Shown: positions 1 to 64,000, numbered from the stretch's first letter. The stretch is 64,000 bases of DNA from an uncultured Bacteroidota bacterium (GCA_903882805.1 CAIRYK010000094.1:34242-98241); one strand, 5' to 3'. Numbers and translations: made by a program. The notes: a model not told the origin generated them from the sequence alone.

Positions 1-1
1 G

Positions 2-121
2 GACATGGAACCAGCGTTGAAGCTGGGAATGAACGCATGGTTAATTGATCGCGCAGAATGCTACCCTACCTACCCTAATAGAATAACATCATTTCATCAA
101 TTGTCTGATATTTACAACTAA
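2..121 (+). CDS. 3' end of a CDS entering from upstream of the window (possibly a HAD-superfamily hydrolase C-terminus)
   Basis: Frame 2 is open from the window edge to TAA at 119-121. It translates as DMEPALKLGMNAWLIDRAECYPTYPNRITSFHQLSDIYN. The D-x3-A-x3-GM-x4-I stretch resembles the last HAD motif region. It is absent from the ORF track because it has no in-window start. Confidence 0.3.
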   Translation, partial: DMEPALKLGMNAWLIDRAECYPTYPNRITSFHQLSDIYN

Positions 122-129
122 ATACCAAA

Positions 130-1065
130 ATGGAAAAAATAAAACTCTCTTTGGTAGTACCCGTTTATTATGAAGAGGATTGTATCAGGCAATTTCTGAA
201 GGAAACTAAAGAAGTACTTGACAAACTGGAGATTGACTACGAATACGTGTTTATCGACGACGGTAGTAAGGATAAAACCACTGATATAATAAAAGAAGAA
301 GCGGCAGCAAACAAGAAAATAAAACTTGTGGAATTGTCGTACAATCATGGTAAGCAAGCTGCTGTAACGGCCGGAATCAACTACGCATCAGGCACCCATA
401 TGATATATATGGACCCCGATCTGCAAGACCCTCCGATAGAAATACCGCGCTTTCTGGAAGAAATGGCTAAGGGTTATGATGTTGTATATGGCATAAGGAG
501 AGAGAAAAAAGACAACTTCATCAATAAAATCTACTCTGGCATTTTCTGGGGCGTATTGCGCAGATTTACAGGATTGGAAATACCGAAAGGACTCGCTGTG
601 ATGCGCATGTTCAACCGAAAATTTGCCGATATGTTCATTCAGTACAAGGAACAAAACAGATTTATCGAGGGTATTTTTATGCATATAGGGCTTAAAAGCT
701 CACAATTAGCTATAGACCAACGCGAACGTTTCTCCGGTGTATCTAAGTTTAACTTCAAGCGCAAAATGAACCTTGCATTTGATGCTATATTCGACTTCTC
801 AGAAACGCCGCTGAAAATTGCAGTACGTATGGGCGTTGGTCTTACTGGTTTGGGCCTTTTGGGCATTGTGGCCTTGGCGTTTGCTAAGCTATTCTTACTC
901 AATTTTCAAGCTGGCTGGTTATCTATTATATCTGTAATAATTATCGCCACAGGACTGCAGATATTCTTTATTGGTATTGCGGCAATGTATATCGGGCGAG
1001 TGTATAAGGAAACCAAACACAGACCCCTGTATTCGGTAAAGGAAACAACAAACATTGACAAATGA
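130..1065 (+). CDS. Family 2 glycosyltransferase of the polyprenyl-phosphate sugar synthase type (ArnC/GtrB/DPM1-like)
   Basis: 311 aa. GT-A motifs VVPVYYEE, FIDDGSKD and DPDLQDPP are present, plus two C-terminal TM helices. ATGA overlap with the next gene at 1062-1065. Confidence 0.85.
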   Translation: MEKIKLSLVVPVYYEEDCIRQFLKETKEVLDKLEIDYEYVFIDDGSKDKTTDIIKEEAAANKKIKLVELSYNHGKQAAVTAGINYASGTHMIYMDPDLQDPPIEIPRFLEEMAKGYDVVYGIRREKKDNFINKIYSGIFWGVLRRFTGLEIPKGLAVMRMFNRKFADMFIQYKEQNRFIEGIFMHIGLKSSQLAIDQRERFSGVSKFNFKRKMNLAFDAIFDFSETPLKIAVRMGVGLTGLGLLGIVALAFAKLFLLNFQAGWLSIISVIIIATGLQIFFIGIAAMYIGRVYKETKHRPLYSVKETTNIDK

Positions 1066-1703
1066 AAAAACTGGCAATAATAGGATCAGGCGACTTGGGC
1101 CAACTAATTGCTTACCATGCACACACTGACAATCATTATCAGGTGGCAGGATATTTTGATGATTTTGCAACCCAGGGCGAGCAAAAAGGCGTAGCGCCGG
1201 TGTTAGGTAAATTGTCGGATATTGACGCGGCTTTCGAAAATGGTGTATTTGATGAAATTATCGTGGCGATAGGTTACAAACACTTTAGTTTTCGAAAAAA
1301 AGTGTTTGAAGATCTAAAAGGTCGTATTCCAATTGGTAAAGTAATCCATTCAAACGCCTATGTAGCCGCCTCCTGCACTATCGGCGAGGGTGTTGTAATA
1401 CTACCCGGTTGCACGCTCGATAATAATGCTGTTTTGCACGACAATGTGTTTCTTAACACCGCTGCCACCATAGCTCACGACAGTACGATAAAAGCGCATA
1501 CATTTTTATCGCCGCGTGTGGCCATAGCCGGTTTTGTGATTGTTGGCGAATGTTGTAATATTGGCATCAATTGTACGCTCATCGATAATATTACTCTTAC
1601 AGACAGGGTGCAAACCGGCGGAGGTGCAGTAGTAATCAATAATTTAGACATTCCGGGCCTTTATGTGGGCGTTCCGGCAAAACTCATAAAAAGTAGTAAT
1701 TGA
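1062..1703 (+). CDS. Sugar N-acetyltransferase, NeuD/PglD/VioB family (left-handed beta-helix)
   Basis: 213 aa. N-terminal IIGSGDLG Rossmann-like segment followed by hexapeptide-repeat pattern (IGEGVVI, IGECCNIGINCTL). Translationally coupled to both neighbours. Confidence 0.8.
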   Translation: MKKLAIIGSGDLGQLIAYHAHTDNHYQVAGYFDDFATQGEQKGVAPVLGKLSDIDAAFENGVFDEIIVAIGYKHFSFRKKVFEDLKGRIPIGKVIHSNAYVAASCTIGEGVVILPGCTLDNNAVLHDNVFLNTAATIAHDSTIKAHTFLSPRVAIAGFVIVGECCNIGINCTLIDNITLTDRVQTGGGAVVINNLDIPGLYVGVPAKLIKSSN

Positions 1704-1705
1704 CA

Positions 1706-2830
1706 ATGATCCCTTTTAACAAACCATACCTCACCGGCAAGGAAACAGATTATATTAAAGAAGCTGTATCGGGTGGAAAAATCTCGGGCGACGGCGTGTT
1801 TACCAAACGCAGCCACTCCTTCTTCGAAAATCGCTTTGGCTTCAAGAAATGCCTGCTAACCACATCGTGTACCGATGCATTGGAAATGGCAGCAATACTC
1901 ATCAACATACAGCCCGGCGACGAGGTAATAATGCCGTCTTATACATTTGTGTCTACCTCAAATGCATTTGTGTTGCGCGGCGCTAAAATCGTATTCTGTG
2001 ATAGCCGTACCGATCACCCGGGTATAGACGAGGATAAAATAGAAGCCCTGATAACTGATCGCACAAAGGCCATTGTACCAGTTCATTATGCCGGCATTGC
2101 CTGCGATATGGATAAAATAATGGACCTTGCAGATAAATACAACCTATTTGTAATAGAAGACGCTGCCCAGGCAATAGATAGCTACTACACTGGCCGCGAT
2201 GGCGTTAGGCGCCCATTAGGCTCCATTGGCCATATGGCTGCTTTCTCTTTTCACGAAACAAAAAATATTATGTCCGGCGAAGGCGGTATGCTGGTAATAA
2301 ATGACGAACGCTTTTTTGAGCGCGCTGAGATCATCCGCGAAAAGGGCACCAATCGCAGCAAATTCTTCCGCGGCGAAGTAGATAAATATGGCTGGGTAGA
2401 TATAGGCAGTTCATTCCTTCCATCGGATATGATAGCTGCGTTTTTATATGCGCAACTCGAAAACCTGGAAGATATTCAGGCTCGCCGCAAAGAAATATGG
2501 GATGCTTATTACGAGGGATTGAAACCGCTTGCCGATCGTGGACTTTTCAAACTGCCAGTGATACCAGATTTTGCTACCAACAATGCACACATGTTTTACC
2601 TGACCTGCAATAGCCTTGAGGACAGAAATAAAATAATTGCGCTACTTAAGTCACATCAGATATATGCTGTGTTTCACTATCTTAGTTTACATAAAAGCCC
2701 GTTTTATGCAGACAAGCATGATGGACGCGACCTACCTGAAACGGACCGTTATACAGACTGCCTTGTGAGATTGCCGATGTATTACGAGCTTAATCCACAA
2801 ATGGTACTCGACGTACTTAAAACACTGTAA
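1706..2830 (+). CDS. wecE: dTDP-4-amino-4,6-dideoxy-sugar aminotransferase (DegT/DnrJ/EryC1 family, WecE-like)
   Basis: Colinear with my memory of E. coli WecE from MIPFN onward (SCTDALEMAA, QPGDEVIMPSYTFVSTSNAFVLRGAKIVF). The track start at 1700 is TTG, so the ATG at 1706 is preferred. Confidence 0.88.
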   Translation: MIPFNKPYLTGKETDYIKEAVSGGKISGDGVFTKRSHSFFENRFGFKKCLLTTSCTDALEMAAILINIQPGDEVIMPSYTFVSTSNAFVLRGAKIVFCDSRTDHPGIDEDKIEALITDRTKAIVPVHYAGIACDMDKIMDLADKYNLFVIEDAAQAIDSYYTGRDGVRRPLGSIGHMAAFSFHETKNIMSGEGGMLVINDERFFERAEIIREKGTNRSKFFRGEVDKYGWVDIGSSFLPSDMIAAFLYAQLENLEDIQARRKEIWDAYYEGLKPLADRGLFKLPVIPDFATNNAHMFYLTCNSLEDRNKIIALLKSHQIYAVFHYLSLHKSPFYADKHDGRDLPETDRYTDCLVRLPMYYELNPQMVLDVLKTL

Positions 2831-2838
2831 TTCAACAA

Positions 2839-2890
2839 TTAGTAATAATACAAAAAGCCCCAATTTGGGGGCTTTTTGTATTATTACTAA
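2839..2890. terminator. Bidirectional rho-independent terminator between convergent genes
   Basis: Perfect 23-bp inverted repeat, ttagtaataatacaaaaagcccc / ggggctttttgtattattactaa, with a 6-nt loop. A/T tracts are present on both arms. Confidence 0.85.
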
Positions 2891-2899
2891 TAAGATTTT

Positions 2900-5098
2900 T
2901 TACTTCAGCAGTCCTGCAAAAACTTGCTTCATACCCTCTTTATTGAAATTGACGCGCACATACTGCTTACCAAATTCTGCCAACTCATCCCACCTTGTAT
3001 TATCGTTATAAACCCTGATAATTTCTTCTGCAAATGATTGCGGATCATTGACGCCCCTATACAAATATTGCTCATCCTTTGGCATTCCTTCGAAAGCGAT
3101 GTCTGTGCCTACAACCGGCACACCTTTAGCCATTGCCTCAATAACTTTTCCCTTTACACCGGCGCCCGACCGCAGTGGCACTATAGCAACCCTGGTTTTA
3201 GTGTAAATAGCATTTAATTCCTCTACGCTTACGTCCGGCAACACCTCCAAAGATTTAAAACGTTTTTTATAGTTGAATATAAATTCGGGCATCTTTGAGC
3301 CGGCTATGATAAGTGATATACCCTGCGCGTCGAGTTGTCCATATACCTCCTCCAAAAACCAACGCATCGCATCCTGATTTGGCGGGTGATTAAAACCACC
3401 TATAAAGAAAATTCCCGTCCTACTATCAAACGGCGACGTGTTAACAGGCACATCAAAATAATACGGAGGAATATACAGTACAGGCTTTGTGATATAATTT
3501 CTTAAATAGGCAATTTCTTCCGAACTGATTGCTAATGATACGCTCGATTGCTCATACATATAATCTTCAATTGCTTTCAGTTTTTTTGCTTGTTTAAGCA
3601 AAGAATTGTCACCTTTCTCCAGCCCTTCCTTTTCTAAACGCTGGTATCCAAGGTCGTGACCATAATAGATGGTGACTCCTGTATAGTTCTGCTCACGCAA
3701 AAAAGTAAGTATGGGCGTGCACACTGAAGACCTGCTTAAAATAATTGCATCGAAATTGCTGAGATTGTTTTTCAGATAATGCCTCCAACCGCGCAAACCA
3801 AAATTGAACTGATTACCATACAACACCTCTACTCCTTTTTCCTGATACATTTTCTCGTAATGTTTGCCGGTATTTGAGTTTTCACCCATAAACTTTACAC
3901 TACAATCTAAATCAAGCAATGCATCTATAAAGTTAGAAATAGTTCTGGAGCCGGCATCCTTATCTACTTGTGGCAAATAATGATCAATTACTAACACATG
4001 TTTTTTACCCGTCGTCCGGTCGCGTTCAAAAAAGGTATTCTCGCTATTCTTTGATTTTTTCTTGAGTTCGCTTGCCCAGCGTTCTCTAAACTTACGCTGA
4101 TTAATTGTCTGATGTTTTTTGATTCCCTTGTCGAGATCAGTGCCGTGCGACAAGCCTTCAAAATGCACTACTACCGAAAAGGGTTGATACATAACCTTGT
4201 ATCCACGCTTACGCACTTGAAAGCAAAGGTCTGAATCTTCGCAATAAGCTGGCAGAAAAACCTCGTCAAAACCTCCAATTTCTTTCCATAAATTCTTCGT
4301 TATCATTATAGAAGCTCCAGATATATAATCAGCCTCTTTAACGTAACAATACTCGGGGCGATTTGGGTTGTCGTGATTGCCGAAGTTGTGGGCGCTACCG
4401 TCTTGCCATATAATCCCACCGGCCTCCTGTAAGAGGCCATCAGGGTATATTAGTTTAGAACCTACCAACCCTATTTTAACATTGGATTTTATTAGGCTTA
4501 GCAACTCTATCAACCAATCTTTCTGTACTTGAGTATCGTTGTTCAAAAAAACAATATACTCACCTTGCGCCTGCTGTGCAGCGTTGTTACAATTTTTTAA
4601 AAAACCAAGATTGGTTTCATTTCTTATTATTCTAATATTTTCAAAATTATTGGCAATAATAGAGGTATCGTCAGTCGACAAATCGTCGGCTATAATCACT
4701 TCATAATTATCGAGTTTATTGTTCTCGAAGATAGAATGTATACAGTTGTAGGTTATGTCTACCTGATTATACATCGGTATAATTATGCTAACTTCTGGCT
4801 TGGCGCAATACGGAAGCGCGATTTTTAAATCCTTACTATAGTTTTTTACCGTAGGAGCTATTAAAGGGAAATTATCGGGAATGTAGTAGTTTTCACCTCC
4901 TTTATTGGCGCCTGATGTGGGCGCATTGCTAATACTGGAGTAATGAAAATGAGATTTTTTATGCAGCAAACTCCTGATACCTGTTACAATTCCTTTATCC
5001 TTGATCTCTACAAACAACTCATTTATTACTTTGTTTTTGTCGGGACTATTGGCAAAACGAACGGCATAGGTCAGGTATTTTTGCAATTTATTTCTCAT
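2900..5098 (-). CDS. Two-domain glycosyltransferase (GT2 N-terminal half fused to GT4/GT1-type C-terminal half)
   Basis: 732 aa. GT-A part shows VSIIIPMYNQ, IIADDLSTDDT and FLNNDT. The C-terminal GT-B part ends with the GVPVVGTDIAFEGM-type motif. Confidence 0.8.
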   Translation of the reverse strand: MRNKLQKYLTYAVRFANSPDKNKVINELFVEIKDKGIVTGIRSLLHKKSHFHYSSISNAPTSGANKGGENYYIPDNFPLIAPTVKNYSKDLKIALPYCAKPEVSIIIPMYNQVDITYNCIHSIFENNKLDNYEVIIADDLSTDDTSIIANNFENIRIIRNETNLGFLKNCNNAAQQAQGEYIVFLNNDTQVQKDWLIELLSLIKSNVKIGLVGSKLIYPDGLLQEAGGIIWQDGSAHNFGNHDNPNRPEYCYVKEADYISGASIMITKNLWKEIGGFDEVFLPAYCEDSDLCFQVRKRGYKVMYQPFSVVVHFEGLSHGTDLDKGIKKHQTINQRKFRERWASELKKKSKNSENTFFERDRTTGKKHVLVIDHYLPQVDKDAGSRTISNFIDALLDLDCSVKFMGENSNTGKHYEKMYQEKGVEVLYGNQFNFGLRGWRHYLKNNLSNFDAIILSRSSVCTPILTFLREQNYTGVTIYYGHDLGYQRLEKEGLEKGDNSLLKQAKKLKAIEDYMYEQSSVSLAISSEEIAYLRNYITKPVLYIPPYYFDVPVNTSPFDSRTGIFFIGGFNHPPNQDAMRWFLEEVYGQLDAQGISLIIAGSKMPEFIFNYKKRFKSLEVLPDVSVEELNAIYTKTRVAIVPLRSGAGVKGKVIEAMAKGVPVVGTDIAFEGMPKDEQYLYRGVNDPQSFAEEIIRVYNDNTRWDELAEFGKQYVRVNFNKEGMKQVFAGLLK

Positions 5099-5354
5099 TA
5101 CTCCTCTCTTCGGTTGTTTTTTGCAAATTTAGTCAAGTTTTCTTGTATTAAAATTTTGGATTCTTAATGCTTTACTAAACTTATGCCATACAGAGAAGAA
5201 ACAGTTGAAATTTTTGTATTAAATTTGCATTAAAGTTGCGTTAACTAAAAGGTTGTTTTAACTGAATTTTTAGAAAATCGCGAAATTAATATTTTGGCAA
5301 CCAAAAATTTAGCACGATTTTTGTGGCAACCAAGGTAAATACTCTTTTTACTAA

Positions 5355-6095
5355 ATGAAAGATCAGACTACACTAGATATTACCTTAGAAAGAACGCCTA
5401 CCCAAGTTGCTTCTCCGTCGGATATTTCGAGCATTCGATACATGTTTCACGAGATGAATCAACAAAACCTTGAACATCAGCATGCCACATATTATGATAG
5501 CATCAAGCGTTTAATGGATGTGACTGTATCATTGGTGTTCATAATTGGTGTTATGTCTTGGTTGACGCCGGTTTTAGCATTGCTTATCAAATTAACATCT
5601 AAAGGACCTGTGTTTTTTATACAAAAGCGTACGGGATATCTGGGTGTAGAATTCAAATGCTTTAAGTTTAGAACCATGTTTGTAAACGACGAAGCCGACG
5701 TTAAGCAAGTTTCTATAAACGACAACAGAATTACCGCCATTGGTAAATTTTTAAGAATAACACACCTCGATGAAACGCCCCAGTTTTTCAACGTTATACT
5801 TGGTGAAATGAGTCTTGTAGGTCCTCGTCCGCATATGTTAATACACACGCGCGATTACAGTGAAACAATACCCTACTATAATCTTCGTCTCGAAGTTTGC
5901 CCTGGTATGACTGGAATGGCCCAAATAAAAGACTACATCGGCGAAATAAATGTTGAGCGCGAATTACGCAAAAGAATACAGTGGGATGTGTTCTATGTCA
6001 AAAACCGCAGCTTGGGCTTAGACATAAAAATACTCTTTACTACATTTTGGCTGGTAATACAAAAAGCGACAAAGCCATTTACGACAAAAAAATAA
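5355..6095 (+). CDS. Initiating phosphoglycosyl transferase (bacterial sugar transferase, PglC/WbaP C-terminal type)
   Basis: 246 aa. One re-entrant hydrophobic helix, then KGPVFFIQKRTG, FKFRTM, NDNRIT, DETPQF and GPRPH motifs. Confidence 0.85.
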   Translation: MKDQTTLDITLERTPTQVASPSDISSIRYMFHEMNQQNLEHQHATYYDSIKRLMDVTVSLVFIIGVMSWLTPVLALLIKLTSKGPVFFIQKRTGYLGVEFKCFKFRTMFVNDEADVKQVSINDNRITAIGKFLRITHLDETPQFFNVILGEMSLVGPRPHMLIHTRDYSETIPYYNLRLEVCPGMTGMAQIKDYIGEINVERELRKRIQWDVFYVKNRSLGLDIKILFTTFWLVIQKATKPFTTKK

Positions 6096-6108
6096 AATAT
6101 AAAACATG

Positions 6109-6137
6109 AAGCCCTCCGATTTTGGAGGGCTTTTTTG
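6109..6137 (+). terminator. Rho-independent terminator after the sugar transferase gene
   Basis: Hairpin aagccctcc-gatttt-ggagggctt followed by a T-run. Confidence 0.8.
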
Positions 6138-6241
6138 TTGACCCATTTACAACTTTAGCGTCTGCGATTACATATATCGCCTCTGATTATTACGGCTTTA
6201 GTGTTCGCTTAGCTGTTTATTATATTTTAGTTTTAAAGGAA

Positions 6242-6272
6242 TTTCGCATTTTGGGTTTAATGCTTACATTTG
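6242..6272 (+). promoter_or_regulatory. Candidate Bacteroidota-type promoter for efp
   Basis: Exact TAnnTTTG (-7) box tacatttg at 6265-6272, 25 nt before the ATG. A TTTC (-33-like) element lies 19 nt upstream at 6242-6245. Confidence 0.4.
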
Positions 6273-6296
6273 CAGTCCATAAAACAATAGATCTTC

Positions 6297-6863
6297 ATGG
6301 CTACAACAGCAGATATGCGAAATGGTTTAATCATAAAACTTGATGGAGCCCTTTACTCAGTGGTTGAATTCGGACAAAACAAAACAGCCCGCGCTGCAGC
6401 AAAAGTTTGGGCAAAATTAAAAGGCGTTGATAACAATCGCTCGATCGAACATACCTGGAACTCAGGCGATAATATTTTTCCCGTACGTGTTGAAAAACGC
6501 AACTATCAGTTTTTGTACAAAGACGATAGCGGCTTCAACCTGATGGACAATAACACATTTGAACAAATCGTTATTTCTGAATCAATGATAGAGCGTCCTG
6601 ATCTTTACAAAGATGGACAGGAATGTTTTGTAATATTCAATACGGAAACTGAGGTGCCAATGGGCGTTGAGTTGCCGCCAAGCATAAACTTAAAGGTTAC
6701 TTACTCAGAACCAGGTGTAAAAGGCGATACTGCAACCAGAGCCCTAAAGAGCGCTACTGTTGAAACAGGCGCTACTGTTATGGTGCCTTTGTTTGTAAAT
6801 GCAGACGAATTAATAAAAATAGACTCCAAAACTGGAGCATACATTGAGCGTGTAAAAGCTTAA
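6297..6863 (+). CDS. efp: Translation elongation factor P
   Basis: 188 aa, colinear with EF-P. The C-terminal PGVKGDTAT...ATVETGA...VPLFV block is typical, and the conserved efp-accB-accC synteny is present. The loop sequence is atypical (see findings). Confidence 0.9.
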   Translation: MATTADMRNGLIIKLDGALYSVVEFGQNKTARAAAKVWAKLKGVDNNRSIEHTWNSGDNIFPVRVEKRNYQFLYKDDSGFNLMDNNTFEQIVISESMIERPDLYKDGQECFVIFNTETEVPMGVELPPSINLKVTYSEPGVKGDTATRALKSATVETGATVMVPLFVNADELIKIDSKTGAYIERVKA

Positions 6864-7007
6864 TTTAGTAGATATTAGTGCGATAAAGTAGAATTTGCAA
6901 TTTGTTTCATCAATATTGTGTTTTCTGCTTTATTGTTTTTTTAGCCTATTATAAGTTCATTTTACCATTTACGAATTTCACTTTTTGACTTTATTAAATT
7001 TATACTC

Positions 7008-7496
7008 ATGGAGTACAAACAGATACAGGAGCTGATAAAAACCATCAACAAATCGAATATCAGCGAACTGAGTATTGAAGAAGGAGATTTTAAGATTACT
7101 ATAAAGCAGGAGTTTACAGGACAGGCGCAATACATTGCTACGCCTATGCCAGCAGCTCCAATGCCGGTATATCAGGCTCAACCTCAGCAGGTAGCTCCAG
7201 CTGCTGCACCAGCGCCAACAACGGAAAAACCTGCAGCAGCGCCAGCGTCGGCTACAGGAATCACTATTAAATCACCAATGATCGGCACTTTCTACCGCAG
7301 CCCATCGCCCGACAAACCTGTATTTGTAAACATTGGCGATGAAATTAAGGCTGGACAAGTGCTTTGTATCATAGAAGCCATGAAATTATTCAACGAAATA
7401 GAAGCTGAAGTAAGCGGTCGTTTGATAAAGGTAATGGCCGACGACTCTACTCCTGTAGAATATGACCAACCATTGTTCCTTATTGAGCCTATGTAA
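7008..7496 (+). CDS. accB: Acetyl-CoA carboxylase biotin carboxyl carrier protein
   Basis: 162 aa. Ala/Pro-rich linker and biotinylation motif [14 protein letters not shown]. Confidence 0.92.
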
Positions 7497-7514
7497 TTCA
7501 AATAGATACTGTTT

Positions 7515-7547
7515 AGTGCATATCCTTCATTCAATAGGATATGTACT
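7515..7547 (+). terminator. Hairpin after accB (possible attenuator or terminator)
   Basis: 12-bp stem agtgcatatcct / aggatatgtact (one G-U pair) with a 9-nt loop, followed by aagcttgttttta. Confidence 0.5.
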
Positions 7548-7643
7548 AAGCTTGTTTTTATTAGCTTACTTTAATAATAGGCTATATAAAAAGCAGGCAA
7601 ATTACTGTTACAGGTTTTAGACCCGAACTATTAAATAATATTG

Positions 7644-7657
7644 ATAACAATTGTTAT
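7644..7657. promoter_or_regulatory. Perfect 14-bp palindrome upstream of accC (candidate operator)
   Basis: ATAACAATTGTTAT is its own reverse complement. AATTGT cores recur at 7678-7683 and 7709-7714. Confidence 0.35.
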
Positions 7658-7767
7658 TTCGAACACTAGCTGTAAGCAATTGTAACGCGCATCGGATAGG
7701 AATGTATTAATTGTCCACGCCTTATTTTGCAACAGTTTAATGCGACATATCAAGTCATTTAAATAGG

Positions 7768-9105
7768 ATGTTTAAGAAAATACTAATCGCCAACAGAGGT
7801 GAAATAGCCCTGAGAATAATTCGTACCTGTAGAGAAATGGGCATACGCACTGTGGCTATTTATTCTACCGCAGATAAAGATAGCCTGCACGTACGTTTTG
7901 CTGATGAGGCAGTTTGTATAGGTAAGCCGCAAAGCAGCGAATCATACCTTAATATTCAGCACATAATGGCTGCGGCAGAAATCACCAACGCTGATGCAAT
8001 TCATCCTGGTTATGGCTTTCTTGCAGAGAACGCTTACTTCGCTGAGATCTGCGCACAATACAATATTAAATTTATCGGCCCCACACCAGATATGATCCGG
8101 TCGATGGGAGATAAGATAACTGCAAAGGAAACAATGATTCGCGCTGGCGTGCCCGTAATACCCGGTTCAGAGGGATTGCTTAAAAGCGTTGATGAAGCCA
8201 AGTCGCTAGCCAACGAAATGGGGTATCCTGTTATCATCAAAGCTACAGCCGGCGGAGGCGGTAAGGGAATGCGCGTAGTGTGGAGCGAGAAAGAAATAGA
8301 ACACGCTTACAGCACTGCTAAAATAGAAGCGGCTGCATCGTTCAAAAACGACGGTCTTTACATGGAGAAATTCGTTGAAGAACCTCGCCACATAGAAATT
8401 CAGGTAGCCGGCGACCAATTTGGAACTGTTTGCCACCTTAGCGAGCGCGACTGCTCGATACAACGCAGACACCAGAAGCTGGTGGAGGAATCTCCATCGC
8501 CATTTATGACACCTGAATTAAGGCAAAAAATGGGTGAGGCTGCAATTAAAGCAGCTGCTGCCATCAACTACGAAAGCGTAGGAACAATTGAGTTTCTAGT
8601 AGATAAACACCGCAATTTTTACTTCATGGAAATGAACACCCGTATTCAGGTAGAACACGGCGTTACCGAAGAAGTAATCAGCTACGACCTAATTAAAGAG
8701 CAAATAAAAATTGCAGCCGGCGTGCCGATAAGCGGAAGAAACTACGAGCCTAAGATTCATGCAATTGAGTGCCGCATTAACGCTGAAGACCCCTACAATG
8801 ACTTCCGTCCGTGTCCGGGTAAAATAACAACATTGCATACTCCGGGCGGCCATGGTGTGCGCGTAGATTCTCATATCTATGCTGGATACACTATCCCACC
8901 TTATTACGATTCTATGATTGCAAAAGTTATTGCCGTTGCCCAAACAAGGGAGGAAGCAATAAACACCATGGAGCGTGCGCTTAGCGAATACGTAATTGAA
9001 GGTGTAAAGACCACTATACCATTCCACCTACAGTTAATGAAAAATGAAGACTTTAGAAAAGGTAATTTCACCACAAAATTCATCGAAAGCTTCAAGTTGG
9101 TGTAG
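7768..9105 (+). CDS. accC: Acetyl-CoA carboxylase biotin carboxylase subunit
   Basis: 445 aa. Starts [19 protein letters not shown], has an ATP-grasp glycine loop ([10 protein letters not shown]) and [10 protein letters not shown]. Confidence 0.95.
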
Positions 9106-9131
9106 ATAAGCCTCTAATAATCAATAACTTA

Positions 9132-9166
9132 AAAAGGGATCACAATTAAAAATTGCGATCCCTTTT
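9132..9166. terminator. Rho-independent terminator after accC
   Basis: aaaagggatcacaatt / aattgcgatccctttt stem (one mismatch) followed by T-rich sequence. Confidence 0.75.
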
Positions 9167-9265
9167 GTTGTATCAATGAATATTCAGCGAATATTTTACC
9201 AGAGGTCGAGCGCTGATTTACAATAAACTACAATAGCCCGGCGCTCCTAAAATGGGGTTAGCTTA

Positions 9266-9514
9266 TTAATACAAATAGCAAGTCTCCACTGTATGGATAT
9301 TGTTTTTGTCAAAGGTCTTAGATTCACCTTTACAAATAGTTTCGGCTTTAGATTTTGTATCTGTTATTTCCCACTCAACAGCATTACTATCAGGCAATCC
9401 TGGAGCTCCTGTATATTTAAAATCACAATGGCAGGTATATTTCTTAGTACACGACGTTGCTGAGAACAAAACTAAAGATATTAATGCCAGTACTAATGAT
9501 GGGCGAAATTTCAT
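9266..9514 (-). CDS. Small cysteine-rich lipoprotein, unknown function
   Basis: 82 aa. Signal peptide ending LFSATSC (lipobox-like), with four further Cys in the mature part. Confidence 0.6.
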   Translation of the reverse strand: MKFRPSLVLALISLVLFSATSCTKKYTCHCDFKYTGAPGLPDSNAVEWEITDTKSKAETICKGESKTFDKNNIHTVETCYLY

Positions 9515-9620
9515 GTGCGCGATACTTATTTGTGGATGAAGGTAATAATTGCTGTTTGAAATTCAAAATTGAAGTCAATTTTATCTGATGGCAAGCGGCT
9601 AGCACTCAACTTTTAAAATT

Positions 9621-9653
9621 TATAGGGCTACCTCTATACGAGATAGCCCTATA
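9621..9653 (-). terminator. Terminator hairpin downstream of the T9SS cargo gene
   Basis: tatagggcta / tagccctata 10-bp stem with a 13-nt loop. The minus-strand reading is followed by aattttaaaa. Confidence 0.6.
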
Positions 9654-9672
9654 AATAAGCGTTAAACTCAAA

Positions 9673-10989
9673 CTATTGTTTCTGGAAACGAACTCTTGAT
9701 TTCACATTTCCATCTTCGCTTTTTACAATTACTATGTAAGTTCCAACAGGTATAGAAGCAACATTGAACACATTTGAACCAGCTATGCCGACTCTTTCGT
9801 TTAATGTTATTCTACCTGTCATATCAACTATTGAAATTTGATCGTTGACATCTAAACCAGTAACATTAATTACACTGCTGGATGGGTTAGGATATACTTT
9901 TACATTATCGGAAGAAGTCATAGATTTCGTACCAAGTGAAGGCGATGCGGCGCGAGTAAACGCAATAGCAGAATCGCGAGCGGCGGTACTAAAAGCATAG
10001 AAATAGGTGAAATTAGCTGAATTTGCCGGATGCAAATCAGTGCCAGACGTAACCCTATGCACCATGAATGACGAACTGTCTACAGGCGCTAAGTGTGCAA
10101 CATGAAAAGACAAACCAATGGCAACATCGGCAGTATTAGTGTATCCGGCGCTAAAATAGCCGCCGGGCATTGTTCCGCCGTAAACAGTTGAAAGGTCAAT
10201 TGTAGAGCTTATAGGCCATGAATTGTACACAAGACAAGTAGCGTTGGTGTCTGTAGTACCAATTGCCATATAAGATGCAGAATGGCCTGTACCGATACCA
10301 GTAGCAGAAACTATTGTTGTATCTGTGCTTTGATACTCTACAACATTTCTTGTAGTAAAACCACCGCCGGGCTGTCTTTGGTCATTATCCGGGTCAAGAG
10401 TACGCAGGTAGTATATATCATCCTTTGCCGTCGATGCTAAATTGGTCAACACAATTTTCACTGTAAAAAACAGGCTATTGGTATCTAATGTTGTAATTTG
10501 TTTTATTTCAACACTATCATTGCTACCTACCCAAGTTCCGATCAGGTTAGAGCCACTGGTTGTATAAGAAACGTTTGTGCCAGATAATGTGCCGGTAAAA
10601 CCTGTTCCTGTAGTGGTATTGTAAGCCTGATATTGCGTGCCGCCCATCTGGATGCTCCATCCCTCAAACGGGGAACCCGGCAAAAAATAATCGCCATAGA
10701 AAGGCGGTGTGCCTACAGCCCAACCGTCCATATCCGGATCTACTATAAATCCTAGTCCTGTACCTCCTGTTAAAGTGTAGCAAGGGTTTACAGCTCCTGC
10801 GCTTGGGCTATTACCATGGTATCCGGCAGGCATATGAGGTGCGCCAAATGATCCGCTGGGCGCTATACCTACTTCTACGTATCTTCCTTTCAGGAATACA
10901 CTGCAACTGTCGAGTTGCGCATTTGCTGTACCATAGGAAAGCACAAGAGCGAGCGCTACAAGAGATTTAGTAAGGTCTAATTTCTTCAT
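9673..10989 (-). CDS. Secreted protein with T9SS C-terminal sorting domain, unknown function
   Basis: 438 aa. Signal peptide ends TANA|Q. The C-terminal about 80 aa (VKVYPNPSSSVINV...GTYIVIVKS) match the Por secretion tail pattern. Confidence 0.8.
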   Translation of the reverse strand: MKKLDLTKSLVALALVLSYGTANAQLDSCSVFLKGRYVEVGIAPSGSFGAPHMPAGYHGNSPSAGAVNPCYTLTGGTGLGFIVDPDMDGWAVGTPPFYGDYFLPGSPFEGWSIQMGGTQYQAYNTTTGTGFTGTLSGTNVSYTTSGSNLIGTWVGSNDSVEIKQITTLDTNSLFFTVKIVLTNLASTAKDDIYYLRTLDPDNDQRQPGGGFTTRNVVEYQSTDTTIVSATGIGTGHSASYMAIGTTDTNATCLVYNSWPISSTIDLSTVYGGTMPGGYFSAGYTNTADVAIGLSFHVAHLAPVDSSSFMVHRVTSGTDLHPANSANFTYFYAFSTAARDSAIAFTRAASPSLGTKSMTSSDNVKVYPNPSSSVINVTGLDVNDQISIVDMTGRITLNERVGIAGSNVFNVASIPVGTYIVIVKSEDGNVKSRVRFQKQ

Positions 10990-11151
10990 AATTTATTTTG
11001 TGTAATTTGGAGTGAAAATGGTGGTTACAAGTTTAACAGACCTATAAAACTTAAAAAAAGTTGGCTGTAAGCGAAAATAAAGTTAATAATTTCACCGATA
11101 AAATAACCTTTCTCATACTTTAGTTCTTCTAAATTTGAAAGACACATCCGA

Positions 11152-12240
11152 TTAAGCCCCCTCATACTTTCCAAAAAAATAAAGAAACAGCGCAAGTGCA
11201 AGCGCACCTTCCAACATAGCCATAACCCACACCTGTAGCGAAGCGATAAGTATCAATGCAATAAAAAACATTGCGACTATCAAAACAGTGTAATTGTTTC
11301 GCTGAAACCAACGATGAAACAATAACGAAGTGCACAAACTCAACTGAGCCACAGCAAGTGCATAAATGGAGGCGATAACGCCAATAGGTATACTCTCTTT
11401 CCCATTTATAAATAAAAAAGCCAATTCAGGAAGAAAAAGTACCGCATACGTAAGCGCATAAATACTAAATCTGTAAAAAGCAGAAAAAGGCAGATTCCTT
11501 AAAAATCGTAGTCTGCTTTCGGAAAACGATACATATTGTTGTTGCAAAAGCGCGTGGGCTGAAATAATAAACATCATTAATACGCAAACAGATTCTTTAT
11601 AGAGTACGTTTTCATTTGCCCAAATCATTATCTGAAGCAGCCCTATGCTGAATGCTTTTATGGCCAATATTGCCCCCTTTTTGCTGTGAAATGAATACTG
11701 CAGCAACATAAACTCCATACTGCTCTTAAAATTGATAGAATATTCAGGAAGTTTAAAAATAGACTGCAAACCGTCAAAGCGCAATTTATGCAACAAAGTC
11801 CAAGCCCCAAACAAACACATCACCAACTGAACGAGCAATAGGGTAACCGGAATTATAAATACCCCTTCCGAAAAGCCAACAACACAAGCTGCTATGCAAT
11901 AGATCATCGCCGGCAGGTAGACACCTGTAAAAACCCTAAACAACAACAAAAAACGCCTAGATACAGGTATCGCCTCCAGCTCCCTTAAAAAACCATTACT
12001 CCTATCTGTAGCTACGGCCAAACAAAATGCTATACATTTTATTAAATAAGTGGCAATTGCTAAAATCGTTATGCAACAAAACTTCCACGAACCCGTTAAT
12101 GCAGTCATTATTGCCCTATGAAATAATAAGGCATCATGTGCGTTGAGCAAGCCAAAAAGAGCCAATAGTAAAAGCAGAAAAAAAGCGGCATTTTGCTCAT
12201 AATACCGTTTTATAAACAACTTATGAAGTGTATTGTTCAT
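11152..12240 (-). CDS. Polytopic membrane protein, presumed permease partner of the adjacent ABC ATPase
   Basis: 362 aa with about 8-10 hydrophobic helices and no motif I recognise. Its ATG shares one base with the TAA of the upstream ATPase gene (TAATG). Confidence 0.6.
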   Translation of the reverse strand: MNNTLHKLFIKRYYEQNAAFFLLLLLALFGLLNAHDALLFHRAIMTALTGSWKFCCITILAIATYLIKCIAFCLAVATDRSNGFLRELEAIPVSRRFLLLFRVFTGVYLPAMIYCIAACVVGFSEGVFIIPVTLLLVQLVMCLFGAWTLLHKLRFDGLQSIFKLPEYSINFKSSMEFMLLQYSFHSKKGAILAIKAFSIGLLQIMIWANENVLYKESVCVLMMFIISAHALLQQQYVSFSESRLRFLRNLPFSAFYRFSIYALTYAVLFLPELAFLFINGKESIPIGVIASIYALAVAQLSLCTSLLFHRWFQRNNYTVLIVAMFFIALILIASLQVWVMAMLEGALALALFLYFFGKYEGA

Positions 12241-12863
12241 TAAAGCGAAATTGCATTGTTCGCTACAAATATGCGGCTCATTGCGTATTCGGGTATTTCT
12301 ACTTCCTGGTGCGAGGTAATCAGGAATCCTACTCCCCTATCTCTATATGTCTTTATCAATTCCTGCAGTTTAGTCACTGCCGATACATCGAGCGTTATTA
12401 ATGGCTCATCAAGCAGTATTAATTTTGGTTGCCCTATAAAAGCCAACATCAACGATAGCTTTTTCACCATCCCACTAGAATAGGTGGCAATTTTGGCGCT
12501 CTTATAGGCAGCTATCCCAAAAGAGTTTACCAGTTGCAGTACCTGCTCATTTGTACCCTTCTTCGCGCTTACATAAAAGCTTATTAAATCGTCGCCGGTC
12601 AAAAAATCTGGATAAAACGGTTCGGCTTCGGCATAATTGACTATTTTTTTATAATCGCTTGGTTGAGTGCGTAAACTTATTGCGGCAACCGAAATCTCAC
12701 CATCAAACGGGATTAAACCTGCTATCGATTGTAGCAACGTTGTTTTACCGCTGCCATTTTCGCCTTTTACCCAATAAATGCCAGGCGGTAAATAAATAGA
12801 AGGTACCGACAAAATAAGTTTGTCGCCAAAACGTTTACTATAATTGTTAATTCTGAGCCCCAA
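12240..12863 (-). CDS. ABC transporter ATP-binding protein (ABC-2 type, single NBD)
   Basis: 207 aa. Walker A GENGSGKTT, signature YSSGM, Walker B LILLDEP, H-loop ITSH. The only possible start is TTG, directly after an in-frame stop. Confidence 0.8.
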   Translation of the reverse strand: MGLRINNYSKRFGDKLILSVPSIYLPPGIYWVKGENGSGKTTLLQSIAGLIPFDGEISVAAISLRTQPSDYKKIVNYAEAEPFYPDFLTGDDLISFYVSAKKGTNEQVLQLVNSFGIAAYKSAKIATYSSGMVKKLSLMLAFIGQPKLILLDEPLITLDVSAVTKLQELIKTYRDRGVGFLITSHQEVEIPEYAMSRIFVANNAISL

Positions 12864-13078
12864 TTATTCTATTTTGTTCTTAAACCTACAAAACGGAAAA
12901 TTATTATTGGTCAGCGTTTGTTTTCAAAACAATTTAACATAACACCTATAACACACATACAATAATCACAGAATTGTTGAGTATCCGGGTATATCACATA
13001 ATGAAATATTAAATTTAAATATAACGGCTTTTCGCTATCTTGCACCGCAAATATTTTAAAACGTAAAAAAATAGCAAA

Positions 13079-13792
13079 ATGAATAAAATCCGGGTTTCAA
13101 TATTAGGAGCCGCCCTGTTAATCTTAGGCGTTGTTGCTGCACATGCACAAACCGCAGATGAAATTGTACAAAAACACATAGCGGCAATAGGCGGACAAGA
13201 CGTCTGGAAAAAACTGAAATCAATAAAAATGATTGGTAGCCTGAACATAAATGGCACAGAAATACCAATAACCGTTACCACAGTTCATGGCAAAGGCCAG
13301 CGTTCAGATATTAGCTTCAATGGCATGAATGGTTATGAAATTATTACTACCACCGAGGGTTGGTCGATGTCGCCATTTGGCGGCCAGGCAAAGCCAGAAG
13401 CCATGACCGAAGCCGAAGTTAAGCAGCAACAAGACGGCCTCGATATACAGGGCGCACTCATAGACTATAAGGCAAAAGGAAACAAAGTTGATTTTCTGGG
13501 GAAAGACAATTTGGAAGGAACAGATGTATATAAGCTAAAAGTTACGCACGCAAATGGCAATATTGAAACTATGTATTTTGATGCAAGTACTTACTACCAC
13601 ATTAGATCAATAGAAAAGGTAAAAGTAGATGGTAAGGAGATTGAAGATATTACCAACTACAGCAATTACAAAAAACTAGCTGAAGGGATTGTATTCCCAA
13701 TGTCGATTGAAAGCGAGGGCGGTCCGATGGTTGTTAAGACAGTAGAAGTAAACAAAATAGTAGACGAAAGTATATTCAAACCAACAAAATAA
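13079..13792 (+). CDS. Secreted LolA-like / outer-membrane lipoprotein-sorting family protein (paralog 1)
   Basis: 237 aa. Signal peptide ends AAHA|Q. The family assignment is tentative and rests on overall pattern. Close paralog of the next gene. Confidence 0.55.
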   Translation: MNKIRVSILGAALLILGVVAAHAQTADEIVQKHIAAIGGQDVWKKLKSIKMIGSLNINGTEIPITVTTVHGKGQRSDISFNGMNGYEIITTTEGWSMSPFGGQAKPEAMTEAEVKQQQDGLDIQGALIDYKAKGNKVDFLGKDNLEGTDVYKLKVTHANGNIETMYFDASTYYHIRSIEKVKVDGKEIEDITNYSNYKKLAEGIVFPMSIESEGGPMVVKTVEVNKIVDESIFKPTK

Positions 13793-13947
13793 TTTAGTGA
13801 TTATACACTGAAACGACTGCCGAAAGCTACCACGCTGCTGGCCGTTTTTCTTTGCTGTTAGCGCTATAATCCCCCCATTTATCACGCTATCTAAATTGTA
13901 TTTTGTCATATCTTGCAGCGCATATTCAAACAAATAAAAAATCAGCA

Positions 13948-14673
13948 ATGAAAATCACAAAGTTATTTTTTGTAGCCGCTGCGCTGCTATTGGGTGGATT
14001 GACCGCTAAAGCACAAACCGCAGACGAAATTATTGACAAGCATATAAAAGCCATTGGCGGACATGATGCCTGGGCTAAGATTAATTCAGTGAAAATGAAC
14101 TGTAGCGTAAGCGCAAACGGAACAGAAATACCTGTGACCGTAACAACGCTCAACCACAAAGGCCAAAGAATGGAGTTTAATATTGGGGGTATGTCGTGCT
14201 ATATGGTTATTACCCCAAAAGAAGGTTGGGCTTACTACCCTATTCAAGGGCAAACAAAACCAGAGGCAATGACCGAAGAACAGGTGAAACAATCGCAAGA
14301 TGGATTGGACATAACCGGTTCGCTATATGACTACAAGCAAAAAGGCAACAAAGTAACTTATTTGGGTAAAGACAACATAGAAGGGACTGATTGCTACAAG
14401 CTAAAAGTTAATCAAGCATCTGGCAAGGAAGAAACCATTTATATCGATGCAACCACTTATTACCAGGTGCGTAGCGTTATGAAAGTAAAAGCAAACGGTA
14501 AAGAAACAGAAGGCATAACCAACTACGGTAACTACCAAAAATTACCTGAAGGAATCGTATACCCAATGTCGATAGAGAGCGGCAATGGTCCGTTAGCCGT
14601 AAAATCGGTGGAAGTAAACAAACCGGTTGATGAGAGTATTTTTAAACCAACTGCAGACGCGGGTAAAAAATAA
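13948..14673 (+). CDS. Secreted LolA-like family protein (paralog 2)
   Basis: 241 aa from the ATG at 13948 (MKITKLFFVAAALLLGG, cleavage TAKA|Q). Colinear with the 13079 product, with long identical blocks such as QTADEI, NGTEIP.TVTT, KPEAMTE and VDESIFKPT. Confidence 0.6.
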   Translation: MKITKLFFVAAALLLGGLTAKAQTADEIIDKHIKAIGGHDAWAKINSVKMNCSVSANGTEIPVTVTTLNHKGQRMEFNIGGMSCYMVITPKEGWAYYPIQGQTKPEAMTEEQVKQSQDGLDITGSLYDYKQKGNKVTYLGKDNIEGTDCYKLKVNQASGKEETIYIDATTYYQVRSVMKVKANGKETEGITNYGNYQKLPEGIVYPMSIESGNGPLAVKSVEVNKPVDESIFKPTADAGKK

Positions 14674-14728
14674 CCACAACTGGTTACCAACTCCCAAACA
14701 TCCCTAAACAGTCAACAATTCTCAAAAC

Positions 14729-14780
14729 AAAACGGCAATATGTATATGACTTTAAACTGTCTGTATCATATTGCCGTTTT
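14729..14780 (+). terminator. Terminator-like hairpin after the paralog pair
   Basis: 14-bp perfect stem aaaacggcaatatg / catattgccgtttt with a 24-nt loop. It overlaps the long-ORF alternative start at 14771, which argues for the 14846 start of the next gene. Confidence 0.55.
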
Positions 14781-14845
14781 GCTTTATCAGGCTTACCAAT
14801 AAACTACATTTAGCAAATTTTTTCAAAAAAATCGTAAATAAATCC

Positions 14846-17800
14846 ATGAAAAAACTGTTTTTCAATTGTTTAGCAATACTTTCTGTAAGTATTGCTTTCG
14901 GTCAAACTAAAGTTAACTCCTACACATTTGGCGCGCTTGAAGCCCGCTGGTTGGGTCCTGGCACCATGAGTGGTAGGATAACCGCAATTGAGGGCGTTAA
15001 TGCCGATAGCAAAACACTGTATGTAGGAACTGCAGGCGGCGGCGTGTGGAAAAGCACTAATGCCGGGGCCTCGTTCAAGCCTATTTTCGATAAATACTGC
15101 ATGAGTATTGGCGCACTGGCTATAGATCAGACCAATCCATCTACAGTATTTGTTGGTACGGGAGAAAGCAATATGCGTAACACGGTTTCTATTGGCAACG
15201 GCATGTACAAGACTACCGATGCCGGCGACAACTGGGTAAAAGTAGGCATGGATAGCGTAGAACACATAGCCAAGATAATTATAGACCCAAAGAACCCGAA
15301 CACAATATACGCTGCCGCGCCCGGCCCTTTGTGGAGCGACAGCAAACACCGCGGTCTGTATAAATCAACTGATGGCGGCGACACATGGGAAAAGATATTC
15401 TACATCAATGAAAAAACCGGCTGCGCCGATGTAGCGGTCGACCCTACAGATCCCAATACTGTCTACGCGACCACATGGGAATTCAGACGCCTACCCTATT
15501 CCTTCAATTCGGGCGGCAAAGGTAGTGGCATGTATAAGAGCCAAGATGGCGGCAAAACATGGCGCGAGCTAACTAAGGGCTTGCCGCTTAAACCATTTGG
15601 CAGGATTGCGCTGACGCTGGCGCCGAGCGCGCCACAGAAGATGATAGCCATTGTAGAATCGAAAGAAACCGGCTTGTACATATCGGAAGACGGCGGTGAA
15701 AACTGGAAATCGCAAAGCGCTACTACAAACGTGGTGTCTCGTCCCTTTTATTTCAGCTGTCTGGTTATCGATCCTAAAGACCCTAAGCGCGTTTATAGAC
15801 CCGGGTTTGGTTTTTCTTATTCCGACGATGGCGGCTATTCATTTGCCGATGCATCGTACGATGGCGGATGGGTGCATAGCGACCACCATGCGCTGTGGAT
15901 AAACCCAAATTATACAAATCAGATGTATTTGGGAACAGATGGCGGCGTGTATTACAGCCTAGATAGAGGCGCAACATGGATGTTTGTGTACAATTTGCCT
16001 GTCGGCCAATTTTATCATGTAGCCTGCGACAATAACAGCCCATACCGTATGTTTGGCGGACTGCAGGACAATGGCAGCTGGATGGCGCCTTCAGCAGCGC
16101 CCGGAGGCGTTAATAACTCGAGCTGGCAGGATATGTATGGCGGCGATGGCTTTTGGGTACAACCCGACCCTACCGATAACAATATTGCCTATGCAGAATC
16201 GCAGGGTGGTAATATGGGTCGAATAGACCTTACCAGCTTCAAATCGGTAGATATTACGCCACAAGCTGCTACAGGCGACGAAAAGCTGCGCTGGAACTGG
16301 AATACGCCAATAGTAACCGGTCAGGCCAATAAAAAAAATCTGTATACTGCAGCGCAATACCTTTATAAAACTACCAATCAGGGTCGCACATGGCAGAAAA
16401 TATCGCCCGACCTTACTACCAACGATAAGAAAAAGCAAGAACAAGAAAACAGCGGCGGCTTGAGCGAAGACAATACGTCGGCAGAAAACCATTGTACAAT
16501 ATTTACCATTGCTGAATCACCGCTCGATGAAAACATGATATGGGTAGGCACCGACGACGGCAACCTGCAAGTAGTAACTGATGGCGGCAAATCGTGGATG
16601 AATATGGCTAAAAACTACGCGCTGGCAGGCATACCTGCTCAAACATGGGTGAGCAGTATCGAGCCTTCCCGTTTTGACAAAAACACTGTCTATGCCACAT
16701 TTGACAACCACATGTATGGCGACATGAATACATATCTTGCAAAATCGAGCGATGGAGGTAAAACATGGAAGAGAATTACAAGTCCTGAATTCAGTGGTTT
16801 TGCACACAAAATAAAGGAGGACATTGTAAATAAAGACCTGCTGTTTTTGGGTACTGAGCAAGGCCTATTTGCAACGCTTGATGGCGGTGAAACCTGGTTC
16901 AGAATGAAAAACCACATACACGAATATGCTATGGTGCGCGACATTCAGATACAACCGCAGACAAACGACCTGGTGATAGCCACCCATGGCCGAGGCATTA
17001 TGGTGATCAATGATATTTCGCCTATCCGCGGACTGACTAAAGAAATGGTAGACAATCCGGTGTACTTATATCCATTACAGCCTATGACCATCTCTATGGG
17101 TAAATTTGGCGGTGGCGGATCGCCGGTTAGCGGCGGCTGGTATGGCGGCAACCCCGAAAGCATACAACCGATAGAATACTACCTAAAAGACAGAGCAAAC
17201 AGCGATGTGAAGGTGGAAATCTATGACGCTGCAGGCAAACTGGTGCAATCTGTACCCGGCACTAAGCGCAAGGGCATCAATAAAGTATACTGGAACATGC
17301 GCTATACCCCACCAAAAACAGCTACCGGCGGTACAAAAATGGACAACGGCGGTTTTATGGCTCCCATGGTTTTACCCGGTAACTACACGCTAAAATTGAA
17401 AATAGGCGACAAAGAATACAGCAGTCCGCTAACAATGGTGCATGATAATACTAATAAACTATTTAGCGAAGAAGACCGCAGGGAGCAATATAAGGCTGCT
17501 ATGGCGCTGTATAGCATGCACGAGCAGCTGGCTCTGCTGGTTGACAAAATAAATACAGAACAAAAGCTGGTGAAGTCGATGATAGACTCAGTAAAAAAAG
17601 CGCCCGCGAAAAAGACCCTTACAGACTACAACAACAAATTGGAAGAACTGAGAAGCACACTGCTTGCCACTAAACATAAATCGATATTTGCCGATGAGAA
17701 AAAGCTCAGAGAAAATATCACTGAAATTTATGGCTCCGTTTGTTTTCAGGAATGTAGGCCCACCAATCTGCAGCTTGGGAGGATAACCACCCTCACCGAC

Positions 17801-17923
17801 GAACTAAAGAAAGGCGAGACAACATTTGATAAAATAAATACAGAATATGGAGTTAAAGCCAAACAAGTAATCAACGAAGAAAAAAGCCGCCCAAAACCGG
17901 TATCGAGCAATACAGGTAACTAA
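14846..17923 (+). CDS. Secreted BNR/Asp-box repeat protein (sortilin/VPS10-like double propeller; glycoside-hydrolase-like)
   Basis: About 1025 aa from MKKLFFNCL. Signal ends IAFG|Q. Many S-x-D-x-G-x-T-W Asp-box repeats (STDGGDTW, SQDGGKTW, SEDGGENW, SLDRGATW, TTNQGRTW, SSDGGKTW, TLDGGETW). Confidence 0.7.
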   Translation: MKKLFFNCLAILSVSIAFGQTKVNSYTFGALEARWLGPGTMSGRITAIEGVNADSKTLYVGTAGGGVWKSTNAGASFKPIFDKYCMSIGALAIDQTNPSTVFVGTGESNMRNTVSIGNGMYKTTDAGDNWVKVGMDSVEHIAKIIIDPKNPNTIYAAAPGPLWSDSKHRGLYKSTDGGDTWEKIFYINEKTGCADVAVDPTDPNTVYATTWEFRRLPYSFNSGGKGSGMYKSQDGGKTWRELTKGLPLKPFGRIALTLAPSAPQKMIAIVESKETGLYISEDGGENWKSQSATTNVVSRPFYFSCLVIDPKDPKRVYRPGFGFSYSDDGGYSFADASYDGGWVHSDHHALWINPNYTNQMYLGTDGGVYYSLDRGATWMFVYNLPVGQFYHVACDNNSPYRMFGGLQDNGSWMAPSAAPGGVNNSSWQDMYGGDGFWVQPDPTDNNIAYAESQGGNMGRIDLTSFKSVDITPQAATGDEKLRWNWNTPIVTGQANKKNLYTAAQYLYKTTNQGRTWQKISPDLTTNDKKKQEQENSGGLSEDNTSAENHCTIFTIAESPLDENMIWVGTDDGNLQVVTDGGKSWMNMAKNYALAGIPAQTWVSSIEPSRFDKNTVYATFDNHMYGDMNTYLAKSSDGGKTWKRITSPEFSGFAHKIKEDIVNKDLLFLGTEQGLFATLDGGETWFRMKNHIHEYAMVRDIQIQPQTNDLVIATHGRGIMVINDISPIRGLTKEMVDNPVYLYPLQPMTISMGKFGGGGSPVSGGWYGGNPESIQPIEYYLKDRANSDVKVEIYDAAGKLVQSVPGTKRKGINKVYWNMRYTPPKTATGGTKMDNGGFMAPMVLPGNYTLKLKIGDKEYSSPLTMVHDNTNKLFSEEDRREQYKAAMALYSMHEQLALLVDKINTEQKLVKSMIDSVKKAPAKKTLTDYNNKLEELRSTLLATKHKSIFADEKKLRENITEIYGSVCFQECRPTNLQLGRITTLTDELKKGETTFDKINTEYGVKAKQVINEEKSRPKPVSSNTGN

Positions 17924-17940
17924 ACAAGTGGTAAAGCTAT

Positions 17941-17985
17941 AAATGGTTATGTACTTCAGCTTCAGGCTGCATTACATAACCATTT
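17941..17985. terminator. Bidirectional terminator hairpin between convergent genes
   Basis: 13-bp perfect stem aaatggttatgta / tacataaccattt. Confidence 0.6.
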
Positions 17986-18048
17986 GTCATTCAGCATATT
18001 GCAATTTCTATAAAAAATCTTGAACGCTAGATCGATCTATTCGGGAGT

Positions 18049-19731
18049 TCACTTTTCAATCTTGGCTACAAAATAACCCAGACCACATATTGCCGGCACC
18101 GCCAATGCCCCTATAAGGTTGAGCCAAAGAAAGGAAACGATATCGAGTTGGTAAACGATTATAACAACCGTCTCAGCAATTATTGCTGCGGAAAACACCC
18201 AATTGCCGCTTATGCGTTTCATATAAAACGCCACAAGGAAGATACCCAATATTGTGCCATAGAATAGCGAGCCTAAGATATTGACCGCCTCTATAAGCGA
18301 CCCAAGCCGCGCTGCAAACATGGCCACAAAAATGCAGAATATACCCCACGCAAGCGTATGCAACCGACCAAAACGTAGTTGATCGCGGGGTGAAAGCGAC
18401 TTATTGCCCGCCAGTTGCACATCCATAAGCGATGAAGCAGTAAGCGAATTGAGGGCCGCCGAAATAGAGCCCCACGATGCCAGAATAATTACGGCAAACA
18501 ACAAACCAACTACACCCTTTGGTAGCGCATTTTTTACAAAATATAGAAATATATAGTTGGCGTCATTTTTATCCGGTGTAAAATGCCCGGCTGATATCTG
18601 CACAGAAATACTATCGCGCAGCGACTTTATTTGTAGCCCTTTTGCCCTAAACTCATTAATGTCCTGCTCCAGGTCTTCCGTGGCTCCGGTTTTGCGGTTC
18701 TGAGCCATTCGCATCGCTAACTGCTCGCTTTCTCGGTGTAGTTTGTAGTACCTGTTTTCAGCCGAGGTCACATAGGCAGCATCGTGTTGCTTATAAGATT
18801 GGTAGGCTCCGCTATTGAAATATAGTGGGGCGGGCTGAAAGCTGTAAAAAGCAAAAACCAATGCGCCTATCAGCAATATAGCAAATTGCATGGGCACTTT
18901 TATAAGCCCATTGAGTAACAACCCCATTTTGCTTTCGTGCAGGTTTTTACCGGATATATACCTGCCTACCTGGCTTTGGTCTGTGCCAAAGTAAGATAGC
19001 GAAAGAAAGAAACCACCGATAATACCACTCCAAATATTATACTTATCCTTCCAGTCGAACTTGGTAGTAATAACATTCAGTTTGCCCGATTTACCTGCTA
19101 TATATAGCGCATCACCCATAGATACGCCCTGCGGCAGCAAATGAACAACCATATAACCGGCTACGGCCATTGAAGCGAGTATAATAAGAAATTGCAGTTT
19201 TTGTGTATGAGCCACCGCTTTCGCTCCACCGCTATAGGTGTACACAATGAGTAGTCCACCCATTACTACGTTGGTCAGGTAAATGTTCCAACCCAATATG
19301 GACGACAAAATAATCGCAGGTGCGTATATACTTATACCCGTAGATAAACCACGAGATAACAGGAAAAGTATTGCCGTAAACAACCTTGTTTTTCGATCGA
19401 AACGCTGTTCCAGATATTCGTAGGCTGTATATACATTTAGCTTTCTGAAAATAGGGATAAACGTAACCGAAATAACGATCATCGCCAGCGGCAAGCCAAA
19501 ATAATACTGCACAAAACGCATACCGTCGGTGTATGCCTGCCCGGGCGCCGATAGGAAGGTAATAGCGCTTGCCTGTGTAGCCATTACGCCCAATAGCACC
19601 ACATACCAGGGCATTTGCTTATTGGCCAGCAAATAAGAGTCGGCGCCGCTTTGCCCCCGGCCTTTATATAGTCCGTAAGCTATCATAGCGCCCAGCGTTG
19701 CAAGCAATACAATCCAGTCGGGCGCGCTCAT
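18049..19731 (-). CDS. Sodium:solute symporter (SSF family)
   Basis: 560 aa with about 13-14 TM helices and an SSS-like N-terminal pattern (GRGQSGADSYLLANKQMPWYVV). A roughly 90-aa hydrophilic insertion sits between late helices. Confidence 0.8.
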   Translation of the reverse strand: MSAPDWIVLLATLGAMIAYGLYKGRGQSGADSYLLANKQMPWYVVLLGVMATQASAITFLSAPGQAYTDGMRFVQYYFGLPLAMIVISVTFIPIFRKLNVYTAYEYLEQRFDRKTRLFTAILFLLSRGLSTGISIYAPAIILSSILGWNIYLTNVVMGGLLIVYTYSGGAKAVAHTQKLQFLIILASMAVAGYMVVHLLPQGVSMGDALYIAGKSGKLNVITTKFDWKDKYNIWSGIIGGFFLSLSYFGTDQSQVGRYISGKNLHESKMGLLLNGLIKVPMQFAILLIGALVFAFYSFQPAPLYFNSGAYQSYKQHDAAYVTSAENRYYKLHRESEQLAMRMAQNRKTGATEDLEQDINEFRAKGLQIKSLRDSISVQISAGHFTPDKNDANYIFLYFVKNALPKGVVGLLFAVIILASWGSISAALNSLTASSLMDVQLAGNKSLSPRDQLRFGRLHTLAWGIFCIFVAMFAARLGSLIEAVNILGSLFYGTILGIFLVAFYMKRISGNWVFSAAIIAETVVIIVYQLDIVSFLWLNLIGALAVPAICGLGYFVAKIEK

Positions 19732-19841
19732 TTATAATATTGGGTAAACAGGTAATACAAAGCTATTTGCAATGCCAGAGCCGCAATGAGTAGAGAGTAC
19801 CAGAAAAGCCAGTTTGTTTTTTCTACCTGTTTTTCGCTCAT
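19728..19841 (-). CDS. Unannotated 37-codon single-TM micro-ORF coupled to the symporter
   Basis: Encodes MSEKQVEKTNWLFWYSLLIAALALQIALYYLFTQYYK. Its TGA overlaps the symporter ATG (ATGA at 19728-19731). It falls below the ORF-track size cut-off. Confidence 0.5.
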   Translation of the reverse strand: MSEKQVEKTNWLFWYSLLIAALALQIALYYLFTQYYK

Positions 19842-19942
19842 GGATATTGTTTCAACCAAAGATCATTAAAACAGATGAACAATGGCATTAAAATAAAATC
19901 TAAAATTTCGTGAAAATTTCAACCGGCTATTCGCTAAAACGA

Positions 19943-19978
19943 AAGCAGGTTAGAAAATACCAGTTTTCTAACCTGCTT
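19943..19978 (-). terminator. Rho-independent terminator of ffh
   Basis: 15-bp stem aagcaggttagaaaa / ttttctaacctgctt. The minus-strand reading is followed by tcgtttt. Confidence 0.8.
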
Positions 19979-20022
19979 AATATAGGTACTATTACCGCAC
20001 AAAGGCGGCGATATGTTATAGC

Positions 20023-21357
20023 TTACTTTCTGCTGGGCATCATTCCGGGCATACCCATACCGGGGCCCTTCATCTTGTTCATCATGCCCATCATCTGCTT
20101 CATTTGTTCAAACTGCTTCATAAACGCATTTACCTCGCCTATATCTTTTCCGCTACCCTTTGCTATACGCTTACGGCGGCTACCATCTATCACATCCGGA
20201 TTGCTACGCTCGAATGGTGTCATTGAGTTGATCATAGCCTCAATTCCTTTGAATGCGTCGTCAGATATATCTATCTCTTTTATGGCCTTGCTCACGCCGG
20301 GTATCATTGCCAACAGATCTTTGATGTTACCCATTTTCTTGATCTGCGCGAGCTGCTCTCTGAAATCCTCAAAATCGAACTTATTAGCGCGTATTTTCTT
20401 CTCCAGCTTCTTGGCCTGCACTTCATCAAACTGTGCCTGAGCGCGCTCCACGAGCGTAGTGATGTCGCCCATGCCCAATATCCTCTGCGCCATACGCTCG
20501 GGATAAAAGATATCGAGGGCTTCCATTTTTTCGCCCATGCTCACAAACTTTATGGGTTTGTCAACAGTATAGCGAATGGTAAGGGCAGCGCCGCCGCGTG
20601 TATCGCCATCCAACTTGGTAAGCACCACACCGGTGAAGTCGAGGCGTTCATTGAACGCTTTTGCTGTGTTTACAGCATCCTGACCGGTCATAGAGTCAAC
20701 GACAAACAATATTTCCTGTGGGTTAACTGCAGACTTTATAGCCGCTACCTCATTCATCATCATTTCATCTATCGCCAGGCGGCCTGCGGTATCTATTATT
20801 ACAATGTTATTGCCATTTGCTTTTGCATGTGCAATCGCATTTTGTGCAATACTTACTGCGCTTTTGTTTTCCAGCTCCAGAAATACAGGAACCTTGATTT
20901 GCTCACCCAATACCCGCAACTGCTCCATAGCCGCAGGGCGATAAATATCGGCAGCTACCAGCAATGGATTACGACCTTTCTTGGTTTTAAGAAAATTGGC
21001 CAGCTTACCTGAAAACGTTGTTTTACCCGAACCTTGCAGACCAGCTATCAATATTACCGTAGGTTTACCTTGCAGGTTTAATTCTTCTTCTCTACCGCCC
21101 ATCAACTCCGCCAGTTCATCCTTCACAATCTTCACCATCAGCTGGCCCGGACTAACAGAAGTAATTACCTTTTCGCCTATTGCCTTATCTTTTATTCTGT
21201 CGGTAAGTTCTTTTGCAATCTTGTAGTTTACGTCGGCATCTACAAGAGCGCGTCTGATTTCCTTAACGGTAGAAGCAACATTTATTTCATTTATACGGCC
21301 TTCGCCTTTCAACAGTTTAAACGCGGAATCGAGCCGCTCACTCAGATTATCAAACAT
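20023..21357 (-). CDS. ffh: Signal recognition particle protein Ffh
   Basis: 444 aa. N/G domains with GLQGSGKTT and DTAGR, plus a Met-rich M domain (MKQMMGMMNKMKGPGMGMPGMM). Confidence 0.95.
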   Translation of the reverse strand: MFDNLSERLDSAFKLLKGEGRINEINVASTVKEIRRALVDADVNYKIAKELTDRIKDKAIGEKVITSVSPGQLMVKIVKDELAELMGGREEELNLQGKPTVILIAGLQGSGKTTFSGKLANFLKTKKGRNPLLVAADIYRPAAMEQLRVLGEQIKVPVFLELENKSAVSIAQNAIAHAKANGNNIVIIDTAGRLAIDEMMMNEVAAIKSAVNPQEILFVVDSMTGQDAVNTAKAFNERLDFTGVVLTKLDGDTRGGAALTIRYTVDKPIKFVSMGEKMEALDIFYPERMAQRILGMGDITTLVERAQAQFDEVQAKKLEKKIRANKFDFEDFREQLAQIKKMGNIKDLLAMIPGVSKAIKEIDISDDAFKGIEAMINSMTPFERSNPDVIDGSRRKRIAKGSGKDIGEVNAFMKQFEQMKQMMGMMNKMKGPGMGMPGMMPSRK

Positions 21358-21503
21358 ATATCGGATTTCAAATAAAAGGTAAAAATGGGATTGCGAAGTT
21401 AAGAGAAAAAACGGAAGGTTACTAAGGCTAATTATGCAATTTTATTACCGCTTATTCGTATAACAAACGCTTCTTCAGCCATTTTAGAATGTAAAGAATA
21501 CCC

Positions 21504-21511
21504 TACTTTTG
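21504..21511 (+). promoter_or_regulatory. Candidate -7 promoter box for tatD-tcdA
   Basis: Exact TAnnTTTG (tacttttg) 8 nt before the ATG at 21520. Confidence 0.35.
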
Positions 21512-21519
21512 AAACTGGT

Positions 21520-22176
21520 ATGCCTACCTACTACAACATACACAGCCACCGGCAGAACAATGAAGATACAGATGTGTTGTCGATTGTCAATTTCGCCCGT
21601 GATTTTTATGCATCGGCAGGTGTGCAGGCATGTAGTTTAGGACTTCATCCGTGGTATTTATGCAACCATAACGATGATTTTGCACAAATAAAAGCTTTAG
21701 CCGTTAATTCAAATGTACTCGCCATTGGCGAATGCGGTCTTGATAAAGTGTGCAAAACCGACTGGGCGTTACAAAACCTTTTATTTGAACAACAAATAAA
21801 ACTGGCCAACGAACTGCGCAAACCATTAATAGTGCATTGCGTAAGGGCTTTTGACGAGGTGAGCAATTTGTTGATAAAAACCGGATCTACTGTGCCGGTA
21901 ATACTGCATGGGTACAATAAGAAAATTGATATTGCCCGAAAAATGATAAGTAACGGTTATTATCTTTCGTTTGGCGCGGCGCTACACCACCCTTCTTCTC
22001 CGGCAGCCACAGTACTTTCCAGAATAGGCCCCGACAGATTCTTTTTGGAAACCGACGTTGCGGCTGTTAGCATAGAACAGGTGTATAAAAAAGCAGCCGA
22101 AATACGAAATACTGATGTAGATACCATTATTTTGCAGGTAAGAAATAATTTTCACACTGTTTTTAATCAACTATGA
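21520..22176 (+). CDS. tatD: TatD-family metal-dependent hydrolase
   Basis: 218 aa. N-terminal HSH, an IGECGLD motif and a later HC...HG pattern. ATGA overlap with the next gene. Confidence 0.8.
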   Translation: MPTYYNIHSHRQNNEDTDVLSIVNFARDFYASAGVQACSLGLHPWYLCNHNDDFAQIKALAVNSNVLAIGECGLDKVCKTDWALQNLLFEQQIKLANELRKPLIVHCVRAFDEVSNLLIKTGSTVPVILHGYNKKIDIARKMISNGYYLSFGAALHHPSSPAATVLSRIGPDRFFLETDVAAVSIEQVYKKAAEIRNTDVDTIILQVRNNFHTVFNQL

Positions 22177-22907
22177 CAGACACGGCCTGGCTATCGAGAA
22201 CGGAATTACTTATTGGCAACGACCGCCTCAACAAACTAATAAACGCACACGTATTGGTTGTAGGCATGGGCGGCGTTGGGTCGTTTGCGGCCGAATTTAT
22301 TTGCCGCTCAGGCGTGGGTGAAATTACAATAATAGATGGCGACGTGGTAGACCCTACTAACAGAAACCGTCAGCTACCCGCTCTTGCCACCAATCATGGA
22401 CAAAGTAAAGCCGACCTAATGGGGGAAAGATTGTTGCAGATAAACCCTGAACTAAAGTTGCATGTCATTCGCGAGTTTGTGCAACCGGAGCGTGTAGATA
22501 ATATGCTGCAGGGAAATATTGACTATGTTATTGATGCTATAGACAGCATAACGCCCAAACTGACCTTTTTAAAAGCTGCATATAATAAAGGACTAAAATT
22601 AGTAAGTTCGATGGGCGCAGGTGGCAAGTACGACCCAACCCGATTGCAGGTTACAGATATTGGTAAAACCTACAATTGCCCGTTTGCACAACAGATCCGT
22701 AAGCAACTGAAAGCTGCCGGCATATACAAAGGAATTAAAGTGGTTTTTTCGCCAGAAGAGCCGGTAAAGGAATCGATAATGCTCACAGACGGCAAAAACT
22801 ATAAAAAATCGGCTTACGGCACCATGTCCTATCTGCCGGCTACGTTTGGCGCCACATTGGCATCGGTAGTGATAAGGGACATAGCAGGAATTGAGCCCAA
22901 TAAATAA
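22173..22907 (+). CDS. tcdA: tRNA threonylcarbamoyladenosine dehydratase (ThiF/MoeB-fold, TcdA/CsdL)
   Basis: 244 aa. Contains VLVVGMGGVGSFAAEFICRSGVGEITIIDGD, a Rossmann E1-like motif. Confidence 0.8.
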   Translation: MTDTAWLSRTELLIGNDRLNKLINAHVLVVGMGGVGSFAAEFICRSGVGEITIIDGDVVDPTNRNRQLPALATNHGQSKADLMGERLLQINPELKLHVIREFVQPERVDNMLQGNIDYVIDAIDSITPKLTFLKAAYNKGLKLVSSMGAGGKYDPTRLQVTDIGKTYNCPFAQQIRKQLKAAGIYKGIKVVFSPEEPVKESIMLTDGKNYKKSAYGTMSYLPATFGATLASVVIRDIAGIEPNK

Positions 22908-22962
22908 AATGGGCAGCCACATACAGGCCGCCCATTCAAAAAACATAGAGATACTGGTATTA

Positions 22963-25005
22963 TCATTGCTTCAATTGCTGCAAATAAGCCTGATCAACTT
23001 GTGTAAAGCCCATTGATGTAGCTTTCTCCACATCTTTCAATGCTTGTGCTTTATTGCCTTTCTGGAAGAATATTTTAGATCGCAGATAATAGGGTTCTGG
23101 CAGCTCCGGCTTCAACACTATTACTTTCTGGTAGTCGGCCATAGCTTCATCCAGTTTATTTTGGCGCATAAATATTCGCGCTCGGTTCATATAAGGTATG
23201 TACGCATCAGGGTTCTGATTTATAGAAACACCATATTCCACAAGCGATGAATCGAGCTTACCTACAATATCCAGATAATTAGCATAATTACTATGCCCTT
23301 CGGGAGAAAAAGGCTTGAGTTTTAAGGCCATTTTAAAAGCGTATTCCGCCGAATCGTATTGCTGCTTTATAGCATACACAACACCCAAACCAAGAAAAAC
23401 AGCTTCATTTTTGGGGTCGATCTTCATCGCTTTTTGATAGGTTATTTTCGCATCGTCGATTTGATTAAAGTGACGTTGCAATTCAGCTATACAAACTGTA
23501 GGTTGCAAATAGTCAGGTTTGCGCGCTACCGACATGTTGAAGAAATACATGCTCGAATCGGCATACATCTGCTTTTCTTTGGCATTTGTTGATGATTCAA
23601 ATTTGGTAAAATACTCTTGCCCAATGTAGAAGTAAGCCACTGGCGCTTCGGGATGTTTTTCCATATCATCCTTCCAAAGGCTGATAGAGTCGTACCAGTC
23701 TTTGCACCGTTCATTACTCATATAGCCTAAAACAAGGCAGTACACCAACACCCCCCCAAAAACAGGCTTCGCCAAAGCGTTTGGTGATGGGCCTTCAAAC
23801 AGCTCTGACACAAACCAACCCACTATAAAAAACAAACCGAGGTAAGGGATATAACCATAACGATCGGAAAGGATGGCCCCGCCAACAGGAATAAACTGCA
23901 ACAACAGAACAATGTTGATGAGGAAGAAGGCAATACCAAATAATACTTGCTTAGACCTACGACCAAAAAACCAAACCAATAAGGCAATGCCAATAATTAT
24001 CACCGGATAGATGTAGTAAACACCGGGTAACGAATCGCCTACCTTGAGAGGATATGGATAAAAATTACTTAACCCTACTGGCACAACAGCCTTCCAGAGG
24101 TAAGCCCACAAAGCATAGCAACCCAATGCAATACGCTCGAGTGGATTGAAACTGGCATCGAGCGAACCAAGTGCGCCAATATCTTTCTGCGCCTTTACTG
24201 ATAACAAACCAAACAACAAAGAGAGACCAAAATGAGGAATTTTCTCAATCAGCAGCTTGATGCTGATTTTGCGATTTTCGAGATAGTCAACCGCAAACAA
24301 GGCTACCGGCAAACTCACCGCCACCGATTTAGCAAGCAGCGAAAGTGCAAACAAGGCAATACCTAATATATACCACAACATTTTCTTGCTCCCCTCGCTC
24401 CTTATATAATCTATATAAGTAGTAAAGGTGAGTACAAAAAAGAAGCCATAAAGTAGGTCTTTTCTACCGGCGCCCCAAGCTACCGACTCGACGTGCATTG
24501 GGTGAAGTCCGAAAAGCAAGGCCGCTACCGTGGCGGCTACCAGTCGGCCGGTTTGCTTTTTCACAAAATAGAATACGGCAATAGTCACCAAAACATGCGT
24601 GATAACGCTGTCGAAGTGGTAAAGCCATGGCTCGAGCCCAACCTTCTTATATTCTAGCGCGTAGAGCAAAATGGTAAGTGGATGATAGTTACCCATTACC
24701 GGATGATCAATAGAAAAGATGTTCTTCAACCAGTCGTCAGAAGTATCTTTTATCAATTGATTGGTGATGATGTATCCCAGATCGTCCCAGTTTGTAAACT
24801 GATTATCGCAGCAGGTTTTAAAAAACAAAAATGTAAGCGCTGCAATTGCCGAAACAATGACTAATGGAGCATACCACGCCGATAAAAAACCATTATCCTG
24901 CTTTACAGCAGCCGTTTTAGCGGCGGCGGGTTTAGGTGCGTTTGCAGGACTTTTTTGCGCTGCACTGCCAACGGGGGTATTGGGGTTGTTGATTTTTTTT
25001 GCCAT
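22963..25005 (-). CDS. Polytopic GT-C-like membrane protein with C-terminal TPR array (TMTC/PMT-like putative protein glycosyltransferase)
   Basis: 680 aa. Low-complexity N-terminus, then about 10 TM helices with WDD in the first loop and HPMHVESVAW (DUF1736-like). The final about 250 aa are TPR repeats. Confidence 0.6.
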   Translation of the reverse strand: MAKKINNPNTPVGSAAQKSPANAPKPAAAKTAAVKQDNGFLSAWYAPLVIVSAIAALTFLFFKTCCDNQFTNWDDLGYIITNQLIKDTSDDWLKNIFSIDHPVMGNYHPLTILLYALEYKKVGLEPWLYHFDSVITHVLVTIAVFYFVKKQTGRLVAATVAALLFGLHPMHVESVAWGAGRKDLLYGFFFVLTFTTYIDYIRSEGSKKMLWYILGIALFALSLLAKSVAVSLPVALFAVDYLENRKISIKLLIEKIPHFGLSLLFGLLSVKAQKDIGALGSLDASFNPLERIALGCYALWAYLWKAVVPVGLSNFYPYPLKVGDSLPGVYYIYPVIIIGIALLVWFFGRRSKQVLFGIAFFLINIVLLLQFIPVGGAILSDRYGYIPYLGLFFIVGWFVSELFEGPSPNALAKPVFGGVLVYCLVLGYMSNERCKDWYDSISLWKDDMEKHPEAPVAYFYIGQEYFTKFESSTNAKEKQMYADSSMYFFNMSVARKPDYLQPTVCIAELQRHFNQIDDAKITYQKAMKIDPKNEAVFLGLGVVYAIKQQYDSAEYAFKMALKLKPFSPEGHSNYANYLDIVGKLDSSLVEYGVSINQNPDAYIPYMNRARIFMRQNKLDEAMADYQKVIVLKPELPEPYYLRSKIFFQKGNKAQALKDVEKATSMGFTQVDQAYLQQLKQ

Positions 25006-25071
25006 GCCTTTGTAAAAATAATTGTAGTAGCGCTAAAGTAATCTATTCCTTGTTTTTTTATAAAAATCGGG

Positions 25072-25108
25072 AGCGCCAATTAATCTTAATATCAGAGTAA
25101 TTGGCGCT
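25072..25108 (-). terminator. Terminator hairpin downstream of the 25169 gene
   Basis: 11-bp perfect stem agcgccaatta / taattggcgct with a 15-nt loop. Confidence 0.55.
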
Positions 25109-25168
25109 AGTAAATGACAATATATAGTTGTGTTGCAAAGCCAACGTTACATGTGGCTATAACGAAGA

Positions 25169-25978
25169 TTATTTTGCGCTCTTATCAAAAACAAACTTAT
25201 TCCCATCATATTTGTAAGTAAGGTAGTCGCGCGTGCATGTTTCGCCCAGCACTATGGGTACTTTAAGGATTTGCTTCTTTTTATCGAGCGCTATAACCGG
25301 CTTATAGCCCGACTGCTCCATATCGTAATACGATCGGTTGCTACAGTTAAAACTAATATAGTCGTATGTTTTAGCCTTAGTCTCGAACATGGGAACAGTT
25401 TTCAGACTATCGTGCGCAATTGTATATGCAATTACACCGCCTGTTATAGATCCGTCAGTGCCTCGCGGCATATCCACAACCAAATAAATAGTGTTATTTT
25501 CTTTATTTTTCAAAGTTTTAACTGCTGCATATTTTACACCAGGGTCTCCACCATATCCATCAATATCCTCTATGTCCACAACTTTCACTTGCTCGCCAGT
25601 CCTGTATTGAGCCACATCAAAAAGGATTTGCATGGTTCCTCCCGACGACTTTGTATCCCAGGAATAAAAACGAATTTTCTTGTCATCGGCGGTAACATAG
25701 TTCAATCCCTTTTCTTTTGCTTTAGGAAAGTTGGCGGTAATAGTAGCAGGCACGGCAATGCAAACCTGCTTCAGGTAGGCGTCCATTCGCTTGTTTATGT
25801 TTATCAGGGTATCAAGCTTTTTGCCCGGGTCTATACCCGGATTACCGGCATAAAACGATATCTTATCAAGGTAATCGGCTAGTTTAGAGTCAATTTCTTT
25901 GATAGATTGCGCATTAGCCTGCTGAGCGCCAAAAAATACAGAAACAGAGAGAGAAAGAATAATAATTGCTTTAATCAT
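25169..25978 (-). CDS. Secreted hypothetical protein
   Basis: 269 aa. Signal peptide ends QANA|Q and composition is normal. The long antisense ORF at 25271-25882 is rich in Cys, His and Arg and looks spurious. Confidence 0.6.
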   Translation of the reverse strand: MIKAIIILSLSVSVFFGAQQANAQSIKEIDSKLADYLDKISFYAGNPGIDPGKKLDTLININKRMDAYLKQVCIAVPATITANFPKAKEKGLNYVTADDKKIRFYSWDTKSSGGTMQILFDVAQYRTGEQVKVVDIEDIDGYGGDPGVKYAAVKTLKNKENNTIYLVVDMPRGTDGSITGGVIAYTIAHDSLKTVPMFETKAKTYDYISFNCSNRSYYDMEQSGYKPVIALDKKKQILKVPIVLGETCTRDYLTYKYDGNKFVFDKSAK

Positions 25979-26064
25979 TGATGGAGTTTTTCATACCTAT
26001 GTATATACAGCAAATGTACAAAATTTAGTGCGCTGCATATCGCCTGAAAAACCAATAAAAACCA

Positions 26065-26101
26065 AATGCCTGCCAAATCGTTCATTGACTTGGCAGGCAT
26101 T
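26065..26101 (-). terminator. Rho-independent terminator of the helicase gene
   Basis: Stem aaatgcctgccaa / ttggcaggcatt. The minus-strand reading is followed by tggttttta. Confidence 0.75.
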
Positions 26102-26122
26102 CGGTTTTATAAAAAGAAAAAA

Positions 26123-27433
26123 TTAGTTATCCGAGTTACGTGGAGCGGGACGTTGCGCCGGGCGCGACTGCCCCTGGCCTTGTCTTGCCCCACCGCTGTG
26201 CTGGCGTTTGTTGTTGCGAGAATTGAAAGCCGAAACCGCATTGGGACGACGCACGACTTCTTTGTTTTTGGGCAAATTTATCTGCACCATACCGCTTGCT
26301 GCCATGGGCCATGGGTGCTTGTCGTTTACAGGTATTTTTTGCGCTGTCAGTTTCAAAATGTTGCGCCAATCCTGCATTTCCTCATCATCGCAAAACGACA
26401 TTGCAATTCCACTTGCGCCAGCGCGACCAGTACGACCAATACGATGCACATAGGTTTCGGGCACTTCAGGTATTTCGTAATTGATAACATGACTGAGCAA
26501 ATCGATATCTATACCGCGGGCAGCAATATCGGTAGCTACCAATACACGTATTCTTCCTTCCTTAAAATTGCTTAGGGCGCGTTGGCGGGCATTCTGGCTC
26601 TTATTGCCATGTATCGCCTCCGCCTTGATATTAGATTTCTCCAGGTCTTTTACCACCTTATCTGCACCGTGTTTAGTACGTGTAAACACAAGCGCCGTTT
26701 GTATGTCTTTATTGTCCAATACATAAGCAAGCAGGCTGCGTTTGTCTTTCTTATCCACAAAAAACACCGACTGTTCTACCAATTCAGCTGTAGAACTTGG
26801 CGGGGTTACCGCTACATGTTCCGGCTTTACAAGAATCGTATTAGCCAGCTTCTGAATTTCAGGTGGCATGGTGGCGCTAAAGAAAATTGTTTGCCTTTTT
26901 AAGGGTAGTTTGGCTACAACTTTCTTTACATCATGTATAAAGCCCATATCCAGCATCCTGTCGGCTTCATCAAGCACAAATATCGACAGATCTTTGAGGT
27001 TGATATATCCTTGCGTCATAAGGTCTAAGAGTCGGCCGGGAGTTGCAATCAAAATATCTACCCCTCTGTTAAGGGCTTGAGTTTGCGCGCCCTGAGGCAC
27101 ACCGCCAAAAATAACCGTATGCCTCAGATTCAAGTGACGACCATAGGCTGCAAAGCTCTCGCCTATCTGTATTGCCAGCTCGCGTGTGGGTGTAAGTATC
27201 AGCGTTTTGATATTCTTATGGCTACGACCAGCGTGGTCGGCGTTAAGCAGCTGTAATATGGGTATTGCAAAGGCTGCGGTTTTGCCAGTGCCTGTTTGGG
27301 CACATCCTAAAAGGTCTTTACCCTCCAGTAAAAACGGGATACTCTGTTCCTGTATTGGCGTAGGTTGGGTATACCCTTCTGTCTCCAGCGCCTTCAAAAT
27401 TGGGGCGATGAGATTTAATTCGTTAAATGTCAT
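26123..27433 (-). CDS. rhlE: DEAD-box ATP-dependent RNA helicase (RhlE-like)
   Basis: 436 aa. Q-motif, [12 protein letters not shown] (VLDEADRML), SAT and [10 protein letters not shown] are present, plus a basic Gly/Arg/Gln-rich tail. Confidence 0.9.
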
Positions 27434-27682
27434 TATTATTTATTAAAAATTAGAGGCTCTGTCAGTAACTAAAAAAAGGTTGGAAACACAGCTATAAAAA
27501 GCAAAGGTACGATTAATTTATTTAATAGGTTTTAACAGTATCGTACAACCTTAAACATTAACCTTTGGACCCAGGTCGCTACAAATGAACGTCAATACCT
27601 TGTGTTCAAAAGTGTGTAAATGAAGAGCATTGCCCGCATACATTTATTTAGGCGCAACAATGTTGCAATAGCTAAAAATAAT

Positions 27683-27714
27683 TCGGGCTGCCTCTGTAGT
27701 AAGTGGCAGCCCGA
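27683..27714 (-). terminator. Rho-independent terminator of the E2 gene
   Basis: Stem tcgggctgcc / ggcagcccga. The minus-strand reading is followed by aattattttt. Confidence 0.75.
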
Positions 27715-27739
27715 GCTAATATATCGAATTAACGTAAAA

Positions 27740-29086
27740 TTAAACTCCCCTGTTTGCATCAAATGCTTCCAGTTCGTTGGCTACCGCAGTCAGGAAGCTG
27801 GCGCCTATTGATCCATCTACTATACGGTGATCGTAACTCAGCGACAAATACATCATATGCCTTATGGCAATAACATCGCCGTCCTTAGTTTCCAATACCA
27901 TTGGGCGTTTTTTTATTGCGCCTACAGCAAGTATAGCCACCTGCGGCTGATTGATAATAGGCGTACCCATTAAACTGCCGAAAGTACCCACATTGGTAAC
28001 AGTAAATGTGCCGCCTTGAGTATCATCTGCCTTCAGTTTGTTGTTGCGGGCCGCATTAGCCAACGCATTTACATCCTTAGCCAGACCCAGTAGATTTTTA
28101 GTATCTGCGTTTTTAATTACCGGTACTATTAGGTTACCACTTGGTAGCGCTGTAGCCATACCGATGTTGATATCTTTTTTAATAATGATATTATTTCCAT
28201 CTAGGCTGCAATTGATAAGCGGGAACTTACGGATACATTTAACAATTGCTTCGAAGAAAATAGGTGTAAATGTTATTTTCTCCCCATACTTATGTTCAAA
28301 TGGGCCCTTCACGCGATCTCTCCATTTTACTATACTGGTTACATCAGCTTCAGTAAAGCTGGTAACATGTGGAGAAGTTGCTTTACTGCGCACCATATGA
28401 TCGGCAATCAGCTTGCGCATACGGTCCATTTCAACAATTTCCACATTGCCGCCTATAACTGTTGCTGGACCAGGAGTAGAAACTGGCGCTGCAACTGGCG
28501 CTGGAGCAGGAGTAGCGGCTACTACCGGTTGTGCAACTGGCGCTGCAGCTACAGGAGTCGCTACCGGAGCTGCAACAGGTGCAGCGCTTCTGTTAGCAAC
28601 ATAGTTTAATATATCTTTTTTGGTCACACGGCCTTCGTTTCCTGTGCCGGGTATGCGCTCCAGTTCAGCCATGCTCACACCTTCAGCGCCGGCGATGTTC
28701 AATACCAGCGGAGAATAGAATTTAGAGCCCGAGCCACCTGAAGTAGTTGCGGCCACAGGAGCGTATTGCGGCGCTGCGGCAGCTACCGGCGCAGGTGCGG
28801 CCTGAGCAGCTACCTGTGGGGCAGGCGTAGCAACAGCTGCTGCTCCACCCGACTCAATACGCGCTATTACAGCGCCTACAGGCACTACATCGTTAACCTT
28901 GTAAAGCAACTCAACAACAACGCCGGCGGCTGTAGATGGCACCTCGCTATCCACTTTATCGGTAGCTATATCCAGCAGGGTTTCGTCCATTTTCACATGG
29001 TCGCCCGGCTGCTTGTGCCATTTTAGCACAGTAGCTTCCATTATACTCTCACCCATTTTCGGCATTACAAGATCAACAATCGCCAT
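27740..29086 (-). CDS. 2-oxo-acid dehydrogenase complex E2 component (dihydrolipoamide acyltransferase)
   Basis: 448 aa from MAIVDLVMPKMGES. Lipoyl domain with DIATDKV, two Ala/Pro linkers, a peripheral-subunit-binding domain, and a catalytic domain with SLSYDHRIVDG. The 41 extra codons in the track ORF are hydrophobic junk. Confidence 0.88.
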   Translation of the reverse strand: MAIVDLVMPKMGESIMEATVLKWHKQPGDHVKMDETLLDIATDKVDSEVPSTAAGVVVELLYKVNDVVPVGAVIARIESGGAAAVATPAPQVAAQAAPAPVAAAAPQYAPVAATTSGGSGSKFYSPLVLNIAGAEGVSMAELERIPGTGNEGRVTKKDILNYVANRSAAPVAAPVATPVAAAPVAQPVVAATPAPAPVAAPVSTPGPATVIGGNVEIVEMDRMRKLIADHMVRSKATSPHVTSFTEADVTSIVKWRDRVKGPFEHKYGEKITFTPIFFEAIVKCIRKFPLINCSLDGNNIIIKKDINIGMATALPSGNLIVPVIKNADTKNLLGLAKDVNALANAARNNKLKADDTQGGTFTVTNVGTFGSLMGTPIINQPQVAILAVGAIKKRPMVLETKDGDVIAIRHMMYLSLSYDHRIVDGSIGASFLTAVANELEAFDANRGV

Positions 29087-29255
29087 ATTATAATCTGTTA
29101 TTAAAAAAATTAAAACGCTGCAAAAATAAACAATCAAAGGGCAAAAGTAAAAAGTATCGGCGAACCTTACAATTTTGATTACCCATAAACCCAAAATATC
29201 AACACACAACTAACAAACTGAGCAAATAATGCCCTATAAATACTTCCTGCTAACG

Positions 29256-31934
29256 TTAGTTGGGTGAGTCGCGGTAGTCCCTTCTTCGCTGCAACTTCAA
29301 ATCCTGCAATACGGTTGACTTAACATTGAGCGCAAAACTGAAACTTCTACGTGGACCGAAAGGAACCGTTTGCAGCGACATAGCCCAACAATGTAAGTCT
29401 CTAAACAAATTGAGCTGAGTTAGGGTCAGCGCTTTTTCGTCAAAGTTGTAGCCGCTGTTAACGGTCAGTTTCCAGTTCTTCGTCAACTGCAAATCGCCGC
29501 CAAAAGTCAGGCTATGCGTCAAAACAATGGTATCGGACTTAGAAAAATAGGAATAATTATTTGTAGCATTCAATGAATAGCTAAAGTTAAAACTCCAAAG
29601 GACATTAAAATCCACATAGTCGTTATATCCTGCGCTACGAGCAATACGCGTGTACTCTTGCGAAGTAGTAGGACCATTTGTGCCAGATGCAGGCTTGGCA
29701 TGAAAGTTAGTGCCTAATGCAACCGTAGCATTAGAGAACCTGGCAATACCCTGCCCCCTATCTATGAGAGTTTGAGGTAATCTGCGCGCATTCTGGTAAT
29801 CGTATGCATATGGATCAAAAGAGGCCGAACTGGATATGTTTATTTTATCTAAAACATTAGTTCTAAAATCGGCTCTTATAGCGCTCCACTGAAACGAATC
29901 GACAGCCGGATTGTACGACACCGCCCCATTCAATCCGTCTATTATGCTCACATTTTTAAACCCTGTGGTGGTATCCTTTGAAGATCGCACTTTTATTTGG
30001 AGCGTGTTGCCAAGCCCAAAATTAACAGCGCCACTCTTACCCAACGGTGGCATTCCCACAATTGAATTGACGTACGGCGACAGCGAAACATACTTATTTG
30101 TACTGTCAAGCCTTGATTGGTAATAATAGTTGAAGGGAGATGCGCCAAAATCTGGATGGTAAGATAATCCGGCTGTAGGGGTTAGTACATGTCTTACACC
30201 GCGCAGTTTTCCCCTTTTAAACAGTTTCATTCCATAGATTCTTGTCGAGAAACTTACGTTAGTATTGAAATCGCGGGCAGTATAAAAACCGTTAGTTTGG
30301 GTTGTATCCAGCTTCTTATCCTGTAGATTGTATTGATAAAAGGTTTTGTCAGTTAGCCAATATTCGTTGTAGTTTACGCTAAACGACATCTGAATGTATT
30401 TCAGTATGGTATAGCTGGCGCTTACAGGTATTGAGTGCCGAGCTCCTGTCTGGAAATTCTTAAGCGACAGATTGGTTAAACTAAATGTGCTGTCGTAAAA
30501 AGTTGATTTATTGAGTAGATCAAGGGTATAGCTGGTGGTGATTTTGTCGTACCAGTGGCTACCAATACTGGTGGCGCGCTGAAACGGATTGATCTGGTTA
30601 ATGCGAAAGTTGAGCGACGGTAACGAAAGATTCTGTTGCTTATTTGCCGTATTCTGATTGTGCAAAGCGCTCATAGTGAGGCTGGAACGAGTCCAGGTTT
30701 TGGAATAGCTTACGTTAGACTGATATTGATTCCGAAGGATTTGGTTGGGATCGTAACTATTATTGGAATAATAACTGTTTGTACCCAAATCCACCGACGC
30801 GCTGAAGCTTTGCCCCGGGACAGCTTTCCCATCGCTTTGGTGCGTCCAGTTCAACCTGAAGTCTTTAGTAACGTACCCACCCGGTTCAAAATCCTCACCC
30901 GTCTTATTGTACGCGTACGAAAACCGAAGCATCCCTCTAAACTTGTACAGGTAGTTATAATCGGTAACGCCGGTTACCAGATAGCTGCCCTTTGTATATA
31001 TATCTGCCTGACCTAAGAGATCGACATGATCGTTCATATAAAAATAATAACCGCCATTTCGCAATCCAAGGCCCCTGCTCTGCTCGATGGTATATGTAGG
31101 CAGCACAAACCCTGATTTTTGTTTCTGCGACACCGGGAACAACCCAAAAGGAAGTATCAATGGCGTAGGAATACCCTCAATAGTCAGATTTGCTGGTCCC
31201 GATACTATTACTTTTCCAGGTATCACCTTAATTTTTTGAGCAAATATGCCAAAGTGGGGAGTATCGAGCGCGCATGTGGTATATACACTATGATATCCAT
31301 ATATGGTTTGGTCTGGGTTGCGCTTTACCTGTTCGCTCATCACGTACCCTTCACCATATTGCGAATGCACATTTCTAACTATAGCCCGCTTGCTTTTAAA
31401 GTTGTATTGTATAGAATCGTAGGTAAATTTCTCTTTGCCCTGTGTAAATGTTTGTTTGTTTTCACCGGTATCCTTCACAGCGCTGTACGGAAATGCAGAT
31501 ACAACATTATTGCCCTGATCGTATTGCACCTGACCAGCATTCAATTCTAGGTCTTCGTAGTTTACTTTGGCCTTACGGTACAGGTAGAAAACATTGCTCT
31601 TCATGTCCAGCTTCGCCGAATCCTCTGCTTTGGCATTGATAATTGACGGCAAAGCATCTTTTGAAATTTTGATACCTAAATCTCGCTCCAACTGGGCTCG
31701 CTTGCTGTTGTCTGATTTATTTGCAACAGTATCTTTTTTTGTTGAGTCATTAACAATCGCATTCCCATTCAGCTTTATACTATCTGTAACGTTAATGACG
31801 GTATCCTTTACCTTTGTAACAGGGGCCTGTGCAAAAGATGCATTTGTTATAAAAATTATAAAAATGATTGCCATACCTTGGGTAAAGCAATAGAAAGATG
31901 GGATTTTTAAAATAAATTTACCGCTTAGGCTCAT
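29256..31934 (-). CDS. lptD: LptD-like outer-membrane LPS-assembly protein (large beta-barrel)
   Basis: About 890 aa. Signal ends ASFA|Q. N-terminal OstA-like segment, then a long beta-strand-rich region. Divergent to an amidase gene, as I recall from other Bacteroidota. The start is uncertain (31985, 31934 or 31874). Confidence 0.55.
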   Translation of the reverse strand: MSLSGKFILKIPSFYCFTQGMAIIFIIFITNASFAQAPVTKVKDTVINVTDSIKLNGNAIVNDSTKKDTVANKSDNSKRAQLERDLGIKISKDALPSIINAKAEDSAKLDMKSNVFYLYRKAKVNYEDLELNAGQVQYDQGNNVVSAFPYSAVKDTGENKQTFTQGKEKFTYDSIQYNFKSKRAIVRNVHSQYGEGYVMSEQVKRNPDQTIYGYHSVYTTCALDTPHFGIFAQKIKVIPGKVIVSGPANLTIEGIPTPLILPFGLFPVSQKQKSGFVLPTYTIEQSRGLGLRNGGYYFYMNDHVDLLGQADIYTKGSYLVTGVTDYNYLYKFRGMLRFSYAYNKTGEDFEPGGYVTKDFRLNWTHQSDGKAVPGQSFSASVDLGTNSYYSNNSYDPNQILRNQYQSNVSYSKTWTRSSLTMSALHNQNTANKQQNLSLPSLNFRINQINPFQRATSIGSHWYDKITTSYTLDLLNKSTFYDSTFSLTNLSLKNFQTGARHSIPVSASYTILKYIQMSFSVNYNEYWLTDKTFYQYNLQDKKLDTTQTNGFYTARDFNTNVSFSTRIYGMKLFKRGKLRGVRHVLTPTAGLSYHPDFGASPFNYYYQSRLDSTNKYVSLSPYVNSIVGMPPLGKSGAVNFGLGNTLQIKVRSSKDTTTGFKNVSIIDGLNGAVSYNPAVDSFQWSAIRADFRTNVLDKINISSSASFDPYAYDYQNARRLPQTLIDRGQGIARFSNATVALGTNFHAKPASGTNGPTTSQEYTRIARSAGYNDYVDFNVLWSFNFSYSLNATNNYSYFSKSDTIVLTHSLTFGGDLQLTKNWKLTVNSGYNFDEKALTLTQLNLFRDLHCWAMSLQTVPFGPRRSFSFALNVKSTVLQDLKLQRRRDYRDSPN

Positions 31935-32008
31935 GAACGTCGCAAAAATAGCTATTTGACCGCCACGTTTGTATAGTTTGTACATTTAATCTTTTGTGAA
32001 ACATCATT

Positions 32009-32845
32009 ATGCGGATAAAATTTATACTTTTCCTAATCATATTTATTGCCCCTACGCTGTTGCTAGCGCAGGGAAGAAAAATTTCTAAGGTTGTTATAGA
32101 CGCAGGCCATGGCGGAAAAGACATAGGGGCCCAAGGCGCAATCTCCAAAGAAAAAGATATAACACTGGCGGTAACGCTGAAATTAGGTAAGATTATTACC
32201 GACAGTATGAAAAGCCTTCAGGTTATTTATACACGCACTACAGACGACTATCCATCGTTGGTAGACAGGCATGAAATTGCCAACCGAGCCAAAGCAGATT
32301 TGTTTTTAGCAATACACGTCAACTCCACACCATTTACTTACACAAAAGTACTGGAGGGCTACAAGACAGTAAAAAAGAAGAAAAAAACTGTTAGGCAACC
32401 CATATACAGAACCATTAAACACCACACTACAACTCGCAGCGGCGTAGAGACATATGTATTGGGATTGCACCGCAACTCACAAAAAGAAGGAGCAATTGGC
32501 GAATATGGCGACAATGTTGCAGATGAACCTGGACTACTTGATACAAATGATCCGCAAACGGCCATAATAATAGCGCAGTATTCGCAGGCATTCCTGAAAA
32601 AAAGCATTTCTTTCGGCGCTAAAATTCAGGAACAAGTTGCAATAGCCGGACGTCCCGATCTCGGCGTAAAACAAATGAATCTTGAAGTGCTTGCGGGTAG
32701 CGCTATGCCCGGGGTACTAGTAGAAATTGGATTTATCACGAATACTGAAGAGGAAATTTACCTCAATTCAGAGCGTGGCCAACATGAAGTAGCTTTAGCT
32801 TTGTATAAGGCTATTAAAGCATACAAGGCAGAAGTTGAAAAATAA
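32009..32845 (+). CDS. N-acetylmuramoyl-L-alanine amidase (Amidase_3, AmiC-like)
   Basis: 278 aa. VVIDAGHGGKDIGA and DLFLAIHVNS motifs, plus ...GVLVEIGFITN. Confidence 0.88.
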   Translation: MRIKFILFLIIFIAPTLLLAQGRKISKVVIDAGHGGKDIGAQGAISKEKDITLAVTLKLGKIITDSMKSLQVIYTRTTDDYPSLVDRHEIANRAKADLFLAIHVNSTPFTYTKVLEGYKTVKKKKKTVRQPIYRTIKHHTTTRSGVETYVLGLHRNSQKEGAIGEYGDNVADEPGLLDTNDPQTAIIIAQYSQAFLKKSISFGAKIQEQVAIAGRPDLGVKQMNLEVLAGSAMPGVLVEIGFITNTEEEIYLNSERGQHEVALALYKAIKAYKAEVEK

Positions 32846-32997
32846 AATAAAAAAATATTTTTTACCGCACATAGTTTAATGACGGCAATGAAATATATTT
32901 ATACCCTGTAAGACTACCTTCGCCAATATTTTTTGCGGACGACATTTTACACACCCGTTAATATTCATTCTTAATCTTTATTTTTTAAAACATTTTG

Positions 32998-33558
32998 ATG
33001 CTGATGAAAACCCGTATAAAAACAGCGATTATTTCCAGTATGGCTGTAGTGGCTGCATTTATTTCACTTACTTCTACCACATCTTGCAACAGAGATAAGT
33101 GCAAAACAGTTGTTTGTGCTCACAACGGTGTATGCGATGGGGGTATTTGTCTTTGTCCGGCTGGTTACGAGGGTTCAAATTGTGAAACCGTTTCGAGGGA
33201 TAAATTTTTAGGTAACTGGACTGTTTTTGAAAAAGGAAGCGTTACAAATTCGGCTCAATACGGTGTTACTGTTGGTCCTGCAGCTAATATTTCTCATATT
33301 GCTATTACTAACTTTTACAACTACTTCCGCACTCAGATCGACGGTTATATTGTAAAGGACACCATGTACATTCCCAACCAACAATATGAAGGAAAACTGG
33401 TATTTGGCATAGGTTATATATATGCTGATGTTACCTATAAACAAAATGCAGCGATACTTTTGAGATACGAAGTTATTGATACTGCCACACAACTAGTAAA
33501 TGACTTTGGTTACAACTCTGTAATCGACGGAAGTAACCCTTCTATGTGGAACAAATAA
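32998..33558 (+). CDS. Lipoprotein with N-terminal EGF-like module
   Basis: 186 aa from the ATG at 32998 (the track start 32995 is TTG). Signal ends TSTTSC. It is followed by CKTVVCAHNGVCDGGICLCPAGYEGSNC, which fits the six-Cys EGF pattern. Confidence 0.65.
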   Translation: MLMKTRIKTAIISSMAVVAAFISLTSTTSCNRDKCKTVVCAHNGVCDGGICLCPAGYEGSNCETVSRDKFLGNWTVFEKGSVTNSAQYGVTVGPAANISHIAITNFYNYFRTQIDGYIVKDTMYIPNQQYEGKLVFGIGYIYADVTYKQNAAILLRYEVIDTATQLVNDFGYNSVIDGSNPSMWNK

Positions 33559-33589
33559 TTGTAAACACTGTTATATTTTGGTAAATACT

Positions 33590-33625
33590 AAACGCCAAAG
33601 TTTCCGCTCGGATTCTTTGGCGTTT
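33590..33625 (+). terminator. Rho-independent terminator
   Basis: 11-bp stem aaacgccaaag / ctttggcgttt with a 14-nt loop. Confidence 0.7.
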
Positions 33626-33991
33626 GCACATATTGACAATCTTTTTCTGAACCGTACATAAAAATTTCACCTACATAAAGCCAATAAAGATTAATAAAAA
33701 GATATTTTCTTCACTGTGGCTTAATCATTTTTAAAGAATATTTTTGTGTACGAAATAGCTGCTAATTTGGGCACAATTTCTGGAATTGATTTGTTTGTAT
33801 CAGAAACGTTGAGTATATTTAGCAGACAAACAAAACAAAAAACATTTTACCGTATATTGCAATCTAAATGACTGTTAGGAGGATTTAATCAATTTAAAGA
33901 TATTTTTCCACCAAACTCCCTGTTAATCAACTAACCAATCAGAATTAATAAGGTCAAGATAGTTGACCGGATTAGTTTAATAATATCAAAT

Positions 33992-34408
33992 ATGGAAAAT
34001 ACAAATACCCCACTTCAGAAGGTAGTTATTATCGAAGACGATTTGGCGATTCAAACCTTGTTGTGTACAGTATTGGAATATAATTTTATTGTTACAGCTT
34101 TCGACAATGGTATGGAAGCTTTGTCTTTTTTACAAAAAGGAAATATTCCGGATATTATTATTTCAGATCTAAATACTCCTGAACTGAATGGGTATGATAT
34201 GCTTCTACAACTTAAAGCAAGTAGTTTCTTTAGTTCAATTCCAATCATAATTTTGTCGGGTGAAGAAGGTTCTGATACCCGAATCAAGTGTTTTGAAGCT
34301 GGCGCAGATGATTACATTATCAAACCTTTTAATCCGCGTGAGTTAGAGGTAAGAATTAATGCAATTCTAAAGCGTTATGGAAAAACATTGATCACTAAAC
34401 ATTTTTAA
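33992..34408 (+). CDS. Stand-alone response-regulator receiver (CheY-like)
   Basis: 138 aa. Acidic pocket IEDD, phospho-acceptor IISDLNTP, a conserved Ser in IIILSG and a Lys in YIIKPF. Confidence 0.88.
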   Translation: MENTNTPLQKVVIIEDDLAIQTLLCTVLEYNFIVTAFDNGMEALSFLQKGNIPDIIISDLNTPELNGYDMLLQLKASSFFSSIPIIILSGEEGSDTRIKCFEAGADDYIIKPFNPRELEVRINAILKRYGKTLITKHF

Positions 34409-34420
34409 TAAAACCGGTGC

Positions 34421-35605
34421 ATGCCTGATATTAATGCTGGTATAATAGCCTTGTTGAATGTCGATACCCCTACAATGGACCGACTAAACAAGTGTAATTT
34501 TGGCAATAACAAACTGGTGCTTTTTAACAATGTTATTGAACTTTGTAAAGATTTCGAAAAACTAAAACTGAATATAGTTGCCATTATTTCTGCAAGCGAG
34601 GTAATGGGCACCGGCGATGTAAGCCTTTTGGAGACATTCCGTAATAAGGACATGTTGCATATACCCTTTTTCCTTATCTGCGAAAAAATAAATGACAACC
34701 TATTACGTATTTGCCTGCAGGCAGGCGTAGCCGATGTATTTGTAGCTCCGCTAGACATGCCTGTCATTGAAAGCAGAATAAATTTTTTAATAAAGCACTG
34801 GGCAAACCTGCTGAACAAAACCGGTAAAAAAGAGATTGCAACATACAAAACACCTTTGCTAAAACGCACTTTCGACATCGTTTTTTCCAGCATTGCAATA
34901 ATATGCCTGTCGCCGCTTATTCTTATTGTTATTCTGATAATGAAACTGGAGTCAAAAGGTCCTGTATTTTATTATTCTCTGCGCGTAGGCACCGGTTATA
35001 GAGTGTTTAAATTCTACAAATTCAGGTCGATGTATGTAAATGCCGATCTGAAATTGAAGGAATTCAAACATCTGAATCAATATAATACAGACGCTAAAGT
35101 ACCGGAAGAAAAAGAGAAAAAAGCCCTTTGCGACGACTGCATAAAAGCCGGAGAAAAGTCTTGCCGTAACCCATTGTATTCAGATAACAACACATGGTGT
35201 GAAAAGCAATACCTCGATACAAAGAAGAAACAAAGTGGTTCGGCATTTTTTAAACTCAAAAACGACCCACGCATTACCCGCGTTGGCAACTTCCTGCGCA
35301 ACACCAGTATTGATGAATTGCCCCAACTATGGAACGTATTAAAAGGCGATATGAGTATTGTTGGCAACCGTCCGCTCCCCCTCTATGAAGCGGAAAAACT
35401 GACAACTGACAAATATGCGCTGCGCTTTATGGCGCCTGCCGGCCTAACTGGCTTGTGGCAGGTGGAAAAAAGAGGGAAAGGCAAAATGTCGGAAGAAGAG
35501 CGCCTTATGCTGGACAATACCTATGCCGAAACCCATAGTTTCTGGTACGATATCAAATTGATTCTCAAAACAATACCGGCCTTATTTCAAAAAGAAAATG
35601 TGTAA
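34421..35605 (+). CDS. Degenerate receiver domain fused to an initiating phosphoglycosyl transferase (bacterial sugar transferase)
   Basis: 394 aa. Residues about 150-394 carry the re-entrant helix plus [34 protein letters not shown] and VGNRP. Residues 1-130 have a receiver-like pattern without the catalytic residues. Confidence 0.8.
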
Positions 35606-35610
35606 TAGAA

Positions 35611-36441
35611 ATGAGACCTATAGGCGTACCCGTTTTTGTTAAACAACTTCGCAACCCTGCTATCTCTAACGATGCAAGAATCGCTGAAATAAAAAAACAA
35701 TACAGCCTTTTCAAAAAAGGCAACCCGGAAGTCTCTATTATTATTCCCGCTTACAACGAGGAAAAAGATATTTTGCCTACCCTGCAATCTTTAGTGGCAG
35801 CTACGCCCAAATTATGTGTAGAGATCATTGTTGTCAATAACAATTCAACTGATAAAACAGAGCAATTGGTAAAAGCAACGGGCATTAAGTGCATCACCGA
35901 AATGCAGCCCGGCGTAACGGCTGCGCGCAATGCAGGGCTGGCAGAAGCAAAGGGCAAATATATAATGAATGCAGATGCAGATACTACCTACCCTCCCGGA
36001 CTGGTAGATGCAATGATTGCGCCACTTATAGCCGACGATAAAATAAGCCTAACCTACGGGCGTTATGCATTTATTCCTACAGGCGTTACATCAAGGTTCA
36101 CTTATTTTATTTACGAGCATATTGTAGGTTTGTTACGTTGGTTTAAAAAAACCTTCAAAGAAGAGGCGGTAAATGTAGGCGGATTCAATTCCTGTTTCAG
36201 ACGTGAGCAGGGTTTGGCGGTAGATGGTTACAATCATCCACTAGGAGCAAACGAAGATGGATTTCTTGCATTGAAACTACGTAATAAAGGCTTTGGCAAA
36301 CTTTTAGAAATATCCGGTAGTAGCACGCTCTCCTGGACCACCGACAGAAGAATACAGATAGATGGGGGTTTGATAAAGGGAATCATAAAACGGATAAAAA
36401 GAGTCTTTTTTAACAAAGGCGAAAACCACCCCTCTTTATAA
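35611..36441 (+). CDS. Family 2 glycosyltransferase (soluble)
   Basis: 276 aa. Motifs VSIIIPAYNEE, VVNNNSTDKT and NADADT are present, with no TM segments. It starts 5 nt after the preceding gene. Confidence 0.82.
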   Translation: MRPIGVPVFVKQLRNPAISNDARIAEIKKQYSLFKKGNPEVSIIIPAYNEEKDILPTLQSLVAATPKLCVEIIVVNNNSTDKTEQLVKATGIKCITEMQPGVTAARNAGLAEAKGKYIMNADADTTYPPGLVDAMIAPLIADDKISLTYGRYAFIPTGVTSRFTYFIYEHIVGLLRWFKKTFKEEAVNVGGFNSCFRREQGLAVDGYNHPLGANEDGFLALKLRNKGFGKLLEISGSSTLSWTTDRRIQIDGGLIKGIIKRIKRVFFNKGENHPSL

Positions 36442-36541
36442 TTTACTTGTTATCGTACCATTAATGTAACGCGAACCCTATGTACTTTTAGTCTGTTTGA
36501 CTAACTTTAAGTTTCCCGAATCAAAAAACTGAAAAGCGCTT

Positions 36542-37900
36542 ATGAACGGCAGCCAAACTATAAAAATCTTTATTTTAGATGACGATCTTTTATATAGTTC
36601 TATGCTGGAGCACTTCCTTTCTTTGAACCCCGACTACAGCGTTACCAAGTTTAATGACGAAGAAGAGTTTTTCAAGAATCTGTATCTATGCCCTGAAATA
36701 GTAACGCTCGACTATGCATTGAAAAAAATGAACGGAGCGCAAGCGCTAAAAAAAATAAAGGAATACAATTCGGAAATAGAAGTTATTATGATATCGGGCC
36801 AGGAAGATGTGGCTACCGCCGTAGGCTTGCTCAACGAGGGCGCCTACGACTATATTGTAAAGAACGACCAAATGAAAGACCGCCTCTGGAAGGTGATACA
36901 ACACCTGATAGAAAATAAAAATCTGAAGAAAGAGGTTGCCGGTCTGAAAAACGAACTCAAAAAGAAATACGACTATTCCAAAACGCTAATTGGCGAAAGC
37001 CCGGCTATAAAGCGCACGCTCAACCTGATAGAAAAAGCGGTAAATGCAAACATAACCGTATCTATTACCGGCGAAACGGGCACTGGTAAAGAAGTAGTGG
37101 CAAAAGCTATACACTTTAACTCACCGAGGCAAAAACATCCGTTTGTTGCTATCAACGTAGCGGCTATACCCAAAGAACTACTGGAAAGCGAGCTTTTCGG
37201 GTACGAAAAAGGCGCATTTACAGGCGCTACCGGCCGTCGGATTGGGAAATTTGAAGAGGCGAACAAAGGCACTATTTTCCTTGACGAGATAGGTGAAATG
37301 GATATATACTTGCAGGCAAAAATACTGCGTGTAATTCAGGAGCGGGAAATAACACGCATAGGCAGCAATACTGTGGTGCCAATAGATGTGCGTATTATCG
37401 TTGCCACTCATAAAAATCTGGCCAGCGAGGTTGCAAAAAAGACGTTTAGGGAAGATCTCTATTTCCGGCTGAAGGGACTAACCATAGAGCTACCTCCACT
37501 GCGCGAGCGCGGTAACGATATACTGATACTGGCCAAGCACTTTATAGCCAATTACTGCAAAGAAAACAACCAGAAGCTAAAAACTATGACGCCTGCAGCC
37601 CAGCAAAAACTACTATCGTATAGTTTTCCGGGCAATGTGCGCGAACTTATATCGATAGTGGAACTGGCTGTAGTGATGGCTGAAAATAACATAATAGACG
37701 AAGAGGAAATTTGCCTGGAACTGAACTCGAATATCAGCAATATACTGAGTAAAGAAACGACGCTAAAAGAATACGAGTTTCAGATAATTGACTTCTTCCT
37801 GAAAAAATACGACAACAATGTGCTGCTGGTGGCACAAAAGCTCGACATCGGCAAATCTACTATATACAGAATGTTGCAAAATGCTGAGAAAAACAGCTAA
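36542..37900 (+). CDS. Sigma-54-dependent transcriptional activator (NtrC family: REC + AAA+ + Fis-type HTH)
   Basis: 452 aa. Receiver with LDDD and TLDY, Walker A GETGTGKE, the sigma-54 contact loop GAFTGA, and a C-terminal HTH (AQKLDIGKSTIYRML). Confidence 0.9.
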   Translation: MNGSQTIKIFILDDDLLYSSMLEHFLSLNPDYSVTKFNDEEEFFKNLYLCPEIVTLDYALKKMNGAQALKKIKEYNSEIEVIMISGQEDVATAVGLLNEGAYDYIVKNDQMKDRLWKVIQHLIENKNLKKEVAGLKNELKKKYDYSKTLIGESPAIKRTLNLIEKAVNANITVSITGETGTGKEVVAKAIHFNSPRQKHPFVAINVAAIPKELLESELFGYEKGAFTGATGRRIGKFEEANKGTIFLDEIGEMDIYLQAKILRVIQEREITRIGSNTVVPIDVRIIVATHKNLASEVAKKTFREDLYFRLKGLTIELPPLRERGNDILILAKHFIANYCKENNQKLKTMTPAAQQKLLSYSFPGNVRELISIVELAVVMAENNIIDEEEICLELNSNISNILSKETTLKEYEFQIIDFFLKKYDNNVLLVAQKLDIGKSTIYRMLQNAEKNS

Positions 37901-37962
37901 ATAAAAAAGCGTTTATAATGCACATCGCACAATTAACGCCCGTTTCCTATAAAAATAACTTA

Positions 37963-38895
37963 CTAAAGATTGTCTTTGGCCTGTAGCCATGCCTTTCTGC
38001 CCTCTCCGGCAAACACATGACGCTCGCTATGATAAGACGAGCGTACCAGCGGACCGCTCTCTACATAGTCCAGCCCCATTTTATACCCTTCTTCACGATA
38101 AAACGCAAACTCATCGGGATGCACAAAGCGCACTACCGGAAGGTGTTTGGGCGTTGGTTGCAGGTATTGCCCCATAGTTACCACATCGCAACCGTTATCG
38201 GCAAGGTCTTGCAGGGTTTGCAATACCTCTTCTTTTTCTTCACCCAGCCCCAACATTATACCGCTCTTGGTGCGCATACCGCCATCCTTGAGTCGCCTTA
38301 TCACTTCCATGCTGCGGTGGTAGCGCGCTTGTATCCGCACCTTGCGCGTTAGTCGCTCTACAGTTTCTATATTGTGCGATACCACCTCGGGCGCTACATC
38401 TATTATCCTTTGCAGGTTATCCCAGTCGCCCTTAAAGTCGGGTATCAAGGTTTCCAGCGTTGTGTCGGGGTTGAGTGCACGCACTGCTTTTATGGTGTTG
38501 GCCCATATTACAGAGCCTCCGTCTTTCAGTTCATCCCTATCTACCGATGTCAGTACCGCATGTTTCACCTTCATCAGGTATATAGCTTCTGCTACGCGCT
38601 GCGGTTCATCCCAGTCTACAGGTTCGGGCCTGCCGGTGGCTACAGCACAAAAACCGCACGAGCGGGTGCATATGTTGCCAAGTATCATAAAAGTTGCCGT
38701 ACCCTCGCCCCAGCATTCGCCCATATTGGGGCAATTGCCGCTCTCGCATATAGTATGCAGCTTGTGGTTGGTAACCAGTCCGCGCACATGACGGTAGTTC
38801 TCGCCCATAGGCAATTTCACTCTAAGCCAATCTGGCTTCTTTACTCTTTTCTCTGCTACAGCTTCTGTAGTACTGATTACCGGCAACTCCTGCAT
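37963..38895 (-). CDS. lipA: Lipoyl synthase
   Basis: 310 aa. Auxiliary cluster motif [12 protein letters not shown] and radical-SAM motif CTRSCGFC. Confidence 0.95.
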
Positions 38896-39002
38896 AAGAC
38901 TGCAAATTTAGTAAAATACTGTGTAGAAAGTGTTGTGAACGGCAAACCAAGGCTACTGTATAGAAAAACAGAATAGGCCAATAGCGTTACCAAAACCAAC
39001 CA

Positions 39003-39398
39003 TTAGTTACCATATACCTCGCGCGCCTTAGGGGCAACATATGGATTCCGGTAGTCTATGTCGGCAGCCACATGGCCATTTACCACCTTAAAATTGTAGT
39101 ACTTTTTTTCTCGTCCCTGCGGTGACAGATATACTTTTTTTGCGCGAGCAGTTACACCATTCGAAATAATGTCGACGTGATAGCTACCCACGGGCAACAA
39201 CGGGGAATAATACATACCATCTTCGCCCGTAAAAACATCTACCACATCCATATTTTTACTAATTCTTACTACAGCGTCTACCAATGGTTTGTTTTTACCG
39301 TCGGTTACTTTACCCGATAGAATAGCTTGCTGTGCCATTGAAGAAAAAGAGCAAAGTAATGCAACAAAAGAAAACGCATATATAGCAGCTACTTTCAT
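39003..39398 (-). CDS. Secreted carboxypeptidase-regulatory-like (transthyretin-fold) domain protein
   Basis: 131 aa. Signal ends SSMA|Q. LSGKVTDGKNKPLVDAVV...GSYHV is typical of the CarboxypepD_reg pattern. Confidence 0.5.
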   Translation of the reverse strand: MKVAAIYAFSFVALLCSFSSMAQQAILSGKVTDGKNKPLVDAVVRISKNMDVVDVFTGEDGMYYSPLLPVGSYHVDIISNGVTARAKKVYLSPQGREKKYYNFKVVNGHVAADIDYRNPYVAPKAREVYGN

Positions 39399-39497
39399 GA
39401 AAAAGAGTTTGGAATAAAAGTAATTATTTTCTGCAAAAAACCACTTAAACCACTAATATTGTCTTTCGATATCAAGGTGTGCTGCACGCCGTAAACT

Positions 39498-40109
39498 ATG
39501 AACATGCTGAAAGAAATATTAAACATATCCAACCAATATGCTGAAGGGGCCAAAAAAGTACAGCGACGTCGCGATGAATGGCTGGTAAAATATCCGGAGT
39601 TAAAAAACCACCTGAAAGAAATTGCTGATTACCTGAATGCAAACACCACCTATCAGCAAGGTTTTTTTGTAGATAGCCTGCATGCTTTCAATGAAGATAT
39701 AAAGGGTACGAGCTCAAAGATGCCTTCTGTGTCATTCCGGTCGGGGGAAATGCCCATGTTGGTAACCTTTAAAAATAGCATGGGCGAGAAAAAAGGTTAT
39801 GTAGAGGAAGGCTTCCATATCACATTCAATCCTACTATAACGGGTGAAATTGTGGTATTGCTACTACCCCACCAAAGCGACCTCAATGATGAACCGCCGC
39901 CATACACTACTCTGGCTATCATCGACGACCCTATTGAACTGACAATGGACCTTGCCGAACAAATAATAAAAACGGGGATGGAAATCGCCCAAAAGTCGAG
40001 TTTCACGGGTATGACCGTAAGAACCGATGATGAAGACGACATACCGCAGGTGCGGCAAACAAACCCAATTGGCTTTAAGAGATATGAAACAACTGAGAAA
40101 ATCAAGTAA
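39498..40109 (+). CDS. Hypothetical cytoplasmic protein
   Basis: 203-aa ORF with normal composition and no motif I recognise. Its 3' end overlaps the next gene by 26 nt. Confidence 0.5.
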   Translation: MNMLKEILNISNQYAEGAKKVQRRRDEWLVKYPELKNHLKEIADYLNANTTYQQGFFVDSLHAFNEDIKGTSSKMPSVSFRSGEMPMLVTFKNSMGEKKGYVEEGFHITFNPTITGEIVVLLLPHQSDLNDEPPPYTTLAIIDDPIELTMDLAEQIIKTGMEIAQKSSFTGMTVRTDDEDDIPQVRQTNPIGFKRYETTEKIK

Positions 40110-40941
40110 ACTGGCGATTTTGTGCGGAGCCATTTGCGCCTTTGCCGCTTGTAATAATGCGACTGAAAATAAGCAAACCGCTACAACCGAATCAACAGAG
40201 AGCGCATCAGCGCCTTCTATACCCATACCTACCGCTATTTCGTATGATGTGGTCAACACCTACCCGCACGACGCTAAGGCATTTACCGAAGGCTTGGAGT
40301 ATTACGACGGCTTTCTTTACGAGGGAACGGGTAATTATGGAGAATCGGACCTGCGCAAGGTAAACCTCCAGACAGGCGAAGTACTATTATCAAAGAAACT
40401 GGATAAAAAGTATTTTGGCGAAGGCATAACCATATTGAATGGCAAAATATACCAACTTACCTACCGAGAGGGCAAGGGTTTTGTATATGACCTGGCCACG
40501 CTGAAAGAGGAAAAGTCGTTTATTTTCAACGCAGCCGAGGGATGGGGAATGCTCAACAACGGCGCTCACCTCATTTACGACGATGGCACTAATGTGCTAC
40601 ATTTTTTAGACCCCGAAACGTTTAAGGAAGTAAAAACACTGGCTGTAAAAGACGAGCACGGCCCGGTAAACAACCTTAATGAGCCTGAGTTTATTAAAGG
40701 CTATTTATATGCCAACCAATGGCTGACCGATATAATACTGAAAATAGATACAGCCACCGGCTACGTTGTTGGGCGCGCCGATTTAACGAACATTCGCGAA
40801 CGGTTGGGCATACCGCCAGTTACCAACAGAAGGTATAGCCCCGATGTAATGAATGGTATAGCCTACGATGCCAAAACCAACCGAATATTCATTACCGGTA
40901 AGTACTGGCCTAAGCTGATTGAAGTGAAATTAGATAATTGA
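40084..40941 (+). CDS. Glutaminyl-peptide cyclotransferase (plant/bacterial beta-propeller type), lipoprotein
   Basis: 285 aa from MKQLRKSSKLAILCGAICAFAACNN. Contains YPHDAKAFTEGLEYYDGFLYEGTGNYGESDLRKV and GEGITILNGKIYQLTYREG, typical of Glu_cyclase_2. Confidence 0.85.
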   Translation: MKQLRKSSKLAILCGAICAFAACNNATENKQTATTESTESASAPSIPIPTAISYDVVNTYPHDAKAFTEGLEYYDGFLYEGTGNYGESDLRKVNLQTGEVLLSKKLDKKYFGEGITILNGKIYQLTYREGKGFVYDLATLKEEKSFIFNAAEGWGMLNNGAHLIYDDGTNVLHFLDPETFKEVKTLAVKDEHGPVNNLNEPEFIKGYLYANQWLTDIILKIDTATGYVVGRADLTNIRERLGIPPVTNRRYSPDVMNGIAYDAKTNRIFITGKYWPKLIEVKLDN

Positions 40942-41034
40942 TTGTCAGTAATTTAAGAAAATATAGCTAAAACTAACTTTAGCAACCTACATCTTTCCAT
41001 TTGGCACGAGTGATCCTGCGGAACACTTGCGCCA

Positions 41035-41118
41035 GATGAATTAATGAATGCCATAGCCTACGGTGCCAAAACCAACCGCATATTTAAAACCGGTAAAAAC
41101 TGGCCAAAGCTGATTTAA
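41035..41118 (+). pseudogene. Decayed duplicate of the glutaminyl cyclase 3' end
   Basis: Aligns by eye to 40843-40950 at roughly four-fifths identity. It translates as DELMNAIAYGAKTNRIFKTGKNWPKLI* against DVMNGIAYDAKTNRIFITGKYWPKLIEVKLDN*. DNA similarity continues past the stop to about 41153. Confidence 0.75.
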
Positions 41119-41182
41119 ATACAATTAGACAATTGATTATCAATACAATAAACCACCACAACAACATAAAAACTACAAGCAT

Positions 41183-42622
41183 CTACATCATCCCCTTTAC
41201 CATATTCCCCAATTTTTTTAGCGCTTTATCTACTTCGGGCGTCCATTGCATACCGTAGCTGATGCGCATGCAGTTTTGGTATTTTTCCTGTAGCGTAAAC
41301 ATAGTGCCGGGCGCTATACTTATTTTTTGCTGTATAGCTTCCTGATACAGCGCATAGGTATCTATTTTCTTATCCAGTTCCAGCCACAATATAAAACCGC
41401 CCTTGGGGTTAGATAGTTTTATACCGCCGGGAAAATACTCGCCTATAGCTCTGGTAAATTGCAAACTGTTGGCATGGAGCGTTTGTCTCATTTTCCTTAA
41501 ATGATATTCATACCTACCCGTAGCCAGAAAGCTGCCAATAGCAGCCTGTTGAGCAGTTGCTGTGGTTATGCTGTGGTACAGCTTCAGGCGCTTCACTTTC
41601 TCTATATACTTACCGGGCGCTACCCACCCTACCCTATAACCGGGCGCCAATGTTTTTGATATGGAGCTACACCATAGCACATTACCTTCATCGTCGAAGC
41701 TCTTGCATGATTTTGGTCGGCTTGTTCCAAAATATACATCGCCATACAGGTCATCCTCTATAAGCGGCGTTCCATGTTTCGACAACAGCTTTACAACAGC
41801 CTCCTTTTGTTCGTCGGGCATACAATACCCAAGCGGATTGCTAAAGTTGGTAACAAAAAATACCGCTTTTATATCATGCTTTTCCAGCGCTTTCTTCAGG
41901 TCGTCGGGGTCTACGCCTGTATCGGGGTCTGTGGGCAACTCCAGCACCTTCAAACCTATGCTCTGCGCAAACCTGAGCGTTCCAAAATATACCGGGCTTT
42001 CTACTGCTATCGTGTCGCCGGGCTTAGTAATGGCCATAAGGCAATAAGCGATTGCGTTCATACATCCCGAAGTTGTTACCAGATCTTCCGGCTGTAGGCG
42101 CCCGCCCCAGTGCATAGACCACCTGGCCACTTGCCGCCGCAGCGTGTCATTACCCTGTATTTGCTCATAAGAAGTGCCGTTGGCGGGCAAGTCGCGCAAT
42201 GCCTGCATCATGGCCTTGTTCAGTTTGGCCAACGGTAAAATTTCGGGAGCGGGCACGCTTAGGGAAAACCGGGTTATACCGGGCATATTAAAATCGTCGT
42301 ACACCTCGCCAATAATAGACTCCACATTTTTGGTGCGCACTGCAGGCGCCGGGTCGCTCTTACCAATTTTCTGCGGAAATCGGGATGGATTAAAACATAC
42401 ATAATAGCCCGATTGTGGCCGCGGCTCTATCAATCCCTTACTTTCCAGATGCAGGTAAGCTTGCAAAATGGTGCTCACGCTTATGCCATGCTCCTTACTC
42501 AGCAGGCGCACCGAGGGTAGCTTATCCCCTATTTTAATCGTTTGCCCCATTATCTGCTGCTCTATCATTTCAGCAATTCTCAGGTATTTATGGTCGCTTA
42601 CGCCTTTTGTTACTATTTTCAT
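41183..42622 (-). CDS. MocR/PdxR-family regulator (GntR winged HTH fused to a class I aminotransferase-like domain)
   Basis: About 479 aa from MKIVTKG. N-terminal GDKLPSVRLLSKEHGISVSTI HTH, and a C-terminal PLP fold (SKTLAPGYRVGW). Confidence 0.85.
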   Translation of the reverse strand: MKIVTKGVSDHKYLRIAEMIEQQIMGQTIKIGDKLPSVRLLSKEHGISVSTILQAYLHLESKGLIEPRPQSGYYVCFNPSRFPQKIGKSDPAPAVRTKNVESIIGEVYDDFNMPGITRFSLSVPAPEILPLAKLNKAMMQALRDLPANGTSYEQIQGNDTLRRQVARWSMHWGGRLQPEDLVTTSGCMNAIAYCLMAITKPGDTIAVESPVYFGTLRFAQSIGLKVLELPTDPDTGVDPDDLKKALEKHDIKAVFFVTNFSNPLGYCMPDEQKEAVVKLLSKHGTPLIEDDLYGDVYFGTSRPKSCKSFDDEGNVLWCSSISKTLAPGYRVGWVAPGKYIEKVKRLKLYHSITTATAQQAAIGSFLATGRYEYHLRKMRQTLHANSLQFTRAIGEYFPGGIKLSNPKGGFILWLELDKKIDTYALYQEAIQQKISIAPGTMFTLQEKYQNCMRISYGMQWTPEVDKALKKLGNMVKGMM

Positions 42623-42805
42623 AAAACAAACTGTTATGGTCAAAAATAGAAAAATTGTGTCTGTTTTGTTCTAAAAATATTTTTCAATTTTGTCTCAGAT
42701 TTTAATCGAGTCATTTACTGTTTTTTAAGGGCATCTGGTCAAAAAAAAGAACAATAAAATAGATGACAACCCGTAATAATAAACCCTAAGGTTAGAAAAC
42801 CACAC

Positions 42806-43771
42806 ATGATGACAAAAAATGCTAAAGCCTACATTGCCCTTATTTTTATTTGCATAGTTTGGGGTACCACCTATTTAGCCATACGCGTGGGTGTAGAAAG
42901 CTATCCGGCGGCATTTCTGTTTGCCGGTGTCAGGCAAACAATTGCAGGACTCATCCTGATGGCAATAGCGCTGATAGTGAGTAAACAGAAGGATGTATCT
43001 GCCAAAAATATTGTGCACCAAATGATGGTAGGCTTTCTGATGCTGACAGTAGGTAACGGCGGCGTAACCTGGGGAGAAAAATACATACCCAGCGGCATAG
43101 CGGCATTGCTGTGCTCTATGATGCCCTTGTTTGCTGTGCTTTTCAACTTGATCGGGTCGAAAAAAGAGAAGTTCAACAGCCTAATTGGCGTCGGCATGGT
43201 ACTTGGCGTATGCGGCGTCGGGCTCATATTCAGACATAATCTGGCAGATATGACCAAGCCCGAAAACCTGGGCGGTATCTGTGCCATATTGCTGGCCACA
43301 TCGTCTTGGGCATTGGGTAGTATCATAAACAAGAAAAAAGCGGCTACCGTCAACCCGTTTTTTAACTCTGGTATGCAATTGCTTTTTGGTGGCGTGTTTA
43401 TGTTAGCGCTAAGTCCGGCGATAGATGACTATACGGGCATGCAAATTTGGAATACAAACGGACTACTGGCCATGGGCTACCTGGTTGTGTTTGGGTCGGT
43501 GCTGGCCTATGCCAGTTATATGTATGCGCTCAGCGCCCTACCGGTAGGTATTGCCACCATATATGCCTACATCAATCCGCTTATTGCAGTTCTTGCCGGA
43601 TGGATGTTTTTGCACGAAGAACTGAATATATATACAGGCCTTGCTTTTGCTACTATAGTAGTAAGCGTGTACCTGGTAAATATGGGCTACCGCAAGCAAC
43701 ATAAACAAGCAGCTATAAGCGCGGCGCTCAACACAGCTGAAGCATTCCCTGAAAATTCCTCATCCAATTGA
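42806..43771 (+). CDS. EamA/DMT-superfamily transporter
   Basis: 321 aa, 10 TM helices in two EamA repeats. Divergent from the MocR regulator. Confidence 0.85.
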   Translation: MMTKNAKAYIALIFICIVWGTTYLAIRVGVESYPAAFLFAGVRQTIAGLILMAIALIVSKQKDVSAKNIVHQMMVGFLMLTVGNGGVTWGEKYIPSGIAALLCSMMPLFAVLFNLIGSKKEKFNSLIGVGMVLGVCGVGLIFRHNLADMTKPENLGGICAILLATSSWALGSIINKKKAATVNPFFNSGMQLLFGGVFMLALSPAIDDYTGMQIWNTNGLLAMGYLVVFGSVLAYASYMYALSALPVGIATIYAYINPLIAVLAGWMFLHEELNIYTGLAFATIVVSVYLVNMGYRKQHKQAAISAALNTAEAFPENSSSN

Positions 43772-43792
43772 TAACCAAATAAAATCAAACCA

Positions 43793-44842
43793 ATGGAAAA
43801 CACCATCCTGATTGAAATGCAAATGGAAAAACAAGTGGTCAACACTAAGTCGTCGCCATTTGGAAAAACGCCCACCGACCATATGTTTGTGGCAGAATAC
43901 AAAGACGGAGCATGGGAGAATGCCCGTATTGTGCCGTTTCAAAACCTGACGTTGAGTCCGTTATCGCTTTGCCTGCATTATGGCCAAACTGTTTTTGAAG
44001 GCATGAAAGCATTTCAAAATGCAGATGGTGGAATAAACGTTTTCAGGATGGAAAAGCACCATGACAGGTTCAACAAATCGCTGCACCGCATGTGCATGCC
44101 TGCAGTACCAAAGTCGCTGTTTTTTGAGGCAGTAACCCAATTGATAAAGCTGGATGCCGACTGGATGCCAGAAGACGCTGAGGGTAGCCTGTACATACGC
44201 CCATTTATGATTGCAACAGAAGAACGTATAGGCGTAAAGGTAAGCGATGAATATTTGTTTTTGGTGGTAGCAACGCCGGCCTACCAATACTATTCGAAGC
44301 CGTTGAACGTAAAAATAGAAACAAGCTATATTCGCTCCGCCGACGGAGGCACAGGCACAGCCAAATGCGGAGGCAACTATGGCGGCGCTTTCTACCCTAC
44401 TCAGTTAGCGCGCGAAGAGGGCTTTGATCAGGTATTATGGACCGACAGCATACACAACGAATTTATAGAAGAATCCGGCACCATGAACGCCATGTTCTAC
44501 ATAAATGATACGCTCATTACCCCGGTACTTTCCGGCACTATTCTCGATGGTGTTACCCGCGACTCGCTGCTGGCTATTGCTCGGCACAACGGCATAAAAG
44601 TAGAAGAACGCCAGATTAGCTACAACGAACTGATAAAAGCATTTGAAGAGGGCGCGAGGGTTGAGGCGTTTGGAGCCGGCACAGCTGCAGTTGTGGCGCC
44701 TATAGACACAATCACTATTGGCCATAAAGCCTACAAATGCAATACCGAGCCCGATGCAATAATGTTTACGCTGGCAAATGCGCTATACGATATACGCAAA
44801 GGGTATGCGCCAGATATTTTTAACTGGAACACAGAAATATAG
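43793..44842 (+). CDS. ilvE: Branched-chain amino acid aminotransferase (fold type IV)
   Basis: 349 aa. Contains LHYGQTVFEGMKAF, an EGSLYIRPF...-type block, and GTGTAKCGGNY. Confidence 0.88.
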   Translation: MENTILIEMQMEKQVVNTKSSPFGKTPTDHMFVAEYKDGAWENARIVPFQNLTLSPLSLCLHYGQTVFEGMKAFQNADGGINVFRMEKHHDRFNKSLHRMCMPAVPKSLFFEAVTQLIKLDADWMPEDAEGSLYIRPFMIATEERIGVKVSDEYLFLVVATPAYQYYSKPLNVKIETSYIRSADGGTGTAKCGGNYGGAFYPTQLAREEGFDQVLWTDSIHNEFIEESGTMNAMFYINDTLITPVLSGTILDGVTRDSLLAIARHNGIKVEERQISYNELIKAFEEGARVEAFGAGTAAVVAPIDTITIGHKAYKCNTEPDAIMFTLANALYDIRKGYAPDIFNWNTEI

Positions 44843-44844
44843 CC

Positions 44845-45291
44845 ATGGCACAAACTATAATCTATAAAAACTACGAAATAACCACCGATAAGGCTGTAAT
44901 GAATCCTATTGAAGTGCATCAATGGCTTTCGGAAGTTTCGTATTGGGCAAAGGGCATTCCGTACGATTTATTCAAAACTGCCTACGACAATTCGTTTTGC
45001 GTAGGAGCATTGCACGACGGTCGCCAGATTGGGTTTGGCAGATTGATAACTGATTACGCCACTTTCGGATATCTGGCCGATGTATATGTGCTTGAGGAGT
45101 ACAGAGGCGAAGGCATAAGCAAAGTAATGATGCAGGTGCTTTTTGAAACCGACTGGGTACAAAAATTGCGTAGAATAAAACTAATGACGCAAGATGCTCA
45201 TGGGCTTTACGAAAAGATTGGATTTAAGCCCTACCAGTATCCCGAACGCGCCATGGAACTTAACCCGCAAGCAAAGTACACAGCGGACTAA
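44845..45291 (+). CDS. GNAT-family N-acetyltransferase
   Basis: 148 aa. The acetyl-CoA-binding segment YRGEGISKVMM fits R/Q-x-x-G-x-G/A. Confidence 0.75.
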   Translation: MAQTIIYKNYEITTDKAVMNPIEVHQWLSEVSYWAKGIPYDLFKTAYDNSFCVGALHDGRQIGFGRLITDYATFGYLADVYVLEEYRGEGISKVMMQVLFETDWVQKLRRIKLMTQDAHGLYEKIGFKPYQYPERAMELNPQAKYTAD

Positions 45292-45358
45292 TAAACAACC
45301 CTACAGAAGCTGATTAAAAAAATATAAACCAATACTACAACTTTAAATCACCAATACT

Positions 45359-45925
45359 ATGAGTATCAACTATCTGGAAAGCGCCAAACGGCAATTTAAG
45401 ATGTACAAACAGTTGGGCGAAAAAGCTATGGCTCAACTGGACGAGCAGGAACTAAACTGGCAAGCAAACGAAGACAGTAACAGCATAGCCACTATTGTAA
45501 AACACCTATCGGGAAATATGCTGAGTCGATGGACCGATTTTCTGACAACCGACGGCGAAAAACCCTGGCGACTGCGCGATGCCGAATTCGATAGCGACGC
45601 TATAACAAGAGATCAGCTAATGGCTATCTGGGAAAAAGGCTGGCAATGCCTCTTTGATGCACTGGATAGCATAACCGACGACGATCTGGAAAGGATAATT
45701 TATATACGAAATGAAGGCGACACTATTCTTGCCAACATCAACCGTCAGATTTCTCATTACGCTTACCACGTAGGACAAATTGTATATGCCTCAAAGCTGA
45801 GGGTAAAAACCGAATGGCAAAGTTTGTCGATACCGCGAAACAAATCGAATGATTACAACAATGCGAAATTTGCAAAGGATAAAGAAAACAGGCATTTCAC
45901 CGACGACTGGAAAGAAAAGAAATAG
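45359..45925 (+). CDS. DinB-superfamily / DUF1572-like protein
   Basis: 188 aa. Four-helix pattern with His residues (KHLSGNM..., HYAYHVGQIV). Confidence 0.55.
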   Translation: MSINYLESAKRQFKMYKQLGEKAMAQLDEQELNWQANEDSNSIATIVKHLSGNMLSRWTDFLTTDGEKPWRLRDAEFDSDAITRDQLMAIWEKGWQCLFDALDSITDDDLERIIYIRNEGDTILANINRQISHYAYHVGQIVYASKLRVKTEWQSLSIPRNKSNDYNNAKFAKDKENRHFTDDWKEKK

Positions 45926-45943
45926 CGAACATAACAAAGCAGC

Positions 45944-45970
45944 AAAACGAAGCCCACAAAGCTTCGTTTT
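45944..45970 (+). terminator. Rho-independent terminator
   Basis: Stem aaaacgaagc / gcttcgtttt with a 7-nt loop and a T-rich tail. Confidence 0.75.
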
Positions 45971-46055
45971 TCTATTTACAGCTAACAAAAAGTGTACTTT
46001 TTTCAAAAAAACTAAATTTTATTGAACAATTATTCAATTTTATTAAAAACCTACT

Positions 46056-46063
46056 TACATTTG
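46056..46063 (+). promoter_or_regulatory. Candidate -7 promoter box for the DUF2089 operon
   Basis: Exact TAnnTTTG (tacatttg) 9 nt before the ATG at 46073. An inverted repeat ATTGAA-N6-TTCAAT lies at 46021-46038. Confidence 0.35.
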
Positions 46064-46072
46064 TAGTGAGTT

Positions 46073-46348
46073 ATGCAAAAGAATCTACCGCATATTTGTC
46101 CAAGCTGCAGCGCACAATTAAGCGTGAAATGCCTTGTATGCGAAAAATGCCAAACAGAAGTATCCGGAATTTTCAGTTTACCTATGTTGGCGAGCTTGAG
46201 CATTCAGGAACAGAATTTTATAATAGAATTTGTGAAAAGCAGCGGCAGCTTAAAAATAATGGCGCAAAAATTAGAACTTAGCTACCCTACCGTACGGAAT
46301 TTGCTCGACGACCTGATTGAGAAAATTGAAACCAAACAAAAAAACTAA
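46073..46348 (+). CDS. DUF2089-type zinc-ribbon plus HTH protein
   Basis: 91 aa. CPSC...CEKC zinc ribbon followed by a helix-turn-helix-like tail (LSYPTVRNLLDDL). Confidence 0.6.
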   Translation: MQKNLPHICPSCSAQLSVKCLVCEKCQTEVSGIFSLPMLASLSIQEQNFIIEFVKSSGSLKIMAQKLELSYPTVRNLLDDLIEKIETKQKN

Positions 46349-46362
46349 ACTAATTGAGCGAA

Positions 46363-46929
46363 ATGAACAAGTGGTTATTCAATCCTTTTCTATATCTGGC
46401 CGACGTAAAAGCGCTACTTTATGGCTGGATAGCTATGATTGTTACGGCTATAATTGGGTTAGCAAGCTATACTCATTTCGATGGCGTTATAGATGTGCAT
46501 ACTGCCAGTAAATCATATTCAATTGGTTATCACTTGCTTGAGCAATTGGTAGATTGGTCTTGTGCCACATTGATTTTTTGGGGAGCAGGCGCGCTTGTGT
46601 CAAAATCGGCTGTGCGCGTTATAGATATTGCAGGCACTATGGCATTTGCGCGCATACCCATGATTTTTGCAGCTATTGCCGGCTTTGGAATAAAAGTACC
46701 CGGACAACTTAAAACTGTAGATGAACTTGTAAATGCTATTACGCCTTTGGTTATCATTTCATCTTTGTTCAGCCTTGTATTTCTGATATGGATGGTCGCG
46801 CTGATGTATAACGCATTCAGGGTGTCTACTAACCTAAAAGGAGGCAAGGCTACCGTAGTGTTCATTGTTAGTCTTTTGTTTTCAGAAATCATCTCACATA
46901 TTCTCCTCGCCATTATTTCAAACCACTAA
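46363..46929 (+). CDS. Membrane protein (Yip1-like, 4-5 TM)
   Basis: 188 aa from the ATG at 46363 (the track start 46354 is TTG). Multiple hydrophobic helices. Confidence 0.55.
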   Translation: MNKWLFNPFLYLADVKALLYGWIAMIVTAIIGLASYTHFDGVIDVHTASKSYSIGYHLLEQLVDWSCATLIFWGAGALVSKSAVRVIDIAGTMAFARIPMIFAAIAGFGIKVPGQLKTVDELVNAITPLVIISSLFSLVFLIWMVALMYNAFRVSTNLKGGKATVVFIVSLLFSEIISHILLAIISNH

Positions 46930-46939
46930 TATATACTAT

Positions 46940-48202
46940 ATGAAAAAGCTATTCTTTGGCTTGTCATTGATCGCAATGACGGGAACCTCCATTGCCCAAA
47001 ACAGAGGCGACTACGATGAAGCAGTAAACAAAATAAAAAACTACTACAACAATCAAAAGGCCGACAGCCTTTTCGACATGTGCTCCGACAGGATTAAAAA
47101 CCTGATGCCTGCCGAAAAAACAAAACAGCTATTCGCGCAACTAAACGCACAAGTGGGCGCCATAAAATCGTTCAGGTTTACACGCCAAGATAAAGGAATC
47201 TGTTACTACAAAACCGAATTCGGTAGCGCAACGCTATCTATGGTTTTGGCGCTCGACAAAGACAACAAACTGGAAACTTTCAGGTTTATTCCTTACACCG
47301 AAGAACAGGATGATAATGGACAAACTTATACCTACCAATCGCCAAGTGGAAATATTGTTGGAACCTTAGCAATGCCTAAGACTACAACAAAAATGCCACT
47401 AGCTATTATTATAGCCGGATCTGGCCCTACCGACCGAAACGGTAACAATACCATCAGCGGCAAAAGCAATGCATATAAAATGATAGCCGATTCGCTATTA
47501 AAACAGGGCATTGCGAGCATCAGGTACGATAAAAGGGGCGTTGGTGCAAGTATAGATGCCCTCAAAGATGAAAGCGCTGTACGTTTCGATGATATGATTG
47601 AAGATGCCGTTGGCTTTATAAAAATGGCAAAGCAAGATACCCGTTTCTCCAAAATCATTGTTATTGGTCATAGCGAGGGTTCGCTAATCGGTATGGCCGC
47701 CGCCACAAAAGAACAGGTTGAAGGTTTTGTTTCTATTGCCGGAATTGCGCAACGTGCCGACAAGGTTATCATAAAACAATTGAATGCACAATCAACTGAA
47801 GTCGGCGCAATAGCCAAGGGAATTTTGGATAGTTTGGCAGCAGGACATTTAGTTAAAAACATAGATCCCAACCTTAACTCCATTTTTCACACTTCGGTGC
47901 AGCCTTATTTGATATCCTGGTTGAAATACGACCCCTCTGTAGAGATAAAAAAGCTAAGACAACCTATTTTACTGATACAAGGTGACAACGATGTGCAGGT
48001 AGCTAAGGAAGAAGCTGAAAAACTGAAAAAAGCAGCTCCGGCAGCTACGCTAAAAATCATTGGCGGCATGAATCATGTATTGAAACAAGCCCCTACCGAC
48101 CGAACTCAAAATCTGGCCACCTATGCCAATAGCGAATTGCCGCTTAGCCCTGAGCTAATGCCCGAAATTGTTAAATTCATTAGCTCTTGTAAAAACAAAT
48201 AA
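46940..48202 (+). CDS. Secreted alpha/beta hydrolase with N-terminal accessory domain
   Basis: 420 aa from MKKLFFGLSLIAMTG (cleavage SIA|Q). Nucleophile elbow GHSEG and a later GDND...H pattern. Confidence 0.7.
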   Translation: MKKLFFGLSLIAMTGTSIAQNRGDYDEAVNKIKNYYNNQKADSLFDMCSDRIKNLMPAEKTKQLFAQLNAQVGAIKSFRFTRQDKGICYYKTEFGSATLSMVLALDKDNKLETFRFIPYTEEQDDNGQTYTYQSPSGNIVGTLAMPKTTTKMPLAIIIAGSGPTDRNGNNTISGKSNAYKMIADSLLKQGIASIRYDKRGVGASIDALKDESAVRFDDMIEDAVGFIKMAKQDTRFSKIIVIGHSEGSLIGMAAATKEQVEGFVSIAGIAQRADKVIIKQLNAQSTEVGAIAKGILDSLAAGHLVKNIDPNLNSIFHTSVQPYLISWLKYDPSVEIKKLRQPILLIQGDNDVQVAKEEAEKLKKAAPAATLKIIGGMNHVLKQAPTDRTQNLATYANSELPLSPELMPEIVKFISSCKNK

Positions 48203-48248
48203 CTGCACCAAGTTTAGAGTATTTTTAGTCTACTAAAGAAATGTAAAT

Positions 48249-48776
48249 ATGAGATCGTTTAAATCATCGCTCGACAAAACATCAATCTTCATTAGCGCCA
48301 TGGTGATAATGCTGTCTTTGGGTATAGCATGCATCGTATTTGTTACTGAATCAAGCAAAGAATCTGGCTTGTCTGCTTATTTAGAACTTATCACTCCAGT
48401 CTTTCTACTTGTTTTATGTACCGGAGCCTACTTGCTCAGCCCTTTAGGAATAACCATAAACTCGACTGAAATAACAATAAACCGTAAAATCAAACCTGTC
48501 GTTATTCCCTTCAAAGACATAAAAACTGTTCGCAAATTGGAGCCATCTGATATGAAAGGCGCTATACGTACTATGGGCAATGGCGGATTATGGGGATACA
48601 CCGGAAAATACTACAACCGTAAAATGGGCAGCATGTCCTTCTACTGCTCACAACGGGAAAACTACATTTTGATAGAACTAACAAGCAGTAAAAAGGTAAT
48701 CATAACGCCCGATGAACCCAATGAACTAATTGCCGAGTTGAAGACTCAAAAACCAACATTTACAGTTGAATCGTAA
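48249..48776 (+). CDS. Membrane-anchored bacterial PH-domain protein
   Basis: 175 aa. Two N-terminal TM helices, then a segment resembling the bPH fold (GLWGYTGKYY...FYCS...ILIE). Confidence 0.5.
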   Translation: MRSFKSSLDKTSIFISAMVIMLSLGIACIVFVTESSKESGLSAYLELITPVFLLVLCTGAYLLSPLGITINSTEITINRKIKPVVIPFKDIKTVRKLEPSDMKGAIRTMGNGGLWGYTGKYYNRKMGSMSFYCSQRENYILIELTSSKKVIITPDEPNELIAELKTQKPTFTVES

Positions 48777-48779
48777 AAG

Positions 48780-48813
48780 AAAAGGCCCTGCAAACAACAA
48801 GTAGCAGGGCCTT
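48780..48813. terminator. Bidirectional rho-independent terminator
   Basis: Stem aaaggccctgc / gcagggccttt between convergent genes. Confidence 0.8.
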
Positions 48814-48834
48814 TGCTTTTATAAAGAGCTATCA

Positions 48835-50820
48835 TTACATTTTCACCCAGTTCCTCACTGTTTTTACACCTTCTGTTTCAACCACTAAGGCATACATGCC
48901 GGGAGCAAGGTTAGTAACATTCAGCATATAGGCATTATCGCCATTGCTTAGTTGTTTAGTCACCATGTTCATCCTTTGACCTTGCATATTCACTACATAC
49001 ATTGTAGCGACTGTTGCAGTGTTAGCATTTACAACCACATTCAGGTTGCCCGACGTTGGGTTAGGAAATACATTAACGGCAACAGTAGCAGCAGTATTTA
49101 CGACCTGCAATGGAGGGAATGAAATTGTAGCTGAATCGATGAGACCAATACCCAGATTGTAGTATTTGCCCGATGGCGTCAACTGCAATTTTACAGGACG
49201 TACCTGATAGTACTTAAGACCGCTTATACCCGTAGCATCTGTAAAGGTTGTGCCCGTTACCATAGATGTCGATACTCTTGTGTAAGCGCCATAAGCGCTG
49301 TCGGCTCTGTAAATGTAGTAGCCTATTACTGCTGGATCGGGCGATGCGGTCCAGCTAAGGCTTGCGCCTGCATGAAAACCACCGGTGATAACGAGATTAG
49401 ACGGTTGCTTCACATAATCTGTACGCAATGATAAATCGCCCATAAGCGCAACATGTACCCAATGGTTGCCATAACCCGTTGGCGTATACAGCGAACCATT
49501 ATTGTTTTGCGAAAGTCTGGCCGAGTAACCGATATTTTCGCCCAATGCCATGTGGTGCATAAACCAGTTTGGCCTTCCTGCCCAGCAACAAGTAAGCGCC
49601 GGTGTAGAGGAGCAAAGCTGAGCGCGCAGGAAATTGTTGGTAACATTCCAGTCGCCAAAATAACTACCAAACATCATCGTGAAAATACCGTTCACTGGGT
49701 TAGTCGCAAAGTCGGATGTGTTACCTATACCGCCTGCGCTGGTAAAGCTACCGCCACCGCAACCATAAGCCCACTGATAAGTACCGGAAGCCAAAGTAGA
49801 AATATATGTGGACGACGGCACGCTTGCCATGCTGTCTGTACCAACTAATGGAGCAAAATTACGCCAGCCATTTGCGGCAAATGCCTCGCCGCTAAATGCG
49901 CCGAAATTGTCGCATATTATTGCGCGGTGGCGCATAGCCAATGTATCCATTTTATAGGCATGATCCTTATCCAGATAACGTCTCATCATTTCCACTTCAG
50001 TGGCCGAAAATGCGGGCATGTTATAGAAATCTATCCTGCTCACCTGCAATTCAGCATCTGGAGAAAAGGCTATCTGATCATACTTGCCATCGCCGGGTAT
50101 ATTCTGATTCGCGGGATAGCTCGACACAATGTCGTTAACAGTCGCATCGGTCCATGAGCCTGAAATGCTACCATAAAAAATGTCTGCAGGCCAAGCGCCC
50201 AAATGATCCGGATGACCATCCGGATTCTGGTCGCCGCTGTAAGGAACCGCAACATGCCCCAATAACAAAACTGCTTTTACATTCAGGTAAGAACCGCAAT
50301 CTGCCACGATTGCAGCTTTGATAGTTGCGTCGGTAGCGCTGCGAGGAAAATCATGACGCCTTACCTGCCAGCCATCTCCGCTTAAATCGTTCATTAGTGT
50401 TTTTATGTTTGACGCACATGAATCCGAAAATGTGCTATCGACAATCAGCTCAACAATACCGCGATTATGTATGGCAGGGTTCCTGATACCTGCATAAATA
50501 TACCCTGTGGCATTTAGCGTACCGCTGACTGCCTTTACAATATATTCATAGGCCGAATCAATGATCACCGCCGTATCAGTCCATGTTACGGACCCAGTAG
50601 GCAATGTTGCCACCGACATACCCCATGTTGTTGATGTTTTCGACTTCTTCCAAATGTAATATGTAGGGCTGCTGAATGTTATTGACTTCCAATTCAGCGT
50701 AATTTTTACCGGCGATTCGGAAACAACCGCAGATAACTCAACAGTGTAATCCTCTGTTGTTTGCCCATAAGAAAAGTTACCAACCGCCATTAATGCCAAT
50801 AGCGTAAAAATGCGTTTCAT
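48835..50820 (-). CDS. Large secreted protein with T9SS C-terminal sorting domain
   Basis: 661 aa from MKRIFTLLALMAV (cleavage SYG|Q). C-terminal FPNPTSGNLNV...GMYALVVET tail. The central region is unassigned. Confidence 0.75.
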   Translation of the reverse strand: MKRIFTLLALMAVGNFSYGQTTEDYTVELSAVVSESPVKITLNWKSITFSSPTYYIWKKSKTSTTWGMSVATLPTGSVTWTDTAVIIDSAYEYIVKAVSGTLNATGYIYAGIRNPAIHNRGIVELIVDSTFSDSCASNIKTLMNDLSGDGWQVRRHDFPRSATDATIKAAIVADCGSYLNVKAVLLLGHVAVPYSGDQNPDGHPDHLGAWPADIFYGSISGSWTDATVNDIVSSYPANQNIPGDGKYDQIAFSPDAELQVSRIDFYNMPAFSATEVEMMRRYLDKDHAYKMDTLAMRHRAIICDNFGAFSGEAFAANGWRNFAPLVGTDSMASVPSSTYISTLASGTYQWAYGCGGGSFTSAGGIGNTSDFATNPVNGIFTMMFGSYFGDWNVTNNFLRAQLCSSTPALTCCWAGRPNWFMHHMALGENIGYSARLSQNNNGSLYTPTGYGNHWVHVALMGDLSLRTDYVKQPSNLVITGGFHAGASLSWTASPDPAVIGYYIYRADSAYGAYTRVSTSMVTGTTFTDATGISGLKYYQVRPVKLQLTPSGKYYNLGIGLIDSATISFPPLQVVNTAATVAVNVFPNPTSGNLNVVVNANTATVATMYVVNMQGQRMNMVTKQLSNGDNAYMLNVTNLAPGMYALVVETEGVKTVRNWVKM

Positions 50821-50904
50821 ATCTGATGATTTTTTGTACAAGATATAAATATTTTCTGACTAGATGTGCGATATTATTATCCACCTCATAGAGTACACAT
50901 AAGA

Positions 50905-50939
50905 AAAAGGCGCACAACAAAAAATGTTGTGCGCCTTTT
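50905..50939. terminator. Rho-independent terminator hairpin
   Basis: 15-bp stem aaaaggcgcacaaca / tgttgtgcgcctttt. Confidence 0.8.
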
Positions 50940-50981
50940 GTGTATGCTTAGAATATTCTAGAATTCAAACTATCTAACCTT

Positions 50982-51836
50982 TTAGCCTTTATGAGCGCGT
51001 TTAAAAAACATTGGGTTATTCTTAGAAGAAGGTAAAATAACGCCAGCGCTTAATATCAACTCATAAGTTCCGAAACTCTGTTTTGCCTCTCCCTGATAAA
51101 TTTTCAGATTGCTATATCGGGCATAATCAACCTTTTGCGAAAACTCAAGAAATGCATAACGATAAACAGTAACTCTCAAAGCTGTCTCTAAACCTGTGTT
51201 CCATCCGCCAATCTGAAAATGTTTGTCATTTGCTTTACCAAAAAAACTATTCTCAACATGAGGAATAACTGGTCCGATACCAAACTTACCTGTAAGGTCT
51301 ACTCTAAGTTTATTGTCTTTAGTATTATATAAACCAACACGCTTTACTATATTGAATAACAAGAAGTTAGCGCCATTATTTAAATAATAATAAAACCCAT
51401 TTTGGTGAGAAAAATTAATGTTGGTGTCTACAGCCCTGTTGTTAAGTGTACCTTTTAGCTGCACATTCTGCCCATCGGTAATTATGTACTTGGTGTGGTC
51501 AAAATTTATTTCAAATGCAAGATCCTGCTTTTCATTGAAATAACATCCCAACCTGTAGTTGTATTGAGGTATCGTCAATTGCTGCTCCAGCAACTTGTTA
51601 TCCCATCCTTTGTGGTCGTGACCATCTACATTTACAAGATCATAATTGTTGCCTAATGCATCCTGCTTTACATTCACCGTGCTCTTTGTGTACCATTCCT
51701 GATTGTAACCCCAACTAAAATAAAACGACCTATTTTTGTGTTTTTTGGGTGTTTCCTGAGCGTTTGAATTGTTAGAATTGAATACAAATAAAGTAACAAT
51801 CAAAAGTGCAAAACGGAGTGTATTCTTTAACTGCAT
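50982..51836 (-). CDS. Putative outer-membrane beta-barrel protein
   Basis: 284 aa from MQLKNTLRFALLIV (cleavage SNA|Q). Alternating amphipathic strands and a C-terminal aromatic-rich end. Confidence 0.5.
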   Translation of the reverse strand: MQLKNTLRFALLIVTLFVFNSNNSNAQETPKKHKNRSFYFSWGYNQEWYTKSTVNVKQDALGNNYDLVNVDGHDHKGWDNKLLEQQLTIPQYNYRLGCYFNEKQDLAFEINFDHTKYIITDGQNVQLKGTLNNRAVDTNINFSHQNGFYYYLNNGANFLLFNIVKRVGLYNTKDNKLRVDLTGKFGIGPVIPHVENSFFGKANDKHFQIGGWNTGLETALRVTVYRYAFLEFSQKVDYARYSNLKIYQGEAKQSFGTYELILSAGVILPSSKNNPMFFKRAHKG

Positions 51837-51920
51837 CTGTGAAAAATTATTGGTTGGCAAAACTACGCTAAAATACCTATCACAATCCTGACAGCCGTCA
51901 TTGTTAAGTAATAAGCAAAG

Positions 51921-51947
51921 CGGGCAACCTGAAATCAGGTTGCCGCG
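51921..51947 (-). terminator. Terminator hairpin after the IDH-family gene
   Basis: Stem cgggcaacctga / tcaggttgccg with a short loop. Confidence 0.6.
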
Positions 51948-51986
51948 CACTTTGTTTTAATCAAACCACAAATGAACCAAAACTCA

Positions 51987-53489
51987 TTATTGACCCTGGC
52001 CGGCAGTGAAAGACTGCACGCCATCAAACAAATACAGATTCTCTGTTTTAATAACATCAAGATTCCTGTTGTGTATTTTTTGTATCAGATCTATTGCAGC
52101 CTGATAACTTACGCCCGATTGCATATCGTTTTTAAAACGGCATCGCCAGTGATCTGTACAAAAAGTTTCAGGAAATCCTTCTGGCCATACCTTTACCCCC
52201 CTATTTGTTATCATGGTCAATTTCAGACCCGATGCTGAAATATCCTTGATCAATTCAGCGAGTTTATTAGGGTTTCGCTCGTTAAATTGTAAAAAAACAT
52301 CAACGCCTACCAATTCCTTTTTAACAGGCTTCCTTTCCGTAATTTTGATATTAAATTGACTTATTGAATCAGCGTACTTTACAGGCTTTAGTGTATCCGG
52401 GCGCTGACCAAGACGTTCGATAACAGCCGCGGCAAACTCTTGAGTGCCCAATTTCGCCGCCGACATGCCATCTTTATAAATATCTGCAGTATGCTGACCG
52501 TCTTCAAGGGTCTTCAACCAGGCATTCTGAATCTTTTCAGCCACTGTCTTCTGGCCTATGTGGACCAGCATCTGGATAGCGCCCAATAACAGACCGGATG
52601 GATTTGCCTGATTTTTGCCAGCAATATCGGGTGCAGAACCATGAATCGCCTCAAACATGGCAAAACCCTCTCCAATATTAGCGCTACCTGCCAATCCAAC
52701 TGAGCCGGTAATTTGCGCTGCCACATCGCTCAGTATATCTCCGTATAGGTTAGGCATTACAATCACATCAAAACGTTCAGGAGTATCAGCAAGTTTAGCC
52801 GCGCCTATGTCTACTATCAAATGCTCCTGCTCAATTTCAGGATATTCTTTTCCTACCTCAATAAACAGTTTATGAAATAGCCCATCCGTCATTTTCATAA
52901 TATTGTCTTTGGTAAAGCAGGTTACCTTTTTCCTATTGTACGCTCTTGCGTATTCGAACGCATATCTGACAATTTTTTCAGTTCCAGGGCGCGAAATCAA
53001 TTTAAGGCACTGCACTACCTCGTCGGTTTGCTGATGTTCTATTCCAGCATATAAATCTTCCTCGTTCTCACGTATGATAACTACGTCCATGAGAGGATGT
53101 TTAGTATGAATGTAGGGCGAGTAGGATACGCAAGGACGAACGTTAGCAAACAGACCCAACATTTTGCGGGTAGTGACATTAATGCTCTTGAAACCGCCGC
53201 CTTGCGGCGTTGTAATTGGAGCTTTCAAAAATACGCGGGTGCTCCGTAACGAATCCCATGCCGAATTATCTATTCCTGCAGAATTGCCTTTTAAATATAC
53301 CTTTTCACCTATTTCAATCTCCTCAATTGTTAGCGCTGCGCCAGCCGCTTTCAGTATTTTCAATGTCGCCGCCATAATTTCCGGACCTATGCCATCTCCA
53401 TGAGCTACTGTTACGGTTACCGGCGCAATGTTTGTTATGCGTTTTTCGGGTGCTAAGTCATTCTCTACAATTGCTGTGTTCATTTCCAT
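51987..53489 (-). CDS. icd: Isocitrate/isopropylmalate dehydrogenase-family enzyme (probable isocitrate dehydrogenase) with a 140-aa C-terminal extension
   Basis: About 500 aa from MEMNTAIV. Contains GDGIGPEIM, NLYGDILSD and HGSAPDIAGK. The start is uncertain (53519, 53489 or 53483). Confidence 0.75.
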   Translation of the reverse strand: MEMNTAIVENDLAPEKRITNIAPVTVTVAHGDGIGPEIMAATLKILKAAGAALTIEEIEIGEKVYLKGNSAGIDNSAWDSLRSTRVFLKAPITTPQGGGFKSINVTTRKMLGLFANVRPCVSYSPYIHTKHPLMDVVIIRENEEDLYAGIEHQQTDEVVQCLKLISRPGTEKIVRYAFEYARAYNRKKVTCFTKDNIMKMTDGLFHKLFIEVGKEYPEIEQEHLIVDIGAAKLADTPERFDVIVMPNLYGDILSDVAAQITGSVGLAGSANIGEGFAMFEAIHGSAPDIAGKNQANPSGLLLGAIQMLVHIGQKTVAEKIQNAWLKTLEDGQHTADIYKDGMSAAKLGTQEFAAAVIERLGQRPDTLKPVKYADSISQFNIKITERKPVKKELVGVDVFLQFNERNPNKLAELIKDISASGLKLTMITNRGVKVWPEGFPETFCTDHWRCRFKNDMQSGVSYQAAIDLIQKIHNRNLDVIKTENLYLFDGVQSFTAGQGQ

Positions 53490-53505
53490 AGGTTTTTGTG
53501 TGTGT

Positions 53506-54006
53506 TTAGTTACCTGCATTATTCAATAGTTCGTTTTGTGCGCTTACCTTATGGTAATTTTCTTTTTTCAACGCCTTGAGTTTTTCTTTTAACGATGAAT
53601 TATTGAGGGCCAGCATTTGTATAGCCAATATACCCGCATTATGCGATGCATTTACCGCCACCGTTGCTACCGGCACGTCATTGGGCATTTGTACGATAGA
53701 TAATAATGAGTCCCATCCATCAAGCGAATTTGTTGATTTTACGGGTACGCCTATCACAGGAATCGTGGTCAAAGCCGCTACCATTCCTGGCAGATGTGCC
53801 GCTCCGCCGGCGCCAGCTATTATTATGTTTATACCACGCTCCTCTGCTGTTCTTGCATACTCAAACATATACTCTGGGCTACGGTGCGCCGAAACCACTA
53901 AAAACTCAAACGATACGCTAAAATCGGCAAGCGCTTTAGCGGCAGGGCGCATGATAGCAGCATCGCTGCTACTACCCATTATTATTCCTACTTTCTGATC
54001 TTTCAT
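53506..54006 (-). CDS. purE: N5-carboxyaminoimidazole ribonucleotide mutase
   Basis: 166 aa. Contains IIMGSSSD and [12 protein letters not shown]. Confidence 0.93.
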
Positions 54007-55120
54007 ATATATTGGTTAAGATGTGACGAATATTCGCAGCTTTTGAAAGCGCATTTTCAATATTGTTTTCTGTTATGGTTATGTGCCCCATTTTGCGTCC
54101 TTTTTTTCCTTTATGCTTACCATACCAGTGCACATAAACCCCATTGAAACAAAGAATATGCCTCAGAGCCCCTTTTATATCAGACTTTGTATCGGAGCAT
54201 GGCTCAAGAATATTTATCATCACCGAGGCTGCTATATGCCGGGCATCTCCTAAAGGAAGTCCCATAATTATGCGCAATAACTGTTCAAATTGCGAAGTAG
54301 CGCACGCTTCTATGGTATGATGCCCGCTATTGTGCGGACGCGGCGCTATTTCATTTACCAACACCTCGTCATTGGCGGTCACGAAGAGCTCTACGGCTAC
54401 AATTCCTACCAAATTAAAAGACTCAGCAACATTTATGGCTATCTCCCTTGCCTGAAGTGAAATTGCTCTGTTTATCTGAGCCGGGCATAACTGAAAGTCG
54501 AGCACATGCCTTTCTTTATTTACTATCATCATCACAGGGTCGTAACATTCTATGTCGCCTTTTTCGTTTCTACACACAATAACAGACAGCTCATGCTTAA
54601 TATCTACTAAATCTTCGAGCAAACTAGGCTCTTCAAACGCTGTAAGTGCGTCGCGCTCATCCCTAATGATCATCACCCCCCTTCCATCATAACCCTGAGT
54701 GCATAATTTAAGGCAAGCAGGCAGCCTATGTTTATTGGCAATAATATCAGCAACACCCCAGGTAGCAATAGCTGGAACTACAGGTATATTATTATTTTGA
54801 AGGAACTTCTTTTGTATAAATTTATTCTGAATAATCTCTATTGTATCCGGAGACGGATAAATGCTAACTCCCCGCTTTTGTAATTCCTTCAGGGCTTTGG
54901 TATCTACAGCCTCTTTTTCGATAGTTATGGCATCCATATCGGTACCAAAATCTATAACATCATTATAACTCATAGGATCGCCAAGTACAAATCCGGTGCA
55001 ATAGTGCGAAGCCGGCGCATGGGGATCTTTGTCTAAAATGTATATCTCCACACCAAAATCTATTGCTGATCGAATCAACATGGCGCCAAGCTGCCCACCA
55101 CCCAAAACACCGATTTTCAT
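53972..55120 (-). CDS. purK: N5-carboxyaminoimidazole ribonucleotide synthase
   Basis: 382 aa from [15 protein letters not shown]-grasp fold. The 3' end overlaps purE by 35 nt. Confidence 0.9.
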
Positions 55121-55175
55121 TTCTCTATGCATAGTTAGTAATTTACTCGCCAAAAGTAATAATTATTTCACAGAA

Positions 55176-55190
55176 AATAGTATTACTATT
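55176..55190. promoter_or_regulatory. 15-bp palindrome, candidate TetR operator (site 1)
   Basis: AATAGTA-T-TACTATT has perfect 7-bp arms. It lies between purK and tetR, and a near-identical copy sits at 60387-60401. Confidence 0.5.
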
Positions 55191-55240
55191 ATTTACGGCA
55201 GCAAATATACTATCTATACAATAATCCAAAACAATTATGC

Positions 55241-55248
55241 TAACTTTG
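55241..55248 (+). promoter_or_regulatory. Candidate -7 promoter box for tetR
   Basis: Exact TAnnTTTG (taactttg). The same octamer precedes the exporter operon. Confidence 0.35.
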
Positions 55249-55295
55249 CTATCCCTAACAGTAACACAGATATGATATTGCAGCTACAAATAAAA

Positions 55296-55958
55296 ATGAA
55301 CCCCAAACTGTATGTCCGCGACCCGGAATCTACAGAGCTTGGCAGAAACATCATTCGCTTAGGAATAGAACTAATAAGTGAAATGGGGTTTGAAGAATTT
55401 ACCTTTAAGAAGCTTGCCAACAAAATAGGCGCTACTGAGGCAAGCATATACAGGTATTTCGAAAACAAGCACAGATTACTCACCTACATAACCACTTGGT
55501 TCTGGACATGGATGGAGTATCAGCTTATTTTTCACACCAACAACGTAAGCGATTGCAAAACAAAAATAAACTCAATCGTTAATCTCCTCACCTTCCAGGA
55601 GAAAGACGAATTTTCTCTGGAACACATAGACAAATCTAATCTGCACAAAATTGTAGTTTCTGAAGGTGATAAGTCTTACTTAACTAAGCACGTTACAGAA
55701 GACAACGCGGCAATGCTGTTTAAGCCATATAAAGATTTGTGCCACCGTATTGCTCAAATATTTTTAGAATATAACCCTACCTACAAATACCCGCATTCGC
55801 TCGCCAGTACACTCATGGAAACTGCGCACCATCAAATATTTTTCATGAATAATTTACCAAGAATGACTGATTTTGGCGCGATGAAAGATCCAAAGCAATT
55901 AACATTGTTCCTGTTGCATATTGTATTCAGCGCATTGGATGATACAAAAATGGAATAA
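55296..55958 (+). CDS. TetR/AcrR-family transcriptional regulator
   Basis: 220 aa from MNPKLYV (an alternative ATG is at 55272). N-terminal HTH FTFKKLANKIGATEASIYRYFENKHRLL. Confidence 0.85.
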   Translation: MNPKLYVRDPESTELGRNIIRLGIELISEMGFEEFTFKKLANKIGATEASIYRYFENKHRLLTYITTWFWTWMEYQLIFHTNNVSDCKTKINSIVNLLTFQEKDEFSLEHIDKSNLHKIVVSEGDKSYLTKHVTEDNAAMLFKPYKDLCHRIAQIFLEYNPTYKYPHSLASTLMETAHHQIFFMNNLPRMTDFGAMKDPKQLTLFLLHIVFSALDDTKME

Positions 55959-55972
55959 TTATAACGCTATTT

Positions 55973-57382
55973 TTAAAACAATAGGCCGGCCGCCCACAAT
56001 AGGCCGGCATAATTTTTATGCCATTTTGTTTTCAGTTCTATTACTTTTTGGGCAGTTTCCAGCATCTTCATTTCTCGGGAATTAATCATAAATAGTGAAC
56101 TTTCCCCTAATTCAAATTTAAAACGTTCTGCATCATATAACCGGCGATAATTATCGAGGGCTTGTGCAAAATAGCGAGTCTGTTGTTGCCCTGCAGTCAA
56201 TTCATTAAAATAACTCCTTACTTTATTTTCCTGCTGCAGCGCCACAAGCGATTGCTCCAGTTTCGTTTCCTGAATTTTAAGTTTAGATGCTTTGAAGGCT
56301 CCGCGCGCATCGCGCTGAAAAAGCGGCATATTAAATTCCACACCCACCTTATGGTTATTTTCCAACATAGGCATACCTATTTCGCCGGGTAGTTTATACC
56401 CTTTGCTCAGCATGTTGGCGCTTAGGCTCAACTTTGGCAATAACGACTGCGCCTTCAACCTTTGTTCTATTTCCAGAGCATCAAGTTTAAAACCTATTGC
56501 TTGCAATTTGGGATGATTATCGATGGCAGAAAGAACAGTGTCTATAAGCGGAAGCGCTATATTGTCAAAACCTTTGGCTACCTCTATCGAATCCGGAGTA
56601 ACTGCTATACTCCAGCTTGCGGGCTGATTGTTATCTAGCCACAAAAAATTAGACATTTCCAAACCGGCGTTCATAAAGCCATTCCAGGCCGCATTCTGCA
56701 TTGAGTAAAGTGTTTGCAACTGGGCGTTGGTCTCCACTGTATCAAACCCTGGGCGAGCGCCTTGTTCGTATTCTATTCTCACAAATCTCAATCGCTGTTC
56801 GTTAGTTGCAATAAGATTACTAATAACCTGATAAACCTGGTATTCCTTTACCCAATTCCAATAGGTGGATAGTGCATCAAACAAAAGGTTATTCACAACA
56901 AGTTTGCGTTCGGCCTCGCTAAGCTCAGATAAAGCCTGTGCCTGCCGCAAGGCAGCTCTACGTTTGTCGAATAGCAATCCGGTTACGGGAGCTTTTACAC
57001 CCAGATAGGTGGTCTGGCCTAAAGTTGACTCAGAACTTACGCGCGTACCTATTATCTCCTCAGCGCCAGCCTTAAACTCGATACCATACCACGTTGGAAC
57101 AATAATTTCGGGCTTGAAATAGCTATAATATAATTTTCCATCAAATGTCTTTCGATCAAGATTAGCGCTCAAAAAAGGATCAAAACCTCCCCTTGCCGAT
57201 AGAACATTTGCGTTAGCCCTATCAACCTGCAACTTAGCTTGCTTTACAACCGGATGATATGTTTTTATAATACTTATAAACGCATCCTTTGTCAGCACCC
57301 TCGATGTGTCTGTTGCATAAGTGTCGATGAATAACACCAGCGGCAAAAACACCAACATCCACTTACTTCTTATATTGCTCAT
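55973..57382 (-). CDS. TolC-family outer-membrane efflux protein
   Basis: 469 aa from MSNIRSKWMLVFL. Two-repeat coiled-coil/barrel pattern. Its 5' end overlaps the HlyD gene end. Confidence 0.8.
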   Translation of the reverse strand: MSNIRSKWMLVFLPLVLFIDTYATDTSRVLTKDAFISIIKTYHPVVKQAKLQVDRANANVLSARGGFDPFLSANLDRKTFDGKLYYSYFKPEIIVPTWYGIEFKAGAEEIIGTRVSSESTLGQTTYLGVKAPVTGLLFDKRRAALRQAQALSELSEAERKLVVNNLLFDALSTYWNWVKEYQVYQVISNLIATNEQRLRFVRIEYEQGARPGFDTVETNAQLQTLYSMQNAAWNGFMNAGLEMSNFLWLDNNQPASWSIAVTPDSIEVAKGFDNIALPLIDTVLSAIDNHPKLQAIGFKLDALEIEQRLKAQSLLPKLSLSANMLSKGYKLPGEIGMPMLENNHKVGVEFNMPLFQRDARGAFKASKLKIQETKLEQSLVALQQENKVRSYFNELTAGQQQTRYFAQALDNYRRLYDAERFKFELGESSLFMINSREMKMLETAQKVIELKTKWHKNYAGLLWAAGLLF

Positions 57383-58670
57383 TTTTCTTCTCTTTTGCCT
57401 GATAAAAATCCGGTGGGAAACCATTTATGTTTCTCCACAACTCATAAGCCACAGCTACATCCTTCAATAACATTATACCTTCTGCGCCAATACCCATTTT
57501 CAACGTTTTGGGCCAGGGTTTATACTCTTTATCTTCTGCTACAAGAATTCTAAACTTACCATTCGAACTGACCGAACTTTCTATAGCCACCACACGACCG
57601 CTAAATATACCATACGAAGCCTGAGGCCAACCGCTGAAAACAATAGCAGGAAAACCATCGAACAAAAACCTGACTGTTTGCCCTTTAGATAGTAAAGGAA
57701 GATCAACCGGCCTCACAAAAATTTCCACAGCATATTCTACCTCCTGCGGTATTATCTCAACAATTTTCTCACCCTCTTTCACAATTTCATTCAACCCCGA
57801 TTTTGTTGCCTGAACAATTTGGCCACTTTGAGGTGCAAGCAAGTAGTACATACCATTTCTGATTGCATAGTTTGCATACTGATTACTTAATTTTGCAATT
57901 TCTGCGCGGCCTGTAGCTATCTCACTTTGTGCTGCAGCCATTTCTCCGCGCGCTTTAAATGTTTTCTCTGCATATTCCTGCCTCACCTGCAGCAATTCTG
58001 TACGGGTATTATTGTACTTCATCTCCGCCGATGCCCGCTTCGCCATTGCGCTTTGCCAATATTGATTTTTCTGCTCCAACTGTGTAAGCGACGATAATCC
58101 GCTATCGCGCATTATGCGCTGCCTGCGCAGCTGTAGCTCAGCAATCTGTGCGTCATTGCGCGCTGAAACTGCCTCCATGCTATCACTTACTACTTTGAGC
58201 GAAAGCTGTCTTAGCTTGTATTCAAGCGCCAATTGCATTGCGTTTAGCTGACTTTCTGTTGCTCTAACTTTATTGCCATAATAGCCGAGACCCTCCTTTT
58301 TAGCATCCAATTGTTCTTGTGTGCGGTTGAGCAGTTCCGGGTCCAGGTATGCGTCCTTTATTTCAGCCAGCCGCGCAATGGTATCGCCTTGCTTTACAAA
58401 GTCGCCTTCTTTAATATACCACTTCACTATTTTACCGGCAATGATGGAATTAAGTTCCTGTGGTCTTTGTTCCTGACGCAATGTTGTAACATATCCTTTT
58501 GCTCTGATATTCTGGGTCCATGGGAGGCATAGTACAATTAATAGCCCTATAAAAGACCCGGCAATCCAGTACCTAACCCGACTCTTAACGCCAAGACGAT
58601 ATACCTGCTGGAAAGAATTCAACTTTACATTGTTAGAATCACGTTCAATTACAAATTGGATCTCCTTCAT
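57363..58670 (-). CDS. HlyD-family membrane fusion protein
   Basis: 435 aa. One N-terminal TM helix, a lipoyl-like hairpin (GDFVKQGDTIARL), long coiled coils and a C-terminal beta-barrel. Confidence 0.85.
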   Translation of the reverse strand: MKEIQFVIERDSNNVKLNSFQQVYRLGVKSRVRYWIAGSFIGLLIVLCLPWTQNIRAKGYVTTLRQEQRPQELNSIIAGKIVKWYIKEGDFVKQGDTIARLAEIKDAYLDPELLNRTQEQLDAKKEGLGYYGNKVRATESQLNAMQLALEYKLRQLSLKVVSDSMEAVSARNDAQIAELQLRRQRIMRDSGLSSLTQLEQKNQYWQSAMAKRASAEMKYNNTRTELLQVRQEYAEKTFKARGEMAAAQSEIATGRAEIAKLSNQYANYAIRNGMYYLLAPQSGQIVQATKSGLNEIVKEGEKIVEIIPQEVEYAVEIFVRPVDLPLLSKGQTVRFLFDGFPAIVFSGWPQASYGIFSGRVVAIESSVSSNGKFRILVAEDKEYKPWPKTLKMGIGAEGIMLLKDVAVAYELWRNINGFPPDFYQAKEKKNEQYKK

Positions 58671-58672
58671 GG

Positions 58673-60340
58673 CTATTTTTTTATAATTGATTTAATGGTT
58701 CCTTTTTCCATAACTATAACTTTATCGCAACTATCTGCAAACTGCTTGTCGTTACTTACCACCACTACCGTTTTATCTTTGATTGTATGCAACAGATAGT
58801 TTTTTATACGCTGTATGTTGGGTTCCTCAAGGCCTTGCCAAGGCTCTTCAAGCAATAACAAATTGGGCCTGTGAATAAGCGAACGCATCAATAGCACTTT
58901 CCTTACTATACGACCAGATAAATGCTGCCCTGTAGGCTGCAAATAATAGTCGTAACCTTCCTTATGACTGTCTATAAAGTCACGCAAACCTACAAGTTCT
59001 GCAATTTCGTTTAGATGATGGTAAGTAATAGAATCATCGCCCAAACAGATATTCTCTTTTATAGTGCCTTCCATAATATCTTGCACGGTCAATAACACGC
59101 CTGTTTTTCGGCGTACAGAATCAATATGGTAGGTAGACAAAGAAATACCATCAAAAAAAAGAACCCCTTCATAACTTATATATGCACCACTTAATATTTT
59201 TATTAACGTAGATTTTCCCGCGCTGTACTCACCCATGATACATACTTTCTCACCGCTTTCTATATCAAACGAAATATTGTGAAGCGAAAACTGGCCATCA
59301 GGATAGTTATAAGTAACATTGTTGGCTCTTATTGATATTCCTTTTGTACCTACATACTGAAGTTTACCTGTTTCTTCCTTGGGTTTATCAATGAGTTTAT
59401 TGATTTTTTCAACGGAAGTCAATACGTCGTATACCTTATCAAGGTTCACAATCAGCTTTTCAACTGATTCAATAACCATAAGTATTACCATTTCTGCTGC
59501 TATAAACTGGCCAATATTCAGCAATTGATTGACTAATAGAAACGCCCCAACCACAAGCATTGCCATCACTATCAGCGATTTGAAAATTATCAAAGTCCAA
59601 TATTGAAAAAGCAGAATCTTAAAATGCGCAGTGCGGGCTTTCAAATAACCAGAGACGTAATTATCCATTTTTGTCAGATGGGATGAACTGTTGCGCGTAA
59701 ACTTGAATGTTACCACAACTCTGGCAAGTTCCTGGATATAGCCAGCAACTTTATACTTGTAGTTGCTCTCTTCAATACTGGTTTCTAAACCCCGGTTGCC
59801 CGTAGTGCGCAGAATTAGAAATAACACAGACAGCAACAGTAACCCAAAAAATATAAATATGGGATGGTAAAATGATAACAACAACAAACCAAATAATATC
59901 TGGATCATTGCCGCAGGTATATCTAGTAGAATTTTTGAAATACCCTTTTGCAAAGACACTGTATCGAAAAACCGGTTAGATAATTCGGGAAGATAATATC
60001 CGTTTATTGATTGCAGATCGAGTTTGGGTATCGAAAATGCATATTTGAAAGAATAACGCACAAACAATTGCTGTTCAATTTTTTCAATCAGCTTCATTTT
60101 ATTTACCTGCAACAAACCTGTAATAACTACACCTGCAATAACCAGTAGTATAAGCACAATAAGCGAGGTAGAAATTGATCCACCGATTACGAAACTAATG
60201 ATAGATTGTATACCCAATGGCAAAGACAACTGTACTAAACCAGATAGAATTGCATAGAAATAGATAGAAGTTATCTCAGACTTTTCGTACTGCAATACTT
60301 CCATCATCTTTCGTATAGTGTTTCCTTTGCTCTCCGCCAT
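58673..60340 (-). CDS. ABC exporter, fused TMD-NBD half-transporter with atypical NBD motifs
   Basis: 555 aa from MAESKGN. Six-helix type I exporter TMD. Walker A GEYSAGKST is intact, but the signature is LSGRI, Walker B is LLLLEE, and Asn replaces the H-loop His. Confidence 0.8.
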   Translation of the reverse strand: MAESKGNTIRKMMEVLQYEKSEITSIYFYAILSGLVQLSLPLGIQSIISFVIGGSISTSLIVLILLVIAGVVITGLLQVNKMKLIEKIEQQLFVRYSFKYAFSIPKLDLQSINGYYLPELSNRFFDTVSLQKGISKILLDIPAAMIQILFGLLLLSFYHPIFIFFGLLLLSVLFLILRTTGNRGLETSIEESNYKYKVAGYIQELARVVVTFKFTRNSSSHLTKMDNYVSGYLKARTAHFKILLFQYWTLIIFKSLIVMAMLVVGAFLLVNQLLNIGQFIAAEMVILMVIESVEKLIVNLDKVYDVLTSVEKINKLIDKPKEETGKLQYVGTKGISIRANNVTYNYPDGQFSLHNISFDIESGEKVCIMGEYSAGKSTLIKILSGAYISYEGVLFFDGISLSTYHIDSVRRKTGVLLTVQDIMEGTIKENICLGDDSITYHHLNEIAELVGLRDFIDSHKEGYDYYLQPTGQHLSGRIVRKVLLMRSLIHRPNLLLLEEPWQGLEEPNIQRIKNYLLHTIKDKTVVVVSNDKQFADSCDKVIVMEKGTIKSIIKK

Positions 60341-60386
60341 ATATAATGCTATTTGGGACAAATATAGCAGCAATATTTTTCAAAAT

Positions 60387-60408
60387 AATAGTAATGCTAT
60401 CAAAGTTA
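60387..60408 (-). promoter_or_regulatory. Candidate TetR operator (site 2) abutting a -7 box of the exporter operon
   Basis: Plus-strand AATAGTAATGCTATC (60387-60401) matches the reverse complement of site 1 at 13 of 15 positions. On the minus strand, TAACTTTG (60401-60408) sits immediately upstream of it. Confidence 0.5.
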
Positions 60409-60421
60409 TGTTAAATACTAT

Positions 60422-60460
60422 TTACAGTAAAAGCCAGGTATATCCTGGCTTTTACTGTAA
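60422..60460 (-). terminator. Strong terminator after batA
   Basis: Perfect 17-bp stem ttacagtaaaagccagg / cctggcttttactgtaa with a 5-nt loop. Confidence 0.85.
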
Positions 60461-60479
60461 AACTATGAATCAAAACAGC

Positions 60480-61496
60480 TTATGTTATACTTTTAAACAA
60501 AGTATAACGCAACAACATTTCAATAACAAGACACAGAATAGCTATCATCGCAAATGGGAAGAATAATTCAATATATCGCTTGTATGATGTAATATCTATT
60601 TTGGTTTTCTCGAGCTTGTCAATTTCATTATATATCCCTTCCAAAGATTTATTGCCAGTAGCCCTGTAGTACTTTCCTCTTGTTTCTGAAGCAATCTGTT
60701 TCAACAAAGGTTCATCTATCTCTACCGGCACCATCTGCTTTACAGTGCCAAACGGGGTTTGTACAGGCATCGGCGCCTGCCCCATGGTGCCTATACCTAT
60801 AGTGTAAACCCTAATCTTGAAAGCTTTTGCAATTTCTAAAGCAGTGATAGGAGCAAATGGCACCGATACATTGTTGACGCCATCCGTCATAAGTATTACA
60901 ACTTTACTCTTGCTTTTTGAAAATCGTAGTCGGTCTACAGATGTTGCTAACCCCATACCAATTGCGGTTCCATCTGTGAGCATCCCGTTTTTTATCTGCG
61001 ATATTTGTTCTTTAAGTACATTATGGTCTATGGTCATTGGACACATAGTAAAACTCTCACCCGAAAATATAACCATACCTATGCGGTCTGTGGGACGTTG
61101 ATCCACAAATTTCAACGCCATTTCTTTAACCGCCTCTACCCTATTGGGTTTAAAATCCTCCGCAAGCATGCTACCCGACACATCCATTGCCAGCACAATA
61201 TCTATCCCTTCGTTATTGATATTTTCAGTAGTGTTGCTGGATTGTGGGCGAGCAAGGGCAATAATAAGCATAGTAATCGCAATAACGCGCAGCACAAACA
61301 TAACCGACCTGAAAGCAGCTCTACCCCCGGCATGTACTGCGGAGATACCCGAAAGTGTGGTAAGCCGCAATGCAGGATTATCTGCTTTCTTTCGCCTATA
61401 ATGCCACCATATCATTAACGGAACTAATACCAACAAACCAAAAAAGGTGGGATGCGCAAACGTCAGGTGTTTCCAATCAAGCAATGTCTTTATCAT
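60480..61496 (-). CDS. batA: VWA-domain membrane protein BatA
   Basis: 338 aa. Two N-terminal TM helices, MIDAS motif DVSGSM and a C-terminal TM helix. Confidence 0.85.
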   Translation of the reverse strand: MIKTLLDWKHLTFAHPTFFGLLVLVPLMIWWHYRRKKADNPALRLTTLSGISAVHAGGRAAFRSVMFVLRVIAITMLIIALARPQSSNTTENINNEGIDIVLAMDVSGSMLAEDFKPNRVEAVKEMALKFVDQRPTDRIGMVIFSGESFTMCPMTIDHNVLKEQISQIKNGMLTDGTAIGMGLATSVDRLRFSKSKSKVVILMTDGVNNVSVPFAPITALEIAKAFKIRVYTIGIGTMGQAPMPVQTPFGTVKQMVPVEIDEPLLKQIASETRGKYYRATGNKSLEGIYNEIDKLEKTKIDITSYKRYIELFFPFAMIAILCLVIEMLLRYTLFKSIT

Positions 61497-61498
61497 AT

Positions 61499-62719
61499 CT
61501 ATTCGACTGGGTTATCTGTATTGTTAATCGGCTTTTCGTTATGGTTTTTTAAAAACTCATCCAATGGCGTAGTTTTCGACTCCTTACGCATCCAGCGACT
61601 GTTGTCGTCTACCTGTGTATCCGTAACATTTGGCGTAGCAGGAACAACCGGGGGAGGCGCTAAAGGCGCCTCAACTGCAATCTCCAACGGATTGCCTACC
61701 GGATGTAGTAGTACACGCGAACGATCTATGAACTCGCGCGCTTTTTCCATAGCGTCAACATGCTCCTGCGGGAGCGGTTGAGCTTTTGCAAATTTCGCGA
61801 GATCTGCTGTATGCAACACTACCGACAACGATGAGATATAAGGCAACATTTCTTTGTTGAGTTGAGCTTTCTCCAGCAATTCGTCCGTTGTCAACTCCAT
61901 TGCATGCGTGTCAAAACGCTTTTCAATGTAAGAACGTACGATGTCGGTAAGCTCTATGTAGTATTCCTTTATTTTGTTTTTTTGCCACAACTGCTTGTTC
62001 TCCAAATCGGCCAGCGCCTTTAACATCTGATCTTGTAGCGATATTTCAGGCCCCTTAATAACAACAGGTTGTTTTTTGCGTGCTTTTTGGATGTAAATAC
62101 CTGCAATTATAGCTAATATAAGCGCTACAACACCGCCAACTATATACCAGATATAGTCTTTCCAGGAAGTTTTCACATAAATGATACCCTTAATACCCTT
62201 AAAATCCTTGGTGGTATCGACAGCTACCGTCTGAACAAGTAGCTGAAGCGAATCGGACATTACAGTATATGCTTCACCCGATGTCGGGATTACAGGAAAT
62301 TTAAAAGCCGGAATCTGAAACGATCCTGAATCGAACCCTGTTATAGTAAGCCTTTGGCGGTATACAAAGCTTTCACCTTTTTTAACGGTGTCTATTTTAC
62401 CTCGCTCTACTATTTCAAATGTATTAAACGTATCGGGGGCCACAGTCCATTGTAGCCTGCCCGATGCCGGATTATGCTCTACTTCCAGAAACAACCTTGC
62501 TTGGTCGCCAACCATTATTTGCTTAGCGTCTATTCTGGTGGTTACCTTTGGTTGTGTTTGTGCAACCGCTATTGAAGAAACACCGGAAAAACCCAGCATT
62601 GCCAAACTAACAACAACCGTTTTTGACAGTACTGTCCCTCTTTTCAGACAGGAAACTGTAAAGCCATTTTCATTGTGGCTTTTGCATATTTTTACTAACC
62701 AGGCAGTTATTGTATTCAT
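61499..62719 (-). CDS. Membrane protein combining a BatD-like periplasmic domain with a DUF4381-like cytoplasmic domain
   Basis: 406 aa. Signal ends IAVA|Q. Beta-rich N-terminal half, one TM helix (YIWYIVGGVVALILAIIAGIYI), then a helical tail with ...HTADLAKFAK. It occupies the DUF58-to-batA slot of Bat operons. Confidence 0.55.
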   Translation of the reverse strand: MNTITAWLVKICKSHNENGFTVSCLKRGTVLSKTVVVSLAMLGFSGVSSIAVAQTQPKVTTRIDAKQIMVGDQARLFLEVEHNPASGRLQWTVAPDTFNTFEIVERGKIDTVKKGESFVYRQRLTITGFDSGSFQIPAFKFPVIPTSGEAYTVMSDSLQLLVQTVAVDTTKDFKGIKGIIYVKTSWKDYIWYIVGGVVALILAIIAGIYIQKARKKQPVVIKGPEISLQDQMLKALADLENKQLWQKNKIKEYYIELTDIVRSYIEKRFDTHAMELTTDELLEKAQLNKEMLPYISSLSVVLHTADLAKFAKAQPLPQEHVDAMEKAREFIDRSRVLLHPVGNPLEIAVEAPLAPPPVVPATPNVTDTQVDDNSRWMRKESKTTPLDEFLKNHNEKPINNTDNPVE

Positions 62720-62820
62720 ATTTTAAACTCCTTGTTGTATATGTACAATTTGTACAAACAATGTTGAATAATGCGCAGACATGGCAAAATACAATGCCCT
62801 CGCATAGGTGAACAAAACGA

Positions 62821-63687
62821 TTACCTGCTCTTAAAATAGGTTTGTAATACTTTTACGTAGTCTTCGTCTGTGCGAACGTGGAGTAATGATGCTCCGCTTT
62901 TCCTGAACGACTGTATGCAGCTTTTATTTTTTTGTTCGTAAGCGCCTTCATACTGAACTTTTACGGTCTTGCTATCAGTATCGAGCCAAAACTGCTGCCC
63001 TGTCTCGGCGTCCATAACTTGCACCAGACCGGCAGATGGCAACTCCTTGTCGTATTTGTCGTAAACATGAATACCAACCAGATCATGACGCCGCGCTGCA
63101 AGTTGCAGTGCCTGATCAAAAGGTCCGCTCACAAAATCGCTCAACAGAAAAGTGATTGTTCGTTTTTTCAAAACATTATTCAAAAACTCGAGCGCCACTT
63201 TTATATCAGTGCCCTTACTGTTATTGGGCTCCAGCGCAATTAGTTCTCTTATTATTCTTAATATGTGCCCCTTGCCCTTCTTCGGAGGAATGTACTTTTC
63301 CACTTTATCGCTGAAGAAAATAACACCAACCTTATCGTTATTGGTAGTAGCCGAAAACGATAATACGGCGCCAAGTTCGGCAATAAGGTCACGTTTCAAC
63401 TGTCGCTGCGTACCAAATAGCGAACTTGAACTAATATCTACCAGCAGCATAACAATGAGCTCGCGCTCTTCCTCAAAAACCTTTACAAACGGATGAGAAA
63501 AGCGGGCAGTTACATTCCAATCTATAAATTTCACATCGTCGCCGGGCGTGTATTCCCTTACCTCGCAAAACGACATGCCCCTACCCTTAAACGTAGAGTG
63601 ATACTCGCCAGCAAAAATATGATTGCTAAGGCCTTTAGTTTTTATTTCAATTCTTCTAACCTTCTTTAGCAATTCAGCAGTTGTCAT
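62821..63687 (-). CDS. DUF58-family protein (MoxR-associated, VWA-like)
   Basis: 288 aa. Contains GEYHSTFKGRGMSFCEVREYTPGDDVKFIDWNVTAR, the typical DUF58 core. Confidence 0.85.
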   Translation of the reverse strand: MTTAELLKKVRRIEIKTKGLSNHIFAGEYHSTFKGRGMSFCEVREYTPGDDVKFIDWNVTARFSHPFVKVFEEERELIVMLLVDISSSSLFGTQRQLKRDLIAELGAVLSFSATTNNDKVGVIFFSDKVEKYIPPKKGKGHILRIIRELIALEPNNSKGTDIKVALEFLNNVLKKRTITFLLSDFVSGPFDQALQLAARRHDLVGIHVYDKYDKELPSAGLVQVMDAETGQQFWLDTDSKTVKVQYEGAYEQKNKSCIQSFRKSGASLLHVRTDEDYVKVLQTYFKSR

Positions 63688-63792
63688 CGTTTAGCAGTCA
63701 ATTGTTGTCAAAAAGTTGTAGAATCAGACAAATGTAAAGTCGTAATTAACCTTTGTTTATTCCTTTAGCGCCAGTTTCTTCAATGGTATTTA

Positions 63793-63993
63793 TTATGCAG
63801 TTACCGTGTTTTCAGCAATAACACGCGTTAGGATATCCGCCATTTTCACTGCGCGCGCTCTTGCCTGGCTTTCGTCCCACAGCAAACTGATAGACGAAGA
63901 AATACAACGGCTCATGATAGCGTCGCTTATTGCAAAAGCCTGATTTGAATAGTGCAAAACCTGCTTTTTCTGTTCGTCATACAGTCTATTCAT
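63793..63993 (-). CDS. Hypothetical protein (may extend beyond the window edge)
   Basis: 66-aa ORF from an ATG 7 nt inside the window end, and the reading frame stays open upstream of it. No motif recognised, and it does not look like a MoxR C-terminus. Confidence 0.3.
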   Translation of the reverse strand: MNRLYDEQKKQVLHYSNQAFAISDAIMSRCISSSISLLWDESQARARAVKMADILTRVIAENTVTA

Positions 63994-64000
63994 CCAGCTA

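Follow-up and report, generated by a model that had tools for sequence, protein, structure and literature searches.

Gene content and layout of the locus

The locus lies in a 64-kb stretch of DNA from an uncultured Bacteroidota bacterium (hereafter the window, meaning the whole stretch analysed) and comprises four co-directional genes on the plus strand, separated by 12, 5 and 100 nt and preceded by a non-coding leader (Table 1). They are predicted to encode a stand-alone receiver (REC), a fusion of a pseudo-receiver to a monotopic phosphoglycosyl transferase (PGT), a soluble GT2 glycosyltransferase and an NtrC-type sigma-54 activator. A preliminary description of this DNA, made before any database search, had given the same four reading frames, strand and gaps, and all of them were recovered, together with its domain calls (Pfam Response_reg, Bac_transf, Glycos_transf_2 and Response_reg plus Sigma54_activat on genes 1 to 4, respectively) and the motifs KGPVFY, YKFRSM, NDPRIT, DELPQL, GNRP and GAFTGA in the translations. 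Since the order LptD, amidase, EGF-like lipoprotein, REC, PGT, GT2, activator is repeated in independent assemblies, the locus is not an assembly artefact; in the window, the activator gene is followed by a convergent lipA. Homologues of histidine kinases, H-NOX, Wzx, Wzy and Wzc are all absent from the 64-kb window, in agreement with the lack of a kinase, flippase, polymerase and chain-length regulator noted before for the cluster.

Table 1. Coordinates of the features, counted from the first letter of the window.
Feature	Position	Strand	Size or extent	Remark
AT-rich intergenic leader	33559..33991	+	433 nt	GC about 0.30-0.32
Gene 1, REC	33992-34408	+	138 aa	ORF
Gene 2, pseudo-receiver::PGT fusion	34421-35605	+	394 aa	ORF
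Pseudo-receiver domain of the PGT	34421..34825	+	aa 1-135 (about 140 aa)	(beta/alpha)5 fold
Predicted monotopic PGT catalytic domain	34862..35605	+	aa 148-394	Bac_transf
Family-specific insertion in the catalytic domain	35054..35215	+	aa 212-265, 54 aa	
Gene 3, soluble GT2	35611-36441	+	276 aa	ORF
Gene 4, predicted NtrC-type sigma-54 activator	36542-37900	+	452 aa	ORF

The leader had been described as AT-rich and 366 nt long. It is AT-rich, and the whole intergenic region is longer than was stated (433 nt); its start holds an inverted repeat (33590-33625) that follows the upstream gene, which leaves the 366 nt that had been quoted. At 33739-33746 we found a candidate Bacteroidota-type -7 box, TATTTTTG, which we take to be part of a promoter, assuming the Bacteroidetes consensus TAnnTTTG. 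Blocks of the leader, including TAATTTTG at the same position, are conserved with a 94%-identity relative (L084), and no conservation of these blocks was seen in relatives more distant than this one. Neither TGGCAC-N5-TTGC with up to two mismatches, the absence of which in front of the cluster had been noted before, nor GG-N10-GC with up to three mismatches was found in the leader, and the leader and flanking intergenic regions held no sigma-54 (-24/-12) promoter. Throughout the window TGGCAC-N5-TTGC occurs at chance level (66 observed versus 67 expected), and among 80 relatives there were only four intergenic near-consensus sigma-54 sites, none of which precedes REC. Rfam gave no credible match in the leader.

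Domain architecture of the encoded proteins

Gene 1 matches Pfam Response_reg (1.8e-24), with OmpR/PhoB-type receivers as its best NCBIfam matches. The complete catalytic set attributed to this receiver is indeed there (E15/D16, D59, S89 and K111) and is retained in 75/75 orthologues, and we predict that the protein is a phosphorylatable single-domain response regulator. Its best 120 homologues are all stand-alone proteins of 98-175 aa.

Residues 1-147 of the window PGT have no match in Pfam. When the N-terminal domain was modelled with AF2 (pLDDT 81.6, pTM 0.76), five beta-alpha units were obtained, and each of the best 50 Foldseek matches in the PDB is a receiver or a CpaE-type pseudo-receiver, with E about 2e-6 and TM about 0.7. 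Nearly all matches of the family profile to PDB sequences are likewise receivers (best E = 3.6e-5), one weak unrelated match in the same-profile PDB search having E about 0.1. Response_reg is matched by 31/39 family members and CoA_binding_3 by none of the 39, and hhalign of the domain against the stand-alone REC family gave 98.2% probability (E = 4e-14). The AF2 fold, Foldseek and hhalign thus agree with the preliminary reading of the first 130 aa as receiver-like, the (beta/alpha)5 fold being CheY-like, as that reading required. The position of the phospho-acceptor is Ala58 in the window PGT, and that of the conserved Lys is Ala109. Across the 137 family members the acceptor position is held mostly by Q (68) or E (34), with N in 8 and D in 7, the Lys position by L in 44 and K in 27, and no acidic metal-binding pair is conserved. 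Because the acceptor Asp, the acidic pair and the conserved Lys are all missing, we regard the domain as a pseudo-receiver, that is, on sequence and model evidence, as a true but degenerate receiver that has no phospho-acceptor. The full-length AF2 model of the fusion is poor (pLDDT 64, pTM 0.39).

The remainder of gene 2 matches Bac_transf (PF02397; 4e-61, 206 bits with the cut-off at 27, aa 148-389) and exceeds the profile length by about 60 aa. TIGR03025 aligns with 1e-75, under its cut-off, and since all NCBIfam equivalogs stay under their cut-offs, the sugar donor is not assignable. WbaP (2.4e-41) and PglC (3e-23) are the nearest solved PGT relatives, and the D298-E299 dyad (IDELPQL) aligns with DELPQL of WbaP. 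A single hydrophobic segment was found, at aa about 149-184 and including S164-P165, and the predicted topology is one re-entrant membrane helix broken at Ser-Pro; the four-helix bundle and DUF (CoA_binding_3) of large monoPGTs are missing, and there is no second hydrophobic segment. D298, E299, P165 and N316-R317-P318 are invariant in 137/137 family members. These features place the protein in the monotopic PGT superfamily, with sugar-1-phosphate transfer to polyprenyl phosphate as its predicted activity. The catalytic domain is interrupted by a family-specific insertion whose four cysteines (C237, C240, C248 and C260) are invariant in 137/137 members and are also kept in divergent branches; the WbaP alignment breaks at 211/266, showing that WbaP lacks this insertion, which may bind zinc.

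Gene 3 matches Glycos_transf_2 (3.6e-28), no hydrophobic segment was found in its product, and the enzyme probably adds the second sugar. Gene 4 matches Response_reg (3.7e-16), Sigma54_activat (2e-70) and AAA_lid_14, has receiver residues D13/D14/D57 and the AAA+ motif GAFTGA, and shows a weak Fis-type HTH (HTH_8, E = 0.028, under cut-off); with AtoC/NtrC-like NCBIfam matches, also under their cut-offs, it is predicted to be an NtrC-type sigma-54 enhancer-binding protein.

Conservation and neighbourhood in Bacteroidota

The PGT family was found in at least 597 species-level genomes. We compared 80 loci, two of which are truncated, leaving 78 informative for the position of REC, and in 78/78 of these REC lies directly upstream of the fusion and in the same direction, with a median gap of 8 nt across the related loci. 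The same adjacency and orientation hold in the divergent branches P0149 and P0235, whose fusions are seen by Pfam as Response_reg plus Bac_transf. Order and spacing of the pair are maintained across three Bacteroidota classes, and all other neighbours vary, suggesting that the stand-alone REC is functionally tied to the fusion. REC distances also correlate slightly more closely with those of the pseudo-receiver (r = 0.78) than with those of the catalytic domain (r = 0.73), the partial r being 0.56; this is weak evidence for such a link, and shared phylogeny confounds these values. None of the homologues searched joins REC, pseudo-receiver and PGT in one natural fusion.

Conservation of the trio in relatives, on which the preliminary description had made its reading depend, was seen for REC and PGT; a cognate GT2 goes with the pair as a rule, an orthologue being present within 7 kb in 42/80 loci and in three arrangements. 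Further polysaccharide genes occur in 52/80 loci and Wzx-, Wzy- or Wzc-like genes in 34/80; relatives at 75-77% identity carry a full cluster, with a kinase, Wzx, Wzy and more glycosyltransferases around the trio. Judged by these neighbours, relatives would use the pair to initiate a Wzx/Wzy-type exopolysaccharide pathway, and the earlier picture of a self-contained, flippase-less module for a short glycan describes this genome only. The same applies to the label 'kinase-less', since 25/80 loci encode an Hpt-containing hybrid kinase within 7 kb. Several of these linked kinases carry an HNOBA domain, and two such loci have an H-NOX partner. The enzyme that adjoins the pair in relatives is predicted to be a cytoplasmic hybrid histidine kinase of the HNOBA/PAS type that itself contains an Hpt domain, sometimes encoded with the gas sensor H-NOX and the activator in what appears to be one operon.

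The activator had been counted as part of the module; it is present here, and only 3/80 loci have it within 7 kb of REC-PGT. Orthologues at 55-60% identity adjoin REC-PGT in L069, L074 and L077, and in L090/L091 the activator is the first gene of an operon that continues with H-NOX and a hybrid kinase; the L091 operon is located upstream of REC-PGT, at a distance of about 9 kb. In Sediminibacterium sp. C3 an activator followed by a hybrid kinase is found about 85 kb from REC-PGT. The activator is an orphan in the window and likely provides the same phosphorelay with a second output.

Comparison with the 94% relative, whose reduced arrangement matches that of the window (dS 0.8-2), gives dN/dS values of 0.022 for the PGT, 0.041 for GT2 and 0.004 for REC. 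The reading frames of the trio are intact, all family-invariant residues are kept in the window PGT, and a minimal GT2-REC-PGT trio is also found in Mucilaginibacter.

A proposed phosphorelay switch and its relation to known systems

We propose, with a probability of roughly 0.6, that REC and PGT form a conserved Bacteroidota initiation module in which phosphorylated REC switches the PGT through the pseudo-receiver, contact and phosphotransfer both being part of the proposal. The Hpt of the hybrid kinase would deliver phosphate in parallel to the stand-alone REC, at D59, and to the receiver of the activator, which would supply a separate transcriptional output. Phosphorylated REC would then bind the PGT, in the simplest form by docking on the pseudo-receiver as a heterodimer via the conserved alpha4-beta5-alpha5 faces, and would allosterically switch the transfer of sugar-1-phosphate to undecaprenyl phosphate. 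The pair probably acts as an on-off switch for the initiation of sugar chains; we infer the phosphotransfer partners, and likewise the sign of the regulation and the glycan that would be made. As binding is proposed to gate transfer, undecaprenyl phosphate would be committed to a glycan chain only with the signal present, so that this commitment, if the mechanism is true, is controlled post-translationally by a phosphorelay. In this genome, the kinase and the remaining pathway would be encoded elsewhere or have been lost, with the pair, GT2 and the activator kept under strong purifying selection.

The pair might instead be held together by co-expression only, with REC serving as a phosphate sink or shuttle or having a different target, for example the activator or the kinase, with the pseudo-receiver only dimerising or stabilising the PGT, and with adjacency reflecting a shared operon. 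Single-domain receivers often serve as sinks in Hpt relays, and it fits such a role that several loci encode extra receiver proteins and that the homologues searched include no triple fusion. Large PGTs, moreover, dimerise through their cytoplasmic domain (PMC12802240). What makes this reading doubtful is that the REC-PGT order and the short gap are invariant in three classes while the other neighbours change, and that REC stays beside the PGT, under the strong constraint given above, even where no kinase is nearby, as in this genome. Control might also be exerted solely by transcription, the activator driving a REC-PGT-GT2 operon and the receiver domains being accessory; the activator does adjoin the trio here and REC-PGT in three relatives, and shares an operon with a linked kinase in L090/L091. 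However, neither the leader nor the region before REC in the 80 relatives has a sigma-54 promoter, 77/80 loci have no activator within 7 kb, and the fused pseudo-receiver is left unexplained, which renders this explanation improbable.

Two further readings concern the fusion and the trio themselves. That in the window a polysaccharide cluster broke up and left the trio stranded and without function would agree with the kinase, Wzx, Wzy and glycosyltransferases that relatives at 75-77% identity have and this genome does not; yet intact reading frames, complete retention of family-invariant residues, the low dN/dS (0.004-0.041) against a relative of the same layout and the minimal trio of Mucilaginibacter make it quite improbable. 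Still harder to maintain is that the N-terminal domain is the remnant of the Rossmann-like DUF (CoA_binding_3) of a WbaP-type PGT which lost its transmembrane bundle. The catalytic domain is nearer to WbaP than to PglC, and phmmer and TIGR03025 alignments extend N-terminally as far as about aa 89-93, where they cover the last part of the WbaP DUF, but profile, fold and Pfam evidence all favour receivers, no member matches CoA_binding_3, and hhalign against the large PGTs from the loci gave 0.1% probability, with a profile of only three sequences on their side.

With WbaP (Salmonella, PDB 8T53) and PglC (Campylobacter, PDB 8G1N) the window PGT shares the catalytic domain, the DE dyad and the Ser-Pro re-entrant helix, and its chemistry is predicted to be alike; it differs from both in the 54-aa Cys4 insertion between KFRSM and DPRIT, in reading GNRP rather than GPRP, and at the N-terminus, where it has a pseudo-receiver, WbaP a bundle and DUF, and PglC nothing. 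The pseudo-receiver resembles the N-terminal domains of CpaE/TadZ (PDB 4MYR, 4DAD, 4N0P), in which a CheY fold that lacks a functional phospho-acceptor serves to bind partners and which, in the case of CpaE, appear among the Foldseek matches. Heterodimers of atypical regulators such as BldM-WhiI are a further case of such interaction modules. Unlike in these cases, the window pseudo-receiver is fused to a predicted glycan-initiating enzyme and paired with a dedicated canonical receiver encoded upstream.

Two-level control of a polysaccharide locus has a counterpart in the Syp system of Vibrio fischeri, where SypG is a sigma-54 activator and SypE acts post-transcriptionally on the STAS protein SypA. 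SypE output differs from that proposed here in not targeting a PGT. Hybrid kinases including SypF and the NO/HnoX-controlled HahK govern these two response regulators (PMC12369376), a layout that recalls the linked hybrid kinases, some of them H-NOX-associated, and the two regulators described above. Neither the organisms nor the gene families are related to those described here, and the window has no kinase or H-NOX.

Receiver-domain fusions to small monoPGTs were seen in a sequence-similarity network by O'Toole, Imperiali and Allen (PNAS 2021, cited through PMC12802240). By the citing paper's description, they too join a receiver to a Bac_transf catalytic domain; in the window subfamily the receiver escapes Pfam, being annotated in only 1 of the best 120 window-PGT homologues. 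In the literature searched, which covers the 2021 fusions through the citing paper, we found neither the degenerate acceptor site nor the obligatory stand-alone partner nor the Cys4 insertion described.

That a single-domain receiver can directly control an initiating PGT was demonstrated for the first time in 2025, in an unrelated bacterium, and the preliminary description, which knew of no such mechanism, has been superseded on this point: in Myxococcus xanthus, phosphorylated EpsW interacts directly with the PGT EpsZ and activates it (Schwabe et al., mBio 2025, PMC12802240). EpsZ belongs to the large PGTs, is dimeric and has a four-helix bundle and a DUF without the dimerising beta-hairpin, EpsW was modelled on its DUF and catalytic domain, and the phosphodonor is the CheA-type kinase DifE (PMC12802240). 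Because this precedent acts on a large dimeric enzyme and small monoPGTs are reported to be monomeric (PMC12802240), the mechanism at our locus may differ. The window PGT has neither bundle nor DUF and carries the fused pseudo-receiver and Cys4 insertion instead, the REC gene of its family always lies immediately upstream, and the linked kinases are HNOBA/PAS hybrids with Hpt domains. Common to both systems are a single-domain regulator with an intact phosphorylation site and, in 34/80 related loci though not in the window, Wzx/Wzy-type genes, and the authors of the EpsW-EpsZ study expect the principle to extend beyond myxobacteria (PMC12802240).

Gene cluster and its surroundings

The module comprises a stand-alone receiver (REC), a monotopic phosphoglycosyl transferase (PGT) with a receiver-like N-terminus, a soluble GT2 and an NtrC-type sigma-54 activator. 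The ORF positions, strand and gaps (12, 5 and 100 nt) of the preliminary description proved exact, and Pfam matched the four expected families in the expected genes; the Fis-type HTH of the activator reached E = 0.028 only. Using NCBIfam, we found gene 2 closest to EPS/WbaP/WcaJ sugar-transferase models and gene 4 closest to AtoC/NtrC, both under the equivalog cut-offs. Among the module proteins, a hydrophobic segment occurs in the PGT alone (aa 149-184) and is absent from the GT2. REC and PGT share a reading frame and are separated by TAA TAA and three codons only; a fusion of the two into one ORF was found in no relative.

Features of the module and of the surrounding window
Feature	Position	Strand	Details
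Gene 1 (REC)	33992-34408	+	Pfam Response_reg 1.8e-24
Gene 2 (PGT)	34421-35605	+	Pfam Bac_transf 4e-61, aa 148-389
Gene 3 (GT2)	35611-36441	+	Pfam Glycos_transf_2 3.6e-28
Gene 4 (activator)	36542-37900	+	Pfam Response_reg, Sigma54_activat (2e-70), AAA_lid_14
EGF-like lipoprotein gene	32995-33558		small, Cys-rich
Inverted repeat	33590-33625		start of intergenic region
Leader blocks	33680-33850		near-identical in the 94% relative
TAnnTTTG-type box	33739-33746		among the shared leader blocks
REC-PGT junction	34400-34423		shared reading frame
Cys4 insertion of PGT	35054-35215		54 aa, PGT aa 212-265
Sigma-54-like site	36010-36024	-	one mismatch, inside GT2 gene
Separate glycan-synthesis cluster	130-6095		GT2, PglD-like hexapeptide acetyltransferase, DegT-type aminotransferase, GT2-GT4 fusion, second PGT
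Two ORFs	9673-10989 and 48835-50841 (minus strand)		C-terminal type IX secretion sorting domain (Por_Secre_tail), in keeping with a Bacteroidota origin

The intergenic region 5' of REC spans 433 nt at a GC content of about 0.30-0.32 and opens with an inverted repeat behind the lipoprotein gene, so that the 366-nt leader reported earlier corresponds to this region minus its start. Several leader blocks, for example ATAAAGATTAATAAAAAGATATTTTCTT and GAATTGATTTGTTTGT, recur almost unchanged in L084, the relative with a 94%-identical PGT. When the leader was aligned with those of seven relatives, conservation was seen with the closest one only and with none of the more distant ones. Rfam models matched the leader and genes at chance level only, and a scan for sigma-70-type promoters and terminators did not rise above its shuffles. 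The EGF-like lipoprotein gene that precedes the module also adjoins it in L084, L087 and L088, the closest relatives. Elsewhere in the window, the content of the separate glycan-synthesis cluster, which includes a minus-strand GT2-GT4 fusion of 732 aa and a plain small monoPGT of 246 aa, resembles a bacillosamine-type amino-sugar pathway.

Receiver, pseudo-receiver and catalytic domain

Because aa 1-147 of the window's PGT gave no Pfam match, we put the earlier claim of a receiver-like N-terminus to four independent tests. A profile of the N-terminal domain built from 39 orthologues and searched against all PDB sequences yielded 91 matches, almost all of them response-regulator receivers (best E 3.6e-5), the sole listed non-receiver being a weakly matching designed TIM-barrel (E about 0.1). 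Scanned singly, 31 of the 39 orthologous N-termini matched Pfam Response_reg (best 1.3e-7). AlphaFold2 modelled aa 1-140 as five beta-alpha units (pLDDT 81.6, pTM 0.76), and the top 50 Foldseek matches of this model in the PDB were all receivers or pseudo-receivers, including PorX, CheY, WspR and CpaE pseudo-receivers, at E about 2e-6 and TM about 0.7. Finally, hhalign aligned the N-terminal family with the stand-alone REC family over 114 columns at 98.2% probability (E = 4e-14). All four tests bore the claim out. We also considered that the domain might be a homologue of the WbaP DUF and rejected this possibility: CoA_binding_3, the domain found at this position in large PGTs, matched none of the 39 N-termini, and hhalign against the large PGTs of the fetched loci, a profile of three sequences only, gave 0.1% probability. 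The full-length PGT model was poor (pLDDT 64, pTM 0.39) and was not used for fold search or domain packing.

The two receivers differ in their phosphorylation chemistry. In the stand-alone REC, the (E/D)-D pair, D59, S/T and K are kept in 75/75 orthologues. In the hhalign register the acceptor D59 lies opposite PGT position 58, which is Ala in the window and Gln (68), Glu (34), Asn (8) or Asp (7) among 137 distinct family members; at the position of the conserved Lys the window has Ala and other members Leu (44) or Lys (27), and an acidic pair is not conserved across the 137. Since the acceptor Asp is rare and neither the Lys nor the acidic pair is conserved, the domain is a true pseudo-receiver. 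Pfam still detects the fused receiver in the divergent branches P0149 and P0235, where some members have an acceptor Asp without the acidic pair.

In the catalytic half, the DE dyad, Ser-Pro helix break and N-R-P motif are present in 137/137 members. Between its KFRSM and DPRIT motifs lies an insertion whose cysteines C237, C240, C248 and C260 are invariant in the same 137 and kept in the divergent branches. Neither the known monotopic PGTs WbaP and PglC nor the other PGT of the window has this Cys4 insertion, which could be a zinc-binding element found together with the fused receiver.

Distribution, neighbours and the sigma-54 activator

When one genome per GTDB species was scanned with a pattern from the full-length PGT alignment, at least 600 matches were obtained, at least 597 of which encode relatives. 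Those listed include Chitinophagaceae, Sphingobacteriaceae (Mucilaginibacter, Pedobacter) and Cyclobacteriaceae, and cultured genera such as Pedobacter, Mucilaginibacter, Sediminibacterium and Cyclobacterium carry the REC-PGT pair. Neighbourhoods were counted in the best 80 of the at least 597 loci, with 7-kb flanks. The survey for fusions beside single-domain receivers that the preliminary description had proposed found REC immediately 5' of the fusion and on the same strand in 78 of these 80, the other two being cut at their 5' end; the median gap was 8 nt, and in P0149 and P0235 the REC gene lies 17-25 nt upstream. We found no REC-pseudo-receiver-PGT triple fusion that could serve as a Rosetta stone: matches of about 500 aa in a representative search were unrelated receiver proteins, and the top 120 REC homologues were all stand-alone. 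A phosphorylatable receiver and a PGT with a dead receiver form an invariant gene pair.

All other surroundings of this pair vary, its commonest neighbours being Hpt-containing hybrid kinases and polysaccharide machinery. Hybrid histidine kinases of the type PAS-HisKA-HATPase-REC-Hpt, several starting with an HNOBA domain, occur in 25 of the best 80 loci, mostly divergent from REC, which removes the 'kinase-less' label. Nor does the idea of a self-contained module for a short glycan hold, as 52 of the 80 have further polysaccharide genes and 34 have Wzx-, Wzy- or Wzc/Wzz-like genes; a GT2 orthologue lies within 7 kb in 42, in three different arrangements. In the closest relatives on long contigs (75-77% identity), the order is HNOBA hybrid kinase, GT2, acetyltransferase, Wzx, DUF4184, REC, PGT, GT2, two more GT2s, ATP-grasp, GT4 and Wzy, with no sigma-54 activator within 8 kb on each side. 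Several Pedobacter genomes (L035, L053, L055, L057, L060 and L063) have REC-PGT flanked by two different hybrid kinases and no adjacent polysaccharide genes; the upstream kinase is of the HNOBA type and the downstream one, of about 1440 aa, has GAF, PAS, two receivers and Hpt.

The reduced layout of the window is real. The order LptD, amidase, EGF-like lipoprotein, REC, PGT, GT2, activator was found again in independent assemblies, and Mucilaginibacter likewise has a minimal trio, GT2-REC-PGT, with no other polysaccharide genes. Compared with the relative that shares this layout and the 94%-identical PGT (dS 0.8-2.1), dN/dS was 0.004 for REC, 0.022 for the PGT overall (pseudo-receiver 0.041, catalytic domain 0.012) and 0.041 for the GT2, showing that the trio is under strong purifying selection. 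No kinase or H-NOX is encoded in the whole 64 kb window, and a convergent lipA follows the activator. The kinase-less, short-glycan, four-gene layout describes a rearranged locus of one lineage.

Only 3 of the best 80 loci have an activator orthologue (55-60% identity) within 7 kb of REC-PGT, a flank size that under-counts the link. On two Chitinophagaceae contigs (L090 6001-11919; L091 10001-15919) the activator opens an operon with an H-NOX (HNOB, 7.6e-47) and an HNOBA-PAS hybrid kinase of 1328 aa that contains an Hpt domain, which suggests gas (NO or O2) sensing as a possible input. The L091 operon lies ~9 kb upstream of REC-PGT, and the L090 locus ends before reaching the pair. L069 carries an activator-kinase operon oriented divergently to REC-PGT. 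In Sediminibacterium sp. C3 a hybrid kinase with Hpt again starts 6 nt behind the activator, and these two genes lie ~85 kb from REC-PGT. From these operons, the activator is a recurrent, non-obligatory partner of the kinase and, via the kinase, also of the module. As the preliminary description had noted for the window, no sigma-54 promoter precedes the cluster; none was found in the window leader, in the activator-linked intergenic regions or 5' of REC in the best 80 loci, so there is no evidence that the activator drives the REC-PGT operon. A GGGCAC-N5-CTGG near-match in the leader was rejected as it is not kept in the 94% relative. The one-mismatch site TGGCGCAATCATTGC inside the GT2 gene is most likely due to chance, because the window-wide count of such sites equals the shuffled expectation.

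Proposed switch and comparison with known systems

Conservation strongly supports a coupling of receiver and PGT. We propose that a hybrid kinase phosphorylates REC via its Hpt domain and that REC~P then docks on the PGT, the most economical form of the complex being a receiver/pseudo-receiver heterodimer. Docking would switch glycan initiation on or off, and the activator would provide a parallel transcriptional output. OmpR/PhoB-type receivers, which the stand-alone REC resembles, dimerise through their alpha4-beta5-alpha5 face, and beta4-alpha4-beta5-alpha5 is the most conserved stretch of both the REC and the pseudo-receiver family. In a mirror-tree comparison, REC distances correlated with those of the pseudo-receiver at r = 0.78 and with those of the catalytic domain at 0.73 (partial r 0.56), which agrees weakly with a REC-pseudo-receiver pairing and is confounded by shared phylogeny. 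The invariant Cys4 insertion might belong to the REC-PGT interface. If the switch is wired to H-NOX/HNOBA kinases in many species, sensing of NO or oxygen would act post-translationally on the first committed step of exopolysaccharide synthesis. For the reading as a whole, namely a Bacteroidota heterodimer switch that gates a bundle-less PGT, is wired to H-NOX/HNOBA in many species and has a parallel sigma-54 branch, we estimate a probability of roughly two in five. What had been observed in the window stands; of its interpretation, the receiver-PGT coupling and the pseudo-receiver persist, and the kinase-less four-gene short-glycan module and the unprecedented control do not.

Little is understood of how bacteria share out undecaprenyl phosphate between peptidoglycan and the surface glycans that are optional, and direct action of a response regulator on an initiating PGT has one experimentally supported case so far. 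The REC-PGT family offers a much broader and simpler test bed, being a two-gene cassette whose enzyme lacks a transmembrane bundle and has a separable N-terminal regulatory module. If REC does dock, allosteric control would be shown to be possible for small-type monoPGTs too, the receiver-PGT fusions seen in sequence networks would be explained, and H-NOX gas sensing would be tied to polysaccharide initiation in Bacteroidota.

The preliminary description was not aware of control of this kind for PGTs, yet a precedent exists in Myxococcus xanthus. There the single-domain regulator EpsW, once phosphorylated, interacts directly with the large PGT EpsZ and so activates it post-translationally; EpsW is proposed to stabilise the active EpsZ dimer, and the mechanism is predicted not to be confined to myxobacteria (PMC12802240, 2025). 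That small monoPGTs can carry receiver domains is attributed to O'Toole et al. 2021, as cited in PMC12802240; our full-text literature search found no further paper combining monoPGTs and receiver domains. The two-branch layout, in which a hybrid kinase and its Hpt supply both a sigma-54 activator and a second regulator, resembles the Vibrio fischeri Syp network, where an HnoX-controlled kinase likewise provides input (PMC12369376). Unlike EpsZ, the PGT of the window family has neither bundle nor DUF; it carries a fused degenerate receiver accompanied by the Cys4 insertion and is always encoded beside a dedicated canonical receiver, and its linked kinases are H-NOX-associated hybrid kinases, whereas EpsW-EpsZ is linked to a chemosensory CheA. 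A heterodimer switch would solve the problem that EpsW-EpsZ solves by a second and different mechanism, and would do so in at least about 600 species; the value of the family lies in being a widespread, simple and tractable second example beside EpsW-EpsZ rather than a new category.
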